This document shows positions 1 through 64,000 of a DNA stretch of 64,000 nt, one piece after another; positions within the stretch are counted from its first letter, which is position 1; every line of letters starts with the position of its first letter. Under the pieces are notes generated by a model. That model had not been told where the DNA came from, searched no databases, and saw only the letters and a program-made list of their open reading frames with translations. The DNA lies in the IMG/VR virus record IMGVR_UViG_3300036772_000425, positions 202,924 through 266,923 of that record. One strand, 5' to 3'. The position numbers were made by a program, and so were the translations under genes. Source of the DNA: a virus.

Positions 1-193
1 CACCCGGCAGGGAGCACCACCCGCAACCTTTCCGGGTAGCGTTCGTACTTGCTGGAAGACCAGCTGACGTGCCGGTACTCCTCCTTGATGTCCAGGAACT
101 GGTGCAGCCCCCTGTTCCGGCTCTCATCGTAGAGGGAGAACGTCCAGTCGGACGTGATCCGCAGCTGATCTCCGTTGGTGGGAACGTAGAGCC

Positions 194-442
194 TCACTCC
201 TGCACATCCTTCGAAGGGTTGACCTTCGTGCTGGCATGGTCAGGCCAGCGTTCGAGCACGTACGACTGCATTGAAGCGTGCATCTCCCTGACATCTGCCG
301 CCCATACCTGCTGCTCGGAGGTGCCGTAGGAGGCAAGCTTGGCTATGACCACGTGGGCATGGTCCGCCATCACCTCAGACAAGCAAGATCGTGGGTAGTT
401 CCGATGGCGCTTCCCGCACCGGGGGCAGGATCGGAGACTCAC
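194..442 (-). CDS. hypothetical small protein with CPRCG zinc-ribbon-like motif
   Basis: 82-aa ORF; CxxC motif near N-terminus; 4-nt overlap with downstream ORF. Confidence 0.3.
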   Translation of the reverse strand: MSLRSCPRCGKRHRNYPRSCLSEVMADHAHVVIAKLASYGTSEQQVWAADVREMHASMQSYVLERWPDHASTKVNPSKDVQE

Positions 443-630
443 CCGTCATCCCTGCCGTCGGCTCGGCCGCGACGGTAGCTCTGGTTGAAGGCTGCCTGCA
501 ACCGGAACAGGTCTGCACAGCTCAACTTGTGCAACACCTCCATCACCTTGTCGTCGAAGGCCTCACCTCCGCGGGTTTCATCTTCGATCGCAGAGATGAT
601 GGTGTCCTTCTTCGGATGATTTCCCAACAT
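439..630 (-). CDS. hypothetical protein
   Basis: 63-aa ORF with protein-like composition in dense minus-strand array. Confidence 0.3.
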   Translation of the reverse strand: MLGNHPKKDTIISAIEDETRGGEAFDDKVMEVLHKLSCADLFRLQAAFNQSYRRGRADGRDDG

Positions 631-633
631 GCC

Positions 634-918
634 CTACGGTACCTTCCGTGAGGCTGTCCTTGCACACTTCGGGCAGCGCCAACCCATCGGCGCCGTCAGG
701 GTGGGCCCATCGACGTTGATCCAACCCTGCTTCTTCAGGAAGGTCACGGTCTCCACCACGTCACCGTGACCCTCGTATTGGTAGGAGCACGCCCCGCAGG
801 TGCACCTGGTGTAGGGCTCCCAGCAGGTGCTGCAGTCCCATGTCTGCAGCCATCCACGGGCATCTCGAGAATTCGGGAACCCGGTGCTGTGGTGGTCTTC
901 GGTCGACGATTCATCCAT
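634..918 (-). CDS. Cys-rich hypothetical protein
   Basis: 94 aa; multiple Cys pairs (CTCGAC, CPKC). Confidence 0.4.
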   Translation of the reverse strand: MDESSTEDHHSTGFPNSRDARGWLQTWDCSTCWEPYTRCTCGACSYQYEGHGDVVETVTFLKKQGWINVDGPTLTAPMGWRCPKCARTASRKVP

Positions 919-1152
919 TGTCCTGTGACCTCCGGGCCCACGGAACCCCGAACCCGATGCTGAAGTTGAAGGGTCCGCACAGGAGCCAGAAGGTCTGTCC
1001 CTCGGACCGAATTCGGTACACGGTGAGCAGGCTACCCCGGCGCCAGCGCGTCAACTGCTGCACCCTGACCTTGTGAAGCACACCATGGATGGCCTCACCC
1101 GGGACGTCCACCGTGTCCCAGCGCCACGTCCACCATCGGTCGGGCTTCTGTT

Positions 1153-1383
1153 TCACCAGTTGGACCATACGACCTCCAGGAAGGGACCGAAGCACAGGTA
1201 CACCAACGACTTGTCGTAGGGCTCGATGTACCGGCCCCACAGCCAGCGCTTGCACTCCACGTCCACGTATCCGTGGGCCGTTTCCTTGCAAACGTCGCGG
1301 TGCTCCGGGTACACGCCCAGGTGGAAGCTGCGCTTCTGCGTATGGATGCTGAGCAGCGCACAGCAATTGATGGTCAGGTCCAT
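1153..1383 (-). CDS. hypothetical protein
   Basis: 76-aa ORF; the true frame across 911-1400 is ambiguous (an overlapping Arg/Pro-rich ORF was rejected). Confidence 0.3.
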   Translation of the reverse strand: MDLTINCCALLSIHTQKRSFHLGVYPEHRDVCKETAHGYVDVECKRWLWGRYIEPYDKSLVYLCFGPFLEVVWSNW

Positions 1384-1394
1384 GTGGGTTTGTC

Positions 1395-1808
1395 TCAGTC
1401 ACCCGAGTCGCATCGGGTCTCAATTTCGTAGACGTAGTACGGGAACGGTGAGGGCCTGTAGGCGTGGCAGGTGTACGGGTTGATCGCAGGGATCCGAACC
1501 GTGAGACCGTCAGGATCGACCTCGGAACACTGGACCATGTCGGTCCCGGAACAGGGTGAATTGCACAGGAGCTTCGCAGGCACGGGTGCGAGCTCACCGT
1601 TCTCTTGGACGAACTTCGCGGAAAATTCCTGGCCCATGCCCAGGGCCCCCGCCGCGAACAGATGCTCCAGATCCTGGATGCTCAAGGCTCGAGTCGAGGT
1701 CACCCTGCGGTATGACGCATGGTAGCACCGACCCAACGCTGCACCGCCCGTGTTCTCCACCAGGAGAGAGGGTCGGGTGTGTCGGTACACGTTCCGGTTC
1801 TCTGACAT
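1395..1808 (-). CDS. hypothetical protein
   Basis: internal Met start (MSENRNVY) chosen; the N-terminal extension in the track is Arg/His-rich and junk-like. Confidence 0.45.
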   Translation of the reverse strand: MSENRNVYRHTRPSLLVENTGGAALGRCYHASYRRVTSTRALSIQDLEHLFAAGALGMGQEFSAKFVQENGELAPVPAKLLCNSPCSGTDMVQCSEVDPDGLTVRIPAINPYTCHAYRPSPFPYYVYEIETRCDSGD

Positions 1809-1846
1809 GGTCCGATTATCGATCGGGCGGGTGACGCGTTGCACCG

Positions 1847-2200
1847 TCAGTACGGTCGACGCTTGTAGCGGCAGTTGATGACGTGGTCTGTGTTCTTCGT
1901 CTGGATCGACTTGATGTTGCACATCGGGATGTAGATCCCGCCGCCCACCGCGCAGGCACCCGTCTTGCCGGAGCTCTCCAACCATGTGGTGAAGTTCGTG
2001 TACCCCGAGTGCACCAGGTGGCCATCATCATCATCGACTTCATCGTAACCAGGACACGACCACCAGTAGTCTCCGTCGAAGGTTCGTTGGTACGTGGCAT
2101 CCTCTGTGGTGATCGTTGCCACCGTCCTGCCGACGTTGACGTCGATGTAGCGTGCAGGGGCGGGCTCGAACCACCCCTTGATGGTGCTCCAGACGCTCAT
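1847..2200 (-). CDS. hypothetical protein
   Basis: 117-aa ORF with protein-like composition. Confidence 0.45.
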   Translation of the reverse strand: MSVWSTIKGWFEPAPARYIDVNVGRTVATITTEDATYQRTFDGDYWWSCPGYDEVDDDDGHLVHSGYTNFTTWLESSGKTGACAVGGGIYIPMCNIKSIQTKNTDHVINCRYKRRPY

Positions 2201-2203
2201 GGA

Positions 2204-2752
2204 TCAGGTTTCCTTTCCGGTGAGACCGAAGAGCATGGTCTTCAACGATGCCTCGTCAGTGTCAGATTCCAACATGGGGAACCGCAGGTCGGTCAGCATC
2301 CGTCGTACCCCCTGGTCGACGCCGCGGGCCTCTTCTTCCGTCTGGTACCGTCCGGCCGCAACGTACTCCTTGGAGCGCTTCAGGAACACGTGCCTGTGAA
2401 CGTGCCCGTCCTCCGCCGCCTGCCGGTAGTACGCCAGGGTCAAGGTCCGGACCCCCTCTGACACGGAGAGAGGGCAGTACAGCTGGGCGTAGTACATCCC
2501 CATCAGCACCGGAGAGTCGGTGACGATCCAATCGACCTTCCCGTACAGCATGCTCTCACGACGTGACTGCTTGCCCAGCAAGTAGATCTGATCGTACGTT
2601 CCGACGTGGCGCTTCTCCCAAGCCCAATCCTTGACGTACTCCCTGACCAGCTCCACGTTCTTCCCCTGGGATTTCAGCAGGTAGTACAGGAAGGCCGCCG
2701 AGGTCGATTTCCCGGTGCCTGGGCCACCGTAGCAGTTGATGATCGTGGTCAT
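2204..2752 (-). CDS. P-loop NTPase, dNMP-kinase-like
   Basis: Walker A GGPGTGKST near the N-terminus; pattern resembles T4 gp1-type dNMP kinases; start set at MTTIIN. Confidence 0.55.
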   Translation of the reverse strand: MTTIINCYGGPGTGKSTSAAFLYYLLKSQGKNVELVREYVKDWAWEKRHVGTYDQIYLLGKQSRRESMLYGKVDWIVTDSPVLMGMYYAQLYCPLSVSEGVRTLTLAYYRQAAEDGHVHRHVFLKRSKEYVAAGRYQTEEEARGVDQGVRRMLTDLRFPMLESDTDEASLKTMLFGLTGKET

Positions 2753-2756
2753 GTTC

Positions 2757-3560
2757 TCAACCTTCCTCGAGGACAAGGTGGCGCTCGATGTAGGCACGGT
2801 CCTGGTTGAACAGCGGGATGTTCAGATGAGCCTCCCACCGCGGTCGTCGGACCGGCTCCGGATCTCCGGGCGCCCATCCCACAGCGGGTGGCTCTGAAAC
2901 GGTTCGGACGATACACGACCCGCGCCGGTACCGAGACGGTAGATCATTCCAGTTTTGGCCCTTCTGGAAGCACATCTCCTGCATCTCGGAACCGTTCTTT
3001 CCGTCGATCTCCTTGTGGGAGTGCAGGGACCGTGCCAGCATCTGGATCGAGTTCCTCGATGCATCCTTCTGTCGCCACAGGAAGTAGTTGCACACCTCCG
3101 ACTCAGGGAGGGTGAACGCTCTGGCATCGAACACAGCTGGCTTGACGTACACGCTGCTGTCGCTGTCGGGCACCTGCTCCCAACCCGTTTCGGCCCACAT
3201 CTTCCAGCTGTTGACGCTGAAGTACGCGGAGGCGGTGCCAGCGGCGATGCTCACCATCTTCTGGACCTGGTTGTCGAACCAGGACTGTGAGTGGAACGTC
3301 TTGTACCCGTGGACGAGCACAGAGATCTCATCCGATTGCGTGTACGCCAGCTGCGCTCCCTGGATCACATCGCACAGGCGCCGGGCGGTGCCGACCATGA
3401 GATCGCTGAACCGCTCGTCGAATGGCTTCTGGGCGCGTTGGGTGTACTGGCTGAACGCCTTCCCATCGACCCTGATGATGACGGGAGAACGTCCGGGCAG
3501 GACGTTCCTGAAGGCACGTTCGTACCCCTTCATCCGTTCGCTGAGCTCACTTTCGGACAT
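2757..3560 (-). CDS. Thg1-like protein (tRNA-His guanylyltransferase family, 3'-5' nucleotidyltransferase)
   Basis: IIRVDGKAFSQY and TQSDEISVLV blocks match Thg1 RLDGRNFH/GQSDEYSFVF; WRQKD block matches SWRQAD; start at internal Met, ATGA overlap with upstream gene. Confidence 0.8.
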   Translation of the reverse strand: MSESELSERMKGYERAFRNVLPGRSPVIIRVDGKAFSQYTQRAQKPFDERFSDLMVGTARRLCDVIQGAQLAYTQSDEISVLVHGYKTFHSQSWFDNQVQKMVSIAAGTASAYFSVNSWKMWAETGWEQVPDSDSSVYVKPAVFDARAFTLPESEVCNYFLWRQKDASRNSIQMLARSLHSHKEIDGKNGSEMQEMCFQKGQNWNDLPSRYRRGSCIVRTVSEPPAVGWAPGDPEPVRRPRWEAHLNIPLFNQDRAYIERHLVLEEG

Positions 3561-3946
3561 CAGTTCATCTCCTTCAGCTGCTTGGGTGTCACGACAGGGT
3601 CCACTTCTGAGGGTTGCACCAGCGGTGCATTCCCCATGCTCCAGGTGCATGCAGCGGAGGCGCTGACCACGATGCTCCAGAACCGACCGTCGATCCTGTT
3701 GATCACGTCGACCACCTCCGCCCTGATCCCGATCGCTGAGTACTCATTGCGCTCCATGTCGTTCCGCGGAGCACGGGTGATCGACATGGCGATGATGCAC
3801 GATGGTCCCTCGTTGTAGCGGGTGATCAACGCTCGTCCCAACGGACCGACCGTGTACCCTCGCCTGATCAGCTTGGCGACCAGGCGCTCCGCAACATCAT
3901 CGCTGTTCGCCACGATCCAGGCGTAGTACGTTTGAACATCAGCCAT
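3560..3946 (-). CDS. hypothetical protein
   Basis: 128 aa; translationally coupled (ATGA) to the Thg1-like gene. Confidence 0.5.
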   Translation of the reverse strand: MADVQTYYAWIVANSDDVAERLVAKLIRRGYTVGPLGRALITRYNEGPSCIIAMSITRAPRNDMERNEYSAIGIRAEVVDVINRIDGRFWSIVVSASAACTWSMGNAPLVQPSEVDPVVTPKQLKEMN

Positions 3947-3949
3947 GCA

Positions 3950-4237
3950 TCACCTCAATTCGCAACCATACTTGGCTGCGTTCTCTTTGACCTCGTCCAT
4001 GTCCTTCAGGTTCATGGCGATGAGACGATCGTCACGCCAGCTCCTGGACCCGTACAGGTGGTACTTCACCACGAGCGCAGAATTCGGATCTTGGTACACG
4101 GTTTGACCCACGTAGCAGTACGAGATCCTACCGTCAGCCGTCACAACCTTCATGATCGGGTACCCAATGGCCACCACCATCATCAGGATGAAAGCCATCA
4201 GACCGACGGCACGCACCTTTTCAGAGAAGGTTTCCAT
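3950..4237 (-). CDS. small membrane protein
   Basis: hydrophobic stretch LMAFILMMVVAIGYPIM predicts one TM helix. Confidence 0.5.
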   Translation of the reverse strand: METFSEKVRAVGLMAFILMMVVAIGYPIMKVVTADGRISYCYVGQTVYQDPNSALVVKYHLYGSRSWRDDRLIAMNLKDMDEVKENAAKYGCELR

Positions 4238-4270
4238 GGGTGAGCATCCTACAACGGATGCTCACGGTGG

Positions 4271-4519
4271 TCAAGTTGGCATCTTCTGCCAGACCTGCAG
4301 CGGGATCATCTTCAACGCGCTGAGGGCCATGCTGGCGGCTGCGAATGCATCCTGCAGCTCAGCATCATCCTTGATCTCACCCGATGCGACCATGCCCGCG
4401 ATCACCCCCTGGAGGCGCTCGCGGACGCGTTCCTTCTTCATGTAGCCCTTGGAGGCGCTGATCTTCTCAACCTTGGCCTCCAACAGCAGCGCGCGCAGCC
4501 GGCCCACAGAGATCTTCAT
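4271..4519 (-). CDS. hypothetical protein
   Basis: 82-aa ORF. Confidence 0.4.
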   Translation of the reverse strand: MKISVGRLRALLLEAKVEKISASKGYMKKERVRERLQGVIAGMVASGEIKDDAELQDAFAAASMALSALKMIPLQVWQKMPT

Positions 4520-4534
4520 GCTGCTACGTATGGT

Positions 4535-5056
4535 TCAGCTCAGGGTCGACGGAAGCTTAACGCTCTTGACCTTGGCCTTCATGAAGCCACCGTTACCGTC
4601 GGGCACGTCGACCATGGACGCTTCCTCTGCCTCGGAGGCCAGCTCGGCACCGAGCTCTGCCACCTCGCGTCTGACCATGGATCCGCCGCGCGGGGCCTGA
4701 CCAGGCCCCGCTGGCTTCTTGATGATGTCCAACGGGTCCTTTGCACGTGTCTCATGGCCCGTGGGGTACCATTGGCGCGCCTTCCCCACGGCCTGGTCGA
4801 TTCTCTGGCTGATGGCCTTCGTGGTCCTGTCGATGAGCACGGTGCGGACCTCGTCCGCTGATTCAAAGATCTCACCGTCAACATCGTGCAGGTCGAACAC
4901 CTTGCTCGGGTCCGAACCGCAGACACGGTACGTGGTGAGCTCGCCCTCCAGCGATTTCTCGACAGAGATCTTGACCACGTGCATCGGGTAGATCTGCGCC
5001 TCTTTTCGGAGGACCACGTACAGGATCTGTCCCAAGGAGTAGGAGCCGGTGTTCAC
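4535..5056 (-). CDS. hypothetical protein
   Basis: 173-aa ORF with protein-like composition. Confidence 0.5.
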   Translation of the reverse strand: MNTGSYSLGQILYVVLRKEAQIYPMHVVKISVEKSLEGELTTYRVCGSDPSKVFDLHDVDGEIFESADEVRTVLIDRTTKAISQRIDQAVGKARQWYPTGHETRAKDPLDIIKKPAGPGQAPRGGSMVRREVAELGAELASEAEEASMVDVPDGNGGFMKAKVKSVKLPSTLS

Positions 5057-5349
5057 TCGCCGCTCTCCGATCGTTCGATTCGGAACACGTCCAGCGGCGG
5101 TGACGAGGAGGCGGTGACCACGAAGTCAGGTGCACCGCCGTCCAACGGGATCCTTGCCTTCTTGCATAGGGAAGCCACGTTGGTCCACAGTTCCGCCTCT
5201 GCAGCGGAACGCTCCTCGAGACCAGCGAGCCCCTGGCTCAGGGTGCACCGTTCCTCACGAGGAAGGAGGACCGCCATGAGATCGCGGACATGGATCAGCT
5301 GCTCTCGGGTCAGCTCGAGGTGATGAAGCTTCTTCGGTTTGCTGGGCAT
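5053..5349 (-). CDS. hypothetical protein
   Basis: 98 aa; 4-nt overlap with downstream gene. Confidence 0.45.
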   Translation of the reverse strand: MPSKPKKLHHLELTREQLIHVRDLMAVLLPREERCTLSQGLAGLEERSAAEAELWTNVASLCKKARIPLDGGAPDFVVTASSSPPLDVFRIERSESGE

Positions 5350-5370
5350 ACCTGATCCTACTCCTTCCGC

Positions 5371-5661
5371 TCAGGAGAGTGCAGGATCCCGCAGTGCCTC
5401 CAGGAAGGTGTCGTACGCATCACGTCGTGCAACGTTCGACTCGATCTTCAGGACAGCGAGGGCCATCTTCAGCGTCTTCATGTCGAGACGATTCGAGTAC
5501 TCCTCGATGATCTCCTTCCGATCCTCCTTCAGGGTCTCGACCTCGTCGTCGACCCGTTGGATCTTCTCCGTGAATTCATGGACGAGCGCCTTGAGGGCGT
5601 TCAGCTCGTCGGGTTGCAGGTCAGCGATCGCAGGTGCTTCATTCTTGGATTTACGTGCCAT
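5371..5661 (-). CDS. DUF2312/GapR-like small DNA-binding protein (tentative)
   Basis: 96 aa; amphipathic helices with a pattern resembling Caulobacter GapR (EKIQRVDDEVETLKEDRKEI / LDMKTLKMALAVLK / DAYDTFLEAL). Confidence 0.45.
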   Translation of the reverse strand: MARKSKNEAPAIADLQPDELNALKALVHEFTEKIQRVDDEVETLKEDRKEIIEEYSNRLDMKTLKMALAVLKIESNVARRDAYDTFLEALRDPALS

Positions 5662-5701
5662 GTTGCAGAACGTACACCGCCGGTGCTACCATGTTCAGGT
5701 G

Positions 5702-6802
5702 CTACATGGCCTTGATCTTACCGATCGTGTCATGGTACGCCTGGACGTAGGGACTGCTGGTGGGCACCCCACCGTCAGTGGCCTGCTTCACCTGAGCCTC
5801 CAGGTTCTTCAGGTAGAATGATTTCATGCTCTCCTTGGTGCTCTTCAGGATCGCCTGTTCGAATTTCTGGCGGTCCTGCTGGGGCACCTGCTGCAGCTTG
5901 TCGAGCCCCTGGAGCTTCGCTTTTGTCTTGCTCTGCAGGTCCTGCAGTGTCCGAGCCGACATCACGGCCTTCGCTCGGTCCAGGACATCCTTCAGGCTGG
6001 CCTGCACGGCCGCTCGACCCTGCGATTCCATCTGTTTGACGAGCTGGTTGTCCTCGATCATGGCGTGCAGCTTCTTGCTGCTGAACAGCTTCGCCAGGTC
6101 GGCTCCCTCTGACCCACCCTCTGACGCTTCCCTGACCACACCTTCGTAGTAGTCGATACCGGCTCCGATGGGCCCGAGCTCGCCCTTCTTGTGATGGTAG
6201 TTGGCACGGCCGAAACCTCCGACATGACCGTGAGAACGGTGCTGATCGTGTCCCTGGTTGTGCCTGTTCTTGATCCGGTGCACCACATCGTCCGTGCGGC
6301 CACCCGTCAGGGTGCTCAGCATGCCCAACAGCGCATCCGGAGCCTTTCGTGCAAACCCGATGGTGAAAAAGGCTGCTGGTGCGTAGAAGAACGCGGCGAC
6401 AAGGACATCGTTGTCCAGGAAGGCGTCCCAGTTCGACTTGTAGACCTCTGAGTACTCCTGCTTGATCTTCTGCAGGGCGTGGCGCTCCTGGTCGAAGATC
6501 TGCTTGTAATCATCCCGCAGGATCGGGATGATTGTGGTGGCGATCGTCTCGAACGCGGTCCGGACCAACGTCTGCGCCTTGACGCTGAGCTCCTTGGTCT
6601 TTCCGATGGTGGTGTTGACGACATCGGCGAACGGCTTGATGAAGATGTTGTACAGATCGTTGCCCGATCCGTAGTGCACCCCGTAGGGGCTCATCGACAT
6701 GCCGGTTGAGATGAGATCGTAGGCTCCGTAGCCGCCATGATCACCCTCCTCCGACAGGAGGGTGCGCACGTACTCCTTCAGCAGCTCACGTTCTGACGGC
6801 AT
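5702..6802 (-). CDS. hypothetical protein (366 aa)
   Basis: long ORF with good composition and a His-rich internal segment. Confidence 0.55.
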   Translation of the reverse strand: MPSERELLKEYVRTLLSEEGDHGGYGAYDLISTGMSMSPYGVHYGSGNDLYNIFIKPFADVVNTTIGKTKELSVKAQTLVRTAFETIATTIIPILRDDYKQIFDQERHALQKIKQEYSEVYKSNWDAFLDNDVLVAAFFYAPAAFFTIGFARKAPDALLGMLSTLTGGRTDDVVHRIKNRHNQGHDQHRSHGHVGGFGRANYHHKKGELGPIGAGIDYYEGVVREASEGGSEGADLAKLFSSKKLHAMIEDNQLVKQMESQGRAAVQASLKDVLDRAKAVMSARTLQDLQSKTKAKLQGLDKLQQVPQQDRQKFEQAILKSTKESMKSFYLKNLEAQVKQATDGGVPTSSPYVQAYHDTIGKIKAM

Positions 6803-6814
6803 CGCTCCTAAGTA

Positions 6815-7240
6815 TCAGCCCAGCAACCGGAGGGCGCCCGCGATCAAGGTCCGTTGGTACGATACGATCTCCGGCAGTTGGGAGATCGGGAACCACCGTG
6901 CGTCGGCAACCTCGTTGTCAGGATCATCGTGCTTGGGCTCATGGTCACCCACCGGACGTGCGAGCCATGACATCACGGTCTTCACCTCGTGGCGGGAAGT
7001 GAATGTGACGGGCGGCAGCGCCTGGCCCAGCTCGATCAGGACACCTGTCTCCTCTTTGACCTCTCGCCGGGCTGTGTCCTCGAACGCCTCACCTGGGTTG
7101 ACGTGACCCTTGGGGATTCCCCAACGATCCCGTCCCTTGAACTGCTGAATCAGCAGGATCGCGGGTCCAGCCTCGGTCGCACGCCAGGTCACAGCACCGC
7201 ATGAGGTCACGCGGACGCGCTCCTTGTTCTTCGTCACCAT
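6815..7240 (-). CDS. NUDIX hydrolase
   Basis: Nudix box GHVNPGEAFEDTARREVKEETGV (GX5EX7REUXEEXGU). Confidence 0.8.
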   Translation of the reverse strand: MVTKNKERVRVTSCGAVTWRATEAGPAILLIQQFKGRDRWGIPKGHVNPGEAFEDTARREVKEETGVLIELGQALPPVTFTSRHEVKTVMSWLARPVGDHEPKHDDPDNEVADARWFPISQLPEIVSYQRTLIAGALRLLG

Positions 7241-7252
7241 GTTCCATACAAT
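7224..7252 (+). promoter_or_regulatory. sigma70-like promoter candidate (TTGTTC-N17-TACAAT) upstream of the NMNAT-like gene
   Basis: -35 TTGTTC at 7224-7229, 17-nt spacer, -10 TACAAT at 7247-7252; GGAGG RBS 10 nt before the ATG at 7281. Confidence 0.4.
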
Positions 7253-7280
7253 ACCCCTGGTCGCAGGAGGTGAGCAATTG

Positions 7281-7811
7281 ATGAAGATCGGTTTGATCGC
7301 TGGCGGTTACAAGCCCCTTCACCGGGGACATTTCTGCATGATCCAGATGGCTGCAGCAGAGTGCTCCACCGTCCGGGTGTTCGCATCGAAGAGCGACCGA
7401 TGCAGGAAGGGGGAGCGAAGCATCTCAGGCCACGACATGGTGATGCTATGGGACAGGACGTACCGCAACATCATGCCGTCCAACGTCCGGGTCACCTTCA
7501 GCGAACAATCACCGATCCGTGATGTTTGGGACGCGCTGGGCAACCCGGACGAGGGTTGCAGCTACACCGTGTACTCAGACCCGACAGACCTCACCCACAA
7601 CTTCCCGAACGACAGGTTGCTGCGGTACTGTCCGAAGCTCCTCGACGAGGGTCGTGTTCACCTCAAGGCAGTCGACCGCACCTCCACCGTCGACGTGAGC
7701 GGGACCATGATGCGCCGGCTCCTGGACGAGGGCGATCGGGTTGGGTTCACCGCCATGCTGCCCGACGGGGTCGACTGCGACCTGATCTGGAACACCCTGT
7801 TGGGCACCTGA
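7281..7811 (+). CDS. nucleotidyltransferase of the NMNAT/cytidylyltransferase superfamily
   Basis: (H/T)xGH motif GGYKPLHRGH near the N-terminus; SxT-like VSGTMMRRL near the C-terminus; start at MKIGLI with RBS. Confidence 0.7.
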   Translation: MKIGLIAGGYKPLHRGHFCMIQMAAAECSTVRVFASKSDRCRKGERSISGHDMVMLWDRTYRNIMPSNVRVTFSEQSPIRDVWDALGNPDEGCSYTVYSDPTDLTHNFPNDRLLRYCPKLLDEGRVHLKAVDRTSTVDVSGTMMRRLLDEGDRVGFTAMLPDGVDCDLIWNTLLGT

Positions 7812-8663
7812 CCGCAACAGGTTTTCAACGTACTCACGACGCAGCCGGTACTTGGGCTCGAACCGGGTGATGCTGTACAGCGAGAAGGCCAGGTCGTAGT
7901 CGGACGCAGGGACGTGGATGTACCCTGCGTCGACCGCGCAGAAGATCCCCACGTTGTACGCCCCCAGGACGACAGACGGCACCAGGGATTGTTGGATCTG
8001 GGATCGAAGGCTGGGATCGAAGGACACGTACACCTTGTTGACCGACACCTCACCCTCTTCCAGGAAGGACCAAGTTTCCGCTGACAGCTGATCCTCCGTC
8101 CATGTCCGGGCCAACGTTCTGAACAATCGTCCCCAGTGCTTTCTGCCTCCCTGCCGCGAGCTCAACAAGCACTCCTTGCCGACGAACTTGACCTCCCCAT
8201 ACGGGGTGTCGTTGTGGTCCAGCGTGGGGGTCGGATCCAAGCCTAAACGGATCCGGATCTCTCTTTCCCACCGACCCTCGTAGGCCATCACGGGTGCATG
8301 CGAGCAGTTCATCGTACGTTCTTCATTGCTGAAGATCCCGCCCAGCCTCGGATCACTTTCCCTGGTGTGGGCCACCAGGCCCACAAGCTCTTCCAGGTTG
8401 AAGCATTTCAACGCTTCGGGTTCAGCTGCCACCATGCCTGAACGTCTGCTCTCTAGGTCATCCAATGCTCGTTGGGCCCTTTCAAGTGACCTTTCATCCG
8501 CCCTTGTTGGGATCTGACGGCTCTTGGACCGACCTACGTTCATCTCCTGCTTGGAACCGATGGTGCGCGCTAGCCGTTCTACCTCGTCGTGGAGACGAAG
8601 GATCTCGGCATCCATCGGAACAATGACGGAGATGAACGCAGGGGCCTGCGTGAATTCATCCAT
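7575..8663 (-). CDS. hypothetical protein; 3' ~235 nt overlap convergent NMNAT gene
   Basis: ORF track 7575..8771; the start is set at the internal MDEFTQ; the C-terminal ~70 aa look like a low-complexity readthrough antisense to the NMNAT gene. Confidence 0.4.
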   Translation of the reverse strand: MDEFTQAPAFISVIVPMDAEILRLHDEVERLARTIGSKQEMNVGRSKSRQIPTRADERSLERAQRALDDLESRRSGMVAAEPEALKCFNLEELVGLVAHTRESDPRLGGIFSNEERTMNCSHAPVMAYEGRWEREIRIRLGLDPTPTLDHNDTPYGEVKFVGKECLLSSRQGGRKHWGRLFRTLARTWTEDQLSAETWSFLEEGEVSVNKVYVSFDPSLRSQIQQSLVPSVVLGAYNVGIFCAVDAGYIHVPASDYDLAFSLYSITRFEPKYRLRREYVENLLRSGAQQGVPDQVAVDPVGQHGGEPNPIALVQEPAHHGPAHVDGGGAVDCLEVNTTLVEELRTVPQQPVVREVVGEVCRV

Positions 8664-8721
8664 CTGTTCCTCCTGCGTGGGATGATCCCCACCCGCAGAA
8701 GGTACGATCCCGGATCCCGAA

Positions 8722-9918
8722 CTACATGCGAACAGTTCCCATCCGGGTCCGATCGTATCGTTGGATCCCAAGGATCTGATTGACAGGAGCGAAGCAACCG
8801 GTCAACTTGTAGGTTTGCCCCCGCCAGGGGAAGACCACCCCCTCGATCGAAGAGGTGATGCCACCGTAGTGTGTGAGATCATCGAGGTTATCGTGCAGCA
8901 GTTCGACCTGTTCCGGATCTGCATCTGCCTCGATCTGAGCAGCACAGGCTCTCACCGCATCATGCATCATCTGCAGGGAACGCTGGTGGGATACGACCAT
9001 GGGAGACCGAGCGAACGCGAGCGTATCGACAGCAAGCCGTTGGACGATACCCACGATGGGCCTACGAAGTATCTTGACCAGGAGTTCCGATCGTTCGACG
9101 AACTCACCGATCTTCCAGCTGAATTCCGGGCATTGCTGCTTGAGAAGCGTCAGGTTATGGTACCCGGGCAGCTTCAAGGCACGTGCGACGATGCGACACT
9201 GCATCCTGATCGGCAGGTGAAGCTCTTCAACGAACGGGACGAGGCGCATTCGCAGGTAGTCTGCGATGGTCGAATCCAGCCCAAGGTCTGAAACAGCAAG
9301 GGTGTGCTGCAGGGCACGTTGGAACGTAGGTAGGCATGAGTCCGGCCGAGCACTGAAGTTGATGGGAACCGGGCCCCTCACAGTCCACCCAGCTGCATCC
9401 AGCGTCCCTGGGCCCAGGATGGGATCGAGGGCATCGGGCCGGCAGCTGTCCTTGATCGCCTTCCCATCGACGACCCTGAAGCTAGAGCAGCCATGGATGA
9501 CCACGTGGTTGCCCACGTACCTCACCACGTTCGGGTTGTCCTCGCTGATGATCTCAGCGTTGTACCAGCGCTGTGCCTCACCGAAGGTCGACAGCAGGAG
9601 ATCGACGGAAGCCCGCCCGATCGCACCCTGCAGGGCACGGAAACCACCCACGAACGCAAGGATGACGTTCGGTTTGTTCGGGAACCTAGCCGCCAGCTCG
9701 GGCTCTCCCATCCCGCCGCGGACGATGTCTCCCAGGCCACGGGCCACCCGGAGACCGGCAACGGGATGCCAACTGAACGTCAGCGCCTGGCCGTCGAGCT
9801 TCTCTGTCGCTCCGGCCAGGCGACCACCGTGGATCGTCTCGGCAAGTTCGAGCAGGTCACGGAACCTGAGCTCATGATCCTCGTACAGGTGCTTGATGTG
9901 TCCGGCAGCTCCGCCCAT
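8722..9918 (-). CDS. ATP-dependent RNA ligase, Rnl1-like
   Basis: nucleotidyltransferase motif I EKLDGQAL (KxDG) about 40 aa from the N-terminus; size (398 aa) similar to T4 Rnl1. Confidence 0.55.
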   Translation of the reverse strand: MGGAAGHIKHLYEDHELRFRDLLELAETIHGGRLAGATEKLDGQALTFSWHPVAGLRVARGLGDIVRGGMGEPELAARFPNKPNVILAFVGGFRALQGAIGRASVDLLLSTFGEAQRWYNAEIISEDNPNVVRYVGNHVVIHGCSSFRVVDGKAIKDSCRPDALDPILGPGTLDAAGWTVRGPVPINFSARPDSCLPTFQRALQHTLAVSDLGLDSTIADYLRMRLVPFVEELHLPIRMQCRIVARALKLPGYHNLTLLKQQCPEFSWKIGEFVERSELLVKILRRPIVGIVQRLAVDTLAFARSPMVVSHQRSLQMMHDAVRACAAQIEADADPEQVELLHDNLDDLTHYGGITSSIEGVVFPWRGQTYKLTGCFAPVNQILGIQRYDRTRMGTVRM

Positions 9919-9960
9919 GCACTGTATGGTACTGGGCAGGGCGAACGGTCTACATGTACA

Positions 9961-10170
9961 TCACTCAACCTTGCTGACAGCAGAGTCCACTGCATGGTAC
10001 AGGAACGACCTGACATGAGCATCGTCCAGCAGTTGATCAGGCTCCAGGTTGAAGTGTTCCTTCATCAGGCGAACGATCTCAGGGGTGAGTTGAACATTCA
10101 ACACGGCACCGTTGTTCAACCTGATTGTGCGTTCCTCGCACGGACCCAAGATCGAAACCTGATCACTCAT
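9961..10170 (-). CDS. hypothetical protein
   Basis: 69-aa ORF. Confidence 0.4.
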   Translation of the reverse strand: MSDQVSILGPCEERTIRLNNGAVLNVQLTPEIVRLMKEHFNLEPDQLLDDAHVRSFLYHAVDSAVSKVE

Positions 10171-10205
10171 CGGATGACACTACTGCACGCAGGTGCAGAT
10201 GATCA

Positions 10206-10808
10206 TCAGCGCTTCTTCGGAATGATCGGCGACGGTGCCGACGTATCCTCAGCGGACGGTTTCTTCCCGCTATTGCCCGCCGGCGAGGACTTGATGACGT
10301 TCGGTTTCTTGTGAACGGTGTGAGGTTCGTTCGACTTGTCCATCTGGATGTCAGCGGGGTGCTTCCCGGGATCCTCGGCCTGCTGGCCGTTGATCTCGCC
10401 CGTCACGATCTGAGCAATGCCCTTGAGGAATGCCAGCAGCGCCACCTTCTCTGCCTTCGACAGGCTGCCGATGTACTCCTCCATCGCAGAGGCGACCGCA
10501 CTGTCCTTGAAGGAGCGACCGCTTCGGATCGAGTTGAGCTTGTCGACGATGTCCTTGGGTTTGATGTCACCCTGGGCCAGCTTCTCCTGCTCGTCGTCCA
10601 TCGTCTTGGAGCTGCCTTGGTCCTCCTCGGAGCCCTCAGGAGAATTCGAATCCTCCTGTGAGGTTGATACCAAGGAGTCCTGTTTCTCTTTTTCTGTGAG
10701 GGCCTTCCGGTGCAGGTGGCTCTTGATGCCCTCTGAGAAGACCTCATTCAGGAACTGGTTGACGCTGCGACCGGTGGACAACGTGATGACCCTCTCTGGT
10801 GATTTCAT
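10206..10808 (-). CDS. hypothetical acidic protein
   Basis: start at internal MKSPERV gives ATGA coupling to the upstream gene; the N-terminal extension is Pro/Gly junk. Confidence 0.45.
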   Translation of the reverse strand: MKSPERVITLSTGRSVNQFLNEVFSEGIKSHLHRKALTEKEKQDSLVSTSQEDSNSPEGSEEDQGSSKTMDDEQEKLAQGDIKPKDIVDKLNSIRSGRSFKDSAVASAMEEYIGSLSKAEKVALLAFLKGIAQIVTGEINGQQAEDPGKHPADIQMDKSNEPHTVHKKPNVIKSSPAGNSGKKPSAEDTSAPSPIIPKKR

Positions 10809-11317
10809 CGTGAAACTCCGATCCTTGTCCGGCCCATCGGGCGCTCCTGGTACTGTGCTGCCCTGATCCTGTGGGGGCTGTCGTTGGTGACCCGCAGAGC
10901 TGCGGGGCGCCGGCCCTCCTCCAAGATCCGATCCATGAACTTGCTGAAATCCCAACCCTCCTTCAGGGAGCTGGTGCACGTCGGGCACTCGCAATCGTTC
11001 GGGTGGTTCCGCGCGCCCGGTTCCACCAGCTCATCGGGCGGTCCGTCCTTCGCTGCCTCGCCCATCCGGATGGCCATCGCATCGTCCGGATCCGGACCCA
11101 TGGATCCCTCGCCGTACACGCACTCAGGTTCGCAAGGTTGCCCTGCGGGGGCACCGCATCCGGGACAAACATCCTCGTAGCACGAGCACTCTGCCGATCC
11201 GCATGTCGGACACCTGTCGTTCTCCCAACCGCACACGCTGCATTCAAGGTCCTCACCGCCCATGTGTGTATCGCACAGTGGGCAGTTGAACTCGCAGACA
11301 GATCCAAGGACGTTCAT
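10805..11317 (-). CDS. Cys-rich zinc-finger protein (multiple CxxC/CPxCG motifs)
   Basis: CPLC, CSVCG, CPTCG, CPGCG, CEPEC, CECPTC; reminiscent of DnaJ-type CxxCxG repeats. Confidence 0.5.
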   Translation of the reverse strand: MNVLGSVCEFNCPLCDTHMGGEDLECSVCGWENDRCPTCGSAECSCYEDVCPGCGAPAGQPCEPECVYGEGSMGPDPDDAMAIRMGEAAKDGPPDELVEPGARNHPNDCECPTCTSSLKEGWDFSKFMDRILEEGRRPAALRVTNDSPHRIRAAQYQERPMGRTRIGVSR

Positions 11318-11334
11318 AGACGTAATTAGGGGCC

Positions 11335-11715
11335 TCAGCGGCGGGGCGGCGAGAGGTGAAGTCCGAGGGTGCACATCTGATCCTGCGGATTGATCTCATC
11401 GATCCTTGCGGCGGTGACGGAGAAGGGTCCTGGGATCGGGATCAAGGTGAGCCCATGGTGGAGCTCGATCTTTCCGAAGATGACATTGTTCAGGTGCAGC
11501 AGGGCGAGAGCCTCGCTCAGTTCACATCGAAATTCGATCTCTGGGTTGGTACCCAGCAGGATGCCGCGCAGCACGCCGGTGAGCCCAGTGATCCGACCGG
11601 CCGTGATCATCTCAGCGACGACCGTGACGTACTTGTCGGCTTCCTGCTCAAGGAACTTTGTTGCTGCGTCCGCGTCCAGCTCCGGGATCTGTCCCCGCAG
11701 CGAATCGCTCATCAT
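11335..11715 (-). CDS. hypothetical protein
   Basis: start at internal Met to avoid overlap with the upstream gene. Confidence 0.4.
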   Translation of the reverse strand: MMSDSLRGQIPELDADAATKFLEQEADKYVTVVAEMITAGRITGLTGVLRGILLGTNPEIEFRCELSEALALLHLNNVIFGKIELHHGLTLIPIPGPFSVTAARIDEINPQDQMCTLGLHLSPPRR

Positions 11716-11728
11716 GATCTGACGCTGA

Positions 11729-12112
11729 TCATCCTTCGGATTGTGCTTCATCTCCATCTGCGGGATGGTACACCAAACCCCTGTACAGGATGTCAGCGTA
11801 CCGGGCGAGCTCACGATCCAGCTCTGAAACAACGTCTATGTCCTTGGTCTGCACCTTGAGCCCCACGGTGTCACCGTCCACGCTCAGGGTTGCACCATGG
11901 TGCTGCGCGGCCTCGTAGGCGAGCAGTTGGATGACGAAGTCATTTCGATCATCCATCCGTCTGAACCGAAAGACCTTGCACAGAGCACCACCCGCTTCGA
12001 GCCAACGTTCTGAAGGCAGGATGGGCACCCTGGGTTGCTTCGGGGTGATGGGTCGGGCGCTCGAACCGGAAGATTCAATGAGCCGTCGATGCAGGGCGAG
12101 CAAGCTGTTCAT
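11729..12112 (-). CDS. hypothetical protein
   Basis: 127-aa ORF. Confidence 0.45.
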   Translation of the reverse strand: MNSLLALHRRLIESSGSSARPITPKQPRVPILPSERWLEAGGALCKVFRFRRMDDRNDFVIQLLAYEAAQHHGATLSVDGDTVGLKVQTKDIDVVSELDRELARYADILYRGLVYHPADGDEAQSEG

Positions 12113-12882
12113 CCCAGCACCACCACTCCGCCCACCACCGCCTCGGCTGTGAAACTGGAACCGTGCGTGTAGATCCTTCTATCCCTGTCGATGATGGCGC
12201 TACCGCCCTTGAAGGACATGTCCCGCTCCTTGCCCACGCGGTTCGAAACGATCAGGTTCGCCCTGGTGTCCTCCACCAGCTCGATCCAGGCAGAATCAGG
12301 GTACCCATACGCAGCTCCCCAGTTTGTCAGCAAGGCGATGGTGTCCACGTCGCCCCGATTGTAGAATTTCTGTCCGGACCTGTAGAAGTTGTACGATTCC
12401 CGGTACTTGTTGCTGACGTCGCGGCACACCAGCACTCCCAACCTACCCGCAGGCGTGATGATGACCGGCGGTTGCGACTCCGACGGTTGGGCCCACATGT
12501 TGTCGCTGCCGTACAGGTTGTGTTTCTGCGCGTTCGCCTCCAGCCCACCGGGCCCGACGACTGCGGCACTGTTGTACAGCTTGCCTTCATGGAGCTCCAC
12601 ATAACCGAACACGATCCTACAATCGTGCTGCCGGGCCAGGTCGACGAAGGCCTGCGTCTGGTACCCACCTCGTGTCTGGGCAACTGTCATCGCCTCCTTG
12701 GGTGATTCGAACACGTAACCACCGGTGCATAGTTCGGGCAGCACGATGACACGAGCTCCCTTGACAGCAGCCTCGAACGTGAGCTGGAGCGCTGTCGCCA
12801 TGTTCTCACGAACCCGGAACAACCTGGGTTCGAACTGCACCGCGGCGACGATCGCCGCGGGCTCCACGAATGATCCGGGCAC
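12109..12882 (-). CDS. carbon-nitrogen hydrolase (nitrilase superfamily)
   Basis: VIVLPELCTGGY (Glu), catalytic Cys in LGVLVCRD, length 257 aa, typical CN_hydrolase layout. Confidence 0.7.
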   Translation of the reverse strand: MPGSFVEPAAIVAAVQFEPRLFRVRENMATALQLTFEAAVKGARVIVLPELCTGGYVFESPKEAMTVAQTRGGYQTQAFVDLARQHDCRIVFGYVELHEGKLYNSAAVVGPGGLEANAQKHNLYGSDNMWAQPSESQPPVIITPAGRLGVLVCRDVSNKYRESYNFYRSGQKFYNRGDVDTIALLTNWGAAYGYPDSAWIELVEDTRANLIVSNRVGKERDMSFKGGSAIIDRDRRIYTHGSSFTAEAVVGGVVVLG

Positions 12883-12886
12883 GGTC

Positions 12887-14038
12887 TCAACCCCTCAGGC
12901 GCAGGGTGGGTCGCCTGGACTCACCGAGGCCGAAATCGACGATGTCATCATCGTGGACTGTCTCGGGTTCCGCGCGGCGGCGCGCCGGTGCAGGTTCTTC
13001 ATCTCCCAATCCAAGGTCAACAACGTCGTCATCCACCACGCTCGACTCGGGCTCATCGTCTCCCATGTCCAGGTCGACAACGTCATCGTCATGGACCACA
13101 TCAAGGACCTCGCCGCCCTTGCGCGCACGTTTGATCGCGGTGTGCAGGAACTCGCGAAATCCGTCCAGATCACGCACGATGTCAGGATGATCCTTCATGA
13201 GCCTGACATCCGCGGCCGAGATCTCTCCAGACTTCGACAGGAACTTGATGTAGTCGTTCATGGCGGTCAACGTGAGGATCTCAGCGTCATCCTCGTCCAT
13301 GTCAGCCACGAACTTTGCCTTTTCAAGGGCCTTGTCGACGGCCGCCTTCGCGCCGGCAACAGACAGACCCATCTCCTTGGCGATGTCAGAGAATTGGCTG
13401 CCGCCCACGTCATCCATGCTACCCAAGGCAGTCGACTTGTACGTTCGTCCGGCGGGTTTGCTGGGCTCGGGTGCATCTGGGACCCCATCGCCCACTGCGG
13501 GCACGTCAGGGTTGGCGTCATCCTCCTTCGGGTTCTCGTAGTCCTTGATGGCCTTGCCCATGGAGCGCTTCAACCAGGCCTTGCTCTTATCAACGCGGTC
13601 CTGGTACTCCTTGCCGTGCACACCGAACGGGATCTTCGTCACGGGCGGAAGCTCCGCCTCCTGCAACATCCGCCTGATGCTGCGACGCAGTGCTTCCTCA
13701 ACCTGGCTGGTACCACCTTGTGCGGCCTTGGTCTTCATTTCCTTTTCCTTGTCCTCGGCTGCTCCAGCCTCGATGTTTGCCTTGACGATATCGTACAACT
13801 TCGCCATCTCAGAGTCGGGCAGGTTCTTGACCAGCTGCGAGACAGCCACCCCGAACTCCACCTTGCTTTGAGGGCTGAAGTTCGGGTTGATTGGGTCTGT
13901 TGCAGCGACCGACGGATCAACGTTTGAGTTGACCTCCGCAGGTTGATCATGGTTCGCTGACCACCCTGCGAAATCCTTGTTCCACAGGGCCTCATTGACC
14001 AGCTCCCTCAACGCCCTGTCGGTGACAGTCACCTTCAC
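12887..14038 (-). CDS. hypothetical protein with C-terminal acidic tandem repeats
   Basis: 383 aa; three imperfect VVDDDVVDLGLGDEEP repeats at the C-terminus. Confidence 0.55.
   Translation of the reverse strand: MKVTVTDRALRELVNEALWNKDFAGWSANHDQPAEVNSNVDPSVAATDPINPNFSPQSKVEFGVAVSQLVKNLPDSEMAKLYDIVKANIEAGAAEDKEKEMKTKAAQGGTSQVEEALRRSIRRMLQEAELPPVTKIPFGVHGKEYQDRVDKSKAWLKRSMGKAIKDYENPKEDDANPDVPAVGDGVPDAPEPSKPAGRTYKSTALGSMDDVGGSQFSDIAKEMGLSVAGAKAAVDKALEKAKFVADMDEDDAEILTLTAMNDYIKFLSKSGEISAADVRLMKDHPDIVRDLDGFREFLHTAIKRARKGGEVLDVVHDDDVVDLDMGDDEPESSVVDDDVVDLGLGDEEPAPARRRAEPETVHDDDIVDFGLGESRRPTLRLRG
12918..13100 (-). repeat. imperfect ~60-75-nt tandem repeats encoding acidic VxDDDVVDhGhGDEEP units
   Basis: DNA-level repeats gatgacgatgacgttgtcgacctgg / gatgacgacgttgttgaccttgg / gatgatgacatcgtcgatttcgg. 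Confidence 0.6.
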
Positions 14039-14041
14039 AGA

Positions 14042-14353
14042 TCAACCCTCCGCGCTCGGCGCGCCGGGTGCAGCGGAGGGTCCATTGTACTTTGCATCGG
14101 TCCAACGTCGACCGAAGTACAGTGTCAGGATCGGGACCAGGTAGGCTCCGCAGGCTGATACGTCGAAGGGCCTGATGTTCAGGCTGCCGATGTGATCAAT
14201 GATCGAGACGATGTACGCAAGCGTCGTCACCCAGAAGGCGATGAACACCATCGTCACCGTCACTGATCCGTAACCCTTGGCGTCCCGGATCCAGAACCAG
14301 GCTGGCTTGACCTCAGTCGGATCCGGATCGTTGCTGCTCGCTTGCTGGTCCAT
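14042..14353 (-). CDS. membrane protein (2 predicted TM helices)
   Basis: VTMVFIAFWVTTLAYIVSII and AYLVPILTLYF hydrophobic segments. Confidence 0.5.
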   Translation of the reverse strand: MDQQASSNDPDPTEVKPAWFWIRDAKGYGSVTVTMVFIAFWVTTLAYIVSIIDHIGSLNIRPFDVSACGAYLVPILTLYFGRRWTDAKYNGPSAAPGAPSAEG

Positions 14354-14400
14354 GTTTACCTCGAAGTCCTAAGGGACTACGGGTAAATAGCGATCAGCTG

Positions 14401-14877
14401 TCACTTTGTCGCGCGGGACACGGCGAAAACAGTCAGGACAGTCAGGACGATCCCGGCGGCGCCGCCGATCCCAAACCAAACGGGCGCGCTCAGACCGGAG
14501 GACTGCTGCTTGATCTGATCGTTCAGGATGCCGACCTGACGCTTGCCGTCGTCAACCTGGGCTTGCAGGATCCGCTTGTCAGCGGTGAACGTGGTTGTCA
14601 GGCTGTCGACCTGGTACTTCAGTTGAGCTCCGTCGAGCTGCGACTGGTGATTCACCGCAAGGTCCAGCTGGGCAGACCAGGTGTCCTTCTGCGAGATGAT
14701 CGACGCAGCAGCCTCGGGAGAAAGCAGGACACCGGTGAAGGGTGCAGGCTGCGATTTCTGCAATGGAGCAATGACAGGTGCCGGAGCGCTGGACACAGGA
14801 GGCACCTGAGCCCAACATAGGCTGGAACCCATAATCATGGATGCCATCAACAGACCAGAGATCGTTCGCTTCATCAT
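14401..14877 (-). CDS. exported/membrane-anchored protein (signal peptide plus C-terminal TM)
   Basis: start at MMKRTISGLLMASMIMGSSLCWAQV (signal-like); C-terminal VWFGIGGAAGIVLTVLTVFAV. Confidence 0.45.
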   Translation of the reverse strand: MMKRTISGLLMASMIMGSSLCWAQVPPVSSAPAPVIAPLQKSQPAPFTGVLLSPEAAASIISQKDTWSAQLDLAVNHQSQLDGAQLKYQVDSLTTTFTADKRILQAQVDDGKRQVGILNDQIKQQSSGLSAPVWFGIGGAAGIVLTVLTVFAVSRATK

Positions 14878-14911
14878 GGGATAGTACCCATATGAAGCAC
14901 CGTGTTTCAGT

Positions 14912-15289
14912 TCACCTGCTGACGGTGAATCCGTAACGGGATCCCAAGAGCGCAGCCATGCCCGCAGCATCGTTCCCGTACTGCTTGATGAGCTGCTTCT
15001 GCTCCGTTCCTTGACGTTCTTGGAGCTGCGCGGAGGCATCAGCATAGTCAGCCTCGATCTTTGAGTACGCAGCGTGAAGAGCGTCCAACTCCTGCTGGTG
15101 CTGTGCAACTTCGTCTGCCTGGGCTTGCTTGACCTCATCCAACTCCTGCTGGTGCGAAGCGTTGAGCTTCGCAAGCTCGTCAGCGCTGGTCGATTCCCTT
15201 TGATGAAAGGCTACCGCGGCGACGATGATGACAAGGACAACCAGAGCTGATTGCCAGTGCGCACGGAAGAAGTTCAAGACGCTTAGCAT
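14912..15289 (-). CDS. membrane-anchored coiled-coil protein (i-spanin-like topology)
   Basis: N-terminal TM ALVVLVIIVAAVAF followed by a Gln/Glu-rich coiled coil. Confidence 0.45.
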   Translation of the reverse strand: MLSVLNFFRAHWQSALVVLVIIVAAVAFHQRESTSADELAKLNASHQQELDEVKQAQADEVAQHQQELDALHAAYSKIEADYADASAQLQERQGTEQKQLIKQYGNDAAGMAALLGSRYGFTVSR

Positions 15290-15597
15290 CAGTTCGACTG
15301 CCCCTTACCCAATTTCTTCTGGAACGAGATCTCTGGCATGTTCGTGTCGGTGGCCGACTCACCCAGCCTACGAAGCAGGTTGGTCTGGTTGGCCCAGACC
15401 TGTTGGATCATCTGGTGATGGACCGCCTGGTTGTGGGCCAGGATCGCTAGATTGTTTCCGAAGCTATGCACGGACTCTGCCAGGCTCTTCACCGAGGCAG
15501 CCAGATCACGGAACGGTTTCGAGATCTCGATCGCCCGATCCTTCGCTTCCTTAAGCAGCCTCATCGCGTCTCCTGCGTTGGGATGGTAGAATTTCAT
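15289..15597 (-). CDS. hypothetical protein
   Basis: the start is uncertain; internal Met chosen. Confidence 0.35.
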   Translation of the reverse strand: MKFYHPNAGDAMRLLKEAKDRAIEISKPFRDLAASVKSLAESVHSFGNNLAILAHNQAVHHQMIQQVWANQTNLLRRLGESATDTNMPEISFQKKLGKGQSN

Positions 15598-15904
15598 CTG
15601 GATCTTTGATGAGATCGTACAACCTATCAGAGTCCAGTTCACCCAGCATCTTTGCCTTTGGCCTGTCGGGACCGGGCACGAGGCCCACGCTCATGAGCTC
15701 CGTCTTGACCCTGTCCTTGATCATCCTGTTCAGGATGGCAATGGCCGTCGGGTTCCCCTCTCCGACCAACCGAGCGAACTCCTCGAAAGCATCCTGCATG
15801 GTCAAACCCTGGTTGACCAGGTTCAGCTTGAAGCGCTTGTGCGTATCATGATCGAGCTTGATGTGGACGCCCTTCGCCCGGTTGTTGATGTGCTTGATGG
15901 GCAC
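15551..15904 (-). CDS. ribbon-helix-helix (Arc/MetJ/CopG-like) DNA-binding protein
   Basis: N-terminal VHIKLDHDTHKRFKLNLVNQGLTMQDAFEEFARLV fits a beta-strand plus two helices RHH pattern. Confidence 0.45.
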   Translation of the reverse strand: MPIKHINNRAKGVHIKLDHDTHKRFKLNLVNQGLTMQDAFEEFARLVGEGNPTAIAILNRMIKDRVKTELMSVGLVPGPDRPKAKMLGELDSDRLYDLIKDPDEILPSQRRRRDEAA

Positions 15905-15910
15905 TGGTGA

Positions 15911-16531
15911 TCATGCCGGTCCGGCCGGCCCTCCAGGTTCGGCGCTGCCCTGTGCACGATCGGCGGGCGGTGCCTTGAACTTGTCTGCCGCCACGTCGGA
16001 GGAACCTTCGCCCGCCTCCATCCCATGATCATCGCGCAGGGTGCTCTCGAACGCATCAAGCACATCATCGCTGTACGTTTTGGCCAGGAAGCTCTTGGCT
16101 CGACGGATCAACGTGCTCCTGATCTCCAGGAGGCTATCGTAGTTCTGGATCAGGCGCACCACATCATTGCCGAACTTCTCCACGTCGATGGAGTCGAGCC
16201 CCGGTTTGGTGGTGTCATCTCCGGTCATGGCTGCGGCGCCCGGCGCCGCATCCCCAGGATCGGGCGGAGCGTCATCGTCTCCTGCCTCCAGGATCAGGTG
16301 ACCCTTCACCAGGTCACGCCAGTCCAGTGCTTCCATCTGATCGACTGATGCTTCAGGACCAGCACCGTCGGATTTCTTCGAGTCAGTTTCGTACTGTCCC
16401 AAGTAGCGATCGACCTGTGAGTCCAGGCTGTCGCCGCTGGCACCTGATTCATGGGCGAGCGAATCATCCTCCTCACGGAGGAGACGTGCCAAAGGTCCTT
16501 CTGTGAAGAGTTCTGTCAGACGTCGCATCAC
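15911..16531 (-). CDS. acidic hypothetical protein
   Basis: 206 aa; Asp/Glu-rich. Confidence 0.45.
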   Translation of the reverse strand: MMRRLTELFTEGPLARLLREEDDSLAHESGASGDSLDSQVDRYLGQYETDSKKSDGAGPEASVDQMEALDWRDLVKGHLILEAGDDDAPPDPGDAAPGAAAMTGDDTTKPGLDSIDVEKFGNDVVRLIQNYDSLLEIRSTLIRRAKSFLAKTYSDDVLDAFESTLRDDHGMEAGEGSSDVAADKFKAPPADRAQGSAEPGGPAGPA

Positions 16532-17244
16532 TTCACCGCCTCATGAATGGACTCAGCCTTCTTGAAGCGCTCAGAGATCACATCCCAGTTGAGTTCACGC
16601 ATCATAGCGACCAGGTATGACTTCTTGTCTGTCAGGTAGTCCTTTACGTAGGCATGTTCGTGCATGTCAATGACGATCAGGGGTTGGAGACCGACCATGA
16701 CGTCCTGGCTGTGGTTGCTGACGAAGGTGTTGACGTATCGCTTCAGGAAGGCGCTGTACCCGCACACGGCCCACCCGGTACCGCACGCCATCGCACAGCC
16801 CATGAAATCAGCCTGCCAATCGGCGAAGGTGCCGAAGTCACGTTCCAAGCGAAGGTACGGCAGAGAGTCCATGTACACTTCAGAGTGCGGATCAAAGCAG
16901 TTGGAGAAGTACAGCTCGTGAAGCCACACCGCGTTCATGTTGAATGTTTCATCGAGCTTCAGGCTCCTGTACGAGCTGTGCTTGCTGTCGGCCTCGGCAC
17001 GCTGAGCAGTGTCCAGCTCTGCAGAGACCCGATTCAAGGTCTCCAGGTATCCCTTGTACAGTGCACTGTGGGCGTCCTTCGTCTTTTGCGAGACGAACTC
17101 GCTGACCTGGTTGTACGGTTTCGGTTCCGCTACGTAGGATTCCTCCAAGAGTTCCTGGCGCAATGGCCCCAAGGATCGCTTGACGATGGCCTCCACGTCC
17201 ACGTCGGACAGCAGACCTCTCGATGCCTTCTTCGTCGTTCCCAT
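16528..17244 (-). CDS. Fe/Mn superoxide dismutase-like protein
   Basis: VIDMHEHAYVKDYLTDKKSYL matches the SOD DVWEHAYYLxYxNxRxxY motif; WLHELYF matches NHxxYW; all four putative metal ligands are present. Confidence 0.7.
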   Translation of the reverse strand: MGTTKKASRGLLSDVDVEAIVKRSLGPLRQELLEESYVAEPKPYNQVSEFVSQKTKDAHSALYKGYLETLNRVSAELDTAQRAEADSKHSSYRSLKLDETFNMNAVWLHELYFSNCFDPHSEVYMDSLPYLRLERDFGTFADWQADFMGCAMACGTGWAVCGYSAFLKRYVNTFVSNHSQDVMVGLQPLIVIDMHEHAYVKDYLTDKKSYLVAMMRELNWDVISERFKKAESIHEAVK

Positions 17245-17294
17245 GCTGAGTACCTATCAGACACACGCCCGTTACGGTTCGATCGTATACCTAC

Positions 17295-17582
17295 ATGAGG
17301 ATGACGACAGAGCTTCTAGCCCGGTACATCGCTGAGGTGGTGATGACCCAGAACATCGTCCGCAAGGATCCAGAAGGATCCGGGAAGTTGATGATCCGGA
17401 AGCTGGTGACGTACACCAAGGGTTCATCCAGGTTCGCACCCGGTGAGGACGTCGATACCGACCTGCGGCCCGACGGTTCCGTGAAGGTGGACGACCTGGA
17501 AACCTGGAAGCCTGAGTTCGAGAAAACCCTACGTGGCTCGACGGCAGGCACGACCCGCCGGCGGCGCCGCAAGCTTGCCTGA
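17295..17582 (+). CDS. hypothetical protein (plus-strand)
   Basis: 95 aa with charged protein-like composition; the overlapping minus ORF 17291..17659 is Arg/Ser junk. Confidence 0.35.
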   Translation: MRMTTELLARYIAEVVMTQNIVRKDPEGSGKLMIRKLVTYTKGSSRFAPGEDVDTDLRPDGSVKVDDLETWKPEFEKTLRGSTAGTTRRRRRKLA

Positions 17583-17828
17583 GCGGCGGACCACCCGCAA
17601 GGTTCCTTCCGCCCGACAAGCGTCCTGATGATGGACGCCCCAGCGAGCGTTACCGTCAAAGACGACGAGCAGGGTCGGACCCCACCAGTCCGTGGCGTCG
17701 ACGATCAATCCGTTGTCCCGAACTTCCAGGACAACCTGCGTGAATTCACCGCGACCCCATGTCACGACGTCGCCCACCCGGAACTTCTTCTGCTCACGTT
17801 TGAGCTCAGCCTTCGTCATGTTTCGCAT
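17529..17828 (-). CDS. hypothetical protein
   Basis: the N-terminal 60 aa (MTKAELKREQKKFRVGDVVTWGRGEF...) are protein-like; the C-terminus may be readthrough. Confidence 0.4.
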   Translation of the reverse strand: MRNMTKAELKREQKKFRVGDVVTWGRGEFTQVVLEVRDNGLIVDATDWWGPTLLVVFDGNARWGVHHQDACRAEGTLRVVRRSGKLAAPPAGRACRRAT

Positions 17829-17839
17829 GCTGTCTCCTG

Positions 17840-18121
17840 TCAGTCCAACCGGTACTCTTCCTCGAAGGAAGGACCGTCGACCAGAAATTGGTCACCCTCT
17901 GGCGTCATCAGGATGATGTCTTGCGTTCCGACTGACGCGACGGTGTAGCGGAGGTTGCTCTTCTTGTGCTTCACCTTCAGACCGGGCGAGAGGACAGGTT
18001 CCTCCTCCTTTCCGATCTTCGATGACATCACCATGTCGATCTGCTCGGCAAGGATGGCCTGCCGCGCGCGCCACTCTTCACGCATGATCCTGATGATGTC
18101 TGATTCCTGAAGGGTTCTCAT
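17840..18121 (-). CDS. hypothetical protein
   Basis: start at internal MRTLQESD. Confidence 0.4.
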   Translation of the reverse strand: MRTLQESDIIRIMREEWRARQAILAEQIDMVMSSKIGKEEEPVLSPGLKVKHKKSNLRYTVASVGTQDIILMTPEGDQFLVDGPSFEEEYRLD

Positions 18122-18132
18122 CCTCGTAACTA

Positions 18133-18570
18133 TCACAAAAATTCCAACTCGACCGCGTCCAGCAGGCACAGGACCTCAACACCGGTCGATCGAAGAAGCT
18201 CGATCGGTGCAGGATCCCTGTACAGTTGGTCGTACACCACCCTGGTGATGTCCGCGTTGATGATCAACTTGGAGCACATCAGGCACGGGCTGTGCGTGAT
18301 GTACATGTGTTTCAGCTTGGGAAAACTGAAGTCGCACTTGACCAGCGCGTTCGTTTCAGCATGGATGTAACCGGATTTTCCAGGTTCCTCAGAATCAGGT
18401 ACGTGCGGACCACCCTTGTAGTTCCCATTGTACCCAATCGCAAGCACCGCCGTGTTGTCAGCCGGCACGACCAGGGCGCCCACCTGCAGGCGCCTGTCGT
18501 AGCTTCTGCCTGCAATGACGTGTGCCATTGACATCCAGGTCTGTGCCCAACCCTGCCGCCGTTGGTTCAT
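18133..18570 (-). CDS. dCMP deaminase (cytidine/deoxycytidylate deaminase family)
   Basis: zinc-binding HAETNAL and HSPCLMCSKLI (HxE...PCxxC). Confidence 0.8.
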   Translation of the reverse strand: MNQRRQGWAQTWMSMAHVIAGRSYDRRLQVGALVVPADNTAVLAIGYNGNYKGGPHVPDSEEPGKSGYIHAETNALVKCDFSFPKLKHMYITHSPCLMCSKLIINADITRVVYDQLYRDPAPIELLRSTGVEVLCLLDAVELEFL

Positions 18571-19700
18571 GCCCCCACCAGTCCCTGGAACAATTCCAGC
18601 TCCCTACGCTCCAGTTCCATACCGAGCTCCTTGCCCGAGAACCCGAGAGCCAACAGTGGGTCACCCCTGACAGGGTCCATGTCCATGTACTCTCCGAGCG
18701 CCATGATGTTCGGATCAAGTGAGATACCGCAACCGATGACGTACTCCAGGACCTCGGAGTCCGTCAGGCCTGATGACCTGATCCGTTTCCGGAGCCGGCT
18801 GGGCTCGGAACCGTCGAACCGGGAGAGCTCCAGCAGAGCCATGGTGCTACGAACCTCTCGATCGCTGTACTTCATGCTACGGAGGATCCGATCGACCTTC
18901 ACCGGATCGTTCGTAGACAGCAGGCCGGCAAGGAAGACGGGCACGCTGCGTGACATCACCGGGGGGTTGGTCCACAGGCCTGGGATGACACGTGCCCACA
19001 AATTGTGGTCCGTCATCAGATCACAGAACAGTTCGGGGCTCTGTGCGGTCGCCAGGGTCCGGATCAGTTCATCATGGATCCTTTCGGACGAGATCCCATC
19101 CAGGTCATGCGAGAGCAGGGCCCGTGATGTCGCAGGGTCCACCTGCCAACCGAACCGTGCGGCGAACCGGATCGCCCTGAGGACCCGAAGCTTGTCCTCA
19201 CGGAACCTCTCCTGTGGGTCCCCCACGGCCCGAAGGATCCCTGCTCGGATGTCGCTCAACCCGCCCACCAGGTCCACCACCTCTCGGGTTCGGATGTCGT
19301 AGAAGAGCGCATTGCAGGTCAGATCCCGACGTTGAACGTCCTCCACGATGGTCGCGAATCGGACCGTCGGGTGTCGACCTAACGACAGATCCTCTCGGAA
19401 GGTGGCGATCTCTACGTGCTCCGTCGCACCGGGCAATTCAGTGGCGATCACACCGAAGGCAGCGCCGACCTCCATCACCGGGTGACCGAGGGACGAAACG
19501 ATCGCCTTCACATCGTGGGGTGCAGCATCGGTAGCGAGATCAAGATCCTTCGGCACCAAGCCCAGCACAGCATCGCGAACGGCACCCCCAACCACGTACA
19601 GGGAAGAACCCCGTGAACTGAAGGCAGCCGCGAGCTCATCGAGAGATTCTGGCAGGGCGATCTGAAGGGATTGACGTTCCATTTCAGCAGACACTACCAC
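18567..19700 (-). CDS. tRNA nucleotidyltransferase (CCA-adding enzyme), head domain only
   Basis: GGAVRDAVLGLVPKDLDLATDA and RRDLTCNALFYD motifs of class II CCA/poly(A) polymerases; 377 aa, no HD domain. Confidence 0.85.
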   Translation of the reverse strand: MVVSAEMERQSLQIALPESLDELAAAFSSRGSSLYVVGGAVRDAVLGLVPKDLDLATDAAPHDVKAIVSSLGHPVMEVGAAFGVIATELPGATEHVEIATFREDLSLGRHPTVRFATIVEDVQRRDLTCNALFYDIRTREVVDLVGGLSDIRAGILRAVGDPQERFREDKLRVLRAIRFAARFGWQVDPATSRALLSHDLDGISSERIHDELIRTLATAQSPELFCDLMTDHNLWARVIPGLWTNPPVMSRSVPVFLAGLLSTNDPVKVDRILRSMKYSDREVRSTMALLELSRFDGSEPSRLRKRIRSSGLTDSEVLEYVIGCGISLDPNIMALGEYMDMDPVRGDPLLALGFSGKELGMELERRELELFQGLVGA

Positions 19701-19716
19701 AGTAGCGACCGCCGTT

Positions 19717-20301
19717 TCACTTGGGATGATCGAGACGATTGTTCATGGAGATGTGGTGAGCGAAGCACCGCGGTTCGTACATGTCCTCGCCGCCCACCTC
19801 GATCCCGCTCTCAACCTCTGCACCCGTCACATGCTTCTTGTGAGTGTAGTGAGCATCATTGCTGCATTCGGTGCACACGGCTGAACACTTCTTGATCGCA
19901 GTTGCGTAAGGAAGGATCTTCTCAACCTCCTTGAAGGGCTTGCCGCTGTAGTCGAGTTCCAACGAAGAAACGACCACGCTGGTGCCGGCACGGTACAACC
20001 AGATCAGCACTTCAGCGATCCCTGGGATCATGAAAGCCTCATCGACCGCGACGAGATGAGGTTGTTCATCAAGCACGGTCAACGTGGTCAGGACATCAGA
20101 TCCAGTCTTCACGTTGACAGCAGGCCAACGCCAGCCCGAATGCGACACCACCTCATCCACGCTGTACCGAACATCAACGCAAGGCTTGAAAAGCACGGCC
20201 CGACGACGCTGGAACTTGTTACGCTCCAGTTCAGAGAGCGTCATGGTCGTCTTCCCAGACCACATCGGTCCTGTAAACACTTTGAACGTGGGATTCTGCA
20301 T
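19717..20301 (-). CDS. tdk: thymidine kinase
   Basis: FTGPMWSGKTT P-loop, VAVDEAF, C-terminal CxxC...C zinc ribbon; start at MQNPTFKV with ATGA overlap. Confidence 0.85.
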   Translation of the reverse strand: MQNPTFKVFTGPMWSGKTTMTLSELERNKFQRRRAVLFKPCVDVRYSVDEVVSHSGWRWPAVNVKTGSDVLTTLTVLDEQPHLVAVDEAFMIPGIAEVLIWLYRAGTSVVVSSLELDYSGKPFKEVEKILPYATAIKKCSAVCTECSNDAHYTHKKHVTGAEVESGIEVGGEDMYEPRCFAHHISMNNRLDHPK

Positions 20302-20870
20302 CAGCCCTCCTTTTCGGGTTCTAGTTGGACCACGTGAAACGGTTTCCTGACTCCGGCACAGTACTCTGCAGCGGCTGACAAGGCCATGTGGATCCGTTCG
20401 ATGGGGCCCATGGTTGCATCCTTGGTCGCGAACATAGCACCCAATGCGAAAGGGGCTCCGCATCCCACCGCAGCAAAATTCTCTAGAGGACAGCCGACCT
20501 GGTAGTCCGACTGGATCACGTACACATTCCCGTTGAAGCCTATCAGGAGCTCGGCGTCATGGAGCTCAAGTTCGTTCTCCTTCGTCATGGCGCCCTTGTC
20601 GCGCTGCAGGTTCCTAATAGCATCAACGAAGTCAGTGACCATGTACGCCATGTCATCCTTCTTCGAAGGCTGATCAGGGACCGAGAACCCATACTTCAGC
20701 AGCTGGCCGACCCTGAAACTTCCTGAGTAACCGATCACCGCCTCGTCGCCGGGGGTGATGAACACCTTCTCGTCAGAGTACAAGCAGATCCCAAGAGAAA
20801 CATCCACAGCGGCGCTGTCGCCGCCCATGTAGACGGTACCCTCGTGTTCAAGTGCCACGATGCAGGTCAC
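20301..20870 (-). CDS. HslV/proteasome-beta-like Ntn hydrolase (copy 1)
   Basis: N-terminus [20 protein letters not shown] matches HslV [30 protein letters not shown] matches AIGSGGPYA. Confidence 0.7.
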   Translation of the reverse strand: [189 protein letters not shown]

Positions 20871-20876
20871 GGGAGT

Positions 20877-21458
20877 TCAGTTCCAGGGACGGCGCTTGCT
20901 CTCGACGGTGATGATCACGAAGGGCGGTGCACACGCAGCGTTCGCCGTAGATGCATCGAGAGCGGTGAGAAGGCGCTTGCGAGGGTTGCTGATGTTCCGG
21001 GTGGCCCTCAAGGAGCCCAAGGCTAGCTGGCCACCCGAACCGGTGGAATCGAACCCGTCGGCGCTCTGGATCAGCTGGAAGTTTCCTTGCAGCTTGTAGA
21101 GCTTGCCACGGTACCCGAGCAGCATCTCCCCTTCGAACCTGACACCTGAACCTCCGCCGAACGGGTTCTTGTTCTCACCTGCAGCGTCCAGGTCCACCAA
21201 GCCCTTTCGGATCGCAGGGACAAGCTCGCTGACAAGGAAGTCCCGATCGTTGATCCCACCCACCTGGAACGGGAGATGGATGCTGTGCGCAAGGGCGTCC
21301 ATTACCTTCGGTGATCCGCAGACCCCGAAACCGATATCGTCCCTGCGAAACACCTTCGGATCCTTGATGATGGTGCGGTTCAAGGCTCCGTCGGTCCCGG
21401 CCGAATCAGCACCCAACCACACGGTGTCACCCTTCACGAGACCAACGATGCAGGTCAT
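20877..21458 (-). CDS. HslV/proteasome-beta-like Ntn hydrolase (copy 2)
   Basis: N-terminus MTCIVGLVKGDTVWLGADSAG; DSTGSGGQLALGS block; paralogous to the adjacent gene. Confidence 0.7.
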   Translation of the reverse strand: MTCIVGLVKGDTVWLGADSAGTDGALNRTIIKDPKVFRRDDIGFGVCGSPKVMDALAHSIHLPFQVGGINDRDFLVSELVPAIRKGLVDLDAAGENKNPFGGGSGVRFEGEMLLGYRGKLYKLQGNFQLIQSADGFDSTGSGGQLALGSLRATRNISNPRKRLLTALDASTANAACAPPFVIITVESKRRPWN

Positions 21459-21470
21459 GTTCTATTCCTT

Positions 21471-21674
21471 TCAATCGTTCCAGTCAGATTGGGACAGGTT
21501 GGTGAGGAGCGAATCATCCTCACCCTTTCCTTCACAGATGCTGTAATTGTACAACCCACCCATAACTTCGAGCAGGATGAACTCCAGGTTGACGGTGCTC
21601 AAAGAGTCCAACTTGGAGCGTATGGCTGCCAGCGTCGCTGCCCTGCTCACCGTCAATGTAGAGTACGCGCTCAT
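21471..21674 (-). CDS. hypothetical protein
   Basis: 67-aa ORF. Confidence 0.35.
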   Translation of the reverse strand: MSAYSTLTVSRAATLAAIRSKLDSLSTVNLEFILLEVMGGLYNYSICEGKGEDDSLLTNLSQSDWND

Positions 21675-22432
21675 TCCTTCAGAAGGTACGGTGAATTCGG
21701 GTACAGTTCACGGTACTGTGCTTTGGTGATCGCATGGTGACCGGTGCGCCAGTAGTGATCCACCAGGAAGAAATGCCGCTCGTACACGTGGAGAGAGCTA
21801 ACCTGCCAGTGAACGTTGCCCACCGAAACGTTCAAATCCTTCGCAAGGCGGGTGAGGACTGTCCTCTGCCACGCAAGGTCGTTCTTGAACCCTAGGACAG
21901 CATCGTTGCTGCGCATCTGCACCACAGCATGGAGCGCACCACCCCTGATCAGGTACCCAACGGCGTTGGTGCACATGAAGTCGCTGCGCCCATCCAGGTT
22001 GTACTCTGCCCACATGGTGGGCCTGTTGTAGATCGCCTGGGCGCGCCGGCTCTCTGGGTTCAACCGGAGCTCAGCGAGGACATGCTCGTACTGAGAGTGG
22101 TTCTCAGGGCTGTACATGACCCATCCGTAGTTCGAATTGATGGTACCGTCCGTGCTGGCGATGGACTTCCAGACTGCAGGGATGTTCCCGGTGAGGTCAT
22201 TGACATTCCTGGACTGGGAATCGTACCAGGCTTCCTCACGTGCCACGTAATCCCAATCAACGAAGCCGAAGAGGGCGTCATCGTCCGTCAGGAAAGCAGC
22301 ACCGATGATTTCCAGTGTCCTGGACCCGACCAACTTCACCATCGCAGCCTCCCGATTGACAGCGGTGAAACCACCGGTGGCAAGGAGCCTGCAGAATTCG
22401 TTTCTGATGTCGTTTGAGCCGAGGATCCTCAT
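21671..22432 (-). CDS. thymidylate-synthase (ThyA)-family enzyme, probably a pyrimidine hydroxymethylase
   Basis: RRAQAIYNRP...FMCTNAVGY...VVQMRSNDAVLGFKNDLA aligns to ThyA RRIIVSAWN...PCHAFFQFY...LYQRSCDVFLGLPFNIAS; catalytic Cys and Q/D conserved; a separate ThyX is also present in the window. Confidence 0.7.
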   Translation of the reverse strand: MRILGSNDIRNEFCRLLATGGFTAVNREAAMVKLVGSRTLEIIGAAFLTDDDALFGFVDWDYVAREEAWYDSQSRNVNDLTGNIPAVWKSIASTDGTINSNYGWVMYSPENHSQYEHVLAELRLNPESRRAQAIYNRPTMWAEYNLDGRSDFMCTNAVGYLIRGGALHAVVQMRSNDAVLGFKNDLAWQRTVLTRLAKDLNVSVGNVHWQVSSLHVYERHFFLVDHYWRTGHHAITKAQYRELYPNSPYLLKE

Positions 22433-22644
22433 TCCTGTTCCGGCTCGACGGTATCAGCATCATCGTCAGTGGTTCCTGGAACTGCTGTCTCCGGTTGCTG
22501 CTGGTGTTCCAGGTCGTAGACACGAGCCTTCAGATCATCGATGTCAGTCCGGGTTCGGGCTTCCTGACCCGAACAGTCGAACGCAGCGCCTGCGCTCAGG
22601 AGGATGATACAAGTCCACATCATGAAACGTTCGGTTGAACCCAT
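22429..22644 (-). CDS. small secreted protein (signal peptide)
   Basis: MMWTCIILLSAGAAFDCSG N-terminus. Confidence 0.35.
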   Translation of the reverse strand: MGSTERFMMWTCIILLSAGAAFDCSGQEARTRTDIDDLKARVYDLEHQQQPETAVPGTTDDDADTVEPEQE

Positions 22645-22662
22645 CTTCTTTTTTTCCTTCCA

Positions 22663-23679
22663 TCACAGCCTCAGCTTCATCTTCTGAATGTTGGGCCAGC
22701 TTCGTTCGTACCACTCGACGGTACGATCGAGACCCTCCCAAAAACTGACCCGCGGACTGTACCCCAGCCGTTGCTGGATGTTCGTGATATCAGCACAGGT
22801 GTGCATCACATCGCCCGCCCTCCAGGGAGCGTCCGTCCGGGCGGCGTTTGGGTACCGCTTCATCAGTTCATCCATGATCTGCATGTTGCTGACGCTGCTT
22901 CCGCACGCTACGTTGAACCGTGCGGCCTCCAACGGTTCAACGTGCTCGGCCGCGGCGATGCATGCATCCACCACGTTGCCCACGTAGCACATGTCACGGG
23001 TCTGCTCCCCCGTCCCGTCGCTGCGCATCGGACGCCCCTGGTGGATGGCTGTCAACCATGCTGAAACAGCGGTAGAGTACGGGCTGTCACCCAGCTGGTT
23101 CTCGCCGAACACGTTGAAGAATCTCATGCACGCGGAGTCCAACCCGTAGAGCCTCCAGTACATCATGAGGTAGTCCTCAATGATGGATTTCTGCAGGGCG
23201 TAGGGTGACTTCGGATCCTTCGGATGCGATTCAGGAGTGGGTAGTGCGTCAGCACCACCGTACACGGAACTGCTGGAGGCGAAGATGACACGTGTCCGCG
23301 TGCCGCGGCACGCTTCCAGCAGGCTCAACGTCCTTGTCACGTTGGTGTCATTGGTCTCAACAGGATGTTCCACGGAGTAGCTGACCCTGGGCAGGGCCGC
23401 CAGGTGGAACACCGTGTCGTACGTGCCGGTCCTGATCCGGCGCCGTGGGGATCCGGTTGCAAAATCGCACTTGAAGAAGGTGGGACCAGCAGGAAACCGA
23501 TGCCCGGTCCAGTGCTCAGTGGTTGCCACGTCAGGTTGGATCAGCTGGCCCGGCAAGAACTCCCGGTGCCCGTTCGACAGGTCGTCGACCACATCGACTG
23601 ACCAACCCTTCTCGAAACATCGCTTGGCCAGGTTGCTCCCGATGAACCCAGCACCACCGGTGATCAGGACCACCCTCAT
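22663..23679 (-). CDS. NAD-dependent nucleotide-sugar epimerase/dehydratase (SDR)
   Basis: VLITGGAGFIGSNL Rossmann motif; YALQK (YxxxK) catalytic motif. Confidence 0.8.
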   Translation of the reverse strand: MRVVLITGGAGFIGSNLAKRCFEKGWSVDVVDDLSNGHREFLPGQLIQPDVATTEHWTGHRFPAGPTFFKCDFATGSPRRRIRTGTYDTVFHLAALPRVSYSVEHPVETNDTNVTRTLSLLEACRGTRTRVIFASSSSVYGGADALPTPESHPKDPKSPYALQKSIIEDYLMMYWRLYGLDSACMRFFNVFGENQLGDSPYSTAVSAWLTAIHQGRPMRSDGTGEQTRDMCYVGNVVDACIAAAEHVEPLEAARFNVACGSSVSNMQIMDELMKRYPNAARTDAPWRAGDVMHTCADITNIQQRLGYSPRVSFWEGLDRTVEWYERSWPNIQKMKLRL

Positions 23680-25013
23680 GATGGGTTCTCCTCGTTGGTC
23701 AGCAGGTCCATCTGCTTCATGGCGTAACGTGTCGTGGATTCGTACGAACAGCGCTCCCGGACCACGCGCAGCAGGTGAGCGTGCCAGATCGCAAGTCCCC
23801 GAGCATCACCATGATCGATGACATCGAGCATGTGACCCAACCTCTCGACCACGTTCGACCAGTCGGGCTTGACCACGAATGGGTACCCGCCGGCCTCTCG
23901 TGCAATGCTCGAATATTCATTGACATCCAACCACAGAGGTTTACAGCCCAACTCAATGCATTCTCGAGAGGCGGTACCACCGTACGTATCCTGATCATAG
24001 AGGCCGACCGCGATGTGACTGTTGCGCGCGACGAACTTGAACTCGTCCCTGGTCAACGAATCTGGGACCAGGTTCACGTACCCGTTCGGCCCACACATCT
24101 GCTCGAGCTCCTGGTTTGAGAACTTCTGGCTCGGGTTGCCGCATACCACCACGAAGTCCTGGTAGGTTTTCCTGAGCTCCGGGAGGATCTCGAACACGAA
24201 CTTCCCGCAGTTGGTGTAGTCGCTCGACCGTCCCATGCCACCGATCCTGTTCGGCACGAAGATCACCGTCCTTTTCCGGACCTTCTGCCGCCATTCAGCC
24301 TCCGTGAATCGCAGCTTATGCATGTCGATAGGCGCAGTGATCTCCTCCCGAGAGTACCCGTCATCCCAGGGCATCGACCGGTTTCGAACCGACATGACGA
24401 TGCCCTGCCTGTACACCTTCCTCATCTCAACAAAGAACTCTTCCATGGCGGACGCGCACTGCCAGAAGTTGAAATCCGCCTTGATCGCAGCTTCACATTG
24501 GCCCAACCACAAGGAGGCTTCTGCCGGGAACTTGGGGCAGGACGGCACGTCCACGAAGTGCGAATGTACGTAGAACTGGGGCCTGTACCCACCCTGCAGC
24601 ATGAACAGGGCCTTGAAGTTCCGCAGGTGCATCGGATCGTTGATGTAAACAGCATCGTACCTGCGTGCCGGATCGGCTCGATGCGTGCCGAGGTTGAGGC
24701 TGTGATGGCCGATGCCCTGGTAGTCAAAATCGTACCGGGTTGCCAACGCGTTGGGTTGGATCCAGTGCTCCAGGTACCGAACCCTGCCCGATTCGAACAG
24801 GTCTGGGTTGACATCATGTGGCGGGGTGACGACCTGGGTCTGACCGTCCAGGTTGAGACACGGACCCATGATGTCAACCTCCAACTCCGGACGAAGCTTC
24901 AGCATCTGCCGGATGCGGCCGGTGCACATCTGCCACCCAGAGTCGCATTCCAGGATGAATTTTCCGGAAGGGGTGTAGTTCGAGAGCTGCGGTTGGACCA
25001 ACAGTCGCGTCAT
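23676..25013 (-). CDS. GT-B fold glycosyltransferase (GT1/GT4-like)
   Basis: 445 aa; C-terminal domain ASRECIELGCKPLWLDV resembles the GT4 EX7E region. Confidence 0.6.
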   Translation of the reverse strand: MTRLLVQPQLSNYTPSGKFILECDSGWQMCTGRIRQMLKLRPELEVDIMGPCLNLDGQTQVVTPPHDVNPDLFESGRVRYLEHWIQPNALATRYDFDYQGIGHHSLNLGTHRADPARRYDAVYINDPMHLRNFKALFMLQGGYRPQFYVHSHFVDVPSCPKFPAEASLWLGQCEAAIKADFNFWQCASAMEEFFVEMRKVYRQGIVMSVRNRSMPWDDGYSREEITAPIDMHKLRFTEAEWRQKVRKRTVIFVPNRIGGMGRSSDYTNCGKFVFEILPELRKTYQDFVVVCGNPSQKFSNQELEQMCGPNGYVNLVPDSLTRDEFKFVARNSHIAVGLYDQDTYGGTASRECIELGCKPLWLDVNEYSSIAREAGGYPFVVKPDWSNVVERLGHMLDVIDHGDARGLAIWHAHLLRVVRERCSYESTTRYAMKQMDLLTNEENPS

Positions 25014-25246
25014 CGTGACCTTTCCTTCGTTCGATCCCGAACGACCTCCTGCAACCGTTCCAGCATCGCAGGCTTCAACCTTACCATCACCCGATCCAGC
25101 AGTTCAGGTTCATCGATCACCCTCTGCAGCAGGACATCATCGAACTCGTGCCACGAGGAATCCCAGAAATGGGCATCCTCATCGATCCCAGACTCAACCA
25201 GGGCCATGATTGCCCAGCACACCGGATCGAGCTCTTCATCCGTCAT
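25010..25246 (-). CDS. hypothetical protein
   Basis: 78 aa; ATGA coupling. Confidence 0.4.
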   Translation of the reverse strand: MTDEELDPVCWAIMALVESGIDEDAHFWDSSWHEFDDVLLQRVIDEPELLDRVMVRLKPAMLERLQEVVRDRTKERSR

Positions 25247-25500
25247 GACTGCACCTTCCGCTTCAGCACCACTACGATAGATTCTGTGAACCCGCTCGAC
25301 AGGTACCAGTCACGTGTCTCCACGACAGTGACCACGTCAACGACAGTGAAACGATTGTCGAAGCTACGACCTGTCTCCGTGTGCCTGACAACGGTCTCTC
25401 CGATCCTGGGCACGTGCTTGCAGCCTGCCGTGAACTCAAGCCAATCTCGGCGGGGAGCCGCCGGATCGTTATCCTCACCGACGAACTTGACATTGATCAT
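25243..25500 (-). CDS. hypothetical protein
   Basis: 85-aa ORF. Confidence 0.4.
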   Translation of the reverse strand: MINVKFVGEDNDPAAPRRDWLEFTAGCKHVPRIGETVVRHTETGRSFDNRFTVVDVVTVVETRDWYLSSGFTESIVVVLKRKVQS

Positions 25501-25549
25501 GTTTCATGGTATCTCCTGCTATGACGGGCTACATGCACCTAGTTATGCA

Positions 25550-26146
25550 ATGCTGATCACGATGGAACGACTCAAGAACCTGGTGGCTGAGGGTTTCCGG
25601 ACACGTGTCATCGATATGTCCTCCAAGAAGGCCGACGATTACGACAAGATGCAAGGGTCGATCTCAAAGGGACAAAAGGCTCAGGAGTCCGCCACGGACG
25701 ACGAGATCGAGGGTCTCAGGACCATGCCAGAGTTCGAGGATGTGGATTCCTTCATGGAGCAGAAGCTCGAGGACGATGATTACTCGTACACCTGGGTCGA
25801 GCTGCAAGCCCTTGCACGTAATCGAGCTGAACTTCGCCTGCTGGCTCCCGTTGCCGTCGCCAGCAAGCAGGACATCGATGCTGTCAGGAAGCAGTTGGAG
25901 GTTGATTTCGGCCTCAAGTTCATCCCCCGTGAACCTCGAAAGGAACTCCGCGGGTTCAGCAGCAACCCGAACGGCACCCATCCGTTCGCCGGATCGGGCG
26001 GTGGAGGCACCGGCTTCAGCTCTGACATGACAGGCGGTGGTGGGTTCACCAGCTACGGCGGCGGCCCAGGAGCCATGGGTTCCGGGAAAGTTTGGGATCC
26101 CAAGGACAAGAAGAACCTGCCGATGGGCGCCAAACGCAAGAGCTGA
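25550..26146 (+). CDS. hypothetical protein with Gly-rich C-terminus (plus strand)
   Basis: start at MLITMERL; acidic N-terminal region; GSGGGGTGF...GGGGFTSYGGG tail. Confidence 0.45.
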   Translation: MLITMERLKNLVAEGFRTRVIDMSSKKADDYDKMQGSISKGQKAQESATDDEIEGLRTMPEFEDVDSFMEQKLEDDDYSYTWVELQALARNRAELRLLAPVAVASKQDIDAVRKQLEVDFGLKFIPREPRKELRGFSSNPNGTHPFAGSGGGGTGFSSDMTGGGGFTSYGGGPGAMGSGKVWDPKDKKNLPMGAKRKS

Positions 26147-26149
26147 TCC

Positions 26150-26716
26150 CTACAGTGACGCCCTAAGCCAGTCGGTACATGCCCTTGCATGCGCGATCGA
26201 TTCCACGATATCGGCATGGGCTCGATGCGCTTCACCCTTGGAGAACTGGGCCATGCCCAGGCTCTGGCAGTACAGTTTGATGGAACTGACATCGTAGTGC
26301 CGGTGCGATAGCGACCGAGCGAAGAGCGGGAAGTGCACATCGATGAAGGCATGGTCGAAGTGGATGCTCGACCCAGCAAGGATGAATCTTTCATCCTTGT
26401 CGTCTGAGAACGGGAAGCGCTGGCCAAGCTCCGCGTCCACCACGTAGGCAGGAACACCGTGCTCACATTCCTTGAAAAGTTCGTTCTTGGTGTGCATGTC
26501 CACGATGCATGGCTCCAGCGCCGCCCACTGCACCTCGTTGTGCCCACGTTCGTTGCACGTCATCGGGTTGGGTGGGAAGTACAGGGTTGACTCGTAGACG
26601 AACTGAACGTTGAACGGATCGTGCAGCTCTGCCACCGCACATGAGACCTCGAGCACGCGGTGCTTCGTCGGATCCAACCCAGTCGTTTCCAAGTCCAACC
26701 AAACCAGTTTCGGCAT
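26150..26716 (-). CDS. DEDDh 3'-5' exonuclease (oligoribonuclease/RNase T-like)
   Basis: Exo I WLDLETTGLD; Exo III HRAHADI; ~188 aa as for Orn. Confidence 0.75.
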   Translation of the reverse strand: MPKLVWLDLETTGLDPTKHRVLEVSCAVAELHDPFNVQFVYESTLYFPPNPMTCNERGHNEVQWAALEPCIVDMHTKNELFKECEHGVPAYVVDAELGQRFPFSDDKDERFILAGSSIHFDHAFIDVHFPLFARSLSHRHYDVSSIKLYCQSLGMAQFSKGEAHRAHADIVESIAHARACTDWLRASL

Positions 26717-26720
26717 GAGT

Positions 26721-27164
26721 TCAGTCCTTCTTCTTGATCAGTTGACGGATCTTGATCACAGAATCGGCTGACATGCGCCAACCCTCCTTCAACCATGAAC
26801 TGCCGTGCAGGAACACCCCTCCGTCCAAGAGCCAGAGGAAGTAGCAGCACTCATGCAAGGTCATTGCCACGTGCCCGTCAGTGTAGATGAGAGCATGGTC
26901 ATGGTCTGCATAGGAATCATCCCACTCAGGGAGTTCAACCTTTTCTCCGAAGTACTCCACCATGACTGGGAACATGTACGTCGGATGGTCTCCGTGCTCA
27001 TGTTCCAACAGTAACCCATCACGAGTGATGCTCCGGATCGGAAGGCCGTTCGGGCAATGGATCCGCCCTCCGTCGGCGATCGCCTTGTTGATCTGGCAGT
27101 CTGAGTTGCTGCAGAAGTTGTGGTACTCGCTGGTTTCCTTCCCGCACCAGATGCACATCTTCAT
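26721..27164 (-). CDS. zinc-finger-containing hypothetical protein
   Basis: N-terminal CIWCGK...CSNSDC; start at internal Met with ATGA coupling to the methyltransferase gene. Confidence 0.45.
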   Translation of the reverse strand: MKMCIWCGKETSEYHNFCSNSDCQINKAIADGGRIHCPNGLPIRSITRDGLLLEHEHGDHPTYMFPVMVEYFGEKVELPEWDDSYADHDHALIYTDGHVAMTLHECCYFLWLLDGGVFLHGSSWLKEGWRMSADSVIKIRQLIKKKD

Positions 27165-27787
27165 CAATGACCTCGCCAGTAGACACGGGTGTTGCGTTGG
27201 TAGAAGTCGGCCCAAGGCCTTCCTTGCAACAGAGCGGTGGGAGCCAGCATGACATGCCTGACCAGGTCTGACATGGCATCATGGACCACGTACCCGATCT
27301 CAACCATCTTTGCGATCACCTCATCCACCTCCTGGCAGTTCGGATGGGTCTCACCTGGCATCGGTTGCTGGCCGGGCCGCGCAGCGCTCAGGATCACCCA
27401 CTTCGGCTCCAGATCCCGGATCAGTTCGAAGAACCTGTGATCGTGCTCCACGGGCCAGTGCTCCAGCATCTCCAGGCTGAAAAGCAGGTCAACGTCTTGC
27501 AGGACAAGCGGGAGAAGCGGTTTCAGACCGCTGATCGTGGTCAGGTCGACACGCTGGAATTTGTGTTCTGGGATGACAAGCTGCTCCTTCGTCAAGGAGC
27601 AGCCATCGAACCCCATGCAAGGGACGCCCAGTTCGACCCAGCGTTTCAGGAAGTGCCCAGGTCCACACCCGAGCTCCACCACGGAATCCGGGGCTAACTT
27701 CTGGTCCAACATGTCAGCCAGCTGCTGACGGAAGTGGTGGGAGTACTTCAGACCACCGGCGTATGAAGCATGATCGTACGTCGTCAC
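27164..27787 (-). CDS. class I SAM-dependent methyltransferase
   Basis: motif I VVELGCGPGHF; motif post-II LLFSLEMLEH. Confidence 0.7.
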   Translation of the reverse strand: MTTYDHASYAGGLKYSHHFRQQLADMLDQKLAPDSVVELGCGPGHFLKRWVELGVPCMGFDGCSLTKEQLVIPEHKFQRVDLTTISGLKPLLPLVLQDVDLLFSLEMLEHWPVEHDHRFFELIRDLEPKWVILSAARPGQQPMPGETHPNCQEVDEVIAKMVEIGYVVHDAMSDLVRHVMLAPTALLQGRPWADFYQRNTRVYWRGH

Positions 27788-28320
27788 TTGATGAACTCCA
27801 TGATCTCAGAGACCTCCCTGTCAAGATCCTCATCGTCCACGTTCAGCTTCAACGTCCTGCACCTCGTGACGTTGTCAACGAAGTCGAAGTACTCATCGTG
27901 GATGGCGTCCAGGACGTGCGAGTCGATACGAGGATCAAGGTCGTCACTGATGCCGAGGTAGCTCGAGCGATGGCACAGCACGATCACCGCCCCGAGAGAG
28001 GCCCACATCTCGTCCATGTGCTTGATGATCTGCTGATCGGTTTTCCGACCGAGGACCTTCGAGTACACCCGTTCGCAGGGAAAACCTCGGTCGAAGATGA
28101 CGCTGTGCCCCGTCTGCTTCAGGACATCGAAGACCCGTGGGTCCGCGTACCTCATCTGGTTCAGGAAGGCTTCTCGCCTGGAGACCCTGCACGACAGGAA
28201 GGTGTCGTGCTCGCTCGATGCCTTGAAGTACGGGATCCCGGAGCGTCCGGCTAGTTCCTGACCGATCTCAGTTTTCCCGCAACGATCAGGACCACACAAG
28301 AACACGATGCGCTGCATCAT
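27784..28320 (-). CDS. P-loop kinase (dNMP/nucleoside kinase-like)
   Basis: Walker A LCGPDRCGKTE at the N-terminus; 178 aa. Confidence 0.55.
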   Translation of the reverse strand: MMQRIVFLCGPDRCGKTEIGQELAGRSGIPYFKASSEHDTFLSCRVSRREAFLNQMRYADPRVFDVLKQTGHSVIFDRGFPCERVYSKVLGRKTDQQIIKHMDEMWASLGAVIVLCHRSSYLGISDDLDPRIDSHVLDAIHDEYFDFVDNVTRCRTLKLNVDDEDLDREVSEIMEFIK

Positions 28321-28326
28321 GCAACC

Positions 28327-28575
28327 CTACACCCTGGACGAGGGGTCTTCAACCTGGCGCCGTTCCTCCAGGAGATCACGTTCCCGTTCGCGGTACACCG
28401 CGTCCCAAGTATGCCCATGGAGCTTCCTGATCCGCGCGGTGGCCTCGGGCCCGATGGCATCCCTGATCTTCCGGAGGATGGCGTCCCTTGGCGGGCCCAT
28501 CCCATCGTAGTTGTTGATGCAGGCCAGGATGTACTCCAGCTCAGGGTCCTCGAACCGTACCCCGTCCTGGTTCAC
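28327..28575 (-). CDS. hypothetical protein
   Basis: 82-aa ORF. Confidence 0.4.
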   Translation of the reverse strand: MNQDGVRFEDPELEYILACINNYDGMGPPRDAILRKIRDAIGPEATARIRKLHGHTWDAVYRERERDLLEERRQVEDPSSRV

Positions 28576-28925
28576 GGTGCACCTGAAAAGGTGCCATCGG
28601 AGGGCCCAGCAACGGTCTCCATCTCATTGAACATCAGATCGGCGATCTCCCTGGCCTGTTGCGCTGCAGACTCTGCTAAACGCCAACGCTCCAACCTGAT
28701 GAGGTTCTGTGGGCTGTTCCGGGCGAACAGCCATCCGTAGTTCGTGTTGAAATTCTCACCGGTTGACTTGACGGTGAAATGCAGCTGGGAGCTGCCTCCC
28801 AGGATGGTCTCTGAGAGGTTCTTCTGCATCCCGCCAACCGGGGCGTAGTGCAGGTTGATGACGACGGTGCCGGCGCGGATTTTGACACGCTCGTGCCCGG
28901 CGTACACAACGCTCTTCCTGATCAT
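28572..28925 (-). CDS. hypothetical protein
   Basis: start at internal MIRKSVVYAG. Confidence 0.4.
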   Translation of the reverse strand: MIRKSVVYAGHERVKIRAGTVVINLHYAPVGGMQKNLSETILGGSSQLHFTVKSTGENFNTNYGWLFARNSPQNLIRLERWRLAESAAQQAREIADLMFNEMETVAGPSDGTFSGAP

Positions 28926-29030
28926 GATGTACTCTTCATTCCGATCGGCCGGTTCTTTCAAGCTACCCTCTCCTTCTTGGCCCACAGTTGGCCCACCGAC
29001 AATTGGTGGGTATGGGATGTGGAAGCCCCT

Positions 29031-30395
29031 TCATGCGATCAACTTCACCTTCCAGAGGCCGGTCGACACCCCGAAATCATCCTTCTTGACCTCCGCCACG
29101 TAGAGCCGGAAGGGTTCCAGGAGCTCCTTCGCAGTCCATACGCTCAACCGGATCGGCTTTCCGATCGGCCCTGTGACAAAGACCTGGACGTAGTCCTTGC
29201 CTGCCTTCGACCTCTTCTTCAGGCCCGCCACCGGCTCTCCGCCCTTCTTCACGGTCGCCAACACCGTGACGAACCACACCACGTCAGTCTCACCGAGCTC
29301 CAGATCCTCGATGGATCCTACGCCCTTGTTGTCCATGCGCCCGAAGATCTCCGGATCGAACATGGTGGTGACGTCCGCGGTGCCGAAGAGCTCTGACTGG
29401 AACCCAGCGAGTTCACGTTGGGTCCATTCCTCCGAAAAATCATCACGAAGACCGCGGGCCAGGCCGTACAGGTTCTTCCTGCCCTCATGCCGATCCTTTG
29501 TGGGTGATCGCTTGATCATGGCACCGTGGTCGCGGACACGTTCGACCATCTCGGTGGATCCCTTCCTGCGTGGGACCTCCTCCGTGTACGAACCCATCAT
29601 GACCTCGTACATGTGACGGTAGCTGCCGAACAATCGATCATCACCGACGCAGTTCAGGCTGTCGAAGGCCCGGATCTTGATCAGGGCTTCCATCGCTTTC
29701 CTGTTGAGCTTGCTGGGGCGCCAGCTACCGTCCTCCGCGTACAGGAGAGCCTCAAGGTCAGAGAACGGACGGTTTGCCACGATCTCCTCGACAGCCGCCT
29801 CGCCGATCCCCTTGACCGTCGTCATGCTGGGCATCATCCGTTTCCCTGGCAGGATGGTCCAGCTCACGGTGGCATGGTTGATGTCGATGGGCACGATCTG
29901 GTATCCCAAGGAACGTGCCTCGCCGAACGCCTTCGCTCGATGGATGGGAGTGTGCGACATGGACTCCATGTATGCGCACAACCACTGTTCCTCGTAGTAC
30001 GTCAGGAGCCAAGAGCACCAGAAGCTGTCGATGGCATACGCCACCGCATGGCTCTTGTTGAAACCGTAACCTGCAAAGTACAGGATCTTGTCGAAGAGGT
30101 TGCTGGCCACGGCCTCCGTGTACCCATTGGTGATGGCGCCCTGGATGAAAGGATCCCGAATCTCCTTCTTTGCCTTCTCGGCAGCGGCTCCCACCAACTT
30201 CATGATGGCGCGACGGACCTCGTCGCACTTGTCCTTCGGGAACCCGGCGACCTTCTCGGCAAGTTCCATCACCTGCTCCTGAAAAATTATACAGTTATGC
30301 ACCAGAAGGTTATTTGCGAAGAAGTTGTGGTTCTTCTTGACCTGGATGTCGTACACCGGTTGGGCCGGTTTCCGCACGATCGACCGGATCTTCAT
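29031..30395 (-). CDS. dnaE: DNA polymerase III alpha subunit C-terminal fragment (DnaE-C) preceded by a split-intein C-fragment
   Basis: begins MKIRSIVRKPAQPVYDIQVKKNHNFFANNLLVHN|C (an Npu DnaE IntC-like VYDIGVERDHNFALKNGFIASN|C); the extein contains AGYGFNKSHAVAYA, the hallmark of DnaE. Confidence 0.85.
   Translation of the reverse strand: MKIRSIVRKPAQPVYDIQVKKNHNFFANNLLVHNCIIFQEQVMELAEKVAGFPKDKCDEVRRAIMKLVGAAAEKAKKEIRDPFIQGAITNGYTEAVASNLFDKILYFAGYGFNKSHAVAYAIDSFWCSWLLTYYEEQWLCAYMESMSHTPIHRAKAFGEARSLGYQIVPIDINHATVSWTILPGKRMMPSMTTVKGIGEAAVEEIVANRPFSDLEALLYAEDGSWRPSKLNRKAMEALIKIRAFDSLNCVGDDRLFGSYRHMYEVMMGSYTEEVPRRKGSTEMVERVRDHGAMIKRSPTKDRHEGRKNLYGLARGLRDDFSEEWTQRELAGFQSELFGTADVTTMFDPEIFGRMDNKGVGSIEDLELGETDVVWFVTVLATVKKGGEPVAGLKKRSKAGKDYVQVFVTGPIGKPIRLSVWTAKELLEPFRLYVAEVKKDDFGVSTGLWKVKLIA
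30294..30395 (-). mobile_element. split intein C-terminal fragment (IntC, 34 aa) of DnaE
   Basis: blocks F/G with terminal HN followed by the +1 Cys at 30291-30293. Confidence 0.8.
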
Positions 30396-30415
30396 GGGCG
30401 CAACGGTCTGCATGC

Positions 30416-31153
30416 CTACATTTTCCTCAATTTGCTGGGATAGTTCACTGCCTCGGACGCCCATACCCGATGGACGGTGTACCCGAGCGCCTCGCCAGCC
30501 CTCGTGAACGACAGGTCGATCCTGAACTGTCGTTTCATCTTGGGGGTGAGCTGGTGCATGTCAGGGTTGCCGTGCCAGTAGTCCCCGTCGAACTCCACGA
30601 TGAGCTTGATGGACGGGACGCAGAAGTCGAACTCATGGTTGATGGTGTCAACACGGAACCGATGGATGACCTCGTCACCGTGGATCGCCTCCAACACGCT
30701 CTTGAACGCGAGCTCAGCCTCCGAGTTCCGCTTCCGAGGTTTCTGCGTCTCGAGCCCTTTGCTGATCTTTCGAGAGTGTTCATCGAAGAAACCGGCCTCA
30801 TGTGAGCGCAGGTGCCATGTCAAACCGCGGTGTCGTTTGAAGATCCGACCGCACTGGTCGCAGGCCACGTCAGTCGCCTCATCGTTCGAACTGCAGTAGG
30901 ATCTGTGGGAACGCAGTGCCGTGTTGGAACAGAAGTCCTTCTTGCAAACATCGCACCGGTACTCACCCTCCTTCCGGACGTTCTCCCGCAGTTTCGCGAT
31001 CCTCAATTTCTCCAGGTGTTCATCGGTGAACTTTCGACCCTTGTATGTTCGGCGGCGCCATTCCGACAGGTGTTCGATGCAGCATGCGACAGACCGCACG
31101 TTGCGTGTCACGTACTGCTTGTCGCAGATAAGACACGTTCTGTTCAATTTCAT
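30416..31153 (-). CDS. C2H2 zinc-finger protein with C-terminal Vsr/DUF559-like endonuclease domain (putative free-standing homing endonuclease)
   Basis: two C2H2 fingers (CDVCKKDFCSNTALRSHRSYC; CDQCGRIFKRHRGLTWHLRSH); C-terminal IVEFDGDYWHG...D..R...L...GY.V.RVW matches the DUF559/Vsr-like fold signature; 20 nt upstream of IntC. Confidence 0.6.
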   Translation of the reverse strand: MKLNRTCLICDKQYVTRNVRSVACCIEHLSEWRRRTYKGRKFTDEHLEKLRIAKLRENVRKEGEYRCDVCKKDFCSNTALRSHRSYCSSNDEATDVACDQCGRIFKRHRGLTWHLRSHEAGFFDEHSRKISKGLETQKPRKRNSEAELAFKSVLEAIHGDEVIHRFRVDTINHEFDFCVPSIKLIVEFDGDYWHGNPDMHQLTPKMKRQFRIDLSFTRAGEALGYTVHRVWASEAVNYPSKLRKM

Positions 31154-31188
31154 CTTCCAGTAGCCTTTCCTGGAAGATAGGTATCAGC

Positions 31189-32268
31189 ATGAGCGCCCTT
31201 GAGAAGGTTTCATACAAATTTGTGCAGTATGCAAAATCCTGCATCAGGCAGAACACAGAGGCTGCACTGCGTGATATGCGGATCCCATTGAACCCAGCTC
31301 AGTGGGATCAACTGGCGCCCATCATCTCAGCCTCGATCGATGAAGCTTACGCTCATGCATTTCCCGAACTAGACTCACTGATGCGATCGCCCGATAGCAT
31401 CGATCCAGAGACGTTCGACATCCCTGATGGTTTGATCGAATTCGCTGGTAAGATGACATCGCAGGCGAAGCGTAAGACTGCGGCCTTCACCATCGTTCGC
31501 AACGAATCCTTCTTCCTGGAACTGTGGTGCCGGTACTACGCTCGTGAGTTCGGAGCGAGCAACCTGTACATCCTGGACAACAGCACGTCAGACGGTAGCG
31601 TCGAAAGGATCAAGGTTCGATGGCCCGACATCAACATCGTCCTCGTGCCCAGTGTCGAAGCCATGCGATGGGCCTGGTGTACCAGCATCGTACGATGCTT
31701 CCAGAAGATCTGCCTGAAGGGTTACGATGTCGTGGTGTTCTCAGACGCTGATGAGTACCTGGTACCGGATGACGGACATGGACTGCGGGCCTACGTTGAA
31801 CGATTCCGAAATTCAGATCTGTCGTACGTTCGGGCCACCGGTTGGGGGGTGGTGCAGCAACTGGACACCGAGGGTTCGATCACCTCGCACGAACAGGTTC
31901 TTACTGATCGACGAAAGGCCTGGCGCACGAGGGCCTACGACAAGACATTGATCAGCAAGGTTCCCTTGGATTGGGCTAAAGGCAGTCACACCATTCGCAT
32001 CAACGGTGCGAAGATGACAGGTGATCCGTGCGATCCGACACTGTCGCTGGTTCACCTGCGTGACCTGGACGTTGCTATGTTCCACGAACGCTGCTTGAAG
32101 CTTGCTGCGCTGAACCCAGCCGGGCTACCTTTGGCGCACCACGGTTCTATCGACCTTCGTCAGATCGAGGAGTACTTTCGCACGCTGAAAGCCCCTTGGA
32201 ATCCACTGGCGATCCATTACGAAGGATCGCCAGTGGATGTTCCAGAGACCTGGCGCGCATCAATCTAG
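31189..32268 (+). CDS. GT-A-like glycosyltransferase family protein (DxD)
   Basis: FTIVRNESFFLELWCRYY...ILDNSTSDGS...VVFSDADEY pattern typical of GT-A nucleotide-diphospho-sugar transferases; plus strand between the dnaE halves. Confidence 0.45.
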   Translation: MSALEKVSYKFVQYAKSCIRQNTEAALRDMRIPLNPAQWDQLAPIISASIDEAYAHAFPELDSLMRSPDSIDPETFDIPDGLIEFAGKMTSQAKRKTAAFTIVRNESFFLELWCRYYAREFGASNLYILDNSTSDGSVERIKVRWPDINIVLVPSVEAMRWAWCTSIVRCFQKICLKGYDVVVFSDADEYLVPDDGHGLRAYVERFRNSDLSYVRATGWGVVQQLDTEGSITSHEQVLTDRRKAWRTRAYDKTLISKVPLDWAKGSHTIRINGAKMTGDPCDPTLSLVHLRDLDVAMFHERCLKLAALNPAGLPLAHHGSIDLRQIEEYFRTLKAPWNPLAIHYEGSPVDVPETWRASI

Positions 32269-33150
32269 GATGAAGGTGCGCACAACTCCGACAGTTCCGT
32301 TCTGCACGCCGCTTCCGCCAGCAACGGCGATCGAACCGCTGTTTTGCAACACGTTCGCCGTCACGATCAGGATAAGACCTCCGGCACCCCCGCCGCCCCA
32401 CCCGTTGGGATCGTTCTGTCCACCGTTTGCATGGATCGACCCGCCGCTTGCAACGATCAGATCGTGAGCGATAAGGGCAATCACGCCGCCACCACCACCG
32501 CCTGAACCTTGCGCTCCGGATCCACCACCCGCTCCACCGGTGATGGGCAAACTTGAACCCGCAGATGCGTGGACAAGATCTTGGACGGCGACAGGTACAA
32601 CATCTCCCATGGATGTCATGTTCCAGAATGGAACGTAGCTACCACCGTGGAACGACGTTCCGGAACCATCGCCACCTCGAGCGTTGGCTCCTAGCACACC
32701 GTTTGTTGATGCAACACCATCGGAATTCGATCCACCGGTGCTTCCACCGCCCAATGTGCCAGCTGGGCCACCCACGCCGCCAGGACCAGGATTTCCACCT
32801 CCGCCGTTCGAACCATTTCCGCCGTCGCAGGCGACAGTACCGCTGATGGTGCACAGGTTCTGAACGAAGATCCGATAACCGTTGCTGAACAGGGTTTGAC
32901 CCGATTGAACAGTCAACGTCGAATAGTACATGTCCCGCGACAGCGTAGTGCTACCTGAAATCACAACGCTACCATCACTACCGTTTCCGTAGGACGATGT
33001 TGAGTTTGAGTTCCCTTCGATCAACACCGACCCGTTGGACTGGCTCGTGATGCTGACACCGCTACCGGCGATCAGGTAAGACGAGCCGTCAACCAGTTGT
33101 GTAAGGGACCCAGAAATACCGCCCAGTGAATCGACAATGAATGTTTTCAT
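32260..33150 (-). CDS. Gly/Ser-rich beta-helix-like repeat protein (possible fibre or structural protein)
   Basis: 296 aa dominated by GGxGxxG, NGS and SGS repeats; lies immediately downstream of dnaE-N/IntN. Confidence 0.45.
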   Translation of the reverse strand: MKTFIVDSLGGISGSLTQLVDGSSYLIAGSGVSITSQSNGSVLIEGNSNSTSSYGNGSDGSVVISGSTTLSRDMYYSTLTVQSGQTLFSNGYRIFVQNLCTISGTVACDGGNGSNGGGGNPGPGGVGGPAGTLGGGSTGGSNSDGVASTNGVLGANARGGDGSGTSFHGGSYVPFWNMTSMGDVVPVAVQDLVHASAGSSLPITGGAGGGSGAQGSGGGGGGVIALIAHDLIVASGGSIHANGGQNDPNGWGGGGAGGLILIVTANVLQNSGSIAVAGGSGVQNGTVGVVRTFILD

Positions 33151-33171
33151 GTCGATAAGTATCGAGTCGGC

Positions 33172-35985
33172 TCAGTCGGCGATGCGAGTGATCGAATCCG
33201 TGTCCAGAAGTTGCCCTGCCTCGACCCACCCACGTTGGGTCATCACCAGGTGATCCTCGGTCAGTTCCAGGGTGGTCCCGTCATCCATCGTGAGCTCGAT
33301 GATGTCACGAACACCGTTGCAGACCACGGCGACCACTTCGTCCATCTCCACTTGACCCGTGGATTCATTGTAGGACGGAAGCTTGGTACCCACCATGTTC
33401 CGGTCCACGATTTCTTTGATGGGCACCTCGCCCATCTCAGTCATCACCCGGGTGTCACCCGTCAGGCAGGAATTGGTCTTCGCCAGGATCTTGTTGATCC
33501 GGACGTCGCCCCATTCGATCTCCTCCCCGTTGTTCTTTGCCTTCAGGTACAGCTTGTCGACGTTGGCCGCAAGGGGTCCAGGTCGGTAGATGGAGGTCAG
33601 GGTTGCGATGTCGACGATGCTGGTGGGCTTCGCCTTGACGAACAGCTTCTGAGCTCCGGCAGACGTCAGCTGGAAGATGCCTGCCCATCGGGCCTGAGCG
33701 TAGACCTCGTAGGGTCGTTGGTCCATGAAGTCAATGACATCAGGGGCCAGGTGTTGCTCGTACCAACCTCGGATGTCGTCGAAGGTGGGTTTCGGGTTGC
33801 CGCCCTTGATCAGGATCAGCTCGATGGTGCGCTCGATGAGCCGCATGGTCTCCAGGCCCAGCAAGTCGTACTTGATGAACTCACCGATCTTCTCCAGGTG
33901 CTTGGCATTCAGCCCTTCCACCCACGGTGATTGTGGCTCACGCTCGCCACCCTTTCCCTTGGAGGTGACCAGCGGCATCTTGCTGGGCAGGTCGTCTGCG
34001 ATGAGAACCCCACCAGCGTGGCGTCCCAGGGAACGATTCTGCTTGAACAGGGTGTTGATGGATTCTGCAACCTGCGGGTGCCTGTCAATGAAACCCTTGA
34101 ACGATGGGCTGACGGGCTTGTCGCAGTCGGGTGAACAACCGGTGCACACCGATTTCAACCTCTTGTTGACAAGATCCTCGCACAGGAAGCCGACAGCGTC
34201 GGCGTACATCAGGTTGAACAGGTTCTTGTCGTCTCCCTGCCGGGAGATCGCCCTACGAACCTCGTCCTCCACCGTGCGGGTGGCTGCATTGACCTCCTCG
34301 AATGGAACACCGTAGAACTTGCCGAGATCCTTCACCAGCGACTTCAGCTTGAAGTTGTTGTAGTTGGAGATCGGGACGACGTTCTCCCATCCGAAGAACT
34401 TCCGGAGCTCGTTGAGCACCTTGTCACGGTCCGCAAGGTCCGTATCGATGTCAGGGGCGCCCTTGCGGTACACGCTGAGGAAACGAGCGAAGGGAAGGTC
34501 CCACTTGAGAGGATCGAGGTCGGTGATGAAGAGGACGTAGGCCACCAACGAACCACCGCCGGAACCACGAGCGGGGCCGACAAGGCACACCTTGCGCGCC
34601 AGCTCCATGATCTTCTGGTACGAGATGAAGTACACCTCGTTCTTCATCTGCTTGATGACCCCCAGTTCCTCCTTGAGCCGAGCGATGTAGTCCTGCTTGT
34701 CATGCAGGCCGCGGCGCAGCATGCCAGCCTTGCACAGGTTGACAAGGTGGTTGAAGCTCGGAGTCCCCTCCGGGATCAATTTCTTGGTCGGGAACTTCGG
34801 GCTTCGATCGGGCGGTACCTCACCGATCACCCTGTGAGCGATGTCATGGGTACGCTCCACCGCGTCCCGGATCACATCATCCCGGTACCAGCCGGTGCCG
34901 TCCTTGCTCTTCAGGTACTCGTCCCAGATCTGGGCAGCGTTCTTCGGATAGAGTTCGCACTTGAGCTCATCCTTGGAACGAGGGAGGCTGTCGGGCTTGA
35001 TCTCGTAGCCCATCCAACCCAGCTTCTTGTAGAGTTCGCGTTCCTTCCACAGCTCGGGTCGAGCGTAGTGGGAGTCAGCGGTGACGACCAGCTGCTGGTT
35101 GAGCCCATTGCGCTCGGTGAACTCCATGATCGCACGGTTGACCAGGTTCTGGGCCGACAACCGGTTGAACTGCAGCTCCAGGTAGTAGTTCCCCTCGCCG
35201 ACAGCGTCGACCATCTGCTGGTAGACGTTGCCCACCGCGGCGACGCACCGGTCCAGAAGATTTGGATCGTCCAGGAGAGCGGCGTTGAGGTCGTCGAACT
35301 TGTGCTTCTGCAGTTCCTGGAACATTGCGAAGGCGGGGGCGCCGCCGATGCAGGCGCTGGTCACCACCACGTTCCGATCCTTACCGGCTTCCTTTAACAT
35401 CGAGAAATCGATGCGAGGGAACTTGTAGAACCCGTTCAGGTACCCCTTCGCCGTTGCGGCGAAGATGGAAAGGAGACCCTGTTGGTTCTTGGGCAGCAGG
35501 ACCAGGTGGTGTCGACGGTTGACCGGGTTGAAGTGCTTGGTCGATTTGGTCTCATCCTCGTTCTCGATGGTCAGAGCGTTGGAAAGCTCCAAATCCTCGG
35601 TCTCATCGTCACCGTCGACAGTGGCGATCACCTTGGTTTGCATGAATTCCTGCTCCTTACGGAGCTTCTTGGCCTCTGCCTTGTCCTGCTTCGCACGTTC
35701 TGCACGGGCCATGTCCTGGCGCCAGATGTCGAGATCAGGATGGTAGTACGCTTCGATGCCCGGGATGTACTTGAAAGGCTTGTCCTTGTTGGACTTCGTC
35801 CAGTCCTCCACCCAAAGTTGGGCCCAGGCATAGGAATTCATGCTGCCATGTTCCGTGATGGCCATCGCATCCATTCCATTTTCGATGGCAAAGCGGAAAT
35901 GTTCATCGGGATATCCCAAGCCATCGAACGCGCTGAACCCAGTGTGAGAATGAAGGCCAACAAACCGCTGCGGAGCATCAGGCAT
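33172..35985 (-). CDS. dnaE: DNA polymerase III alpha subunit N-terminal fragment (DnaE-N) ending in a split-intein N-fragment
   Basis: PHP domain RFVGLHSHTGFSAFDG at the N-terminus; ends ...NS|CLTGDTRV...TEDHLVMTQRGWVEAGQLLDTDSITRIAD* (an Npu DnaE IntN-like CLSYETEI...KDHKFMTVDGQ). Confidence 0.85.
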   Translation of the reverse strand: MPDAPQRFVGLHSHTGFSAFDGLGYPDEHFRFAIENGMDAMAITEHGSMNSYAWAQLWVEDWTKSNKDKPFKYIPGIEAYYHPDLDIWRQDMARAERAKQDKAEAKKLRKEQEFMQTKVIATVDGDDETEDLELSNALTIENEDETKSTKHFNPVNRRHHLVLLPKNQQGLLSIFAATAKGYLNGFYKFPRIDFSMLKEAGKDRNVVVTSACIGGAPAFAMFQELQKHKFDDLNAALLDDPNLLDRCVAAVGNVYQQMVDAVGEGNYYLELQFNRLSAQNLVNRAIMEFTERNGLNQQLVVTADSHYARPELWKERELYKKLGWMGYEIKPDSLPRSKDELKCELYPKNAAQIWDEYLKSKDGTGWYRDDVIRDAVERTHDIAHRVIGEVPPDRSPKFPTKKLIPEGTPSFNHLVNLCKAGMLRRGLHDKQDYIARLKEELGVIKQMKNEVYFISYQKIMELARKVCLVGPARGSGGGSLVAYVLFITDLDPLKWDLPFARFLSVYRKGAPDIDTDLADRDKVLNELRKFFGWENVVPISNYNNFKLKSLVKDLGKFYGVPFEEVNAATRTVEDEVRRAISRQGDDKNLFNLMYADAVGFLCEDLVNKRLKSVCTGCSPDCDKPVSPSFKGFIDRHPQVAESINTLFKQNRSLGRHAGGVLIADDLPSKMPLVTSKGKGGEREPQSPWVEGLNAKHLEKIGEFIKYDLLGLETMRLIERTIELILIKGGNPKPTFDDIRGWYEQHLAPDVIDFMDQRPYEVYAQARWAGIFQLTSAGAQKLFVKAKPTSIVDIATLTSIYRPGPLAANVDKLYLKAKNNGEEIEWGDVRINKILAKTNSCLTGDTRVMTEMGEVPIKEIVDRNMVGTKLPSYNESTGQVEMDEVVAVVCNGVRDIIELTMDDGTTLELTEDHLVMTQRGWVEAGQLLDTDSITRIAD
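33175..33468 (-). mobile_element. split intein N-terminal fragment (IntN, 98 aa) of DnaE
   Basis: block A CLTGDTRV (Cys1 codon 33466-33468) and block B TEDHLVMT; terminated by a stop codon, with no contiguous C-terminal intein part. Confidence 0.8.
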
Positions 35986-35999
35986 AGAACACCCTACCA

Positions 36000-36569
36000 C
36001 TAAAGGTTGGCCCATTTCACAAGATACGCTTGAGCGTTCAAAACGAAGTCCCGATCTTCAACAACTGCCAGCTTCAAATTGCAATTTCGACACAACAATC
36101 CTCTGATCCTACCTGAGTTGTGATCATGATCGACTGCAGCGGAGTTCACATCGAAAGCTGATTTGCAGATCTCGCAAAGAAAATCCTGTGAGATCAGTTT
36201 GTCCCTGAACTCAGAATGACAAATCCCATAGTTCTTGATCCGACGAATGTCAGAACTCGTTGAAACGCACTCATCACAGTAAAGCTGGCTGCTGGAATTC
36301 AGCTTGAAGTTTTTCTTGCAGTGCTTGCAGCACTTGTCCTTCAAAGATCGATTACGTACAGCTTCGACAAGCTGCGGAGTTCTAACTTGTCTTTCACGTA
36401 CTAGTCCAAAACGATGGATAGCGTACTGAATCTGTCCTTGCGTCACCGTGAGACCGAGCGTCTCCAAACGATTCCCGATGATCGATGCCGACAATTTGTC
36501 AAGCATGTACCAAGCAACGATCTCTTGACGAAAGGCATCAAGTTTGATTTGAACTGCATTCATCTTCAA
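36000..36569 (-). CDS. Endonuclease VII (T4 gp49)-family HNH-like nuclease with N-terminal HTH-like domain; probable homing endonuclease
   Basis: AVDHDHNSGRIRGLLCRNCN hallmark plus CKHCKK upstream; the gene lies in a ~43% GC island. Confidence 0.65.
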   Translation of the reverse strand: MKMNAVQIKLDAFRQEIVAWYMLDKLSASIIGNRLETLGLTVTQGQIQYAIHRFGLVRERQVRTPQLVEAVRNRSLKDKCCKHCKKNFKLNSSSQLYCDECVSTSSDIRRIKNYGICHSEFRDKLISQDFLCEICKSAFDVNSAAVDHDHNSGRIRGLLCRNCNLKLAVVEDRDFVLNAQAYLVKWANL

Positions 36570-36572
36570 ACT

Positions 36573-37532
36573 TCACTTGCACACCTTCCTGAAGTACTCG
36601 ATCGACAGGTCCAGCCCTTCTTCGAGCTGTACCCTGGCATCCCAACCCATGTAGGCTCGAGCCAATGAGGTGTCCGGGCGGCGCTGCAGCGGATCATCGC
36701 ACGGCAACGACCTGAACGTGATACCAACACCGAAGCGCTTGGCGACATTTTGGGCCAGCTCAAGGATCGTGAACTCGTTCGGATTGCCCATGTTCACCGG
36801 TCCGCCCGGATTCTTGGGTAGTTCACCCAAGGCCACGATGCCCCTGATCAGGTCGTCTACGTAGCAGAAGGAACGTGTCTGCGATCCGTCCCCGTAGACC
36901 GTGAGATCCTGGCCCCTGATGCCCTGGCAGATGAAGTTGCTGATCACTCGACCATCGTCGGGGTCCATGTTGGGACCGTAGGTGTTGAAGATCCTGACGA
37001 GCCGAGCGTCTGTTCCGTGCTTGTGAAGGTAGTCGTAGCACAGTGACTCAGCGGCGCGCTTCCCTTCATCGTAGCACGAACGTGGACCGTAGCTGTTGAC
37101 GCTGCCGCGGTACGCCTCAGCCTGTGGGATCAGTTCAGGGTCACCGTACACCTCAGAGGTCGATGCATGGACGATCCTGGCGCCCCTGTCGCCAGCAAAG
37201 TCCAGGATGTTCTTGGTGCCTACCACGCACGTCATCAACGTTTCGATCGGGATCCTCTGGTAGATGGGCGGCGAGGCCGGACACGCGAAGTTGTACGCGA
37301 CGTCAAGGCATCGGATCTTCTTCAAGGATCTCTGCCATCCTGTACTGGCAGAGATGTCGCCCTCTACCATGGTGAAGTTCGGATGTTCGCACAGGGCACG
37401 GTAGTGCGCGCTGCTACGGGTCGATGAACAGAAGTTGTCGATTCCAAAGACAAGATCTCCCTGGACAAGGTGATGCATCGACAGGTGCGATCCGAGGAAC
37501 CCAGCGGCGCCGGTGACCAGCACCCGCATCAT
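36573..37532 (-). CDS. UDP-glucuronate decarboxylase/UDP-xylose synthase-like SDR (NAD-dependent epimerase/dehydratase)
   Basis: VLVTGAAGFLGSHL; SEVYGDP; YDEGK (YxxxK); C-terminal QRRPDTSLARAYMGW typical of the UXS/ArnA-like subfamily. Confidence 0.75.
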   Translation of the reverse strand: MMRVLVTGAAGFLGSHLSMHHLVQGDLVFGIDNFCSSTRSSAHYRALCEHPNFTMVEGDISASTGWQRSLKKIRCLDVAYNFACPASPPIYQRIPIETLMTCVVGTKNILDFAGDRGARIVHASTSEVYGDPELIPQAEAYRGSVNSYGPRSCYDEGKRAAESLCYDYLHKHGTDARLVRIFNTYGPNMDPDDGRVISNFICQGIRGQDLTVYGDGSQTRSFCYVDDLIRGIVALGELPKNPGGPVNMGNPNEFTILELAQNVAKRFGVGITFRSLPCDDPLQRRPDTSLARAYMGWDARVQLEEGLDLSIEYFRKVCK

Positions 37533-37858
37533 CGATCGCTCCCTTGTTCATCCTGAACTTCAGCAGTTCTGATGAAAGACGCCAGGAGCTGCTGCGACAT
37601 CTCAGCCGGATCGAAGCTCAGTGTTTCACCGAACCAGAAGTTGAAGGTCTGCTTCACCACGCCTTGGGCGATGTCGAGCCGTTGTCCCTGATCGGAACAC
37701 ATGTGAAGCACCCCCTCGTTGAACCTGCTCAGGATGCTGAGGGCCTCGTGCATGTACTCATGGGGCTCCGGGCGGTCGATTGCCATCGGGTTCCTCTCGA
37801 GCAGGATCCTGTTGATGTCGACGAGCGCCTCGACCAGTGTCCATCGACGATTCTCCAT
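37529..37858 (-). CDS. hypothetical protein
   Basis: 109-aa ORF. Confidence 0.4.
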   Translation of the reverse strand: MENRRWTLVEALVDINRILLERNPMAIDRPEPHEYMHEALSILSRFNEGVLHMCSDQGQRLDIAQGVVKQTFNFWFGETLSFDPAEMSQQLLASFIRTAEVQDEQGSDR

Positions 37859-37896
37859 GGCATGATTCTACAGAACCCGACGTGCTATTTACAGCC

Positions 37897-38043
37897 ATGC
37901 GCAGCAAGTTGAACGAGGCCGAACTCGATGCATACCGGAGAATTCTGACCGAACGTTTCGGTGAGCCGTTGCAGTCCCACCAACCTGACGAACCGGAAGG
38001 TGAGATCTCGCCAACACATCAGGAAGAACAGGAGCGACCCTAG
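37897..38043 (+). CDS. small hypothetical protein (plus strand)
   Basis: 48 aa from the internal Met; acidic; low confidence. Confidence 0.2.
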   Translation: MRSKLNEAELDAYRRILTERFGEPLQSHQPDEPEGEISPTHQEEQERP

Positions 38044-38106
38044 AACGAGCTCGGGCGACCGTTCCCGATCGCCCGACCTTTCCAGGGTGACCCTTAGGTC
38101 ACCCGA

Positions 38107-38952
38107 TCATTCAGGTTCCCAAACCTGAGCGTGGTCGCTGTCCGACTTCTTCACGCGCATCTTGTCACCCTCAGGTGCCACTGCCGCCTGCTCGCCGGGC
38201 TTGAACTTGCTGTCGCGTGGGCCAACGTAGACCTTTCCCTTGACGCGGGTCACGACAGGCGACGCCCATCGCTTCCCACCCGGGTAGATCTTGTACGTTT
38301 CCTTGCTTCGACCGCCGGCAGTGGCCGCAGTGGCCGCAGCCTTCTCAGCACGGACCGCGCCCTTGGTGGTCAAGTCAAGGATGGTGTCAACGACGAGCTC
38401 GGTGATGGCCTCGTTGGAGAGACCAGCCTGCGAGGCCAACCGTTCAGCCCGTGGGTCGTACTTCTTCAACGCATCCAGGAACTGCGGCGCGGCCTCTGCG
38501 GCCATCGCTGCATCGATCCCAGGGGAGGTTTTGACCATTTCCCGAGCGAACCTGCGCATGTAGTACATCACGTACTCCTTCGCACGTTCAGGAGACATCC
38601 GACCGCTGCCTGGAGCACGGGCTGCCGCAGGAGCCGTCGACAGGCCCGGGAGGTCCACGGTGTCTGAACCAGAGTCTTGCGGTTCGAGCGCGCCCTTGCC
38701 GACCAGGAAATTCGCTGACTTGTCTGGGATGAACTTCTGACCCTTCATCACGGCAAGGATCACGTCCTCAGACGCCCCAGCACCGGCGAGGATGTCAAAG
38801 ATCTTGTCACGATCACCCGACCAGACGGTCTTCCTCTTCTTGTCATCTGACACGGAGGTCAGCCTGATTGTCTGAGGCAGCGACGCGAACTCTGCGCTCG
38901 CAGGAGCAACCTCATTGATGATCTTCCGAAGTTCTGCCAGTTTGATCTTCAT
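38107..38952 (-). CDS. hypothetical protein
   Basis: start at internal MKIKLAELRK; Ala-rich middle region. Confidence 0.45.
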   Translation of the reverse strand: MKIKLAELRKIINEVAPASAEFASLPQTIRLTSVSDDKKRKTVWSGDRDKIFDILAGAGASEDVILAVMKGQKFIPDKSANFLVGKGALEPQDSGSDTVDLPGLSTAPAAARAPGSGRMSPERAKEYVMYYMRRFAREMVKTSPGIDAAMAAEAAPQFLDALKKYDPRAERLASQAGLSNEAITELVVDTILDLTTKGAVRAEKAAATAATAGGRSKETYKIYPGGKRWASPVVTRVKGKVYVGPRDSKFKPGEQAAVAPEGDKMRVKKSDSDHAQVWEPE

Positions 38953-38954
38953 CT

Positions 38955-39527
38955 TCAAAGCCCCAGGGGTGCGGTCGAGCACCTCCTCTTCAACAGGTAG
39001 ATATGCTTTTCGTGTGTGTCGCACACCGATTGCAGCATGTTCTCGATGCCGTCTGTCATGGTACCCTGCTCACGCAGGCGAGCAAAGACGGATGACATAA
39101 CCTTCAGGAAGTTCCATTCAGCACAGAGGCTTGCCTTCGCCAGGTCCGATGCCTGTGGGACCGTCTGCGGCGAACCACAATCGTTCGACAGCCGAAGGAG
39201 CTGGGAGATCTGCAGCTGCAGGTTGACGTTGGCGTCAGAACCGTAGCCGACAGCCTTCTCAGCAACCTCATCGATTTCCTCGACGATGGTGCTGTAGAGG
39301 CCCTCGAACAGCTTGTGATCCGAATAGAAATTATCACCCCTGGAGATCCAGTGATGCGTCTGGTGCAGCATCGCAAGGTAACGAAGATGCACCAGGACGA
39401 TTGAGAGCTCTACGTAGCTCGTCTCGCCCCACGAGGCTGACAGGTTGTCAACGTGGAGCTCCAGGTGAGGTTGGCTGGGCGCCTCGCTCTCCTTGTCCAC
39501 CCTGATCCATTCGTTAAGTGACCTCAC
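38955..39527 (-). CDS. Dps/ferritin-like protein
   Basis: VLVHLRYLAMLHQTHHWISRGDNFYSDHKLFEGLYSTIVEEIDEVAEKAVGYG matches the Dps ferroxidase-site helix pattern (HxxHW...G..F...H..FE...D.IAER). Confidence 0.6.
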   Translation of the reverse strand: MRSLNEWIRVDKESEAPSQPHLELHVDNLSASWGETSYVELSIVLVHLRYLAMLHQTHHWISRGDNFYSDHKLFEGLYSTIVEEIDEVAEKAVGYGSDANVNLQLQISQLLRLSNDCGSPQTVPQASDLAKASLCAEWNFLKVMSSVFARLREQGTMTDGIENMLQSVCDTHEKHIYLLKRRCSTAPLGL

Positions 39528-39534
39528 GGTGTGC

Positions 39535-40701
39535 TCACTTCAGGTAGCAGGTGAAACCGATCTTGTTGACATCGGATGGGTGAGTGGTCCATTCCAGCTG
39601 CAACGGTTCACCCTGGATGTTCTGCCGGCGCGTCCATGCCTCACAGAAGGAGTTCAGGGCACGTTCATCGATTGAACGAAAACCGAAGGCATGCGGCAGC
39701 GTCCCGACCACGGGAACCATCGTCTGGCGAGCGTTGCCCTCACCCAGGCGGTACTTCCTGATGCTCATCGGCAGCATACCCTCCTTGATCTGGAAGAGCG
39801 TTGTGGCTGACTGGACGAACTGTTCGTTCGACATGCCGGCTGAAACAAGCTTGGTGACCGGGTCAACATCCTCCATGACGGTCGTGCTGATCACTCCCTC
39901 GTCCAGCTGTTCCTGCTCCTCGGAGCGCGCGAGCCACTTCAGGGTTTCGCGTAGGGCATTCCGTTCCATCGCCATGTCCTCCTTCTCCTTGATCAGTTCC
40001 TTGATGTTCTTCAACAGACGCGCCTCGTCTACCTTGACGCCCGAGGTTGCTCGGGTCGAGGAGCAGAAACGGTGCACCGCCAGCTCTTCCCAAGCGTACT
40101 CGATGTTCTGCCCGTACTCGTGCATGAACCTCATGGCCTGATCGCGGTACCACGTCTCACCCAGTTCCGGGCCGGGTTGCGTCCGGGCCACATCGCCCAT
40201 CCGCTTTGCGCCCTTGATCGGATCGATGCCCATCGGCTGGACCTTGGGCTTTGGAACCCCAGCCTCGTGCAGCCGGCGCTGGCGGAAGGTGCTCTGCAGC
40301 TGATCATCGTCAGGGTGACGTTTGATCATCTCCCGCAAGGAGAGCAACGGGATCCTCTTGCCCACCGTTGCCCTGACGTCCGGGTCAGGGTCGTTGGACA
40401 TGCGCTGGAGGAATCTTTCTGGGCAGATCCTGGCCGCCAGCTTCCTGACCTCAGGATCCTTGTGATCCAACCAGGGTGCTGAGACCCTCGGGTTCCAGGC
40501 CAGCGACCCAGATTTCCCGGTTCGATCGAGGACGTCCAACCGATCGTTGGCAGCGGTTGCCACGTACTGCAGGTTCTGTCCTTCGGTCACGATGACAGGC
40601 CCAAGGACCCGACCGAGTTCGACCTTGAGGTCAAGCACCGCTCGTTCGTACGTGACCGTTCGATCGACGAGCTTCTGCAGGTGGTTCAGCTTCAGGTGCA
40701 T
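39535..40701 (-). CDS. hypothetical protein with HEAT/PBS-like repeats
   Basis: 388 aa; repeated DPxVRxxxxxR segments. Confidence 0.5.
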   Translation of the reverse strand: MHLKLNHLQKLVDRTVTYERAVLDLKVELGRVLGPVIVTEGQNLQYVATAANDRLDVLDRTGKSGSLAWNPRVSAPWLDHKDPEVRKLAARICPERFLQRMSNDPDPDVRATVGKRIPLLSLREMIKRHPDDDQLQSTFRQRRLHEAGVPKPKVQPMGIDPIKGAKRMGDVARTQPGPELGETWYRDQAMRFMHEYGQNIEYAWEELAVHRFCSSTRATSGVKVDEARLLKNIKELIKEKEDMAMERNALRETLKWLARSEEQEQLDEGVISTTVMEDVDPVTKLVSAGMSNEQFVQSATTLFQIKEGMLPMSIRKYRLGEGNARQTMVPVVGTLPHAFGFRSIDERALNSFCEAWTRRQNIQGEPLQLEWTTHPSDVNKIGFTCYLK

Positions 40702-40899
40702 CTCGAGATGGGCTCCTGAGCTCTAAGTATCGGAGCCTCGGCAGACGAGCGCAACCTACATCAGACGTTCTCGATCGGGAACCAATCTTCCACATCCGGA
40801 TCCCACGTGGCGACCTCGAGCTGCGGCATCTCGGAGAACGCAACACGAAGTTCAGAACCGATCCTGAACCAGGTCGAGTGCGACAGGATCGCGATCGGA

Positions 40900-41142
40900 T
40901 CATCCGCGAACGGGTAATCGGTACATGTCGGGCACGACCTCGGCCCAAGCGTCTGCTGCGCCCGGGAACTGAGAGTTCACCTGTCCGGTCGACAGCTCCG
41001 AGTTGATGTCCTCTACCTTACCGATCTTGAACTGCTGCCGGCCCGAACCCCTGACCTGCCGTAGCATCCCAGTCGGAGCGCTGCTCACCTCGTCCAACGC
41101 CTCCGAGATCATCCGGCGCACGTGACCCAAGCTGATCCTCAT
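40900..41142 (-). CDS. hypothetical small protein (possibly the 5' part of a frameshifted gene)
   Basis: 80-aa ORF; the adjacent frame continues protein-like for ~50 codons without a start. Confidence 0.3.
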   Translation of the reverse strand: MRISLGHVRRMISEALDEVSSAPTGMLRQVRGSGRQQFKIGKVEDINSELSTGQVNSQFPGAADAWAEVVPDMYRLPVRG

Positions 41143-41295
41143 GCTCTAGGTATTGCTCTGTCTGCTCCTGGATGTCAACGGGTGATTGGCGCCGGGCCCA
41201 CCCTGCCCGGTATGCCTTCGCGAACCTCCGGGAGGTAGTGCCCGACAGGTGACGGGTGGGTTGGACCCTGCAACCCGGAGGTCCGCGGTGCAATT

Positions 41296-41850
41296 TCATT
41301 CTTGTGCGCTCTGCGGGATGAATGTTGCCCAAGAATCGTGCCAGCAATCTGACTTTGCCGCATCCCAGAAGTGCAACGACGTGGGCAGAGCAGGCTTCCG
41401 GATCAGGGTCATCCCAGCCTCCTCAGGAGTGTGGTTCGCCTTCTTCTTGTTGCAAGGTTTGCATGCAGCGACGCAGTTCAACCAGCTGGTCGGCCCACCG
41501 CGCGAGGAGGGCATGATGTGTTCGATCTCGATGTTGTGCCAGTGCAGCTTGGTCCCGCAGTACTGGCACTTCCAACCATCACGGTTGAAGAGAACCTTTT
41601 TTCGGAACTTTGGTGACTTCCACTTCTTGTGGACGAACTTCCTGAGCCGCAGGGTCGCTGGGACCATGACAGAAGCGTTGGGGGAGACAAAAGCCTCGTC
41701 CCAGTACGCTGGCTCTCCGGTCTGGAAGTCGTTGACAACCTCTGCTCGGATCTTGCCGTTGACGTCCGGCATCAGCAGGCGCACGGCCCGCCAGTCAGTG
41801 ATGAAGTGGAGTGGGGTCCAGTCAGCATTCAGCAGCAGGGCACGGAACAC
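41296..41850 (-). CDS. HNH endonuclease
   Basis: DGWKCQYCG...HNIEIEHIMPSSRGG...NCVAACKPCN classic HNH/zinc-finger motif. Confidence 0.8.
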   Translation of the reverse strand: MFRALLLNADWTPLHFITDWRAVRLLMPDVNGKIRAEVVNDFQTGEPAYWDEAFVSPNASVMVPATLRLRKFVHKKWKSPKFRKKVLFNRDGWKCQYCGTKLHWHNIEIEHIMPSSRGGPTSWLNCVAACKPCNKKKANHTPEEAGMTLIRKPALPTSLHFWDAAKSDCWHDSWATFIPQSAQE

Positions 41851-41975
41851 GGCACGATCCTTTCAATGTCTAGTTTACCACCCAGGAACCCATGTTGCAC
41901 CCGCCCTCACCAGGGCGCAAACAATTCGAAGACCTGTGACTGTAAGTAACCCCATCGAGCGACCCATGAATTGTT

Positions 41976-42851
41976 CTATGCAGCACCGATGCTGGCAGGC
42001 ATCCTGCGCCGGATCTCCTGCATGGCCCAATCGTACTGGACGGGGGAGCCCAACTGGGTCGACATCTCAAGGAGGCGTTCCCCTGTCAGGTGACCCAGGA
42101 TCGACATCAGGCTGCGTTCCGCGCAACGTTTCTGCGGTAGGATCAGCATCCGCTGCAACGCATTGAGCCCGCCCTCCTCCGGAAGCACCTGATTGATCCT
42201 GTGAAACCTGCGAAGCTCCAGAGCGCCGTTCACGATGGGCAACAGGTACTCCGCGACGAGCGGAGTCACCGATTCGTACCCACGGTGTTCCATCCACCTG
42301 ACGAACCGGTTGATCGTCTGCTCAGATTGCCAACTGTGAACGTGCAGCACCTTCCCCTCTTCCAGGGACCTGAGGTGCTGAGGGTAGGTGATGGTGTCGA
42401 GGTCAAGGCCGACCATGGCGTTGTAGATGTCGAACCGTCGCAGCTGTTCCACCATCGGATTGAAAAAACCGGTGATCACCTGCACACGGTAACCGGCGAT
42501 GCGGGTCTGCATGGCAAGGTTGCTGATTTTCCATGTCAGCTTACCTCGAGCGATGATGTCCAGCAAGGCTGCATCGTTCAGGAAGTTTTGTTCCTGTTCC
42601 CTGTTTGGGAACCACAGGTCGATGTCTCCTGAGGAGGTATGGGAGATCAGGTAGTGGTCGAGGGCATCAGCGAGCTTCATACCGTGCCTACCGCAACCGA
42701 ACTCTGAACGTGCCACCTGCGTACCGAAACCTCCGGCAATGTAGCCACCGTGTTGGAAACAGATCAGCATCGTCTCCCGTAGGGCATTCGAGAGGTCTGC
42801 GGCGGCGAACCAGTCTGACGGTGCTGTGATGAACTCTACATCCTCAACCAT
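41976..42851 (-). CDS. hypothetical protein (possible Pol-beta-like nucleotidyltransferase motif)
   Basis: GGYIAGGFGT ... SGDIDLWF; the motif spacing is atypical, so assignment is tentative. Confidence 0.4.
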   Translation of the reverse strand: MVEDVEFITAPSDWFAAADLSNALRETMLICFQHGGYIAGGFGTQVARSEFGCGRHGMKLADALDHYLISHTSSGDIDLWFPNREQEQNFLNDAALLDIIARGKLTWKISNLAMQTRIAGYRVQVITGFFNPMVEQLRRFDIYNAMVGLDLDTITYPQHLRSLEEGKVLHVHSWQSEQTINRFVRWMEHRGYESVTPLVAEYLLPIVNGALELRRFHRINQVLPEEGGLNALQRMLILPQKRCAERSLMSILGHLTGERLLEMSTQLGSPVQYDWAMQEIRRRMPASIGAA

Positions 42852-43131
42852 CGACCGAACCCACCAGCCTGGTTCGCAAGGTCTCCAGGATGACGTTCGA
42901 CGAATTCAGGGAGCTCACCGAGGACTGCATCCTTCGCATGAGCTGGGCACGCTTCTCGATCGACAGCTTCCTTGAGCCCGGTCGAGCGAGCTGCGCCTTC
43001 AGGCGTTCGAGCCGGACGGTCTCGTAGTTGACCAACTTCTCTTGAGATTCGAGATGGTACCTCAGCATCTCTGGGCTGAGGGAGATCTCCTTCTCCGTGT
43101 CAGTAGCGAACTTTGGCTGATCACGTTGCAT
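42844..43131 (-). CDS. hypothetical protein
   Basis: 95-aa ORF. Confidence 0.4.
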   Translation of the reverse strand: MQRDQPKFATDTEKEISLSPEMLRYHLESQEKLVNYETVRLERLKAQLARPGSRKLSIEKRAQLMRRMQSSVSSLNSSNVILETLRTRLVGSVDG

Positions 43132-43161
43132 GGGTTCACAGTACCCAGCACCGTACGGGGT

Positions 43162-43929
43162 TTACACGGCCAGGCGCTTTAGCATGGTCCCAAATGTCAG
43201 TTCATCGCTCTCAATGACCACGAAGCGGCGGCCGAGGCGCCGGGCCGCGAGGGCGGTGGTGCCGGAACCGGCGAACGGATCGACCACGTATTCACCGGGG
43301 GTTGTGTGCACCTCGATGGGCACCTCGATCACACGCTGTGCCTTCTGTGCAGGGTGCACCTTCCCCTGCATCATTTCGGTGATGTCTGACCAGACGTTGG
43401 TCCGGCGGTAGTGCTCGCTCTTGGCCGGGTACTGCGCCTTGAAACCAGAGTAGCCCCTCTTCGCCTCCAGCAGCGGAACCTGGAACTTCCGAGGTTTCTT
43501 TGCGTTGCCCTTGACCAGGTAGGCACACTCTTCGCGCGTCCACAGGTAGTTGTTCTGCACCCCGTACGCACGTTTCTTTGCCCATGTGATCAGGTTGGCG
43601 AGCTCGAGCCTCCCTGCGTCCTCCACGTCCACCAGGTACCGGAGGAAGGGTCTGAAACCCGGCTTGCCCACCCCGCCCCACACGTAGAAGGCACCACCGT
43701 CGACAAGGCATGCTTCAGCCCAGGACCTGGTCCAGCCCACCATCCAGGATGCGAATTCCCGATCCGGACCATCGACACGATCCCAGGCAGATCTGAGGAC
43801 ATTCCCGTACGGTGGATCTGCAACGATGAGTGGGACCTGTCCCACCAGGTCCCTCACCGCATTGATGGTGCTGGGTTGGGTGGAATCTGCACAGACGGCA
43901 AAGCCGTCCGTGAGCTCCACGACCCTCAC
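43162..43929 (-). CDS. DNA methyltransferase, beta-class amino-MTase (N6-adenine or N4-cytosine)
   Basis: motif IV DPPY precedes motif I VVDPFAGSGTT. Confidence 0.8.
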   Translation of the reverse strand: MRVVELTDGFAVCADSTQPSTINAVRDLVGQVPLIVADPPYGNVLRSAWDRVDGPDREFASWMVGWTRSWAEACLVDGGAFYVWGGVGKPGFRPFLRYLVDVEDAGRLELANLITWAKKRAYGVQNNYLWTREECAYLVKGNAKKPRKFQVPLLEAKRGYSGFKAQYPAKSEHYRRTNVWSDITEMMQGKVHPAQKAQRVIEVPIEVHTTPGEYVVDPFAGSGTTALAARRLGRRFVVIESDELTFGTMLKRLAV

Positions 43930-44738
43930 TGGACCTCGATCAGACCTTGCACCGTGGGTGCGTTGTACTCGGCCGCACCCACGTTGACCTGCAGGTTGTC
44001 CCTGATCTTCGCGCTGAAACGTCCATGGGTGTGCCCAGCAAGGACGGTGAACGTGTTGTTCGGGAACACCCGAGATGCATCCAGGAGCATGTCACCCATC
44101 AGCTTGCTGGTGAACCAGGGTTGCGCTCCGTCGTCTCCCACCTTTCCTTGGTAGATGTGTGACTCCTTGAACGGAGGGTAGTGGGTCAGAATGATGATGT
44201 TCCGGTGGTAGCGGACTGCCTGCTTGATGCCATTTTGGACATGGGTCACACCTTCATGTGCCAGCTTTCGGGCCAGGCTGACGATGGTCGCTTTGTTCCC
44301 GTTGACCTCCTTGAAATCATGGATCGCGTTCCAATCAGTCATGGAGAAGTTGCTGTTCTGCCAGTCACCGTAGCATGCATCGTACCAACCGTCGTGGCCC
44401 ACGACTGCCGTGGCCGGAGACAACCCGTAGTACGGCATGGTCGGCATGTAGCGCAGGAACTGGCTCATGTTGCTGAGTTCCTTCATCGATTTCCGCATGG
44501 CCTCCACACCGGAACCGTAGTAGTCATGGTTCCCAAGGACGAAGTAGATGGGTCGTTGGACCACCTTCTCGATCTGTGAGAGGTGCAGGACCAGGTTCTT
44601 TGCCGTTGAGATGTCACCTGTCAGGAAGATCCCGGTCGGATCACCCTGCTTCAGGGACTCCGCGAAGTTGAGGAAGGCCTGCGGGTTGTTGTTCAAGAAA
44701 TCGAGATGAGTGTCTGTAGCCCATGCATAGCGTGCCAT
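43926..44738 (-). CDS. calcineurin-like metallophosphoesterase
   Basis: DTHLD, GDISTA, GNHDYY, GHTH motifs; ATGA-coupled to the DNA methyltransferase gene. Confidence 0.75.
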   Translation of the reverse strand: MARYAWATDTHLDFLNNNPQAFLNFAESLKQGDPTGIFLTGDISTAKNLVLHLSQIEKVVQRPIYFVLGNHDYYGSGVEAMRKSMKELSNMSQFLRYMPTMPYYGLSPATAVVGHDGWYDACYGDWQNSNFSMTDWNAIHDFKEVNGNKATIVSLARKLAHEGVTHVQNGIKQAVRYHRNIIILTHYPPFKESHIYQGKVGDDGAQPWFTSKLMGDMLLDASRVFPNNTFTVLAGHTHGRFSAKIRDNLQVNVGAAEYNAPTVQGLIEVQ

Positions 44739-44769
44739 CCTGACATGGTACGCTACGGGTGCAGCACGT

Positions 44770-45342
44770 TCAATCTCGGTACTCCAAGATGTCGTTCTGA
44801 TGGGCGGTGTACGCCCTTCTCATGAACTCATGCAAGGCATCGTTGGATCCGAGTCCGTACTTCTGCAGAAGATGATCCGACGCGTCGGTGAGCGCGGGAG
44901 AATCATGCAACAGTTCAGGATGATCTGCGCCGACAATGATGGCACGTTTCACATCGGGACACATGGAGATCATCTGACAGTGAACCTTCCGGTACCAGAT
45001 CGCATCATGCATCATGCAGCTCTGTGAAAAAACATCCGGAGCTAGGATCTCTCCTGCCTGCACCAGTGCCAGCAGTGATGGGCTGTGTATCCGATCGTAG
45101 AACTGCACTCCTCGTGAACGACGTCGTTCACGATCGACCAACCATGCCCACTTCTGCTGGACCAAGCTGGGGTGAGCCAGGGTGCAGTACACCCTGACCT
45201 GGTCGAACTTGATCTTGTGCTGTTCAACCTTGATGGTTGACACCCATGGGTTGCCCTGCCCGTTGTTCTCAGGACATGGGTACTGCAATCGGGCACCGAT
45301 GAACGATGCAGCGCAGTGAGCTGGGCTCGCCTGCTCTTTCAT
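44770..45342 (-). CDS. hypothetical protein
   Basis: 190-aa ORF. Confidence 0.45.
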   Translation of the reverse strand: MKEQASPAHCAASFIGARLQYPCPENNGQGNPWVSTIKVEQHKIKFDQVRVYCTLAHPSLVQQKWAWLVDRERRRSRGVQFYDRIHSPSLLALVQAGEILAPDVFSQSCMMHDAIWYRKVHCQMISMCPDVKRAIIVGADHPELLHDSPALTDASDHLLQKYGLGSNDALHEFMRRAYTAHQNDILEYRD

Positions 45343-45593
45343 TCATAGCTCGGTTCAGAGTATTCCATGTGTTCTTTGCACGTACGCCGGTACGCTTCAA
45401 TGAAAGACTCAGCGTCGCTGGGCCTTGCCGGAAGATCCAAGATCATCTCAGGGCCCACCTTGGGCCTGTAGGTGCACTTGACCACGTACGGATGCTCGGA
45501 GCTCCTCTCGAAATGGTGTTGACCTGAATCAACCTTGATGATCTTCCCTTGCACAACGATCAATCCCAAGCTCATTCGAACATCCTCTGCCAT
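45339..45593 (-). CDS. hypothetical protein
   Basis: 84-aa ORF. Confidence 0.4.
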   Translation of the reverse strand: MAEDVRMSLGLIVVQGKIIKVDSGQHHFERSSEHPYVVKCTYRPKVGPEMILDLPARPSDAESFIEAYRRTCKEHMEYSEPSYE

Positions 45594-46393
45594 GCTCCGG
45601 GTTCAAGTCGATTCTGGACGATGGAGCGATCGTGCCAGTGCGTCTCAGTGTCCAGGATCTTGTTGGTGAAGCTGTCCCGCACCAGCTTGTACCGTCCCTT
45701 CACCTCCCCCTTCTCTTCCCACTTCAGGTACAGACCCTCCATGTCGAAGGAAGGATCGGTCTGTTTGATGACCTCGGAGACGGTGCGTGATAGGCCCGCG
45801 TTGATCGCTGCGGTGGTCAGGTTGTCGAGCCGGTGCCAGTCCTGTCCCGACCGTGCGCTGGTGAAGAAGCTTCTGACAAGGAACGACTGCACCTCCTTCA
45901 AGGAATCGAACTTCCCCTCGCTCAGGACGTGCACGGGGACAACAGGAATCCCCTGGAGGAGCACGCGGCGGGCTGGCGTGCTCAGGAAGGTGGACGTCTC
46001 AGTATCGAGGATGTCGAACTCCATGAAGTAGTGCGGCAGCATGTCGTAGAAGACGGTATGCTTGGCGAAGAGGTTCTCTCCGTACATCACGTACCGTGAC
46101 CCAAGGGCACAGAAGAATTCTGTCTGGCGTGCCGCTGACCACTGTTTCAACCACTCGAACTGTTTTTCTCGAGGTCCTCCATGGAGGTAGTGACCTCGAG
46201 ACTGCAGCAGTAGCTCACCGTCGGACGTGAAGGAGATGCCGCAGTTGGCACCGTCCATTTTCTCCTCGATGACCAGGTGCTTACCCCTGAGCTCCGACCA
46301 GGGCACAGTCTCCATGTCGTGGTCGCCATGTTGGAGCCGTGAGCCTCGGATGTGCTGCGTCCGAGGGTACTTCCGGATGTCAGGATGCATCAT
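45572..46393 (-). CDS. RNA ligase, Rnl2-like (KxDGxN nucleotidyltransferase)
   Basis: motif I VIEEKMDGANCGISF; start at internal MMHPDIRKYP. Confidence 0.55.
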   Translation of the reverse strand: MMHPDIRKYPRTQHIRGSRLQHGDHDMETVPWSELRGKHLVIEEKMDGANCGISFTSDGELLLQSRGHYLHGGPREKQFEWLKQWSAARQTEFFCALGSRYVMYGENLFAKHTVFYDMLPHYFMEFDILDTETSTFLSTPARRVLLQGIPVVPVHVLSEGKFDSLKEVQSFLVRSFFTSARSGQDWHRLDNLTTAAINAGLSRTVSEVIKQTDPSFDMEGLYLKWEEKGEVKGRYKLVRDSFTNKILDTETHWHDRSIVQNRLEPGAWQRMFE

Positions 46394-46769
46394 GCTGTCG
46401 CTTTCGAGCGTGTTCCAGGCTTTCCTCCAACCGCCTGATCTCAGCCTCCGATTCGAGGCGGCGGCGGGCCAAGAACCGTGCATGCTCATCCTCCCGCATC
46501 TTCAGGGTTCGAGCCCTGTTCTTCAGGAAGCGAGGGGTGTGTTGGATGTTCCGGACAACAGAGATCTCGAGTTCCACGACCTCAGGCCACGGGCCGTTGT
46601 CCTTACACGTCTGCGAGATCTCCAGGAGCCTTCGATCGAGCTCTTTCTCAGAGAGGTAGATGCGGGCGCCGGCGACGGTGTCAGACCATTCCGGATCGGG
46701 GTGTCCGGCGAAGCTGGAACGTTGAGGTTTCAGGTAGCGATCCTGCAGGGTGATGGCGTAGCCTCTCAT
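46380..46769 (-). CDS. hypothetical protein
   Basis: 129-aa ORF. Confidence 0.4.
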   Translation of the reverse strand: MRGYAITLQDRYLKPQRSSFAGHPDPEWSDTVAGARIYLSEKELDRRLLEISQTCKDNGPWPEVVELEISVVRNIQHTPRFLKNRARTLKMREDEHARFLARRRLESEAEIRRLEESLEHARKRQHDAS

Positions 46770-47494
46770 GGTGACTGTTCTCCGGACATTTCGTGCAGGA
46801 TGCTGTCGACTGTCCTGTCGGGCCTTGCCGCGTCCCTGATCGGTCGACCGACCACCAGAAGATCAGCACCATCAGATACGGCGCTCGAGGGTGTGCCGAC
46901 CCGGCATTGATCAAGCCTTTCTGTGTTCGCCTGCCTGATCCCAGGCACCATCATGAACGGCACCTCGCAGGCTGGGAAATTCATCCTCAGGAACCTGAGC
47001 TCCTTCGCTGAACACACGATCCCATGCACCCCGCAGCCATGGGCATGCTTCGCACGTGAAAGCACGATGGAATTGACGAAATCGCGCTGCGGAACATTGA
47101 TGCCCAGGTCGATGAAATCGCTCGCGTCCATGGAGGTCAGCACCGTCACGGCGAGCAACTTGGTCCGATAACCCTCCGTTGCCCTGACGGCGGCGTGCAG
47201 CGCCGCGCGCTGCTGTGAATGCAATGTCATGAAATCTACGCCCATGTCGCAACCGACCTTCACGGCACGGGCGACCGTCTCTGGAATGTCATGGATCTTC
47301 AGATCAAGGACAACCGGCAGTTCAAAACCTCGCGAGAAACTGTGCACGGCGGCACCGCCTGCCGACATGAAAAGTTCCAATCCGACCTTCACCGCGCCCA
47401 GCCGATCGTACAGACGATTGTGCTCAATGAACCTTTCTGCCTGCACCAGCTCCGGGAAATCGAGCGCAAAACACAGCTTGTTCCGAAGGGCCAT
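46766..47494 (-). CDS. pyrF: orotidine-5'-phosphate decarboxylase
   Basis: LDLKIHDIPETV (OMPdecase DxKxHDIPNT signature); C-terminal LLVVGRPI. Confidence 0.75.
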   Translation of the reverse strand: MALRNKLCFALDFPELVQAERFIEHNRLYDRLGAVKVGLELFMSAGGAAVHSFSRGFELPVVLDLKIHDIPETVARAVKVGCDMGVDFMTLHSQQRAALHAAVRATEGYRTKLLAVTVLTSMDASDFIDLGINVPQRDFVNSIVLSRAKHAHGCGVHGIVCSAKELRFLRMNFPACEVPFMMVPGIRQANTERLDQCRVGTPSSAVSDGADLLVVGRPIRDAARPDRTVDSILHEMSGEQSP

Positions 47495-47740
47495 TCAATC
47501 CTCCGTTGGTACCAGCCGCGTCAGCCAGATGAGCATCACGTCCTCGATCGAACATGCGAAACCCAACGCGGTCACGTCACCGGCAACATCCTGTACGATC
47601 CTCCTGATCTGCAGGTGCTGGTTCAGGTCAAAGCAGATCGGAGAGCGCTTCAGGTGTTCATCCAACCGTTCGATGACGCAAAAATTGCGTGCGAGCGTCG
47701 CCGACAACTGCTTCAACGTTCTGACGGCGGGAGACAGCAT
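47495..47740 (-). CDS. hypothetical protein
   Basis: 81-aa ORF. Confidence 0.35.
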   Translation of the reverse strand: MLSPAVRTLKQLSATLARNFCVIERLDEHLKRSPICFDLNQHLQIRRIVQDVAGDVTALGFACSIEDVMLIWLTRLVPTED

Positions 47741-48333
47741 CAGACACCTTGCCCACGGGAATGGATGGCTGCACAGGCCTCATCCCAGTCCTTGATCCTG
47801 ACGATCTTGGTCCCGGCGAGGTCGACCGACCTGTTGTACGGAGCGTCCCACAGCAGTGTCAAGGCATTCGGGTGTTCAGCGCGCCACTTGAAGCAGTTCT
47901 CGTCCGCGTCATCGATCAGGACGTCTCCCTTGACGAAGTGCTTGCTCTCTGCGTGGACGATCCTGGCCTTTGGGATCCCGAAGTGCTTGTCCAACCACAT
48001 GGTCCGTTCGTAGGCCCAATGTGGTGCTGTCATGGGTGAGGTGACGATGATAACATCGCCAATGGCTTCCAGACGCCGAACGCCCTCCTGCGCTCCCTCG
48101 TACATGGGAAAGTTGATGCACCAACCGCTCTTGGTCTGCTCTTCCTTCATCAGAGGCTTCAGATGGCCCTTACCGACCACCTTGAAGAGGTCCCAATGCG
48201 TTACCTGATCGTGGGTGTGACGATCACCGGTGTGACGTTCGATCAGGTCGAAGCATGCGGTGCAGAAGTCTGCGATGACCCCATCGCAGTCCAGCAGGAT
48301 ACGCGGTTTGCTCATGCTCACATCATCAACCAC
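47740..48333 (-). CDS. HAD-family 5'(3')-deoxyribonucleotidase (NT5C-like)
   Basis: HAD motif I LLDCDGVIADF; size and pattern consistent with the NT5C family. Confidence 0.65.
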   Translation of the reverse strand: MVDDVSMSKPRILLDCDGVIADFCTACFDLIERHTGDRHTHDQVTHWDLFKVVGKGHLKPLMKEEQTKSGWCINFPMYEGAQEGVRRLEAIGDVIIVTSPMTAPHWAYERTMWLDKHFGIPKARIVHAESKHFVKGDVLIDDADENCFKWRAEHPNALTLLWDAPYNRSVDLAGTKIVRIKDWDEACAAIHSRGQGV

Positions 48334-48453
48334 AGATCAACGTTCTACATCAGGTCGGTTGTCGACGAGTCAACGCAAACAACATGCCCAATGCCATCAC
48401 CGGCAGCAGCATCAGCAGGCCGATGAAGGCGAGCTTTTCATCATCAGACATTT

Positions 48454-48714
48454 TCATTCGTCATCCTTTCGTTTCCTGACATTGCAGATCTGGCCGGTCC
48501 TTGGGTCGATGACAAGTGTCACCTGGAAGACATCATCACACAGACGCTCCTCGTCACCCTCGGTGAAGGCTTCAGCCTCTGCTTCCGTGTTGAAGAACAA
48601 CACGTTGGCGCTGCCGTCTCCTTGGCTTCGAACGTAGACCCAAGGTTTGATGAAGATGACAGTTGGATCTGCGATGGGCTTGTTCTTTTTCATCTCAGAA
48701 CGCACCTGGGGCAA
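48454..48714 (-). CDS. hypothetical protein
   Basis: 86-aa ORF. Confidence 0.35.
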   Translation of the reverse strand: MPQVRSEMKKNKPIADPTVIFIKPWVYVRSQGDGSANVLFFNTEAEAEAFTEGDEERLCDDVFQVTLVIDPRTGQICNVRKRKDDE

Positions 48715-49702
48715 CCTGAAAGCACGTCAGACCGATCGATCGCCAGAAGTCGACGACCTGGTTCCGATCGTCCAGGACGAAGAGGACATGGTACTTGCCC
48801 GCCACGTACCTGTCGAACAGTTCCTGCTTGATGACAGCGTCCTTGCGTTGGTCGAGCTTCTCCGGGTCGGGAGCCGTCTCCCCACGCATGTGAAGCTCGT
48901 ATTCGATCGGTCCAAGAACGACGGCAGGAGCAGGCCCACCCGGATTGAGCGGACGGATTTCTGGCACGCAGTACATCTCGATGAAGCGCTGCGTTTCGGG
49001 ACGGTACTTCTGATCACGGCCCGACATGAAGATGATCTTCGTGCCCTGCTCGTGCATCGCCAGGACAGCACGGATGACGGCCCAGTTGGGCAGGTCCTTC
49101 AGGTCGCAGTCTGTTGCATCGTACGGTGTACGGTCACCGATGATCGCCAGGGTCCCGTCGAGGTCGCACATGATTGCCTTGGGCAGCGTCTCGTCCTGGA
49201 CCACGACCTTGAATGCATCGGGCCTGGGCTCGTAGTACGTTTCCTTGTCGTTCAGGCGCCGACCCTTGTCGAGGCCCGCTCCGCGGGCCATGTCCAGGAT
49301 CACCTTCTCCCCGACATGTGCGAAACCAGTTCGATTTGAATCACGTTCGATCGCCGTCTTGGTGTCGACGTTGACAGCCTTCTCGATCACCTTGACGTCC
49401 CCGTACCCGGCCGCCGCGGCATGGAGCTTCTTCAGGGTCTGCGGGACCAGGTGGGTGTCATCAAGGATGACATCGTACCCAGAGTCGAAGGCCTGCCGCA
49501 TCAGGGCCTCCTTCATGGCCCGCATCAGCTCCTCACGGGAGTTGTCACGGGCATGCGGGTTGTTGCCCGGACCCACCACCATCCCACGCAGATCATCACG
49601 GTTGATACGGATCCAACGCTTGGGTTCCTTCCGCACCAGGTCGGCGGCAAGTGTCGACTTTCCGCTGCCCGGGAGTCCCTTGAAAATCATGAGAGTGCGC
49701 AC
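48695..49702 (-). CDS. pnkp: polynucleotide kinase/3'-phosphatase (T4 Pnkp-like)
   Basis: N-terminal P-loop MIFKGLPGSGKST; C-terminal HAD phosphatase IMCDLDGTLA (DxDGT) at about residue 167. Confidence 0.85.
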   Translation of the reverse strand: MRTLMIFKGLPGSGKSTLAADLVRKEPKRWIRINRDDLRGMVVGPGNNPHARDNSREELMRAMKEALMRQAFDSGYDVILDDTHLVPQTLKKLHAAAAGYGDVKVIEKAVNVDTKTAIERDSNRTGFAHVGEKVILDMARGAGLDKGRRLNDKETYYEPRPDAFKVVVQDETLPKAIMCDLDGTLAIIGDRTPYDATDCDLKDLPNWAVIRAVLAMHEQGTKIIFMSGRDQKYRPETQRFIEMYCVPEIRPLNPGGPAPAVVLGPIEYELHMRGETAPDPEKLDQRKDAVIKQELFDRYVAGKYHVLFVLDDRNQVVDFWRSIGLTCFQVAPGAF

Positions 49703-49706
49703 TTGG

Positions 49707-50171
49707 TCATCCCTTCTTCAACCGAACAACATTCTCCTGAGCGACACGAAGGGTCAGCTCAGCATCCTCGAGCTCACGGGTAGCACGGAGGAGTCGTTTT
49801 TCCTCCTCCTTCCGCAGGCGTTTCTCCTGGAATTTGCGCCGATGATCGGCCTGGTCGATGACATTGACCTGCGAGACAACGAACTCCACCAGGCTCGCAG
49901 TGCCACCCAACTGGGTGCACCGTGACTGTGCTGGACCGCGCTTCGTCCAGACCTTTGCATCTTCGATTGCATCGACCCACCCGGAGGTGCGGCGGGCTGC
50001 GTACGTCTGGTACCAGCGGGTTGCCCTGTAGTTCAGGTTCTCTGCCACCGCGTAGAACCTGAACGCCACCTCGCTCTCACGAGCAGCAGCTCCATGTTCA
50101 AAATGGCAGCTGCACGTGCAACCCTCGTAACCGCAGTTCTCCTGGCAGCATCCGTAGCACCTGGTCCGCAT
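49707..50171 (-). CDS. Cys-rich N-terminus / coiled-coil hypothetical protein
   Basis: CYGCCQENCGYEGCTCSC then a Lys/Glu-rich helix. Confidence 0.45.
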   Translation of the reverse strand: MRTRCYGCCQENCGYEGCTCSCHFEHGAAARESEVAFRFYAVAENLNYRATRWYQTYAARRTSGWVDAIEDAKVWTKRGPAQSRCTQLGGTASLVEFVVSQVNVIDQADHRRKFQEKRLRKEEEKRLLRATRELEDAELTLRVAQENVVRLKKG

Positions 50172-50204
50172 GCACAGGACCCTACCCCTCGGATCAGCTG
50201 TTTT

Positions 50205-50783
50205 TCACTGCCTGCGGTACGACCCGAACACCTTGTCCCAACCGTAGAAGACGATCCCATAGTTGCTCTTCAGGTCACGGTGATGGACGAAGTGAGCTTC
50301 TCGAATGTTCCGGAACCAGGCGAAGCACTCCAACGGGTGGCCGATGACATGGGTGGCATCGTGCACGTAATCATTGATAATTCCGAACGCCCCCAGCATG
50401 ATGACGAACAGGGCAAGTTCCCCCCAACCGCAGCCCAGGTAGCTCAGGAAGACGGAGCCGGCCAGGACAAAGGTGATCATACCGGGTAGGAAGAGGAACG
50501 TGCCCGTCTGGTACCATCGGGCCTTCCGGTAGGATTTCGACAGGAGATCGTTGGGCGGGTACCGCTGGAGATGATGCTCCATATGCCCGCGGAAACCGGG
50601 TCCGGACCATCGCTGGTGGATGACCCAGTGGATCGTGTGTCCCAGGAAGGAAGCTGCGATGAGGGAACCCAAGAAAACCAGGATGAAAAGCACGATCACC
50701 TTCCCTTCAGCATGCGAGCCACGTTGCTCTTGAACCTCATGACTGTCGAGCTCACCGAGCCCCAGTCCGTGTACCGTTGCCAC
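50205..50783 (-). CDS. fatty-acid hydroxylase/sterol desaturase superfamily membrane di-iron enzyme
   Basis: His boxes HTIHWVIHQ, HMEHH and HFVHHRD plus TM segments; the first ~30 codons may not be real (overlap with the upstream gene). Confidence 0.6.
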   Translation of the reverse strand: MATVHGLGLGELDSHEVQEQRGSHAEGKVIVLFILVFLGSLIAASFLGHTIHWVIHQRWSGPGFRGHMEHHLQRYPPNDLLSKSYRKARWYQTGTFLFLPGMITFVLAGSVFLSYLGCGWGELALFVIMLGAFGIINDYVHDATHVIGHPLECFAWFRNIREAHFVHHRDLKSNYGIVFYGWDKVFGSYRRQ

Positions 50784-51217
50784 GATGCAGGCCAGTGCAT
50801 GTTGTTTGCCCGATCGCTGATGTCAACCAGCCCCTGCGTGAGCAGTTGGATCGATTCCTCAAAGGCCGCGGCGTTGCCCTGCACGAACCTGGTCAGCTCG
50901 TTCCAGGCTGGATCACCCGGGTAGGTCGAGGCGATCACGGACAGGATCCCTTCGTTGGGACCCCATCCTTCCTCTCCGAAGGCCAGAGGAGCAGCTAGGC
51001 GCATCCTCTTCTGGTTCATCAGACCGTCAGGGATCGCCTGCAGCAGGATCAGCTCCTTGTTGACAACTTCTTCCTGAGAATCCTGCTGGGCCAGCGTCGC
51101 CGGTACCTCGTCCACGACACCGGCGATCTTTGCGGCAAGGTCAGCCGACCTCTTCCGGCTGAAGCGATCGCTCGCATCTATGACAGCCTCCCGGAGGTAC
51201 GACCGAAGCAGCAGCAT
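50696..51217 (-). CDS. hypothetical protein
   Basis: 173-aa ORF. Confidence 0.4.
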   Translation of the reverse strand: MLLLRSYLREAVIDASDRFSRKRSADLAAKIAGVVDEVPATLAQQDSQEEVVNKELILLQAIPDGLMNQKRMRLAAPLAFGEEGWGPNEGILSVIASTYPGDPAWNELTRFVQGNAAAFEESIQLLTQGLVDISDRANNMHWPASWQRYTDWGSVSSTVMRFKSNVARMLKGR

Positions 51218-51225
51218 GCTAGTAA

Positions 51226-52173
51226 CTAGCCGTGGAGCCGCAGGTACCGTTCCGTGATGTCGACCAGGAAGTTATCGAGCTTCGGTCGGTCAGGCTCCTT
51301 ACGTAAGGTGGAGGTTTTGTACAATTCATCGCACTCACGCTCGACCAGTTCAGCCTCCTCGACCAGGCTGTCGTAGCTACGACGTCCCTCCCTGACGTCC
51401 ATCAGATCTTCTCGATCTGGGCGTTTGACGATGACACGATGTTGGACCAGGATCTCGCGGCACATCCGCATCAGCCGCAGGAGGTGCATGCCATGCTTCA
51501 CATCGTAACCGAACTTTGCCTCGAGCTCAGCACGGGCAGGGTTACGGGTCTTCTTCCAGTTGATGTACTGGTCGTGCTGGGTCTTTGCAGCCTGGTACTG
51601 CTTCTCCCGGGTGAACAGGGTCAACACGTCCTTCGGAAGTTCGATGTCCATCCCATCACGGACAGCTGCCTCGAACGCACCCAGTTCTGACTGCGACACC
51701 TTGGAGACCTCGCTCAACCCGTAGGTCTTACGTGACGGTGCTTCCTTCGGCGGATCCAGCAACCAGGATCGATGCGTCTTGATCCGTTTCAGTTGGGCAT
51801 GAGCGTACCCGGAGAAGGTGAACTTGGCCTTGCGTGACAAGAAATCATCCTTGATGGCCCTGAGCTCTTCGCCGAACGGATCGATCCGGAGCACGTCCTC
51901 CTGGGCCACGTGCAGGACCTCGATGATGTTTGGATTGCAGTCAGCAGCAAGGGCGACGAACTTCCTCAACGCGTAGGTGACGCTGTCGACCCCGTCCGTC
52001 TTGGAGCCCATGTGTTCATGCTGCTCGAAGTTGTTGAGGAATCCAAGGTAGCATTGCCTGGGTGGGATGCACACCCCCTTGAAATCCTCATCGGATGCAG
52101 GGGTGTTCAGTCCGTACGCATGGGATCCGTGCCTGACGTACAACACGGTCCGTGATTCGATGTCGAAATTCAT
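51226..52173 (-). CDS. Pol-beta superfamily nucleotidyltransferase (PF10127/RlaP-like)
   Basis: YVRHGSHAYGLNTPASDEDFKGVCIPP = GS...[DE]h[DE]h motif near the N-terminus. Confidence 0.55.
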   Translation of the reverse strand: MNFDIESRTVLYVRHGSHAYGLNTPASDEDFKGVCIPPRQCYLGFLNNFEQHEHMGSKTDGVDSVTYALRKFVALAADCNPNIIEVLHVAQEDVLRIDPFGEELRAIKDDFLSRKAKFTFSGYAHAQLKRIKTHRSWLLDPPKEAPSRKTYGLSEVSKVSQSELGAFEAAVRDGMDIELPKDVLTLFTREKQYQAAKTQHDQYINWKKTRNPARAELEAKFGYDVKHGMHLLRLMRMCREILVQHRVIVKRPDREDLMDVREGRRSYDSLVEEAELVERECDELYKTSTLRKEPDRPKLDNFLVDITERYLRLHG

Positions 52174-52256
52174 GTAATCCTCGTCCTGGACCCGATCGCA
52201 GGTGCAGGACAGATGCCAGTGTAGGCCACGTCAGACGGAAGTTGCAACCAACGGCA

Positions 52257-52766
52257 TCAATGAGGTTGCGTCAACCCGACAACGGGTACCTGAATGAACC
52301 CGTCTTCCGGATTGCTCACGAGGAACCGGACGACCAGCACGCCAGAGTCCAGTGTCGCCTCGGCAGATCGTACGTCGAATTCAGGTCCCAGGTAGTACAG
52401 CTCGGGCAGCGCACAAGGTAGACCGTCGGCGCGTGTGGCCTTGACATGCAACCGCCGGCCCAGAATGGTCAGGCTGCAATCTTCCGGACGAACCCCGGGC
52501 AGGTCGGTGGCCAACGTCAGATCGTTGGCGAAAGATGTGACGCTCGGTCGCCGGTGCCAAGCGTTGGGCACGGTAAGGACCAAACGTGACGATGCGGTCG
52601 TTGCCCGCTCGATCACGGGCCAGTTGATTGTCATGGGATCAGGGTTGATGGTGATCCGGGTCGGTGCGCTGGGAAACCTGTGTGGGAAATCACCCACCTG
52701 GATCGCAGGGTCGATCTTCAGGATGTTGTTCTGCACTTGGATCCCACGATGTTCCACGGTGTTCAT
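52257..52766 (-). CDS. small heat-shock protein (Hsp20/alpha-crystallin family)
   Basis: ATDLPGVRPEDCSLTILGRRLHVKATR ... FDVRSAEATLDSGVLVVRF fits the alpha-crystallin domain consensus. Confidence 0.55.
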   Translation of the reverse strand: MNTVEHRGIQVQNNILKIDPAIQVGDFPHRFPSAPTRITINPDPMTINWPVIERATTASSRLVLTVPNAWHRRPSVTSFANDLTLATDLPGVRPEDCSLTILGRRLHVKATRADGLPCALPELYYLGPEFDVRSAEATLDSGVLVVRFLVSNPEDGFIQVPVVGLTQPH

Positions 52767-52767
52767 C

Positions 52768-53136
52768 TCAGTACCCGCTCTCGATCCGTTGACGGTTGAT
52801 CTCGCCCTTGCGCAGGTAGGCATCGACCAGTTCTTCCATGGTGATGCCAGAGGCAATCACAAGCTCGAAGTAGAGGTGCAGGGCATCGACCAGCTCTTCC
52901 TTGTAGGCCTCCCTGTCCAACTCTGGGATCTCAGTCGCCCGATGCGACTTGCTGTTTTTGAGGTGCTGTCCAGCCTCGAACAGTTCTTCCATCAGGTGAT
53001 TCCTGATGTCCTTGAGGAACTGTTGACCCTGCTTGGAACTCAGGTCAGTCGGGAATTCCGGGAACCCTCTCTTCTCCCGAAGAAGGTGCATGAATTCTTC
53101 CTGCTGAACCCAGAGACTGCGTAGGTCGTTCTTCAT
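52768..53136 (-). CDS. MazG-like nucleotide pyrophosphohydrolase
   Basis: LMEELFEAGQHL and EELVDALHLYFELV (EExxE...E...D all-alpha NTP-PPase pattern); 122 aa. Confidence 0.65.
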   Translation of the reverse strand: MKNDLRSLWVQQEEFMHLLREKRGFPEFPTDLSSKQGQQFLKDIRNHLMEELFEAGQHLKNSKSHRATEIPELDREAYKEELVDALHLYFELVIASGITMEELVDAYLRKGEINRQRIESGY

Positions 53137-53222
53137 TCTTCAAGCTCTTCCATCAGGGTTTCAAGTCCTCTCCCGTCAAGAAGAACAGGGAGATGACCAG
53201 GACAGACAAGATAACGACAGCG

Positions 53223-53495
53223 TCAGTCACGCTCACTGGACCCGCCCGGGACAATGAACCGGTTCCCGGTCTGGGAGGCCTGCAGTTCACGTGCCTGCTG
53301 CAACATCTTCTCGTGCATGCTGGTGACCTGCAATCGGTAACCAGCAGAGAGCACCAGGGTGCTCTGATCATCCGGATCGGATACAACCCTGATCTGGCGA
53401 AGGAGGTCCGCACAGTCCACGCCCGTCAGCATGGCCTCCTGCACGATCTGGACAACCCTGTGCCACACGCTGTCGGAGAACTTCAGTTCGTTCAT
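53223..53495 (-). CDS. hypothetical protein
   Basis: 90-aa ORF. Confidence 0.4.
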   Translation of the reverse strand: MNELKFSDSVWHRVVQIVQEAMLTGVDCADLLRQIRVVSDPDDQSTLVLSAGYRLQVTSMHEKMLQQARELQASQTGNRFIVPGGSSERD

Positions 53496-54139
53496 GGGAA
53501 AACACTACTCCCTTCGGAAGGATTTGGATCCAGCAGATCCTGGATCGAAGTTGCGATATCGCGGCCGTCGATACCATCTCCCAGCACGGTCCAACCAGCG
53601 ATCTGCCGACGACCGAAGAGTTCCAGTCGATCTACGTCAGGGAACATCTTCTCCAGGCGACGCTGGAGCGTGGGTGGTTTGACGCTGTGGCCCAGGTTGA
53701 GGTCGAAGGCTACGCTACGTTGGGCCTTGTTCTTTAGCTTCTTGTAGATGCTCCTACCTGATGTGCAGATCAAGGCGATCTCATGGCTTTGCCTGAAGAG
53801 GCGACCCATCCCGACCCGAGTACCGTTGTTCCAGTCCTGTTCGAGGTGGTGGTTCTTTTTCACCTTCGCCCACACGAAGATCTGTTTCATCCGGAAACCC
53901 CAGGCTCGGGTCACCATCAGACCATCCTCGAGCATGCTACCAGGGATCCAGAGCGCCAACAGGCAGCCGGCCGGATCGGCGAGCTCCTTGACCGGAAGGT
54001 TGGCGACCTGTGCCGCTGTCATGGTCCGGTACTGGGATTCGGCAGAGCGCTTGACCTTGCGGCGCATGGCCTTGAGCCCATCGTCAAAACCCCACGGCGG
54101 ATCGGCCACGATGATCTGGTACGTCATGGTCGAGCCCAC
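53492..54139 (-). CDS. MT-A70-family DNA N6-adenine methyltransferase
   Basis: IIVADPPWGF (DPPW) catalytic motif. Confidence 0.8.
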   Translation of the reverse strand: MGSTMTYQIIVADPPWGFDDGLKAMRRKVKRSAESQYRTMTAAQVANLPVKELADPAGCLLALWIPGSMLEDGLMVTRAWGFRMKQIFVWAKVKKNHHLEQDWNNGTRVGMGRLFRQSHEIALICTSGRSIYKKLKNKAQRSVAFDLNLGHSVKPPTLQRRLEKMFPDVDRLELFGRRQIAGWTVLGDGIDGRDIATSIQDLLDPNPSEGSSVFP

Positions 54140-54732
54140 AGGATGCCATGGTCGTGCAGGAGACCGACGATGTCTTCATGGACCTCCTGCACGGATCCTG
54201 AATTGTCGACTGCGATGTGATGAGGTAGGCCCACGCACTGACGATACTCGTCATGCACCCTGAACTGCAGGTCAGCGTCAGCCTCGTAGCTATCGTCCGC
54301 GGCGCCAGGCCTTGCGTAGGTGCTTCCTTGCAGGATCACCGTCAGATCCGGATCCAGGGTGAGGGCTCGGATCAGCTCGTTCAACCACTGACTGATCCCC
54401 TCGCACTTTCCGTAAACGTACCCTGAAAGTGACCAACGATCGAGGACGACAAGTTGGTTGTTCCTGAGCAGCTCCGGCAACCTGAAGAACGTGAAGTACG
54501 TTCTGTTGGCGAACTGTAGGAGCTGGAATGCATTGGGTCGGCGGCGGGCCTCACCCGACTCCAGCATGGCATAGATCATCTTCCGGGCCCGAGGGTGGGA
54601 TTCTTTCGTCGGTTCGACCCTCACCACCCTGATCCCTCTCCTCACCAGTGCGTCAACCAGGAGGCGGCTCTGGGTTCCCTTCCCAGATCGATCCGGACCT
54701 TCAATCACGATCAGCTTGCCCATCATCATCAC
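54124..54732 (-). CDS. tmk: thymidylate kinase
   Basis: LIVIEGPDRSGKGTQ P-loop typical of Tmk. Confidence 0.8.
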   Translation of the reverse strand: MMMMGKLIVIEGPDRSGKGTQSRLLVDALVRRGIRVVRVEPTKESHPRARKMIYAMLESGEARRRPNAFQLLQFANRTYFTFFRLPELLRNNQLVVLDRWSLSGYVYGKCEGISQWLNELIRALTLDPDLTVILQGSTYARPGAADDSYEADADLQFRVHDEYRQCVGLPHHIAVDNSGSVQEVHEDIVGLLHDHGILWARP

Positions 54733-55727
54733 ACCCTCATGTCCCTCACTGAGGACGTTACGCGGCCGAAATTCTCCTCGTCAGCGACGAGCTTACGACC
54801 CTGGATCCAACCATTGTAGTTCCCGCTGTAGTACGTCTCTTCCACCTTCACCACCCTGTCTGTACCGTCCGCGCCGAGGCACGCCTCTGACCAGGTACGG
54901 ATCTCTGGGAACATGTTGACCCGATGCAGTTTGAAACCACTTGCGAAGGTGACGTTATACTGCTTGGTGCACTGCAATTCCAGGTCGTTCATCGGACGAG
55001 CAACGTGCTCAAGCGGACTCATGTGACCGCTCTTCAGCAACCTATCGCACAGTTCGATGTCAGCCCTCGGATCACGGATCCCTTCGTGGGTCAGGTAGGA
55101 GACCCTGCAGCAACGTCCGGCACTGATCTTGACGATCTGAGGGATGGTGAAACCGCCAGCGACGAGTTCGGCCGTGTCCTGGACGAGGGGCAAGTGCCAA
55201 CCCTCATCGTCCAGTTCCATTGGGATGCTGCTATCGTAGGCTTCCCACATGATCTCAGTTGGTATCTGGATCTCCGGCTGCGCCTCAGCACTGCGGCGAA
55301 GGGCGAAGTAGTTGTCCCAATCTGTCGCTGAAACGATGATGGTGTGCCACAACCACGGTTCCAGCAACCGGTTCGCGAGCTGCTTGTGAACCCCGACAGC
55401 GGCAAGCTGCCGCGCAGCATCAACTGACGCTGATTTTGCGGTCAACCAGTGATGTCGGGCCACCATGTCAGCTGCGGGATCCAGCGATTCAGTGGCCTGC
55501 ATCCCTGGTTTGTTCTTACCGAAGGCATGCGGGACGAACGGATCCACCTCGACCGCTGCGATACGCTTCTCAACCGGGATGGCACGTGATGATGCGCTGT
55601 TACGTGAGAACATCCTGTGGGTGTTGAACTCGCTCAACACCATCCTGGGCATGGTGACCACCATGGTCGTCAACCGGTGACCGAGAGAGGTTACACTGTC
55701 ACAGAGAATTTGCGCACTGTACGCCAT
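54729..55727 (-). CDS. thyX: flavin-dependent thymidylate synthase ThyX
   Basis: RHR-like HRMFSRNSASSRA (RHRxxSxxxxSxR) and SGHMSPLEH motifs. Confidence 0.85.
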   Translation of the reverse strand: MAYSAQILCDSVTSLGHRLTTMVVTMPRMVLSEFNTHRMFSRNSASSRAIPVEKRIAAVEVDPFVPHAFGKNKPGMQATESLDPAADMVARHHWLTAKSASVDAARQLAAVGVHKQLANRLLEPWLWHTIIVSATDWDNYFALRRSAEAQPEIQIPTEIMWEAYDSSIPMELDDEGWHLPLVQDTAELVAGGFTIPQIVKISAGRCCRVSYLTHEGIRDPRADIELCDRLLKSGHMSPLEHVARPMNDLELQCTKQYNVTFASGFKLHRVNMFPEIRTWSEACLGADGTDRVVKVEETYYSGNYNGWIQGRKLVADEENFGRVTSSVRDMRV

Positions 55728-55863
55728 GGGCTATTTCTACTCTGGGCCGTACCCACTGAACACATGATCCTTCATCGAGCGGCATTCAAGAATTCGAGAA
55801 CAGATGACATGTAACCACCAACTGTCATGAGCAAGTTATCTCGTGAGCCTCACGAGTCTCCGT

Positions 55864-56553
55864 TTAGCTCTTCTTTTTGACAATCTGAACACGTGCGGAG
55901 CTTCCTTGGATGAGGTACTCCTGTTCAGTTGGTCGGAACGATTTTCCGATGATCAGTTCGTAGAGGGCGTTGAACCATTCTGAGGTTCGTTCGGGTGGGG
56001 CTAAAACAGGTTTGATTCCCTTGCCGTTGACGAGCTTGATGATGAGACCGATCTTGCCCTTGCTTTTTCCTGAGAACCCATGTGTCGGTTTCTCGGTCAG
56101 TGACCAGGAGGAGAAACTGTGGTTTCGAGTGATCTCAAGGGTGAACTCGTCACCTTCTTCGTGCTCAGCCAAAGAGCTATCGTCTGGGACCTTGAACCCT
56201 CGGAAACATCCCACAGCATCGGAAGGGTCGAGATCCATGACCTCACTCAATTCCTTGCGGTAAGACGCAAGCAAACGAGCCATCGTTTGACCCGAATACC
56301 ATCGACGCATCGAATGAAGGATCTCAAACAAGCCTTCAGGCGTTGTCTTTTTGACGAACTTTAACGCTTTAGCCCTGTGCGGGCTATCCCAGGATTCGAT
56401 CAACTCCATGTCTTCGATGTTCGCCTTGCTTCGGGCTGGCATCGGATCATTGCTTCTGATCTTGAGTTCGTTTACTGGTTCACCGAACACATGTTCACAG
56501 GTGCATTCGAGTTGCAACATCTTCAGAACATCATCGTAGACGTTCATGGGCAT
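55864..56553 (-). CDS. hypothetical protein in low-GC island; candidate R-S-E ADP-ribosyltransferase
   Basis: ~48% GC against a ~60% background; FRGF (Arg), FSSWSL (STS-like) and EQEYLI (ExE-hydrophobic) at ART-compatible spacing. Confidence 0.35.
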   Translation of the reverse strand: MPMNVYDDVLKMLQLECTCEHVFGEPVNELKIRSNDPMPARSKANIEDMELIESWDSPHRAKALKFVKKTTPEGLFEILHSMRRWYSGQTMARLLASYRKELSEVMDLDPSDAVGCFRGFKVPDDSSLAEHEEGDEFTLEITRNHSFSSWSLTEKPTHGFSGKSKGKIGLIIKLVNGKGIKPVLAPPERTSEWFNALYELIIGKSFRPTEQEYLIQGSSARVQIVKKKS

Positions 56554-56565
56554 TTCTCGGTTGAA

Positions 56566-56919
56566 TCAAACCTGCCTGATGAACGAGAAGAGCTCGTTCT
56601 CCAGCTGGGCGTACACTTTCTCTTCGAGCTCATCGCACACCTGTGTCATGGCAGAGATGGCCTCGGCACGGTCCATCCCGGTCTGGCTCTTGTTGATCAA
56701 CACGTAACCGGTGATCTTGCTGCGGATCTGCTCGACGAAGTCTGAAACAGATTGCCGCAGCTCCCACTCCGGCACCCCGTGAAGGTACTCCTCATCAAGG
56801 ACCTCAGCGGGCTTCCTGTTCACGTGGTCTCCAACTGCTGCAGGACATCCGAGATGTTCTGGTGGGAATCGCTCAGCATCCCGTAGACGATGTCGCCCAA
56901 ACCCGGGTTGGATTCGCAC
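56566..56919 (-). CDS. hypothetical protein (start uncertain)
   Basis: the C-terminal 70 aa are protein-like; overlaps the next ORF. Confidence 0.3.
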   Translation of the reverse strand: MRIQPGFGRHRLRDAERFPPEHLGCPAAVGDHVNRKPAEVLDEEYLHGVPEWELRQSVSDFVEQIRSKITGYVLINKSQTGMDRAEAISAMTQVCDELEEKVYAQLENELFSFIRQV

Positions 56920-57068
56920 GCGGCCAGTGCACGGCGTAGGGCACCCTCTGCTGCATGCAGATCGTTGATCAGCACAGACTGATCGCCTTCCTGCTGCGTC
57001 ATCGCCTCACTGAGGAGTTTTCGAAGCTTCCCTTGTGTGATCCGAATCATGCTGTATGTACCCAACAC
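56820..57068 (-). CDS. hypothetical protein
   Basis: 82-aa ORF. Confidence 0.35.
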   Translation of the reverse strand: MLGTYSMIRITQGKLRKLLSEAMTQQEGDQSVLINDLHAAEGALRRALAACESNPGLGDIVYGMLSDSHQNISDVLQQLETT

Positions 57069-57119
57069 AGCGAGGATTCGTTGGCGTCCGACGCCAAGAT
57101 TGTCAGATTCCGATGAAGA

Positions 57120-59621
57120 TCACCCGCATTTCGATGATCCGCAGGCCGCACAGCTTTCGCATCCCTGCTGGTACTGCAGGTTGCTGCTGCCACATTCACC
57201 ACACGTCTTGGTCGAGGTGACCTTGGTGCCGTCCTGCACGTAGTTCTTGCTGAGCGTCCTGGCGATCACGGCAGAGAACGAGGTGATGTCGCTGTTCTTG
57301 TCCTTCCGAAGCTGCTCGACAAGGTACTGGACTGGAACACCGTGACGCAGTGCCAACGAGATGGTTCGAGTGAACGATCCGTGCACCGGGTTGTCAAACA
57401 GGTTGACAACGTCCTTGAAGACCATGCTATCGTCGTCGCCGATCGGGATCCGGAGGTTGTAGGTCGCGACGCCGTCCTTGTTCTTCCCGTTCTTGATCAG
57501 GATGCCCCCCTTCACCTTCCGGGGCAGATCAACGTGCTCCTGCAACCCAGCGAAGAGCTCATAGGGCCGACCGTCCAGGAGCCCAACGAGCACCAGGTAC
57601 TGTTGGCCCTGCACGCTGGCTCGGTGAACATCGCACTGGAGTTCCTTGGGTCGCGAGGGGGCGTGGTGATCCACCACTGAATCACGTCGATCTGACGGTA
57701 CCGCGTCCGCAGAGATCAGCACACCGTCCCTGCATTTGTCCCTGTACACGGTGACGCCCTTGATCCCGAGCTTCCAGGCTCGGAGGTACACCTCTGACAC
57801 GAGCTCCCGAGTGGCAGTTTCCGGTAGGTTGATGGTCTTGGAGATCGAGTGCTCTGTCCAACGCTGCGCGGCAGCCAGCAGGTCGACGGAGGCAAGCCAA
57901 TCAACATCGTTGCTGGTTGCACCCCAGTACGGGCTCAGGCCGATGTCCGTGAGTCCGGTCACATCCATCCACTGCTTCACTCCGGGATGGAAAACATCGT
58001 ACTCCTGCCATCGATCTCCCAGCTGATCCACCGTGTCGATGCGAGCACCTGAATCGATCTCATCCTGCGTCAGCTTCTTGCGGCGCTTGTAGTGGAGCAG
58101 GTACGCCGGTTCCACCCCGCTGGTGGTCCTTGTAAGGACTGAGACGGAGCCGGCTGGTGCCGTTGTCGTCAATGCGATGTTTCGACGTCCGTGTTTCCGA
58201 AAATCCTGGTTGGTCTTCTCGGAACTGACAGCGGCCAGCCTCTCTGCGAACGGATGATCCTTGTAACGCTTCGGCTCCCATGCTGGGAAAGCTCCACGCT
58301 CCTTCGCCATGTTGACGCTGCTGGCGTGTGCACTGACAGCGAGCGCTCGGTACACGCTCTCCACGAGGTCGATGGACGCCGGATCTCCGTACCGAAAACC
58401 CATAGCTGCGACAGCGTCCCCCACCGCGGTCAGTCCGGTACCCGTCCGTCGACCTGAACTGCACGCGTTCATGACCTTGCACCACAGCGAGATCTCACGG
58501 GATTTTTCTGATTCAGGTTCGGGATCTGAGATCACCTTGTCCAGGATCTTCTGGATTGCCTCCAGTTCCAGATCCACCAGGTCGTCCATCAGCCTCTGTG
58601 CCTTCTCAACATCCGACTTGAACGCATCGAAATCGAAGCTAGCTGTCGCCGTGAAAGGATGCACCACGTAGTTCAGCACGTTGATCAGCAGCAACCTGCA
58701 TGAATCGTAGGGCGACAGGGGCAGCTCGGCGCACGGGTTGGTGCAGACCGTCCGAAATCCCTTGTAAGCGAACACGTCGGCCATCGAATCACGGATCACG
58801 GTATCCCAGAACAGGACGCCCGGTTCTGCATCACGCCAGGCGGCATTGATGATCAGATCCCAGACTGTACGTGCTCTGACGGTACGCCGGACAGTGGCTT
58901 CTGCCGGTGTTGCTGTAACGGGCCATCGCAGGTCGAAGTCTGCGTCGGCGACGACGGCTTCCATGAACTCGTCGTTGATTCGGGTGGAAACATTGGCTCC
59001 CGTCACCTTCTTCCGGTCCATCTTTGCGTCAATGAACAGTTCGATGTCAGGGTGCCTGACGTCCAAAGTTTCCATCAGGGCTCCACGGCGGCCGCCTTGC
59101 GCGACCTCACGGGTGGTGTTCGAGTACCGCTCCATGAAGATCGGGATACCATCGGCTGTCCTGGCAGCGTTCTTGACAGGTTGGGTCCGTGAACGGATGT
59201 TGCTGAGGTCCACCCCCACGCCGCCGCGGCGCTTCTGGATCTGCAGGATCTCTTCATCAGCACGGGCAATTGATCCATACGAGTCCATGGGTGCTTCGAT
59301 GATGAAGCAGTTGCTCAACGATTGGTACTGGTGTTCATTGCCGATCCCTGACATCGGAGATCCCTGTGGGATGATCCTCCGGAACCCGTCGAGCAGCTCG
59401 AAGATCTGCTCTTCGTCCAACGGGTTCGGATACTTCGCTTCGATCCTAGCGAACTCCCGTGACAGCCTGCGGTGCATGTCCACGGGAGTTGATTCCACGA
59501 TGTTACCATCCGAATCCCGGAGGGCGTACTTGCTGACGAACACGTCAGCAGCGAGTTCATCACCGTCGAAGTATGACAATGAGGCGGCACGGGCCTCATC
59601 GTATGTGTACGATTTCATCAT
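57120..59621 (-). CDS. nrdJ: class II (adenosylcobalamin-dependent) ribonucleotide reductase
   Basis: 833 aa; NPCAEL active-site Cys-x-Glu; C-terminal CGECGSS...CESCAACGSSKC zinc ribbon; no NrdB-like partner in the window. Confidence 0.8.
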   Translation of the reverse strand: MMKSYTYDEARAASLSYFDGDELAADVFVSKYALRDSDGNIVESTPVDMHRRLSREFARIEAKYPNPLDEEQIFELLDGFRRIIPQGSPMSGIGNEHQYQSLSNCFIIEAPMDSYGSIARADEEILQIQKRRGGVGVDLSNIRSRTQPVKNAARTADGIPIFMERYSNTTREVAQGGRRGALMETLDVRHPDIELFIDAKMDRKKVTGANVSTRINDEFMEAVVADADFDLRWPVTATPAEATVRRTVRARTVWDLIINAAWRDAEPGVLFWDTVIRDSMADVFAYKGFRTVCTNPCAELPLSPYDSCRLLLINVLNYVVHPFTATASFDFDAFKSDVEKAQRLMDDLVDLELEAIQKILDKVISDPEPESEKSREISLWCKVMNACSSGRRTGTGLTAVGDAVAAMGFRYGDPASIDLVESVYRALAVSAHASSVNMAKERGAFPAWEPKRYKDHPFAERLAAVSSEKTNQDFRKHGRRNIALTTTAPAGSVSVLTRTTSGVEPAYLLHYKRRKKLTQDEIDSGARIDTVDQLGDRWQEYDVFHPGVKQWMDVTGLTDIGLSPYWGATSNDVDWLASVDLLAAAQRWTEHSISKTINLPETATRELVSEVYLRAWKLGIKGVTVYRDKCRDGVLISADAVPSDRRDSVVDHHAPSRPKELQCDVHRASVQGQQYLVLVGLLDGRPYELFAGLQEHVDLPRKVKGGILIKNGKNKDGVATYNLRIPIGDDDSMVFKDVVNLFDNPVHGSFTRTISLALRHGVPVQYLVEQLRKDKNSDITSFSAVIARTLSKNYVQDGTKVTSTKTCGECGSSNLQYQQGCESCAACGSSKCG

Positions 59622-59676
59622 GTTTTCTCTGAATCGGCTGCTGTCACAGAGGGGCAGGGGGCTCGTTCAAGTCTAC

Positions 59677-61107
59677 CTATTCTACCTGGGAGGTCGGTCC
59701 TTGTGTTCCGGGAATAGACTCGCCGTGCATTTCCTTGAGCTTCTGCCGCAGCATCTTCTTCATCTCATTCTCGTCGTCCTTGACAGCCTCTGACATCCCA
59801 CCGGCATTTCCGACGATCAGGAACTTGCTGCGCGCAGTGTCGATGCTGACAGGGTAGACAAGCCCATCCCGACCGGCCCTGTTCTTCGCGATGTACAGCC
59901 GACCGTAGCCGGAAGATTTCTCATGCGAACGACGAGAAACGCTGAGGACCACGTCGGCCTCCATGGCCTTGCCGTACGCCTCGCTCATGTTGCTGAGGTC
60001 CACGATCTCGGCCCCTGAACCTTCCTTGTTCGATTGGGAGGCTGTCCAGATCGGGATCTTCTTTTCCATCGCGAACCCGCGAAGTTCACGGTAGATCAAC
60101 TGAAGCTCGTGACGCAAGGAGTCGTACTGCCGGCTCGACCGCATGATGTCAGCGTAATCAACAATGATCAACTGCGGCTGGAAACCCTTGATGTCCAGAC
60201 GTTCGATGTGGGCCCTGAAGGTGTAGATGGAGGCAGTGCTGGGCGGGAATTCCTTGATGATGAGTCGGCCGAGGCGCTGCGACTTGTAGCTGTCGATGAC
60301 CTGTTCCTTCTTGTCGATGACGTCGCTGGAATCCACATCACACAGGTTGGAATCGTACCTGAGACCTACCGCAGCCTCCGATAGTTCCAGGGTGTAGTGC
60401 AGCACGTTGAGGCCGTTCCGGAGCGCCGCAGCGCCCAGCATTGTCAGGAAGTGGCTCTTGCCAACGCCTGTTGCTGCAACGATGACACCCAGTTCACCGC
60501 CGCCGAGACCTCCCTTCAGGATCTCCTTACGATCGAGCTCCTCCAACCCGGTGGCGACCGCGGCACGTTGCAACCTGGTGAACCTGCTCTCGTAGTCCTC
60601 GAAGAATTCGTGGCCAAGGCTGGGGGTGGTGCCGACAGTCACCGCCTTCTTCACGGTCTCCACGATCTGTTCGTACTTCTCGGCTTGCATCTGGTCGACC
60701 GCGTCCGACAGGGCCTGCTTCAGGGCCTGCTTCCGGCAGAAGTCCAGAGATTTTTCCTTGACGTACTGAAGATCACCAGGATCAGGATTTGCTCTCATCC
60801 GCTGCAGGTAATCGACGATCTGATCGCGGAGGATCGCATCGGTTCCAACCTTCAATTCATCACGGATGATCGTGATGAGCAACTGCAGGGTCGGAAAGAC
60901 CTTGTACTTCTTCGCGTGGGAGAAATAGCGATCGGCGAGGAAAGACAGGTACTTCAGCTCGAAGTAGTTCGCATCGAACACCTCGGTCATCTGCTCGGCC
61001 CAGGCCCGATCGGACAGGAGCGCCTGGACGACCTTCTCCTGGAAGGATTTTCCGTACTGTCCGAACGCCTGCCCTGCGGCAACCTGCTTCAACTGTTCAT
61101 TCATCAA
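59677..61107 (-). CDS. DnaB-family replicative DNA helicase
   Basis: Walker A GELGVIVAATGVGKSHFL; RecA-like C-terminal domain; N-terminal DnaB-like helical domain. Confidence 0.85.
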   Translation of the reverse strand: MMNEQLKQVAAGQAFGQYGKSFQEKVVQALLSDRAWAEQMTEVFDANYFELKYLSFLADRYFSHAKKYKVFPTLQLLITIIRDELKVGTDAILRDQIVDYLQRMRANPDPGDLQYVKEKSLDFCRKQALKQALSDAVDQMQAEKYEQIVETVKKAVTVGTTPSLGHEFFEDYESRFTRLQRAAVATGLEELDRKEILKGGLGGGELGVIVAATGVGKSHFLTMLGAAALRNGLNVLHYTLELSEAAVGLRYDSNLCDVDSSDVIDKKEQVIDSYKSQRLGRLIIKEFPPSTASIYTFRAHIERLDIKGFQPQLIIVDYADIMRSSRQYDSLRHELQLIYRELRGFAMEKKIPIWTASQSNKEGSGAEIVDLSNMSEAYGKAMEADVVLSVSRRSHEKSSGYGRLYIAKNRAGRDGLVYPVSIDTARSKFLIVGNAGGMSEAVKDDENEMKKMLRQKLKEMHGESIPGTQGPTSQVE

Positions 61108-62087
61108 CCGTTTCCTCCGAACTGCAATCCATCGATGCAGTGAAATGCGTAGTAGAAATCCTCAGTGTCAAAATCGTTGACGCCCTCCTTGATCAGGAGC
61201 TGCACCAGCTTCGGCCTGTTCGCCCTGGGAACATGGTCACGGACGCGTTGCTCGTTCAGGATCCGTTGCTGAGCGGGAACCATGTTCCCATCAAGGTACA
61301 CCAGCTGCCAGTTCCTCTTCACCTCATCCGTGTGCTCCACGATCCTGCTGTAGTACCTGGACTCATCGGCATGCGATGCAGCGTAGTTCAACACGTCCTG
61401 CAGCAGGACCTGATCGGTGAGGCCCATGAACGGGAACAGCTTGGACACCGTCTTGAAACCGATACCCTTGATGCCGGGCACATTGTCCCCCGGATCACCG
61501 CACAGGGCCTTTGCAAGGGCAAAGTGCTGGGCCTGCACTCGGAACTCCTCCATCACGGTTTCTTCTGTGATGAATGTTTTCTTGTGTAGGCCGTAGATCC
61601 GAGTGTTCTTGTCCAACAGCTGGTACAAATCCTTGTCGGAGGTGACGATCACCTTGTTCCGGTTGCGGAAGATCCCCCGTGACAGGAAAGCAACCAGATC
61701 ATCTCCCTCACAGTCTGACGCGTACAGCTGGCATGCAGGGGTGCATTTCAGCATTGCGATCAACGCGAGCAGTTGGTGCTTCCGGTTCTCCTCCGAATCT
61801 GGGATATCATCCTCGTAGAACCGGTTCAGCTTCCCGGGTGCCCTGTTCAGCTTGTAGTCCGCCAGCAACGTCCTCCGTCTCGATGATCCTCCGCCTTCCC
61901 AGCAGACATAGATCGCCGAGGGTTGGATCTCCTGAGTGAGACGTCGCATGGTCTTCATGAATCCGATGCATCCGCCCATCTGGTAACCGTGCACTGACAT
62001 GGTCGGGTAGGCGCAGTACGCCCTGACGAACGCATTCATGCCATCAAAGATGAGAACTGGGCGACATTGGTCTTCTGTGGTTGTCAT
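61104..62087 (-). CDS. 5'-3' exonuclease / flap endonuclease (Pol I 5'-exo, FEN family)
   Basis: PVLIFDGMNAFVRAY, GDDLVAFL, SDKDLYQLL, H3TH GIKGIGFKTVSKL. Confidence 0.8.
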   Translation of the reverse strand: MTTTEDQCRPVLIFDGMNAFVRAYCAYPTMSVHGYQMGGCIGFMKTMRRLTQEIQPSAIYVCWEGGGSSRRRTLLADYKLNRAPGKLNRFYEDDIPDSEENRKHQLLALIAMLKCTPACQLYASDCEGDDLVAFLSRGIFRNRNKVIVTSDKDLYQLLDKNTRIYGLHKKTFITEETVMEEFRVQAQHFALAKALCGDPGDNVPGIKGIGFKTVSKLFPFMGLTDQVLLQDVLNYAASHADESRYYSRIVEHTDEVKRNWQLVYLDGNMVPAQQRILNEQRVRDHVPRANRPKLVQLLIKEGVNDFDTEDFYYAFHCIDGLQFGGNG

Positions 62088-62156
62088 GGTCTGGATCCAC
62101 CGTAACCTACCCATCCCATGCACCAAGATCAAGCACTGCGGCCTCATACTTAGGTC

Positions 62157-62927
62157 ATGGACTCCACCCAGCTGCTGAGAAGCTACGTTTCCCTGTTGGT
62201 CGAAAAGGTGAGGTCAAAGAAGGGAACCTCCAAGGGAGCTTGGGGCGACAGGTTCAGCATGCAGAAATTCAAGTCCTTGGGCAGCTCCCAGGAGATGCTC
62301 GAGTACGCGGACAACTTCCTGGACAGGATGGGCCAAGGATCCGCAAGGGCGGCGTACGTGTACTCGAGCAGGTTTGCGCTCAAGGTTGCCCTGAACGACA
62401 AGGGCACTGCTCAAAACCAGGCTGAGGTGGATGTCTACACGAACCCACAGACAAAGCACGTCGTGACAGGGATCCACGGATCTGACCCAGAGTACAGGTG
62501 GATCATCTCAGATCTGGTTGAACCGATGCGCAGCGCTCAGGAGTTCGAGCAGTTGACTGGGATCAAGTGGACACGCTACATGGAATACATCACCAACGCG
62601 ATCAAGCACGGGACCAACGACCCGGGTGCACCGCCGTTCGTGAAGTCTGTCATCCAAACTATCAGGTCGAACAGCCTGGGCCGGGGAGACCTGGCGAGCG
62701 ATGATTCATACGAGCATTACGGGAAAACTCCCGACGGAAGGGTCGTGATCCTGGACTACGGGTTCACCAGGGAGGTCTTCGACAAGCACTACTCCACATC
62801 CTCGGAGAAGACCAAGGCTGAGAACCCGAAGACAGCTCAGAAAACTCGGGTTGAGAAACCCAAGTCTCCCGAAAAACAGCAGGACGACGCAAGAACAGCG
62901 GTCGAACCGGCGGCGCGGCGCCGCTAG
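62157..62927 (+). CDS. protein-kinase-like fold protein (tentative), plus strand
   Basis: GQGSARAAYVY...ALKV (GxGxxA...AxK-like) and VVILDYGFT (DFG-like) motifs. Confidence 0.4.
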   Translation: MDSTQLLRSYVSLLVEKVRSKKGTSKGAWGDRFSMQKFKSLGSSQEMLEYADNFLDRMGQGSARAAYVYSSRFALKVALNDKGTAQNQAEVDVYTNPQTKHVVTGIHGSDPEYRWIISDLVEPMRSAQEFEQLTGIKWTRYMEYITNAIKHGTNDPGAPPFVKSVIQTIRSNSLGRGDLASDDSYEHYGKTPDGRVVILDYGFTREVFDKHYSTSSEKTKAENPKTAQKTRVEKPKSPEKQQDDARTAVEPAARRR

Positions 62928-63199
62928 GCTGCGTGTTCTGGTCCGTCCAAGTTGGGCACCTCGGGCAGATCGTCCGGACTGGGCGGCGGAGTCCTCATCA
63001 GGACCACGAGATCCTCCACGAGGGCTGGTACGGGGCGATCCAGGTCTGAATCATCGATGTTGAACCTCTGGTAGGTGTCCCCCAACATCAGCGTCAGGAC
63101 AAGAACGTTCCCCTCGATCGTCAGGTTGTGACGCTGGCCCGACCTGGGCGATGGGAAACGGTGGCGACACAGCTCCAGCAGTTCTTTCGCGTTCTTCAT
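62924..63199 (-). CDS. hypothetical protein
   Basis: 91-aa ORF. Confidence 0.4.
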
Positions 63200-63636
63200 G
63201 ATCTCTCTCCTGTCGAACCAAAACCACTTCCACCACGATCTGTGAGGGTGAGCGCATCAACTTCCATGAAATGTGCACGGGCCACCGGAGCGAACACCAA
63301 CTGCGCGATGCGATCGCCCACCTCGACCCTGCGTTGGGAGGGTCCGTGATTGATCAGAATCACCTTGATCTCTCCCCGGTAGTCCGAATCGATGGACCCG
63401 GGAGAGTTGATGACCGTGATACCGTGTTTCAACGCAAGACCAGAGCGGGGCCTGACCTGGCACTCGTAGCCATCAGGAACCTCCAGAAAAAGTCCGGTAC
63501 TGACAGCTGCAGTACTCCCAGGTGGCAGTTCCAAACTTTCTCTGGCGGTCACGTCGCAGCCCACAGAACCGCTGGTCATGTAACGTGGGACGGGCACATC
63601 AGGGTGCGAGCGCTTGAACCTGACGAAGCAGTTCAT
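63196..63636 (-). CDS. dut: dUTPase
   Basis: motif 3 [15 protein letters not shown]; motif 5 [10 protein letters not shown]. Confidence 0.85.
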
Positions 63637-63971
63637 GATGCTTCTTCAGCGTCGCCGTCGTCGACGGGGGTCTCACCCTCAACGTGCTTCTCACCCGATC
63701 CGATGATGTACGTGGCATCGATGATCCTGTCCACGAAGGGCTTGTACATCGGATCTTTCATCACCTCATCGAAGGCGCTCTTGTAGAACTTCTTCTCAAC
63801 CAGCACCTCCCCCGTCGTCTCATCATTGACAGTCAGCATCCTCCATGCAGAGGTGCCAGAGATGCAGGCGTTGACCTTGACAACGTTTCCCTTCGGATCC
63901 GTGTAGTCGAAGAGGACCTTGTTCTCTGAGCAGTACGATCGAACCTCGTCGAAGATGTACTCGTGCTCCAC
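63633..63971 (-). CDS. hypothetical protein
   Basis: 112-aa ORF near the window edge. Confidence 0.4.
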
Positions 63972-64000
63972 GATCCCCCTGCCGAAGATGATGTCGAACT

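Follow-up and report, generated by a model that had tools for sequence, protein, structure and literature searches.

A fractured dnaE in a large phage genome, with split-intein halves, a Vsr-like endonuclease gene and two further genes between them

How a phage comes to carry the gene for the alpha subunit of DNA polymerase III (Pol III alpha) in two pieces with three other genes lodged in between, and whether those genes have any part in making the polymerase, are the questions raised by this locus. An earlier note had framed it as a cyanobacterial speciality, the naturally split DnaE intein, in an unexpected place. That framing does not hold, as a phage-like split DnaE accompanied by a Vsr-like gene was described in 2009 (PMC2677866). 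Coordinates below refer to the window, that is, the whole 64,000-nt stretch of viral DNA that was analysed.

The two halves of dnaE and their intein

All five open reading frames (ORFs) are present where the earlier note put them, and an independent gene caller agrees. dnaE occupies two same-strand ORFs, 33172..35985 (-) and 29031..30413 (-), with 2.76 kb between the halves, in keeping with the distance of about 2.8 kb first given. The upstream ORF, dnaE-N, encodes 937 aa, of which 839 form the N-extein (33469..35985, -; ending ..ILAKTNS), with Pfam matches to PHP, DNA_pol3_alpha and positions 10-115 of DNA_pol3_finger. At the junction, ..AKTNS|CLTGDTRV.., the N-extein gives way to a 98-aa Hint-like tail whose last residues, RIAD, precede the stop codon. 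The downstream ORF, dnaE-C, begins with an intein C-fragment (IntC), ..VYDIQVKKNHNFFANNLLVHN|CIIFQEQ.., and runs on into a C-extein of 420 aa plus stop codon (29031..30293, -; starting CIIFQEQVMEL), in which Pfam recognises finger positions 113-165 and HHH_6. The C-extein supplies the remainder of the fingers domain, with GYGFNKSH in it, a helix-hairpin-helix domain (HHH_6) and a C-terminal region, and by Pfam all domains of the split polymerase are intact.

Relatives were compared for unsplit alleles, a check proposed by the earlier note, and intact dnaE was found at three loci (L003, L004, L008), where N-extein residue 839 abuts C-extein residue 1 seamlessly. The N-extein is 75% identical to the intact alleles, which encode 1,200-1,277 aa. 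Against E. coli Pol III alpha, the exteins are collinear across G682|I683, with the C-extein matching residues 683-787. This places the junction upstream of the FNKSH motif (756-760) and bears out the suspicion that the insertion point differs from the cyanobacterial site AEY|CFNKSH, which corresponds to Y754|G755. The occupied site is conserved and lies immediately upstream of a YQEQVM motif, and empty alleles read S/T|C there even without an intein. No contiguous intein at G682|I683 was seen among the best 120 homologs, so the presumed unsplit precursor state is unobserved.

The identity of the intein fragments was settled by alignment with solved structures. The tail of dnaE-N (33172..33468, -; 98 aa plus stop codon, CLTGDTRV..LTEDHLVMT..RIAD) aligns with solved mini-inteins as an N-fragment (IntN), and IntC (30294..30413, -; MQTVAPMKIRSIVRKPAQPVYDIQVKKNHNFFANNLLVHN) aligns with solved inteins and with positions 107-155 of Pfam Intein_splicing. 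Fused, the two match solved mini-inteins end to end, best Spl DnaX (7.5e-17) and then NrdJ-1 (7e-12), which confirms the assignment of both halves made from the letters alone. Blocks A, B, F and G all align, as the earlier note had suggested should be checked, and the splice-critical residues are all present (CLTGD.., LTEDH, VYDIQVKKNHNF, LLVHN|C). By sequence, the hallmarks of a class 1 intein are in place, from Cys1 in block A and TxxH in block B to blocks F and G with their terminal HN and the Cys at +1. These positions are conserved in five diverged lineages. The intein halves have pN/pS of about 0.25-0.35, with IntN at about 0.3 (five loci). Close kinship with the Npu/Ssp DnaE inteins, by contrast, was rejected: the fused intein reaches them at E of about 3e-8, weaker than its matches to the DnaX, NrdJ-1 and DnaB inteins.

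The start of dnaE-C needed correction. It had been placed at 30395, leaving an IntC of 34 aa. An ATG at 30413 lies 2 nt past the stop codon of the endonuclease gene, GAGGA stands 10 nt upstream of it (30424-30428), and the N-terminus it adds (MQTVAPMKIR / MPDVVPVKIR) is kept among relatives; the start is therefore most likely at 30413, giving an IntC of 40 aa. Because this ATG follows the endonuclease stop codon so closely, translation of dnaE-C is probably coupled to that of the endonuclease gene. The net charges of the fragments are opposite, -13 for IntN and +5 for IntC. Taken together, the features of the two fragments point to protein trans-splicing of the dnaE halves.

The endonuclease gene, its leader and the target site

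Directly upstream of dnaE-C lies a free-standing gene of 245 codons (30416..31153, -). Its product has a Cys-rich region at the N-terminus, two zinc fingers of the C2H2 type at residues 65-87 and 96-118 and, as its C-terminal part, a Vsr-like (EDxHD) domain at about residues 140-240. The fingers are detected by Pfam at 3e-8, with every ligand invariant. Since sequence and profile searches against solved structures returned zinc-finger proteins only, the nuclease family was assigned through structure prediction and fold search, which recovered the Vsr / I-Bth0305I fold. The earlier reading of a Vsr-like endonuclease with zinc fingers thus stands. D176, E187, H194 and D213 are invariant across 25 sequences, and their spacing is Vsr-like, with 11 residues from D176 to E187 and 7 more to H194 (D-to-H = 18). 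Measured against published active-site descriptions (PMC2677866, PMC3239194), these residues fit the EDxHD set, with E at the position of Vsr Phe62, a mapping made by spacing and not by residue-level superposition. The predicted fold and these residues support a Vsr-like homing endonuclease that belongs to the mobile element and not to its cargo. The protein may be a natural zinc-finger nuclease, in which C2H2 fingers are joined to a nuclease domain of Vsr type.

The leader of this gene carries a hairpin, ATCTTCCAG-N9-CTGGAAGAT (31151..31179, -), whose 3' arm includes the first two bases of the endonuclease ATG. The hairpin folds at -14 kcal/mol (z = -3.79), and 0 of 200 shuffled sequences fold equally well. 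L002, L010, L041 and L042 conserve it, and L043 has a compensatory change. The 5' arm copies the flank of the target in empty alleles, where the sequence reads ..AAGACCTTCTCC|TGCATCATCTTCCAGGAGCAG... Leader and empty site agree at 12 of 15 positions in the window and at 14 of 15 in L002, L010 and L041. This copy of a target half-site might act as an autoregulatory operator.

The target itself has been altered in occupied alleles. The first 10 C-extein codons (30264-30293) have been replaced by AT-rich synonyms, so that ..AAGACCTTCTCCTGCATCATCTTCCAGGAGCAGGTC.. of the empty allele reads ..TGTATAATTTTTCAGGAGCAG.. in the occupied version. GC3 over these codons is 0.4-0.5 in 7 occupied alleles, compared with 0.8-1.0 in 3 empty ones. 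Leader copy and recoding are consistent with an endonuclease that would cleave intein-free dnaE alleles.

What fills the gap

Between IntN and the endonuclease leader sit two convergent genes that overlap by 9 nt and together form a module of 1,968 bp. One encodes a family-2 glycosyltransferase of 359 aa (31189..32268, +; Glyco_tranf_2_4, Pfam 1.4e-9, above the curated cut-off), the other a Gly-rich protein of 296 aa (32260..33150, -). The Gly-rich protein has no Pfam match, and Pfam and PHROG scans yield no function for it. It is homologous to the convergent partner of a glycosyltransferase gene in L036 (44% identity, E = 3e-34). Its relatives number about 2,000, and giant proteins contain 10-22 copies of its N-terminal unit. 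The corresponding partner in L039 has a Gly_rich_2 domain and matches a tail-fibre-related PHROG; the cargo protein is possibly fibre-like.

The glycosyltransferase has 22 homologs, and in relatives a convergent Gly-rich gene is always next to it, at other genome positions: either flanked by genes for PNKP and NT5C or close to one for Cpn60. By synteny with a relative whose dnaE is intact, the PNKP-NT5C interval in the window lacks the module. Three different contexts of the module are thus seen, any of which might be the ancestral one. IMG/VR scans with the glycosyltransferase and Gly-rich proteins, and metagenome scans with the glycosyltransferase protein and the exact 43-nt junction pattern, gave no matches.

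A 10-bp direct repeat marks both edges of the module. The left copy, GATACTTATC (33154..33163, -), is situated after the dnaE-N stop codon and ahead of the Gly-rich ATG, and the right copy, GATACCTATC (31176..31185, -), lies between the glycosyltransferase start codon and the endonuclease leader hairpin. The 64-kb window contains no further match, and both copies are on the same strand. In L002, L010, L030, L041 and L042 the homologous place has the motif just once. The repeat was spotted post hoc, and its shuffle-test p of about 0.006 is suggestive only as evidence of insertion. With two occurrences in 64 kb, a general phage promoter was rejected as its identity. A related motif, ATACCTA, occurs in the hairpin loop of L043 and also in L033, so the 10-bp motif could be regulatory and not a duplicated target. 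Scans for sigma-70 promoters and intrinsic terminators gave no signal above shuffled background, which leaves transcription across the antisense glycosyltransferase gene unexplained. The window has no tRNA genes and no Rfam families.

At least eight further loci, from other samples, are fractured at this site too and have homologous intein halves and a homologous endonuclease gene. Every sampled same-site allele has extra DNA in the gap, and nearly every lineage has different cargo; one arrangement is common to two independent datasets. Pfam and PHROG scans assign no function to the small gap ORFs of these relatives. Of the three genes that the earlier note had counted as cargo, two, the glycosyltransferase and Gly-rich genes, are supported as acquired, with an insertion signature visible and kin at other sites in relatives; the third, for the endonuclease, belongs to the mobile element itself.

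Origin of the locus and its place among known systems

The explanation that we favour, with high confidence, is that this dnaE was fractured by invasion of a mini-intein together with a homing endonuclease, and that the gap later took in the glycosyltransferase/Gly-rich module. On this account, the phage, whose genome is at least 340 kb, had its dnaE invaded by a mini-intein. The two pieces would be translated separately, the acidic IntN and basic IntC would associate, and trans-splicing would link ..AKTNS to CIIFQEQ.. in a 1,259-aa polymerase. The endonuclease would cut the intein-free dnaE of co-infecting relatives, repair would copy in the whole element, and the hairpin sequestering the endonuclease ATG would keep its translation low. 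After the fracture, the gap would be an ordinary intergenic region, and the 1,968-bp module was probably inserted into the short stretch that separates IntN from the endonuclease leader, with duplication of about 10 bp. The cargo would be incidental to polymerase function.

That assembly or sequencing produced the split artificially, or that dnaE is a decaying pseudogene, is highly improbable. The source is a metagenome assembly, the source sample being SRR11832861, and the second assembly carrying the locus may share its reads. The ORF ends are nonetheless identical in the two, and all five proteins have identical sequences on the 340,433-bp JGI/IMG contig and a 168,718-bp Logan contig, a match of protein sequences alone, between assemblies that might draw on the same reads. 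Recurrence of the fracture, with intein halves and endonuclease gene, in the loci from other samples argues further against an artefact, and the intact domains and the purifying selection on exteins, intein halves and endonuclease gene alike speak against decay. DNA similarity to known phages consists of short dnaE matches, with no close relative.

That the halves work without splicing, the intein fragments serving as a non-covalent dimerisation module in the manner of the intein-less split NrdA of phage Aeh1, is quite improbable too. Phage split proteins joined by element-derived interaction domains have been reported (PMC3045599), and the L010 gene has one fracture, at about N-extein residue 730, with no recognisable IntC. 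A dimerisation module would nevertheless hardly account for residues that only splicing needs (Cys1, T and H of block B, the terminal HN, the +1 Cys) being conserved in five diverged lineages under purifying selection, nor for the +1 Cys being retained though some relatives accept Leu there. More credible than either, though still unlikely, is that the glycosyltransferase/Gly-rich pair is a selected part of the element, as a hitch-hiker spread by co-conversion or as a regulator of the expression of the polymerase halves. Homing would copy the pair along with the rest of the element, extra genes are present in the gap of every same-site allele, and nuclease genes were reported in 2023 at boundaries of genetic exchange between phages (PMC10448857). 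Against selection stand the variation of cargo by lineage, the occurrence of the pair apart from dnaE in relatives, and the lack of a link between a glycosyltransferase and replication.

A dnaE fractured by intein and endonuclease is not the surprise that the earlier note supposed, because the arrangement was reported in 2009 for phage-like DnaE loci (PMC2677866). Dassa et al. (2009, NAR 37:2560, PMC2677866) described fractured genes as a split intein with a free-standing Vsr-like (EDxHD) homing endonuclease gene, among them three phage-like metagenomic DnaE loci with Vsr-like endonuclease genes, at non-cyanobacterial sites. The present locus shares with them two adjacent same-strand ORFs in original order, strand and locus, an N part ending with an in-frame IntN, a C part beginning with IntC, a Vsr-like endonuclease gene between the halves, a hairpin at its start codon (such leader hairpins were described there; PMC2677866) and a phage-like origin. 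Its insertion point, like those of their DnaE loci, is non-cyanobacterial. The published layout runs IntN, a 27-51 nt spacer, endonuclease gene and IntC on one strand (PMC2677866). Here, by contrast, the spacer is filled by the 1,968-bp two-gene module with one gene antisense, and the strict published layout, with a short spacer only, is absent from all sampled same-site alleles.

Other systems share parts of this anatomy. With cyanobacterial Npu/Ssp DnaE it has in common the host protein, a Cys1/Cys+1 intein, a split at the canonical endonuclease-insertion loop, and an N-half of about 100 aa with a C-half of about 35-40 aa; it differs in its insertion at G682|I683, in halves that are adjacent instead of at distant loci, and in still having an endonuclease gene. 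NrdJ-1 and gp41-1 are likewise naturally split inteins of fractured phage genes, in other host proteins and at other insertion sites; their trans-splicing is experimentally characterised, whereas here it is predicted from sequence. I-Bth0305I (PDB 3R3P), the prototype EDxHD homing endonuclease, is intron-encoded with NUMOD/HTH DNA binding, and N-terminal regions of its family are described as NUMOD/HTH-type (PMC3239194); the enzyme studied here is free-standing within a split intein and bears two C2H2-type zinc fingers and an N-terminal Cys cluster instead. The basic arrangement has been a textbook matter among intein specialists since 2009, and nothing is overturned. The locus departs from the published layout in the cargo pair in the spacer, the C2H2 zinc fingers, the target-site copy in the leader and the synonymous recoding.

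The value of the finding is comparative, because one dnaE lineage displays many stages of the homing cycle together: empty sites, fractured alleles whose endonuclease gene is intact, one allele that retains just a remnant of that gene, gaps with different cargo, and a relative with dnaE in six pieces. Its molecular traces (recoded target flanks, the leader copy of the target, the 10-bp duplication) make the gene-breaking model of Dassa and colleagues, and the accretion of cargo by fractured genes, directly testable. In practical terms, the locus supplies two candidate parts for protein engineering: a new natural split intein whose halves are strongly complementary in charge, and a compact endonuclease of zinc fingers and a Vsr-type nuclease domain. 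More tentatively, and as less likely than not, we suggest that fracture gaps are recurrent gene-landing sites in giant phages, that the glycosyltransferase/Gly-rich pair moved about 15 kb and duplicated 10 bp with no recognisable transposase, and that the endonuclease is possibly a natural zinc-finger nuclease with an autoregulatory leader operator. On this tentative reading, an essential gene split by an intein would tolerate interruption, its gap would gather unrelated genes, and the genes in the gap could spread along with the homing element.

A split dnaE and its intein

The 29,031-35,985 region holds five genes by ORF listing, and an independent gene caller run on the source contig returned the same five, bearing out the split of dnaE into two ORFs with genes between them. 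dnaE-N (33172..35985, minus strand; 937 aa) comprises a PHP domain, the Pol III alpha core, Pfam finger-model positions 10-115 and a Hint-like tail. dnaE-C, on the same strand, carries Intein_splicing positions 107-155, finger positions 113-165 and HHH_6; the intein halves thus interrupt the finger model near position 114. dnaE-C most likely starts at the ATG at 30413, 2 nt past the endonuclease stop codon; GAGGA stands 10 nt ahead of this ATG, and the N-terminus that it opens is kept in relatives. The intein C-half (IntC) is therefore 40 aa long, not the 34 aa of the earlier note.

In L003, L004 and L008, related loci with an intact dnaE, N-extein residue 839 directly abuts C-extein residue 1. 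E. coli Pol III alpha is collinear with the spliced junction: the -1 Ser aligns with G682 and the +1 Cys with I683, right before YQEQVM. Because GYGFNKSH occupies positions 753-760 of the E. coli protein, AEY|CFNKSH, which we take from the earlier note to be the cyanobacterial site, corresponds to Y754|G755, and the suspicion that the two insertion points differ proved correct. The +1 Cys belongs to the extein itself, since the nearest alleles without the intein read ..KKTFS|CIIFQEQVMELA; a further group of alleles has G|L at this position.

When fused, the intein N-half (IntN, 98 aa) and IntC align over their full length to solved mini-inteins, with Spl DnaX at 7.5e-17, NrdJ-1 at 7e-12, a DnaB intein at 8e-11 and Npu DnaE at only ~3e-8. 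The proposed close resemblance to Npu/Ssp DnaE does not survive this comparison, and close kinship with the cyanobacterial DnaE intein is ruled out. By sequence, the intein is of the canonical Cys1/Cys+1 type, split at the usual endonuclease-insertion loop. Cys1, LTEDH (block B), VYDIQVKKNHNF (block F) and LLVHN|C (block G, +1) are kept in the homologous inteins of L002, L010 (IMGVR_UViG_3300015608_001846) and L033, and L009 retains the same residues except for a block F His-to-Asn change. Non-synonymous divergence in IntN, IntC and the endonuclease gene is about 1/4 to 1/3 of synonymous divergence, a rough figure with synonymous sites near saturation. IntN has a net charge of -13 and IntC of +5. 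The two polymerase halves would presumably be joined by trans-splicing.

Genes for RNR, a DnaB-type helicase, a 5'-3' exonuclease, ThyX, PNKP and RNA ligase mark the window as a large phage's module for replication and nucleotide metabolism. All five proteins of the split-dnaE region are identical, at the protein level, on a 340,433-bp JGI/IMG contig and a 168,718-bp Logan contig. The gene immediately upstream of dnaE-N (36000-36569, minus strand) encodes an endonuclease VII-family protein that is Cys-rich at its N-terminus, and its stop codon lies 14 nt ahead of the dnaE-N start. Fractured L002 and L030 have homologs at this place; in L040, where dnaE is intact, a DnaJ/WGR gene is found there. 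The endonuclease VII-family gene may be another free-standing homing endonuclease gene.

Further breaks occur in related loci. In L010:1-11100 dnaE is divided into six successive pieces, all on one strand, and every gap holds a free-standing ORF; L030 has the same arrangement and L009 a similar one. Among the proteins encoded in the L010 gaps, one is NUMOD/I-TevI-like, one is a ROS/MucR zinc-finger protein and one is weakly TnsA/Endo I-like. Most L010 piece boundaries look intein-like, with a Hint domain by Pfam in the one internal piece scanned. No IntC can be recognised at the break near N-extein residue 730, and another break falls at FNK|SHAVAYA, within the GYGFNKSH motif where the cyanobacterial site had been placed. 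DnaE-N homologs form length classes of about 715-780, 836-869 and 1000-1033 aa, which suggest that the further fracture sites seen in L010 are common.

A zinc-finger Vsr-like endonuclease and traces of homing

Pfam finds two C2H2-type zinc fingers (3e-8) and a weak DUF559 match in the 245-aa gap protein (30416-31153, minus strand). Sequence and profile searches against solved structures returned zinc-finger proteins only; an AlphaFold2 model built on 25 homologs reached a mean pLDDT of 90. D176, E187, H194 and D213 are invariant in the homologs, D176 and H194 are 18 residues apart, as are Vsr Asp51 and His69, and E187 sits at the Vsr Phe62 position, where Dassa et al. (PMC2677866) described an invariant Glu. 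Given these residues and their spacing, the protein is a Vsr-like EDxHD homing endonuclease, as had been read from the window. NUMOD/HTH motifs have been described for the EDxHD family; the window protein has zinc fingers at that place instead. Residues 1-120 hold the eukaryote-like C2H2 fingers, with ZFP568 and Aart as the best solved matches and all finger ligands invariant across the 25 homologs. By joining C2H2 fingers to a Vsr-type nuclease domain, this phage protein has in effect the architecture of a natural zinc-finger nuclease, and it would be expected to cleave DNA. Its lineage is small (29 clusters), and we found no report of a C2H2/Vsr-like homing endonuclease in the searchable literature.

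In all seven alleles compared that carry the split intein at this site (window, L002, L009, L010, L033, L041 and L043), the codons of the first C-extein residues are AT-rich synonyms (TGT ATA ATT TTT..) of the TGC ATC ATC TTC/TTT that empty alleles have. GC3 over the first ten C-extein codons (window 30264-30293, minus strand) is 0.4-0.5 in occupied and 0.8-1.0 in empty alleles. The N-extein side has no recoding. This pattern points to a target for the endonuclease mainly within the C-extein flank. The recoding may reflect self-immunity of the occupied allele or co-conversion from a donor. By eye, the empty site has an inverted repeat, CTCCTG-N10-CAGGAG, across the insertion point.

The endonuclease leader forms a hairpin (z = -3.79, 0/200 shuffles), and the A and T of the start ATG belong to its 3' arm. 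The hairpin is kept in five lineages, with a compensatory U-A to C-G change in L043. The target flank in its unrecoded form is copied in the hairpin's 5' arm and loop: ATCTTTCAGGAGCAG (L002, L010, L041) matches empty sites at 14/15 positions (0/300 shuffles), and the window copy at 12/15. The leader (window 31151-31185, minus strand; L002:8340-8375) thus holds a near-exact copy of the empty-allele flank, ATCTTYCAGGAGCAG, which in L002 is in frame with the endonuclease ATG (..ILIFQEQRWK-M..). This copy may be a fossil of the gene's earlier place beside its target, or it may be an operator; the endonuclease gene is presumably regulated. Consensus promoter and terminator scans of the window gave nothing above shuffled background.

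Cargo in the dnaE gap

Between IntN and the endonuclease gene lie a Gly-rich gene (32260..33150, minus strand) and an opposite-strand, convergent family-2 glycosyltransferase gene (Glyco_tranf_2_4; 31189..32268, plus strand). No homolog of either gene turned up within 10 kb of dnaE in any of 32 related IMG/VR loci. Glycosyltransferase homologs are present on other large contigs, always followed by a convergent Gly-rich gene where flanking sequence is available, which makes the pair a conserved module; the L036 Gly-rich partner is 44% identical to that of the window (E = 3e-34), and the L039 partner carries Gly_rich_2. The contig with L036 and L040 has an intact 1,236-aa dnaE, ThyX-to-dnaE synteny with the window, and the module between PNKP and NT5C. 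The window has a single 86-aa ORF between those two genes, and its copy of the module lies ~15 kb off in the dnaE gap. As the module is near Cpn60 in L035 and L039, its position is variable.

GATACYTATC, with one mismatch allowed, has exactly two copies in the 64-kb window, on the same strand at the insert's two edges (33154-33163 and 31176-31185), and is single-copy between IntN and the endonuclease hairpin in L002, L010, L030, L041 and L042. At the insert's left edge the window aligns with relatives as far as the motif, and at the right edge the alignment begins again with the motif, the classic insertion pattern. Shuffling the two boundary spacers gave 118/20,000 for this repeat, which was spotted after the fact. 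Hence, the repeat is suggestive of a module insertion, whose mechanism we infer from these boundaries.

The Gly-rich protein's N-terminal unit of ~45-70 aa (..SGSLTQLVDGSSYLIAGSGVSITSQSNGSVLI..) recurs 10-22 times in giant 1,300-3,000-aa proteins of a public protein collection, in which Pfam picks up no more than weak and scattered CBM_X2-type signals. Two NAD-dependent sugar epimerase/dehydratase genes (36573-37532 and 22663-23679, both minus strand) flank the dnaE region; together with the glycosyltransferase they suggest that the phage makes or modifies a sugar-containing product.

Relation to known fractured genes

Dassa et al. 2009 (PMC2677866) described "fractured genes", mostly in phages: a split intein divides a conserved enzyme gene, and a free-standing endonuclease gene sits between the two parts. 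They also reported the Vsr-like endonuclease family, the endonuclease-leader hairpin, and three DnaE loci with insertion points unlike each other and unlike the cyanobacterial point. The view of split DnaE inteins as a classically cyanobacterial feature is thus out of date, and the window dnaE is confirmed as a fractured gene of a kind known since 2009. The proposal of a homing-endonuclease-driven intein split with cargo is supported in substance. The window differs from the published cases in its gap cargo with apparent duplicative insertion, its zinc-finger version of the EDxHD endonuclease and its well-preserved homing traces.

The published layout has a 27-51 nt spacer from IntN to the endonuclease gene (PMC2677866), and none of the sampled same-site alleles has this strict layout. 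The window has the module (1,968 bp) before the endonuclease gene and 2 nt between that gene and IntC. L002 and L010/L030 have ~37 nt before it and two ORFs (138 and 159 aa) after it; L041 has the same ~37 nt and L002-type ORFs, one interrupted. L042 has ~52 nt and a 65-aa ORF, L033 603 bp (45% GC) and ~35 nt, and L009 ~30 nt and 138-aa ORF remnants, its endonuclease gene itself only a remnant. In L043/L044, a soil-metagenome relative, the first spacer (L043:8331-10871 and L044:3075-5615) holds three ORFs, one of them for a protein with an Eco57I-type DNA methylase domain, with ~26 nt after the endonuclease gene; the identical arrangement comes from two independent datasets (ENA, Logan) and different samples. 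Gap cargo is the rule in this dnaE lineage.

Follow-up and report, generated by a model that had tools for sequence, protein, structure and literature searches.

The locus raises the question of what a 245-residue protein that joins zinc fingers to a restriction-fold nuclease does where it stands, between the N- and C-terminal parts of a split intein. The window, by which we mean the whole 64,000-nucleotide stretch of viral DNA analyzed, encodes this protein on its minus strand (30416..31153, ATG start; zinc modules followed by an EDxHD/Vsr-like nuclease), exactly where a first-pass annotation had placed it. We consider it likely that the ORF is a free-standing EDxHD homing endonuclease, predicted from its sequence and context, and that with the split mini-intein it forms a composite selfish element in a phage dnaE gene.

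The host gene, dnaE, is broken at the split intein, and IntN and IntC lie on separate neighboring ORFs, all on the minus strand. The ORF at 33172..36015 fuses 849 N-terminal DnaE residues to IntN (PHROG match, 4.3e-143). Its N-extein (33469..36015) carries the PHP domain, the polymerase III alpha domain and part of the finger domain and ends in ...KILAKTNS, and IntN (33172..33468) comprises 98 residues and a stop codon (CLTGDTRV...LTEDHLV...ITRIAD). The product of the IntC-bearing ORF opens with the intein C-fragment, ending in ...MQTVAPMKIRSIVRKPAQPVYDIQVKKNHNFFANNLLVHN, and continues into CIIFQEQVMEL. IntC itself (30294..30413) has 40 residues (MQTVAPMKIRS...NHNFFANNLLVHN), and the C-extein (29031..30293) supplies the rest of the finger domain and the HhH region; this part of DnaE matches the PHROG family "DNA polymerase" (1.2e-54). 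The junctions (arrows) therefore read ...KTNS↓CLTGDT...ITRIAD-stop and M...LLVHN↓CIIFQEQ. Blocks A, B, F and G of the intein can be read in IntN and IntC, and the Cys1, TxxH, terminal HN and Cys+1 residues distributed across the two halves are those of a predicted canonical class-1 split mini-intein.

The endonuclease gene is free-standing between IntN and IntC and is accompanied there by two unrelated genes, which put 2.0 kb between it and IntN. One encodes a Gly-rich protein of 296 residues without family assignment (32260..33150, minus strand), and the other, on the plus strand (31189..32268), encodes a family-2 glycosyltransferase-like protein of 359 residues (Pfam, 1.4e-9). The first-pass annotation had correctly put the endonuclease next to IntC but had missed these two genes. 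Elsewhere the window carries genes for a ribonucleotide reductase large subunit, a DnaB-like helicase, an exonuclease and a tRNA nucleotidyltransferase. The exact protein was found on a 340-kb contig and its relatives on IMG/VR contigs of 150 to 370 kb, so the carrier is probably a large (jumbo) phage. A near-identity DNA search with 9 kb of the locus against 50,697 GenBank phage records gave no match and hence no close relative in that set.

The database gene call for the endonuclease (P0001) is a 196-residue protein with an internal TTG start and without the conserved N terminus. The 245-residue ORF is the correct one, because its N-terminal 49 residues are conserved in homologues. The endonuclease stop codon is TAG (30418-30416). 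IntC could start at ATG 30413, leaving a gap of 2 nt, or at ATG 30395, leaving the 20 nt first reported; comparison with a homologous locus (L010) favors ATG 30413, so that the shorter gap is preferred. The longest possible IntC ORF, starting at 30464, would overlap the endonuclease by 49 nt. A Shine-Dalgarno-like GAGGA precedes ATG 30413 and lies within the 3' end of the endonuclease ORF.

The N-terminal half of the protein consists of predicted zinc-binding beta-beta-alpha modules. The Pfam zf-C2H2 model (PF00096) matches with 33.9 bits against a cutoff of 25.2, over residues 65 to 84 and 98 to 118, and sequence matches in the PDB are C2H2 arrays such as ZFP568 (E = 2.7e-10). The protein had been described as having two classical C2H2 fingers. 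This holds for finger 2 (30800..30868, minus strand), which is CCHH (C98, C101, H114 and H118; C-x2-C-x12-H-x3-H), but finger 1 (30893..30961, minus strand) is CCHC (C67, C70, H83 and C87; C-x2-C-x12-H-x3-C), and there is an additional Cys-rich module at the N terminus (31070..31135, minus strand; C7, C10, C24 and H28) with a predicted beta-hairpin and helix. In an alignment of 26 homologues (35 to 70% identity) the ligands of both fingers are invariant. C7, C10 and C24 are nearly so, and position 28 is His or Cys, with Cys in most homologues. Six homologues are longer and have a second copy of the N-terminal module; the alignment of 26 includes five of these. The match of this module to zf-BED is weak and not significant (E = 0.046). 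Between the module and finger 1, the YKGRKFTDEHLEKLRIAK segment (30989..31045, minus strand; predicted helix at residues 44 to 53) is conserved in homologues and resembles NUMOD3 by inspection only; no Pfam NUMOD3 match was obtained with the N-terminal 63 residues or with the whole protein. The AlphaFold model (pLDDT 89.6 over the full length) shows beta-beta-alpha units at the three zinc modules along with a linker helix, and from about residue 140 onward the chain forms an alpha/beta domain.

That C-terminal domain (residues 140 to 238; 30440..30736, minus strand) is modeled with a pLDDT of 91.4 and has the Vsr-like variant of the PD-(D/E)xK fold. It contains E147, D176, D189, H194 and D213 together with E187, and the motif EFDGDYWHG spans residues 187 to 195. 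Direct Pfam scores for a Vsr/DUF559-like domain were marginal. In contrast to zf-C2H2, which passes its cutoff, Pfam Vsr (PF03852) scored 15 bits against a cutoff of 27, and DUF559 (PF04480) scored 17.7 bits with the whole protein and 20.6 bits with the isolated domain, against a cutoff of 20.6. The vsr model TIGR00632 likewise fell short of its cutoff (23.6 against 97.85 bits; E = 4.9e-5). PDB searches with the whole protein or a whole-clade profile were dominated by eukaryotic zinc-finger proteins, the query alone gave no PDB sequence match to 3r3p, and a nuclease-only profile of the close clade found nothing significant among PDB sequences (best E, 0.38 to 0.49). The link to known structures required a wider profile together with structure comparison. 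A profile search of 1.84 billion representatives returned 5,655 relatives at E ≤ 0.001. Among 126 full-size relatives, DUF559 was matched in 95 (counted at E ≤ 0.001), MTES_1575 in 88 and Vsr in 38, and a profile of these 126 and the query matched 3hrl (1.7e-8), 3r3p (5.8e-8) and 1cw0 (1.4e-5) in the PDB. Fold and family profile thus confirm the relationship to Vsr/DUF559-like nucleases that had been proposed from the letters of the sequence.

The same 126-relative profile aligns the active site with those of I-Bth0305I and Vsr, for which residue roles have been described (Taylor et al. 2011, PMC3239194). E147 corresponds to I-Bth0305I E170 and Vsr E25, D176 to D196 and D51, D189 to N208 and H64, H194 to H213 and H69, and D213 to D222 and D97, respectively; E187 falls on a conserved acidic residue of I-Bth0305I and on F62 of Vsr. 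All six positions are invariant in the 26 close homologues, and in the 126 relatives each is either invariant or conserved at 90% or more. A lack of catalytic acidic residues, which would have spoken against a nuclease, is therefore not what is seen: E147, D176, E187, D189 and D213 are conserved. The domain has the composite E-D-x-H-D motif, the acidic residue at the Vsr Phe62 position and homology to a characterized member of the EDxHD family (3r3p_A, E = 5.8e-8, through the 126-relative profile). The N-terminal NUMOD/HTH motifs of that family are replaced by zinc fingers, in what is its variable and not its catalytic part. In its predicted catalytic site and fold the domain is thus assigned to EDxHD and not to Vsr proper.

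I-Bth0305I, encoded in the recA intron of phage 0305phi8-36 (PDB 3R3P), is the EDxHD prototype (Taylor et al. 2011, PMC3239194). The two proteins share the five catalytic positions, the extra acidic residue and a bipartite plan in which a DNA-binding region is N-terminal to the nuclease, and by analogy with I-Bth0305I the nuclease domain itself is probably sequence selective. They differ in that I-Bth0305I is intron encoded and has two NUMOD/HTH-like motifs, whereas the present protein is intein associated and has zinc-binding modules. D189 also takes the place of N208 at the "x" position, and the loop from the His to the last Asp has 19 residues instead of 9. From E. coli Vsr (PDB 1CW0 and 1VSR) the protein differs in failing the family models, in having Glu for Phe62, in its zinc-finger N-terminal half and in its context, which is a mobile element instead of a dcm-vsr pair.

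The arrangement of the locus is of a known kind. Dassa, London, Stoddard and Pietrokovski (2009, PMC2677866) described fractured genes with Vsr-like free-standing endonucleases; 12 loci with such endonucleases and three DnaE loci (DnaE-1 to DnaE-3) were listed, hairpins were found in 15 of 16 endonuclease leaders, and overlap of the endonuclease with the downstream ORF was noted. The split-intein architecture to which the first-pass annotation had likened the locus is indeed this one. As in the fractured genes, a split intein breaks the host gene, a Vsr-like endonuclease ORF stands between IntN and IntC, a hairpin precedes the endonuclease start and the 3' end of the endonuclease abuts or overlaps the IntC ORF; dnaE is among the hosts in both cases, and the DNA is environmental and phage-like. 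Unlike in those loci, two extra genes, one on the opposite strand, lie between IntN and the endonuclease, and the protein carries zinc fingers: the sole N-terminal motif reported in that study is NUMOD3, in two members, and the terms "zinc finger" and "C2H2" have no occurrences in it (PMC2677866).

Homologues were collected from ENA, NCBI, JGI, Logan and IMG/VR. Every full-length homologue found (32 to 68% identity; at least 13 loci on large viral contigs, namely L001, L003, L005, L008, L010-L013 and L015-L019) lies between IntN and IntC at one and the same dnaE site, with the shared insertion point ...(S/T/G)↓C-intein-HN↓C(I/L)IFQE... The endonuclease usually follows straight after IntN. In L003 three ORFs, one of them HNH-like, separate it from IntN, and in L008-L010 two small ORFs separate it from IntC. 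One locus (L020) retains a remnant corresponding to residues 177 to 245 only, as would be expected if the gene decayed once fixed. With the spliced extein as query, about 25 related loci were found in which the junction is uninterrupted and intein-less. The closest of these, L082, lies on a 369-kb contig and shares 77% identity with the extein in the window, as much as intein-bearing relatives do, and at comparable DnaE identity alleles with and without the intein are intermingled. The proposal of an intein-associated free-standing homing endonuclease is supported by this constancy of site and by the intein-less close relatives. Among 115 loci we found neither a contiguous mini-intein nor an endonuclease-free split intein at this dnaE site, and the step that joined endonuclease to intein is unobserved for that reason. 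A tblastn search of the 50,697 GenBank phages with the endonuclease gave nuclease-domain matches of 27 to 37% identity, none of them full length.

The endonuclease ORF is under purifying selection, with dN/dS values of 0.10 (L008/L010) and 0.07 (L015/L016) for the two non-saturated pairs. Its divergence roughly tracks that of DnaE across loci, a pattern that a long vertical residence would explain as well as frequent horizontal homing would. Synteny, intein-less alleles, the remnant and selection together make up the standard signatures of a homing endonuclease gene.

A hairpin occupies the endonuclease leader (31151..31179, minus strand; UAUCUUCCAG-GAAAGGCUA-CUGGAAGAUG), with the start codon in its 3' arm and a purine-rich, Shine-Dalgarno-like tract in its loop. 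It has 10 bp with the AUG inside and a folding energy of -14 to -16 kcal/mol (z = -2.1). The hairpin was found in 11 of 14 distinct loci; in the alignment 93% of cells are paired, compared with 44 to 53% in slid controls, and four pairs show compensatory changes on both sides. This conserved hairpin is predicted to sequester the endonuclease start codon. The late-promoter element TATAAATA reported by Dassa et al. (PMC2677866) was not seen at this leader, and a scan for sigma-70-like promoters and terminators around the locus gave no more than shuffled sequences do. At the start of the C-extein, TGTATAAT resembles an extended -10 promoter, standing there without a supporting -35 element or context.

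Clues to the target site come from the C-extein. Its first four codons in the window are TGT ATA ATT TTT (30282..30293, minus strand), a synonymous variant. Among the alleles tabulated, it occurs in the form TGT/TGC ATA AT(T/A) TTT in 7 of 11 that bear the intein and in none of 9 that lack it. Intein-less Cys+1 alleles read TGC ATC ATC TTC CAG (or TGT ATC/ATT) and never have ATA. Intein-bearing alleles, from genomes of 45 to 58% G+C, share CATAAC↓TGTATAAT(T/A)TTTCAGGA at the IntC/C-extein junction. On the N-extein side no comparable nucleotide signature was found among the alleles compared. The shared flank fits either co-conversion with the element or synonymous changes that confer resistance, and the sequence pattern points to recognition or cleavage on the C-extein side. 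A CTCCTG...CAGGAG inverted repeat around the L082 insertion point was considered as a dimer site and rejected, since its conservation across the intein-less alleles is only weak.

A sequence similar to codons 2 to 7 of the intein-less C-extein runs through the 5' arm and loop of the leader hairpin. The target-like sequence is ATCTTCCAGGA in the window, ATCATCTTTCAGGAGCA in L005 and ATCTTTCAGGAGCAG in L008 and L010; similarity reaches 16 of 17 nt, in L005. In 10 of 14 loci the best match of leader to target has the same register, and in five loci 0 or 1 of 2000 shuffles reach it, but since the hairpins are homologous the similarity counts as one event. The complement of the leader's target copy is the other hairpin arm. 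The resemblance may be an insertion relic, a chance product of the constraints imposed by the hairpin and ribosome site, or an operator-like mimic of the target. I-TevI provides a precedent for the last, as it represses its own synthesis through a target-like operator. Only tentatively, and as a possibility that we rate well below an even chance, we suggest that the protein is a natural zinc-finger nuclease that would target the first seven C-extein codons (TGC ATC ATC TTC CAG GAG CAG), that the copy in its mRNA leader and promoter-proximal DNA would be an operator for autorepression and that carriers would escape through the TGT ATA ATT TTT variant traveling with the element.

In the homing reading that we prefer, the element would spread during co-infection. 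The zinc modules would anchor the protein on an element-free dnaE allele, and the nuclease domain, which probably dimerizes like that of I-Bth0305I, would cut near the intein insertion point, most likely within the first C-extein codons (TGC ATC ATC TTC CAG GAG). Recombinational repair would then copy IntN, the endonuclease, IntC and a short C-extein flank from the element-bearing genome. The carrier genome would be immune to cleavage because the intein interrupts the site and the flanking codons are synonymously changed (TGT ATA ATT TTT), and DnaE function would be restored by protein trans-splicing. Translation of the endonuclease would be kept low by the leader hairpin, and that of IntC-DnaE(C) would start from the Shine-Dalgarno-like GAGGA, which the endonuclease ORF contains at its 3' end. 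A gene split in this way would leave space for further genes, here those of the Gly-rich protein and the glycosyltransferase, although the 2.0 kb of cargo between IntN and endonuclease would enlarge the tract that needs to be co-converted.

Homing has to be weighed against the idea that the element is an immobile relic, fixed and inherited vertically with dnaE and perhaps kept only for the translation signals of IntC-DnaE(C) at the 3' end of the endonuclease ORF. Such a relic would account for the rough parallel between endonuclease and DnaE identity across loci and for the location of the IntC Shine-Dalgarno-like sequence inside the endonuclease ORF, and the L020 truncation, which keeps only the 3' end, indicates that this end can persist alone. 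It does not account for conservation of the whole ORF, with zinc ligands and all catalytic residues, at 35 to 70% identity, nor for dN/dS values of 0.07 to 0.10, which are unexpected if only the last 30 nt mattered; the interleaving of intein-less and intein-bearing alleles at similar DnaE identity also argues against it. We regard a relic as unlikely. Somewhat less likely still is that the nuclease acts as a phage weapon, either against rival related phages, whose dnaE region it would cut (marker exclusion), or against host DNA, with no copying of the element. Site association of the nuclease and susceptible-looking alleles in relatives would be expected of a weapon just as of homing, and the seg and mob endonucleases of phage T4 bring about localized marker exclusion. 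Exclusion and homing are, however, normally two outcomes of one cleavage, and a synonymous C-extein flank common to genomes of differing G+C content suggests that the flank travels with the element.

Another possibility is that the protein sits beside IntC by chance and is either a Vsr-type nuclease of very-short-patch mismatch repair or a transcription regulator with zinc fingers. One source names it "very-short-patch-repair endonuclease", the TIGR00632 vsr match has an E value of 4.9e-5, and C2H2 fingers are typical of regulators. Nevertheless, the protein scores below the cutoffs of both Vsr models (23.6 against 97.85 bits for TIGR00632; 15 against 27 for Pfam Vsr), an invariant Glu where Vsr has Phe62 is a trait of the EDxHD family, and chance adjacency leaves unexplained why homologues with as little as 32% identity keep this split-intein position in at least 13 loci. 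We consider this explanation very improbable, and a homing endonuclease remains the preferred reading of the ORF.

Related divisions of labor are known elsewhere. In the collaborative homing of F-CphI and the cyanophage psbA intron, a free-standing endonuclease works with a self-splicing element. There, as here, the endonuclease gene is separate from a splicing element that interrupts the target and protects the carrier genome, but here the splicing element is a split intein, which works on protein, and the nuclease type is EDxHD and not Endo VII-like. In pairing C2H2-type fingers with a restriction-fold nuclease the protein resembles engineered zinc-finger nucleases (C2H2 plus FokI) and R2 retrotransposon proteins. 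It differs in being a natural phage protein with only two canonical fingers and a Cys-rich module, in having a nuclease domain that probably selects sequence itself, and in having no FokI homology.

The fusion of fingers to this nuclease fold had been called unusual, and in one respect it is: among the 126 nuclease-domain relatives the N-terminal partner is NUMOD3 in 56 and zf-C2H2 (Pfam) in 13, so that fingers are the minority partner. Yet similar viral proteins exist and recur. A C2H2-like pattern is present in 37 of 145 relatives, and BFVD contains uncharacterized viral UniProt proteins that align over both halves under automatic names such as "C2H2-type zinc finger" and "DUF559 domain-containing protein". 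The L008 dnaE has a second split intein next to the cyanobacterial site, with another finger-bearing DUF559-like ORF, and in L065 an EDxHD endonuclease with a C2H2-like finger lies in a fractured terminase gene. A literature search found no published description of the combination of zinc fingers with an EDxHD nuclease. The architecture is a recurrent but undescribed variant and not a one-off; the arrangement of the locus has been known since 2009, and it is the zinc-finger DNA-binding part that we did not find described.

These findings do not overturn current understanding. The series of loci, from intein-less alleles through split intein plus endonuclease to a remnant and to halves separated by cargo, illustrates the gene-fracturing model stage by stage, and it supplies a candidate target sequence and a candidate resistant variant. 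The split intein (98 + 40 residues, Cys1/Cys+1) is in addition a candidate for protein ligation. For the EDxHD family, the locus extends membership to proteins whose DNA-binding half is made of C2H2-type zinc fingers. Fusing an EDxHD domain to zinc fingers is what the authors of the I-Bth0305I study proposed to build (Taylor et al. 2011, PMC3239194), and the present protein is a natural counterpart of engineered zinc-finger nucleases. Its main interest lies in this natural combination of zinc fingers and nuclease, in a defined candidate target and in the possible mimicry of that target in the leader.

Inspection of the leader of the window endonuclease revealed a likeness to uninterrupted dnaE. 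Codons 2 to 7 of the C-extein in intein-less dnaE alleles (ATC ATC TTC CAG GAG CAG) are nearly identical to part of the hairpin that pairs over the endonuclease start codon, namely its 5' arm and loop. Among the 14 loci whose endonuclease leaders were compared, 10 showed this match in the same register. The target-like stretch lies at positions 31165-31175 (minus strand) in the window, at 7974-7990 in the related viral locus L005, and at 5971-5985 in loci L008 and L010. This likeness could reflect a target mimic or an operator, a relic of insertion, or convergence. The hairpin-embedded ATG is left out of the public call of this protein (P0001, 196 aa), as is the conserved N-terminal Cys-rich module; P0001 uses an internal TTG start and spans positions 30416-31006, compared with 30416-31153 for the full open reading frame (ORF).

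The boundary between IntC and the C-extein also carries a signature. Intein-bearing alleles have in common the string CATAAC-TGTATAAT(T/A)TTTCAGGA (the hyphen marks the junction), which includes the rare Ile codon ATA, in genomes of 45-58% G+C. It is found at positions 30282-30299 (minus strand) of the window and at the same boundary in loci L001, L003, L008, L010, L011, and L020, whereas the C-extein of intein-less alleles starts with TGC ATC ATC TTC instead. The string may represent a co-conversion tract or immunity changes. An extended -10 element also can be read in TGTATAAT.

The cargo between the intein halves differs by locus. In the window, it includes a Gly-rich ORF without an assigned family (32260-33150, minus strand) and a glycosyltransferase-like gene that runs in the opposite direction (31189-32268, plus strand). 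L003 has three ORFs there, one of them HNH-like, and in L008 to L010 two small ORFs separate the endonuclease from IntC. In L020 (6001-6207), nothing of the endonuclease but its C-terminal 69 residues is left between IntN and IntC; the dnaE of this locus, which shares its contig with L113 and L115, has a further intein-like insertion about 67 codons upstream. In the ORF P0029 (175 aa), IntC and about 52 C-extein residues continue in the same reading frame into the final ~80 residues of the nuclease domain of an endonuclease, which suggests that a related endonuclease left a remnant at a different dnaE break point.

Additional dnaE breaks were observed in related phages (L001, L005, L008, L012, L013, and L017). 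The finger domain is detached from the PHP/pol3-alpha part in L001, the HhH part is found 5 kb downstream in L005, and the N-terminal portion is in four pieces in L008; in contrast, the window N-extein is a single piece. The dnaE of L008 also holds a second split intein (7608-10549), at ...GYGFNKS-C...LTSN-SHAVAYA, adjoining the cyanobacterial DnaE split site. Between its halves is another free-standing, finger-bearing ORF (8216-9253) with a DUF559-like C terminus (EFDGKYH). The window dnaE is uninterrupted at this site.

EDxHD-type endonucleases also are hosted by other fractured genes: a terminase large subunit gene with a split intein (L065, 991-4014), in which the endonuclease has a C2H2-like finger, and a helicase-like gene with inteins (L044, 4877-9215). 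In L003, from the related NCBI contig GCA_009712145.1, an Endonuclease_7 gene (1329-1982) lies just upstream of dnaE, with a TnsA-like/NUMOD3 gene (14310-14930) in the vicinity. Both are candidates for further mobile nucleases around the replication module.
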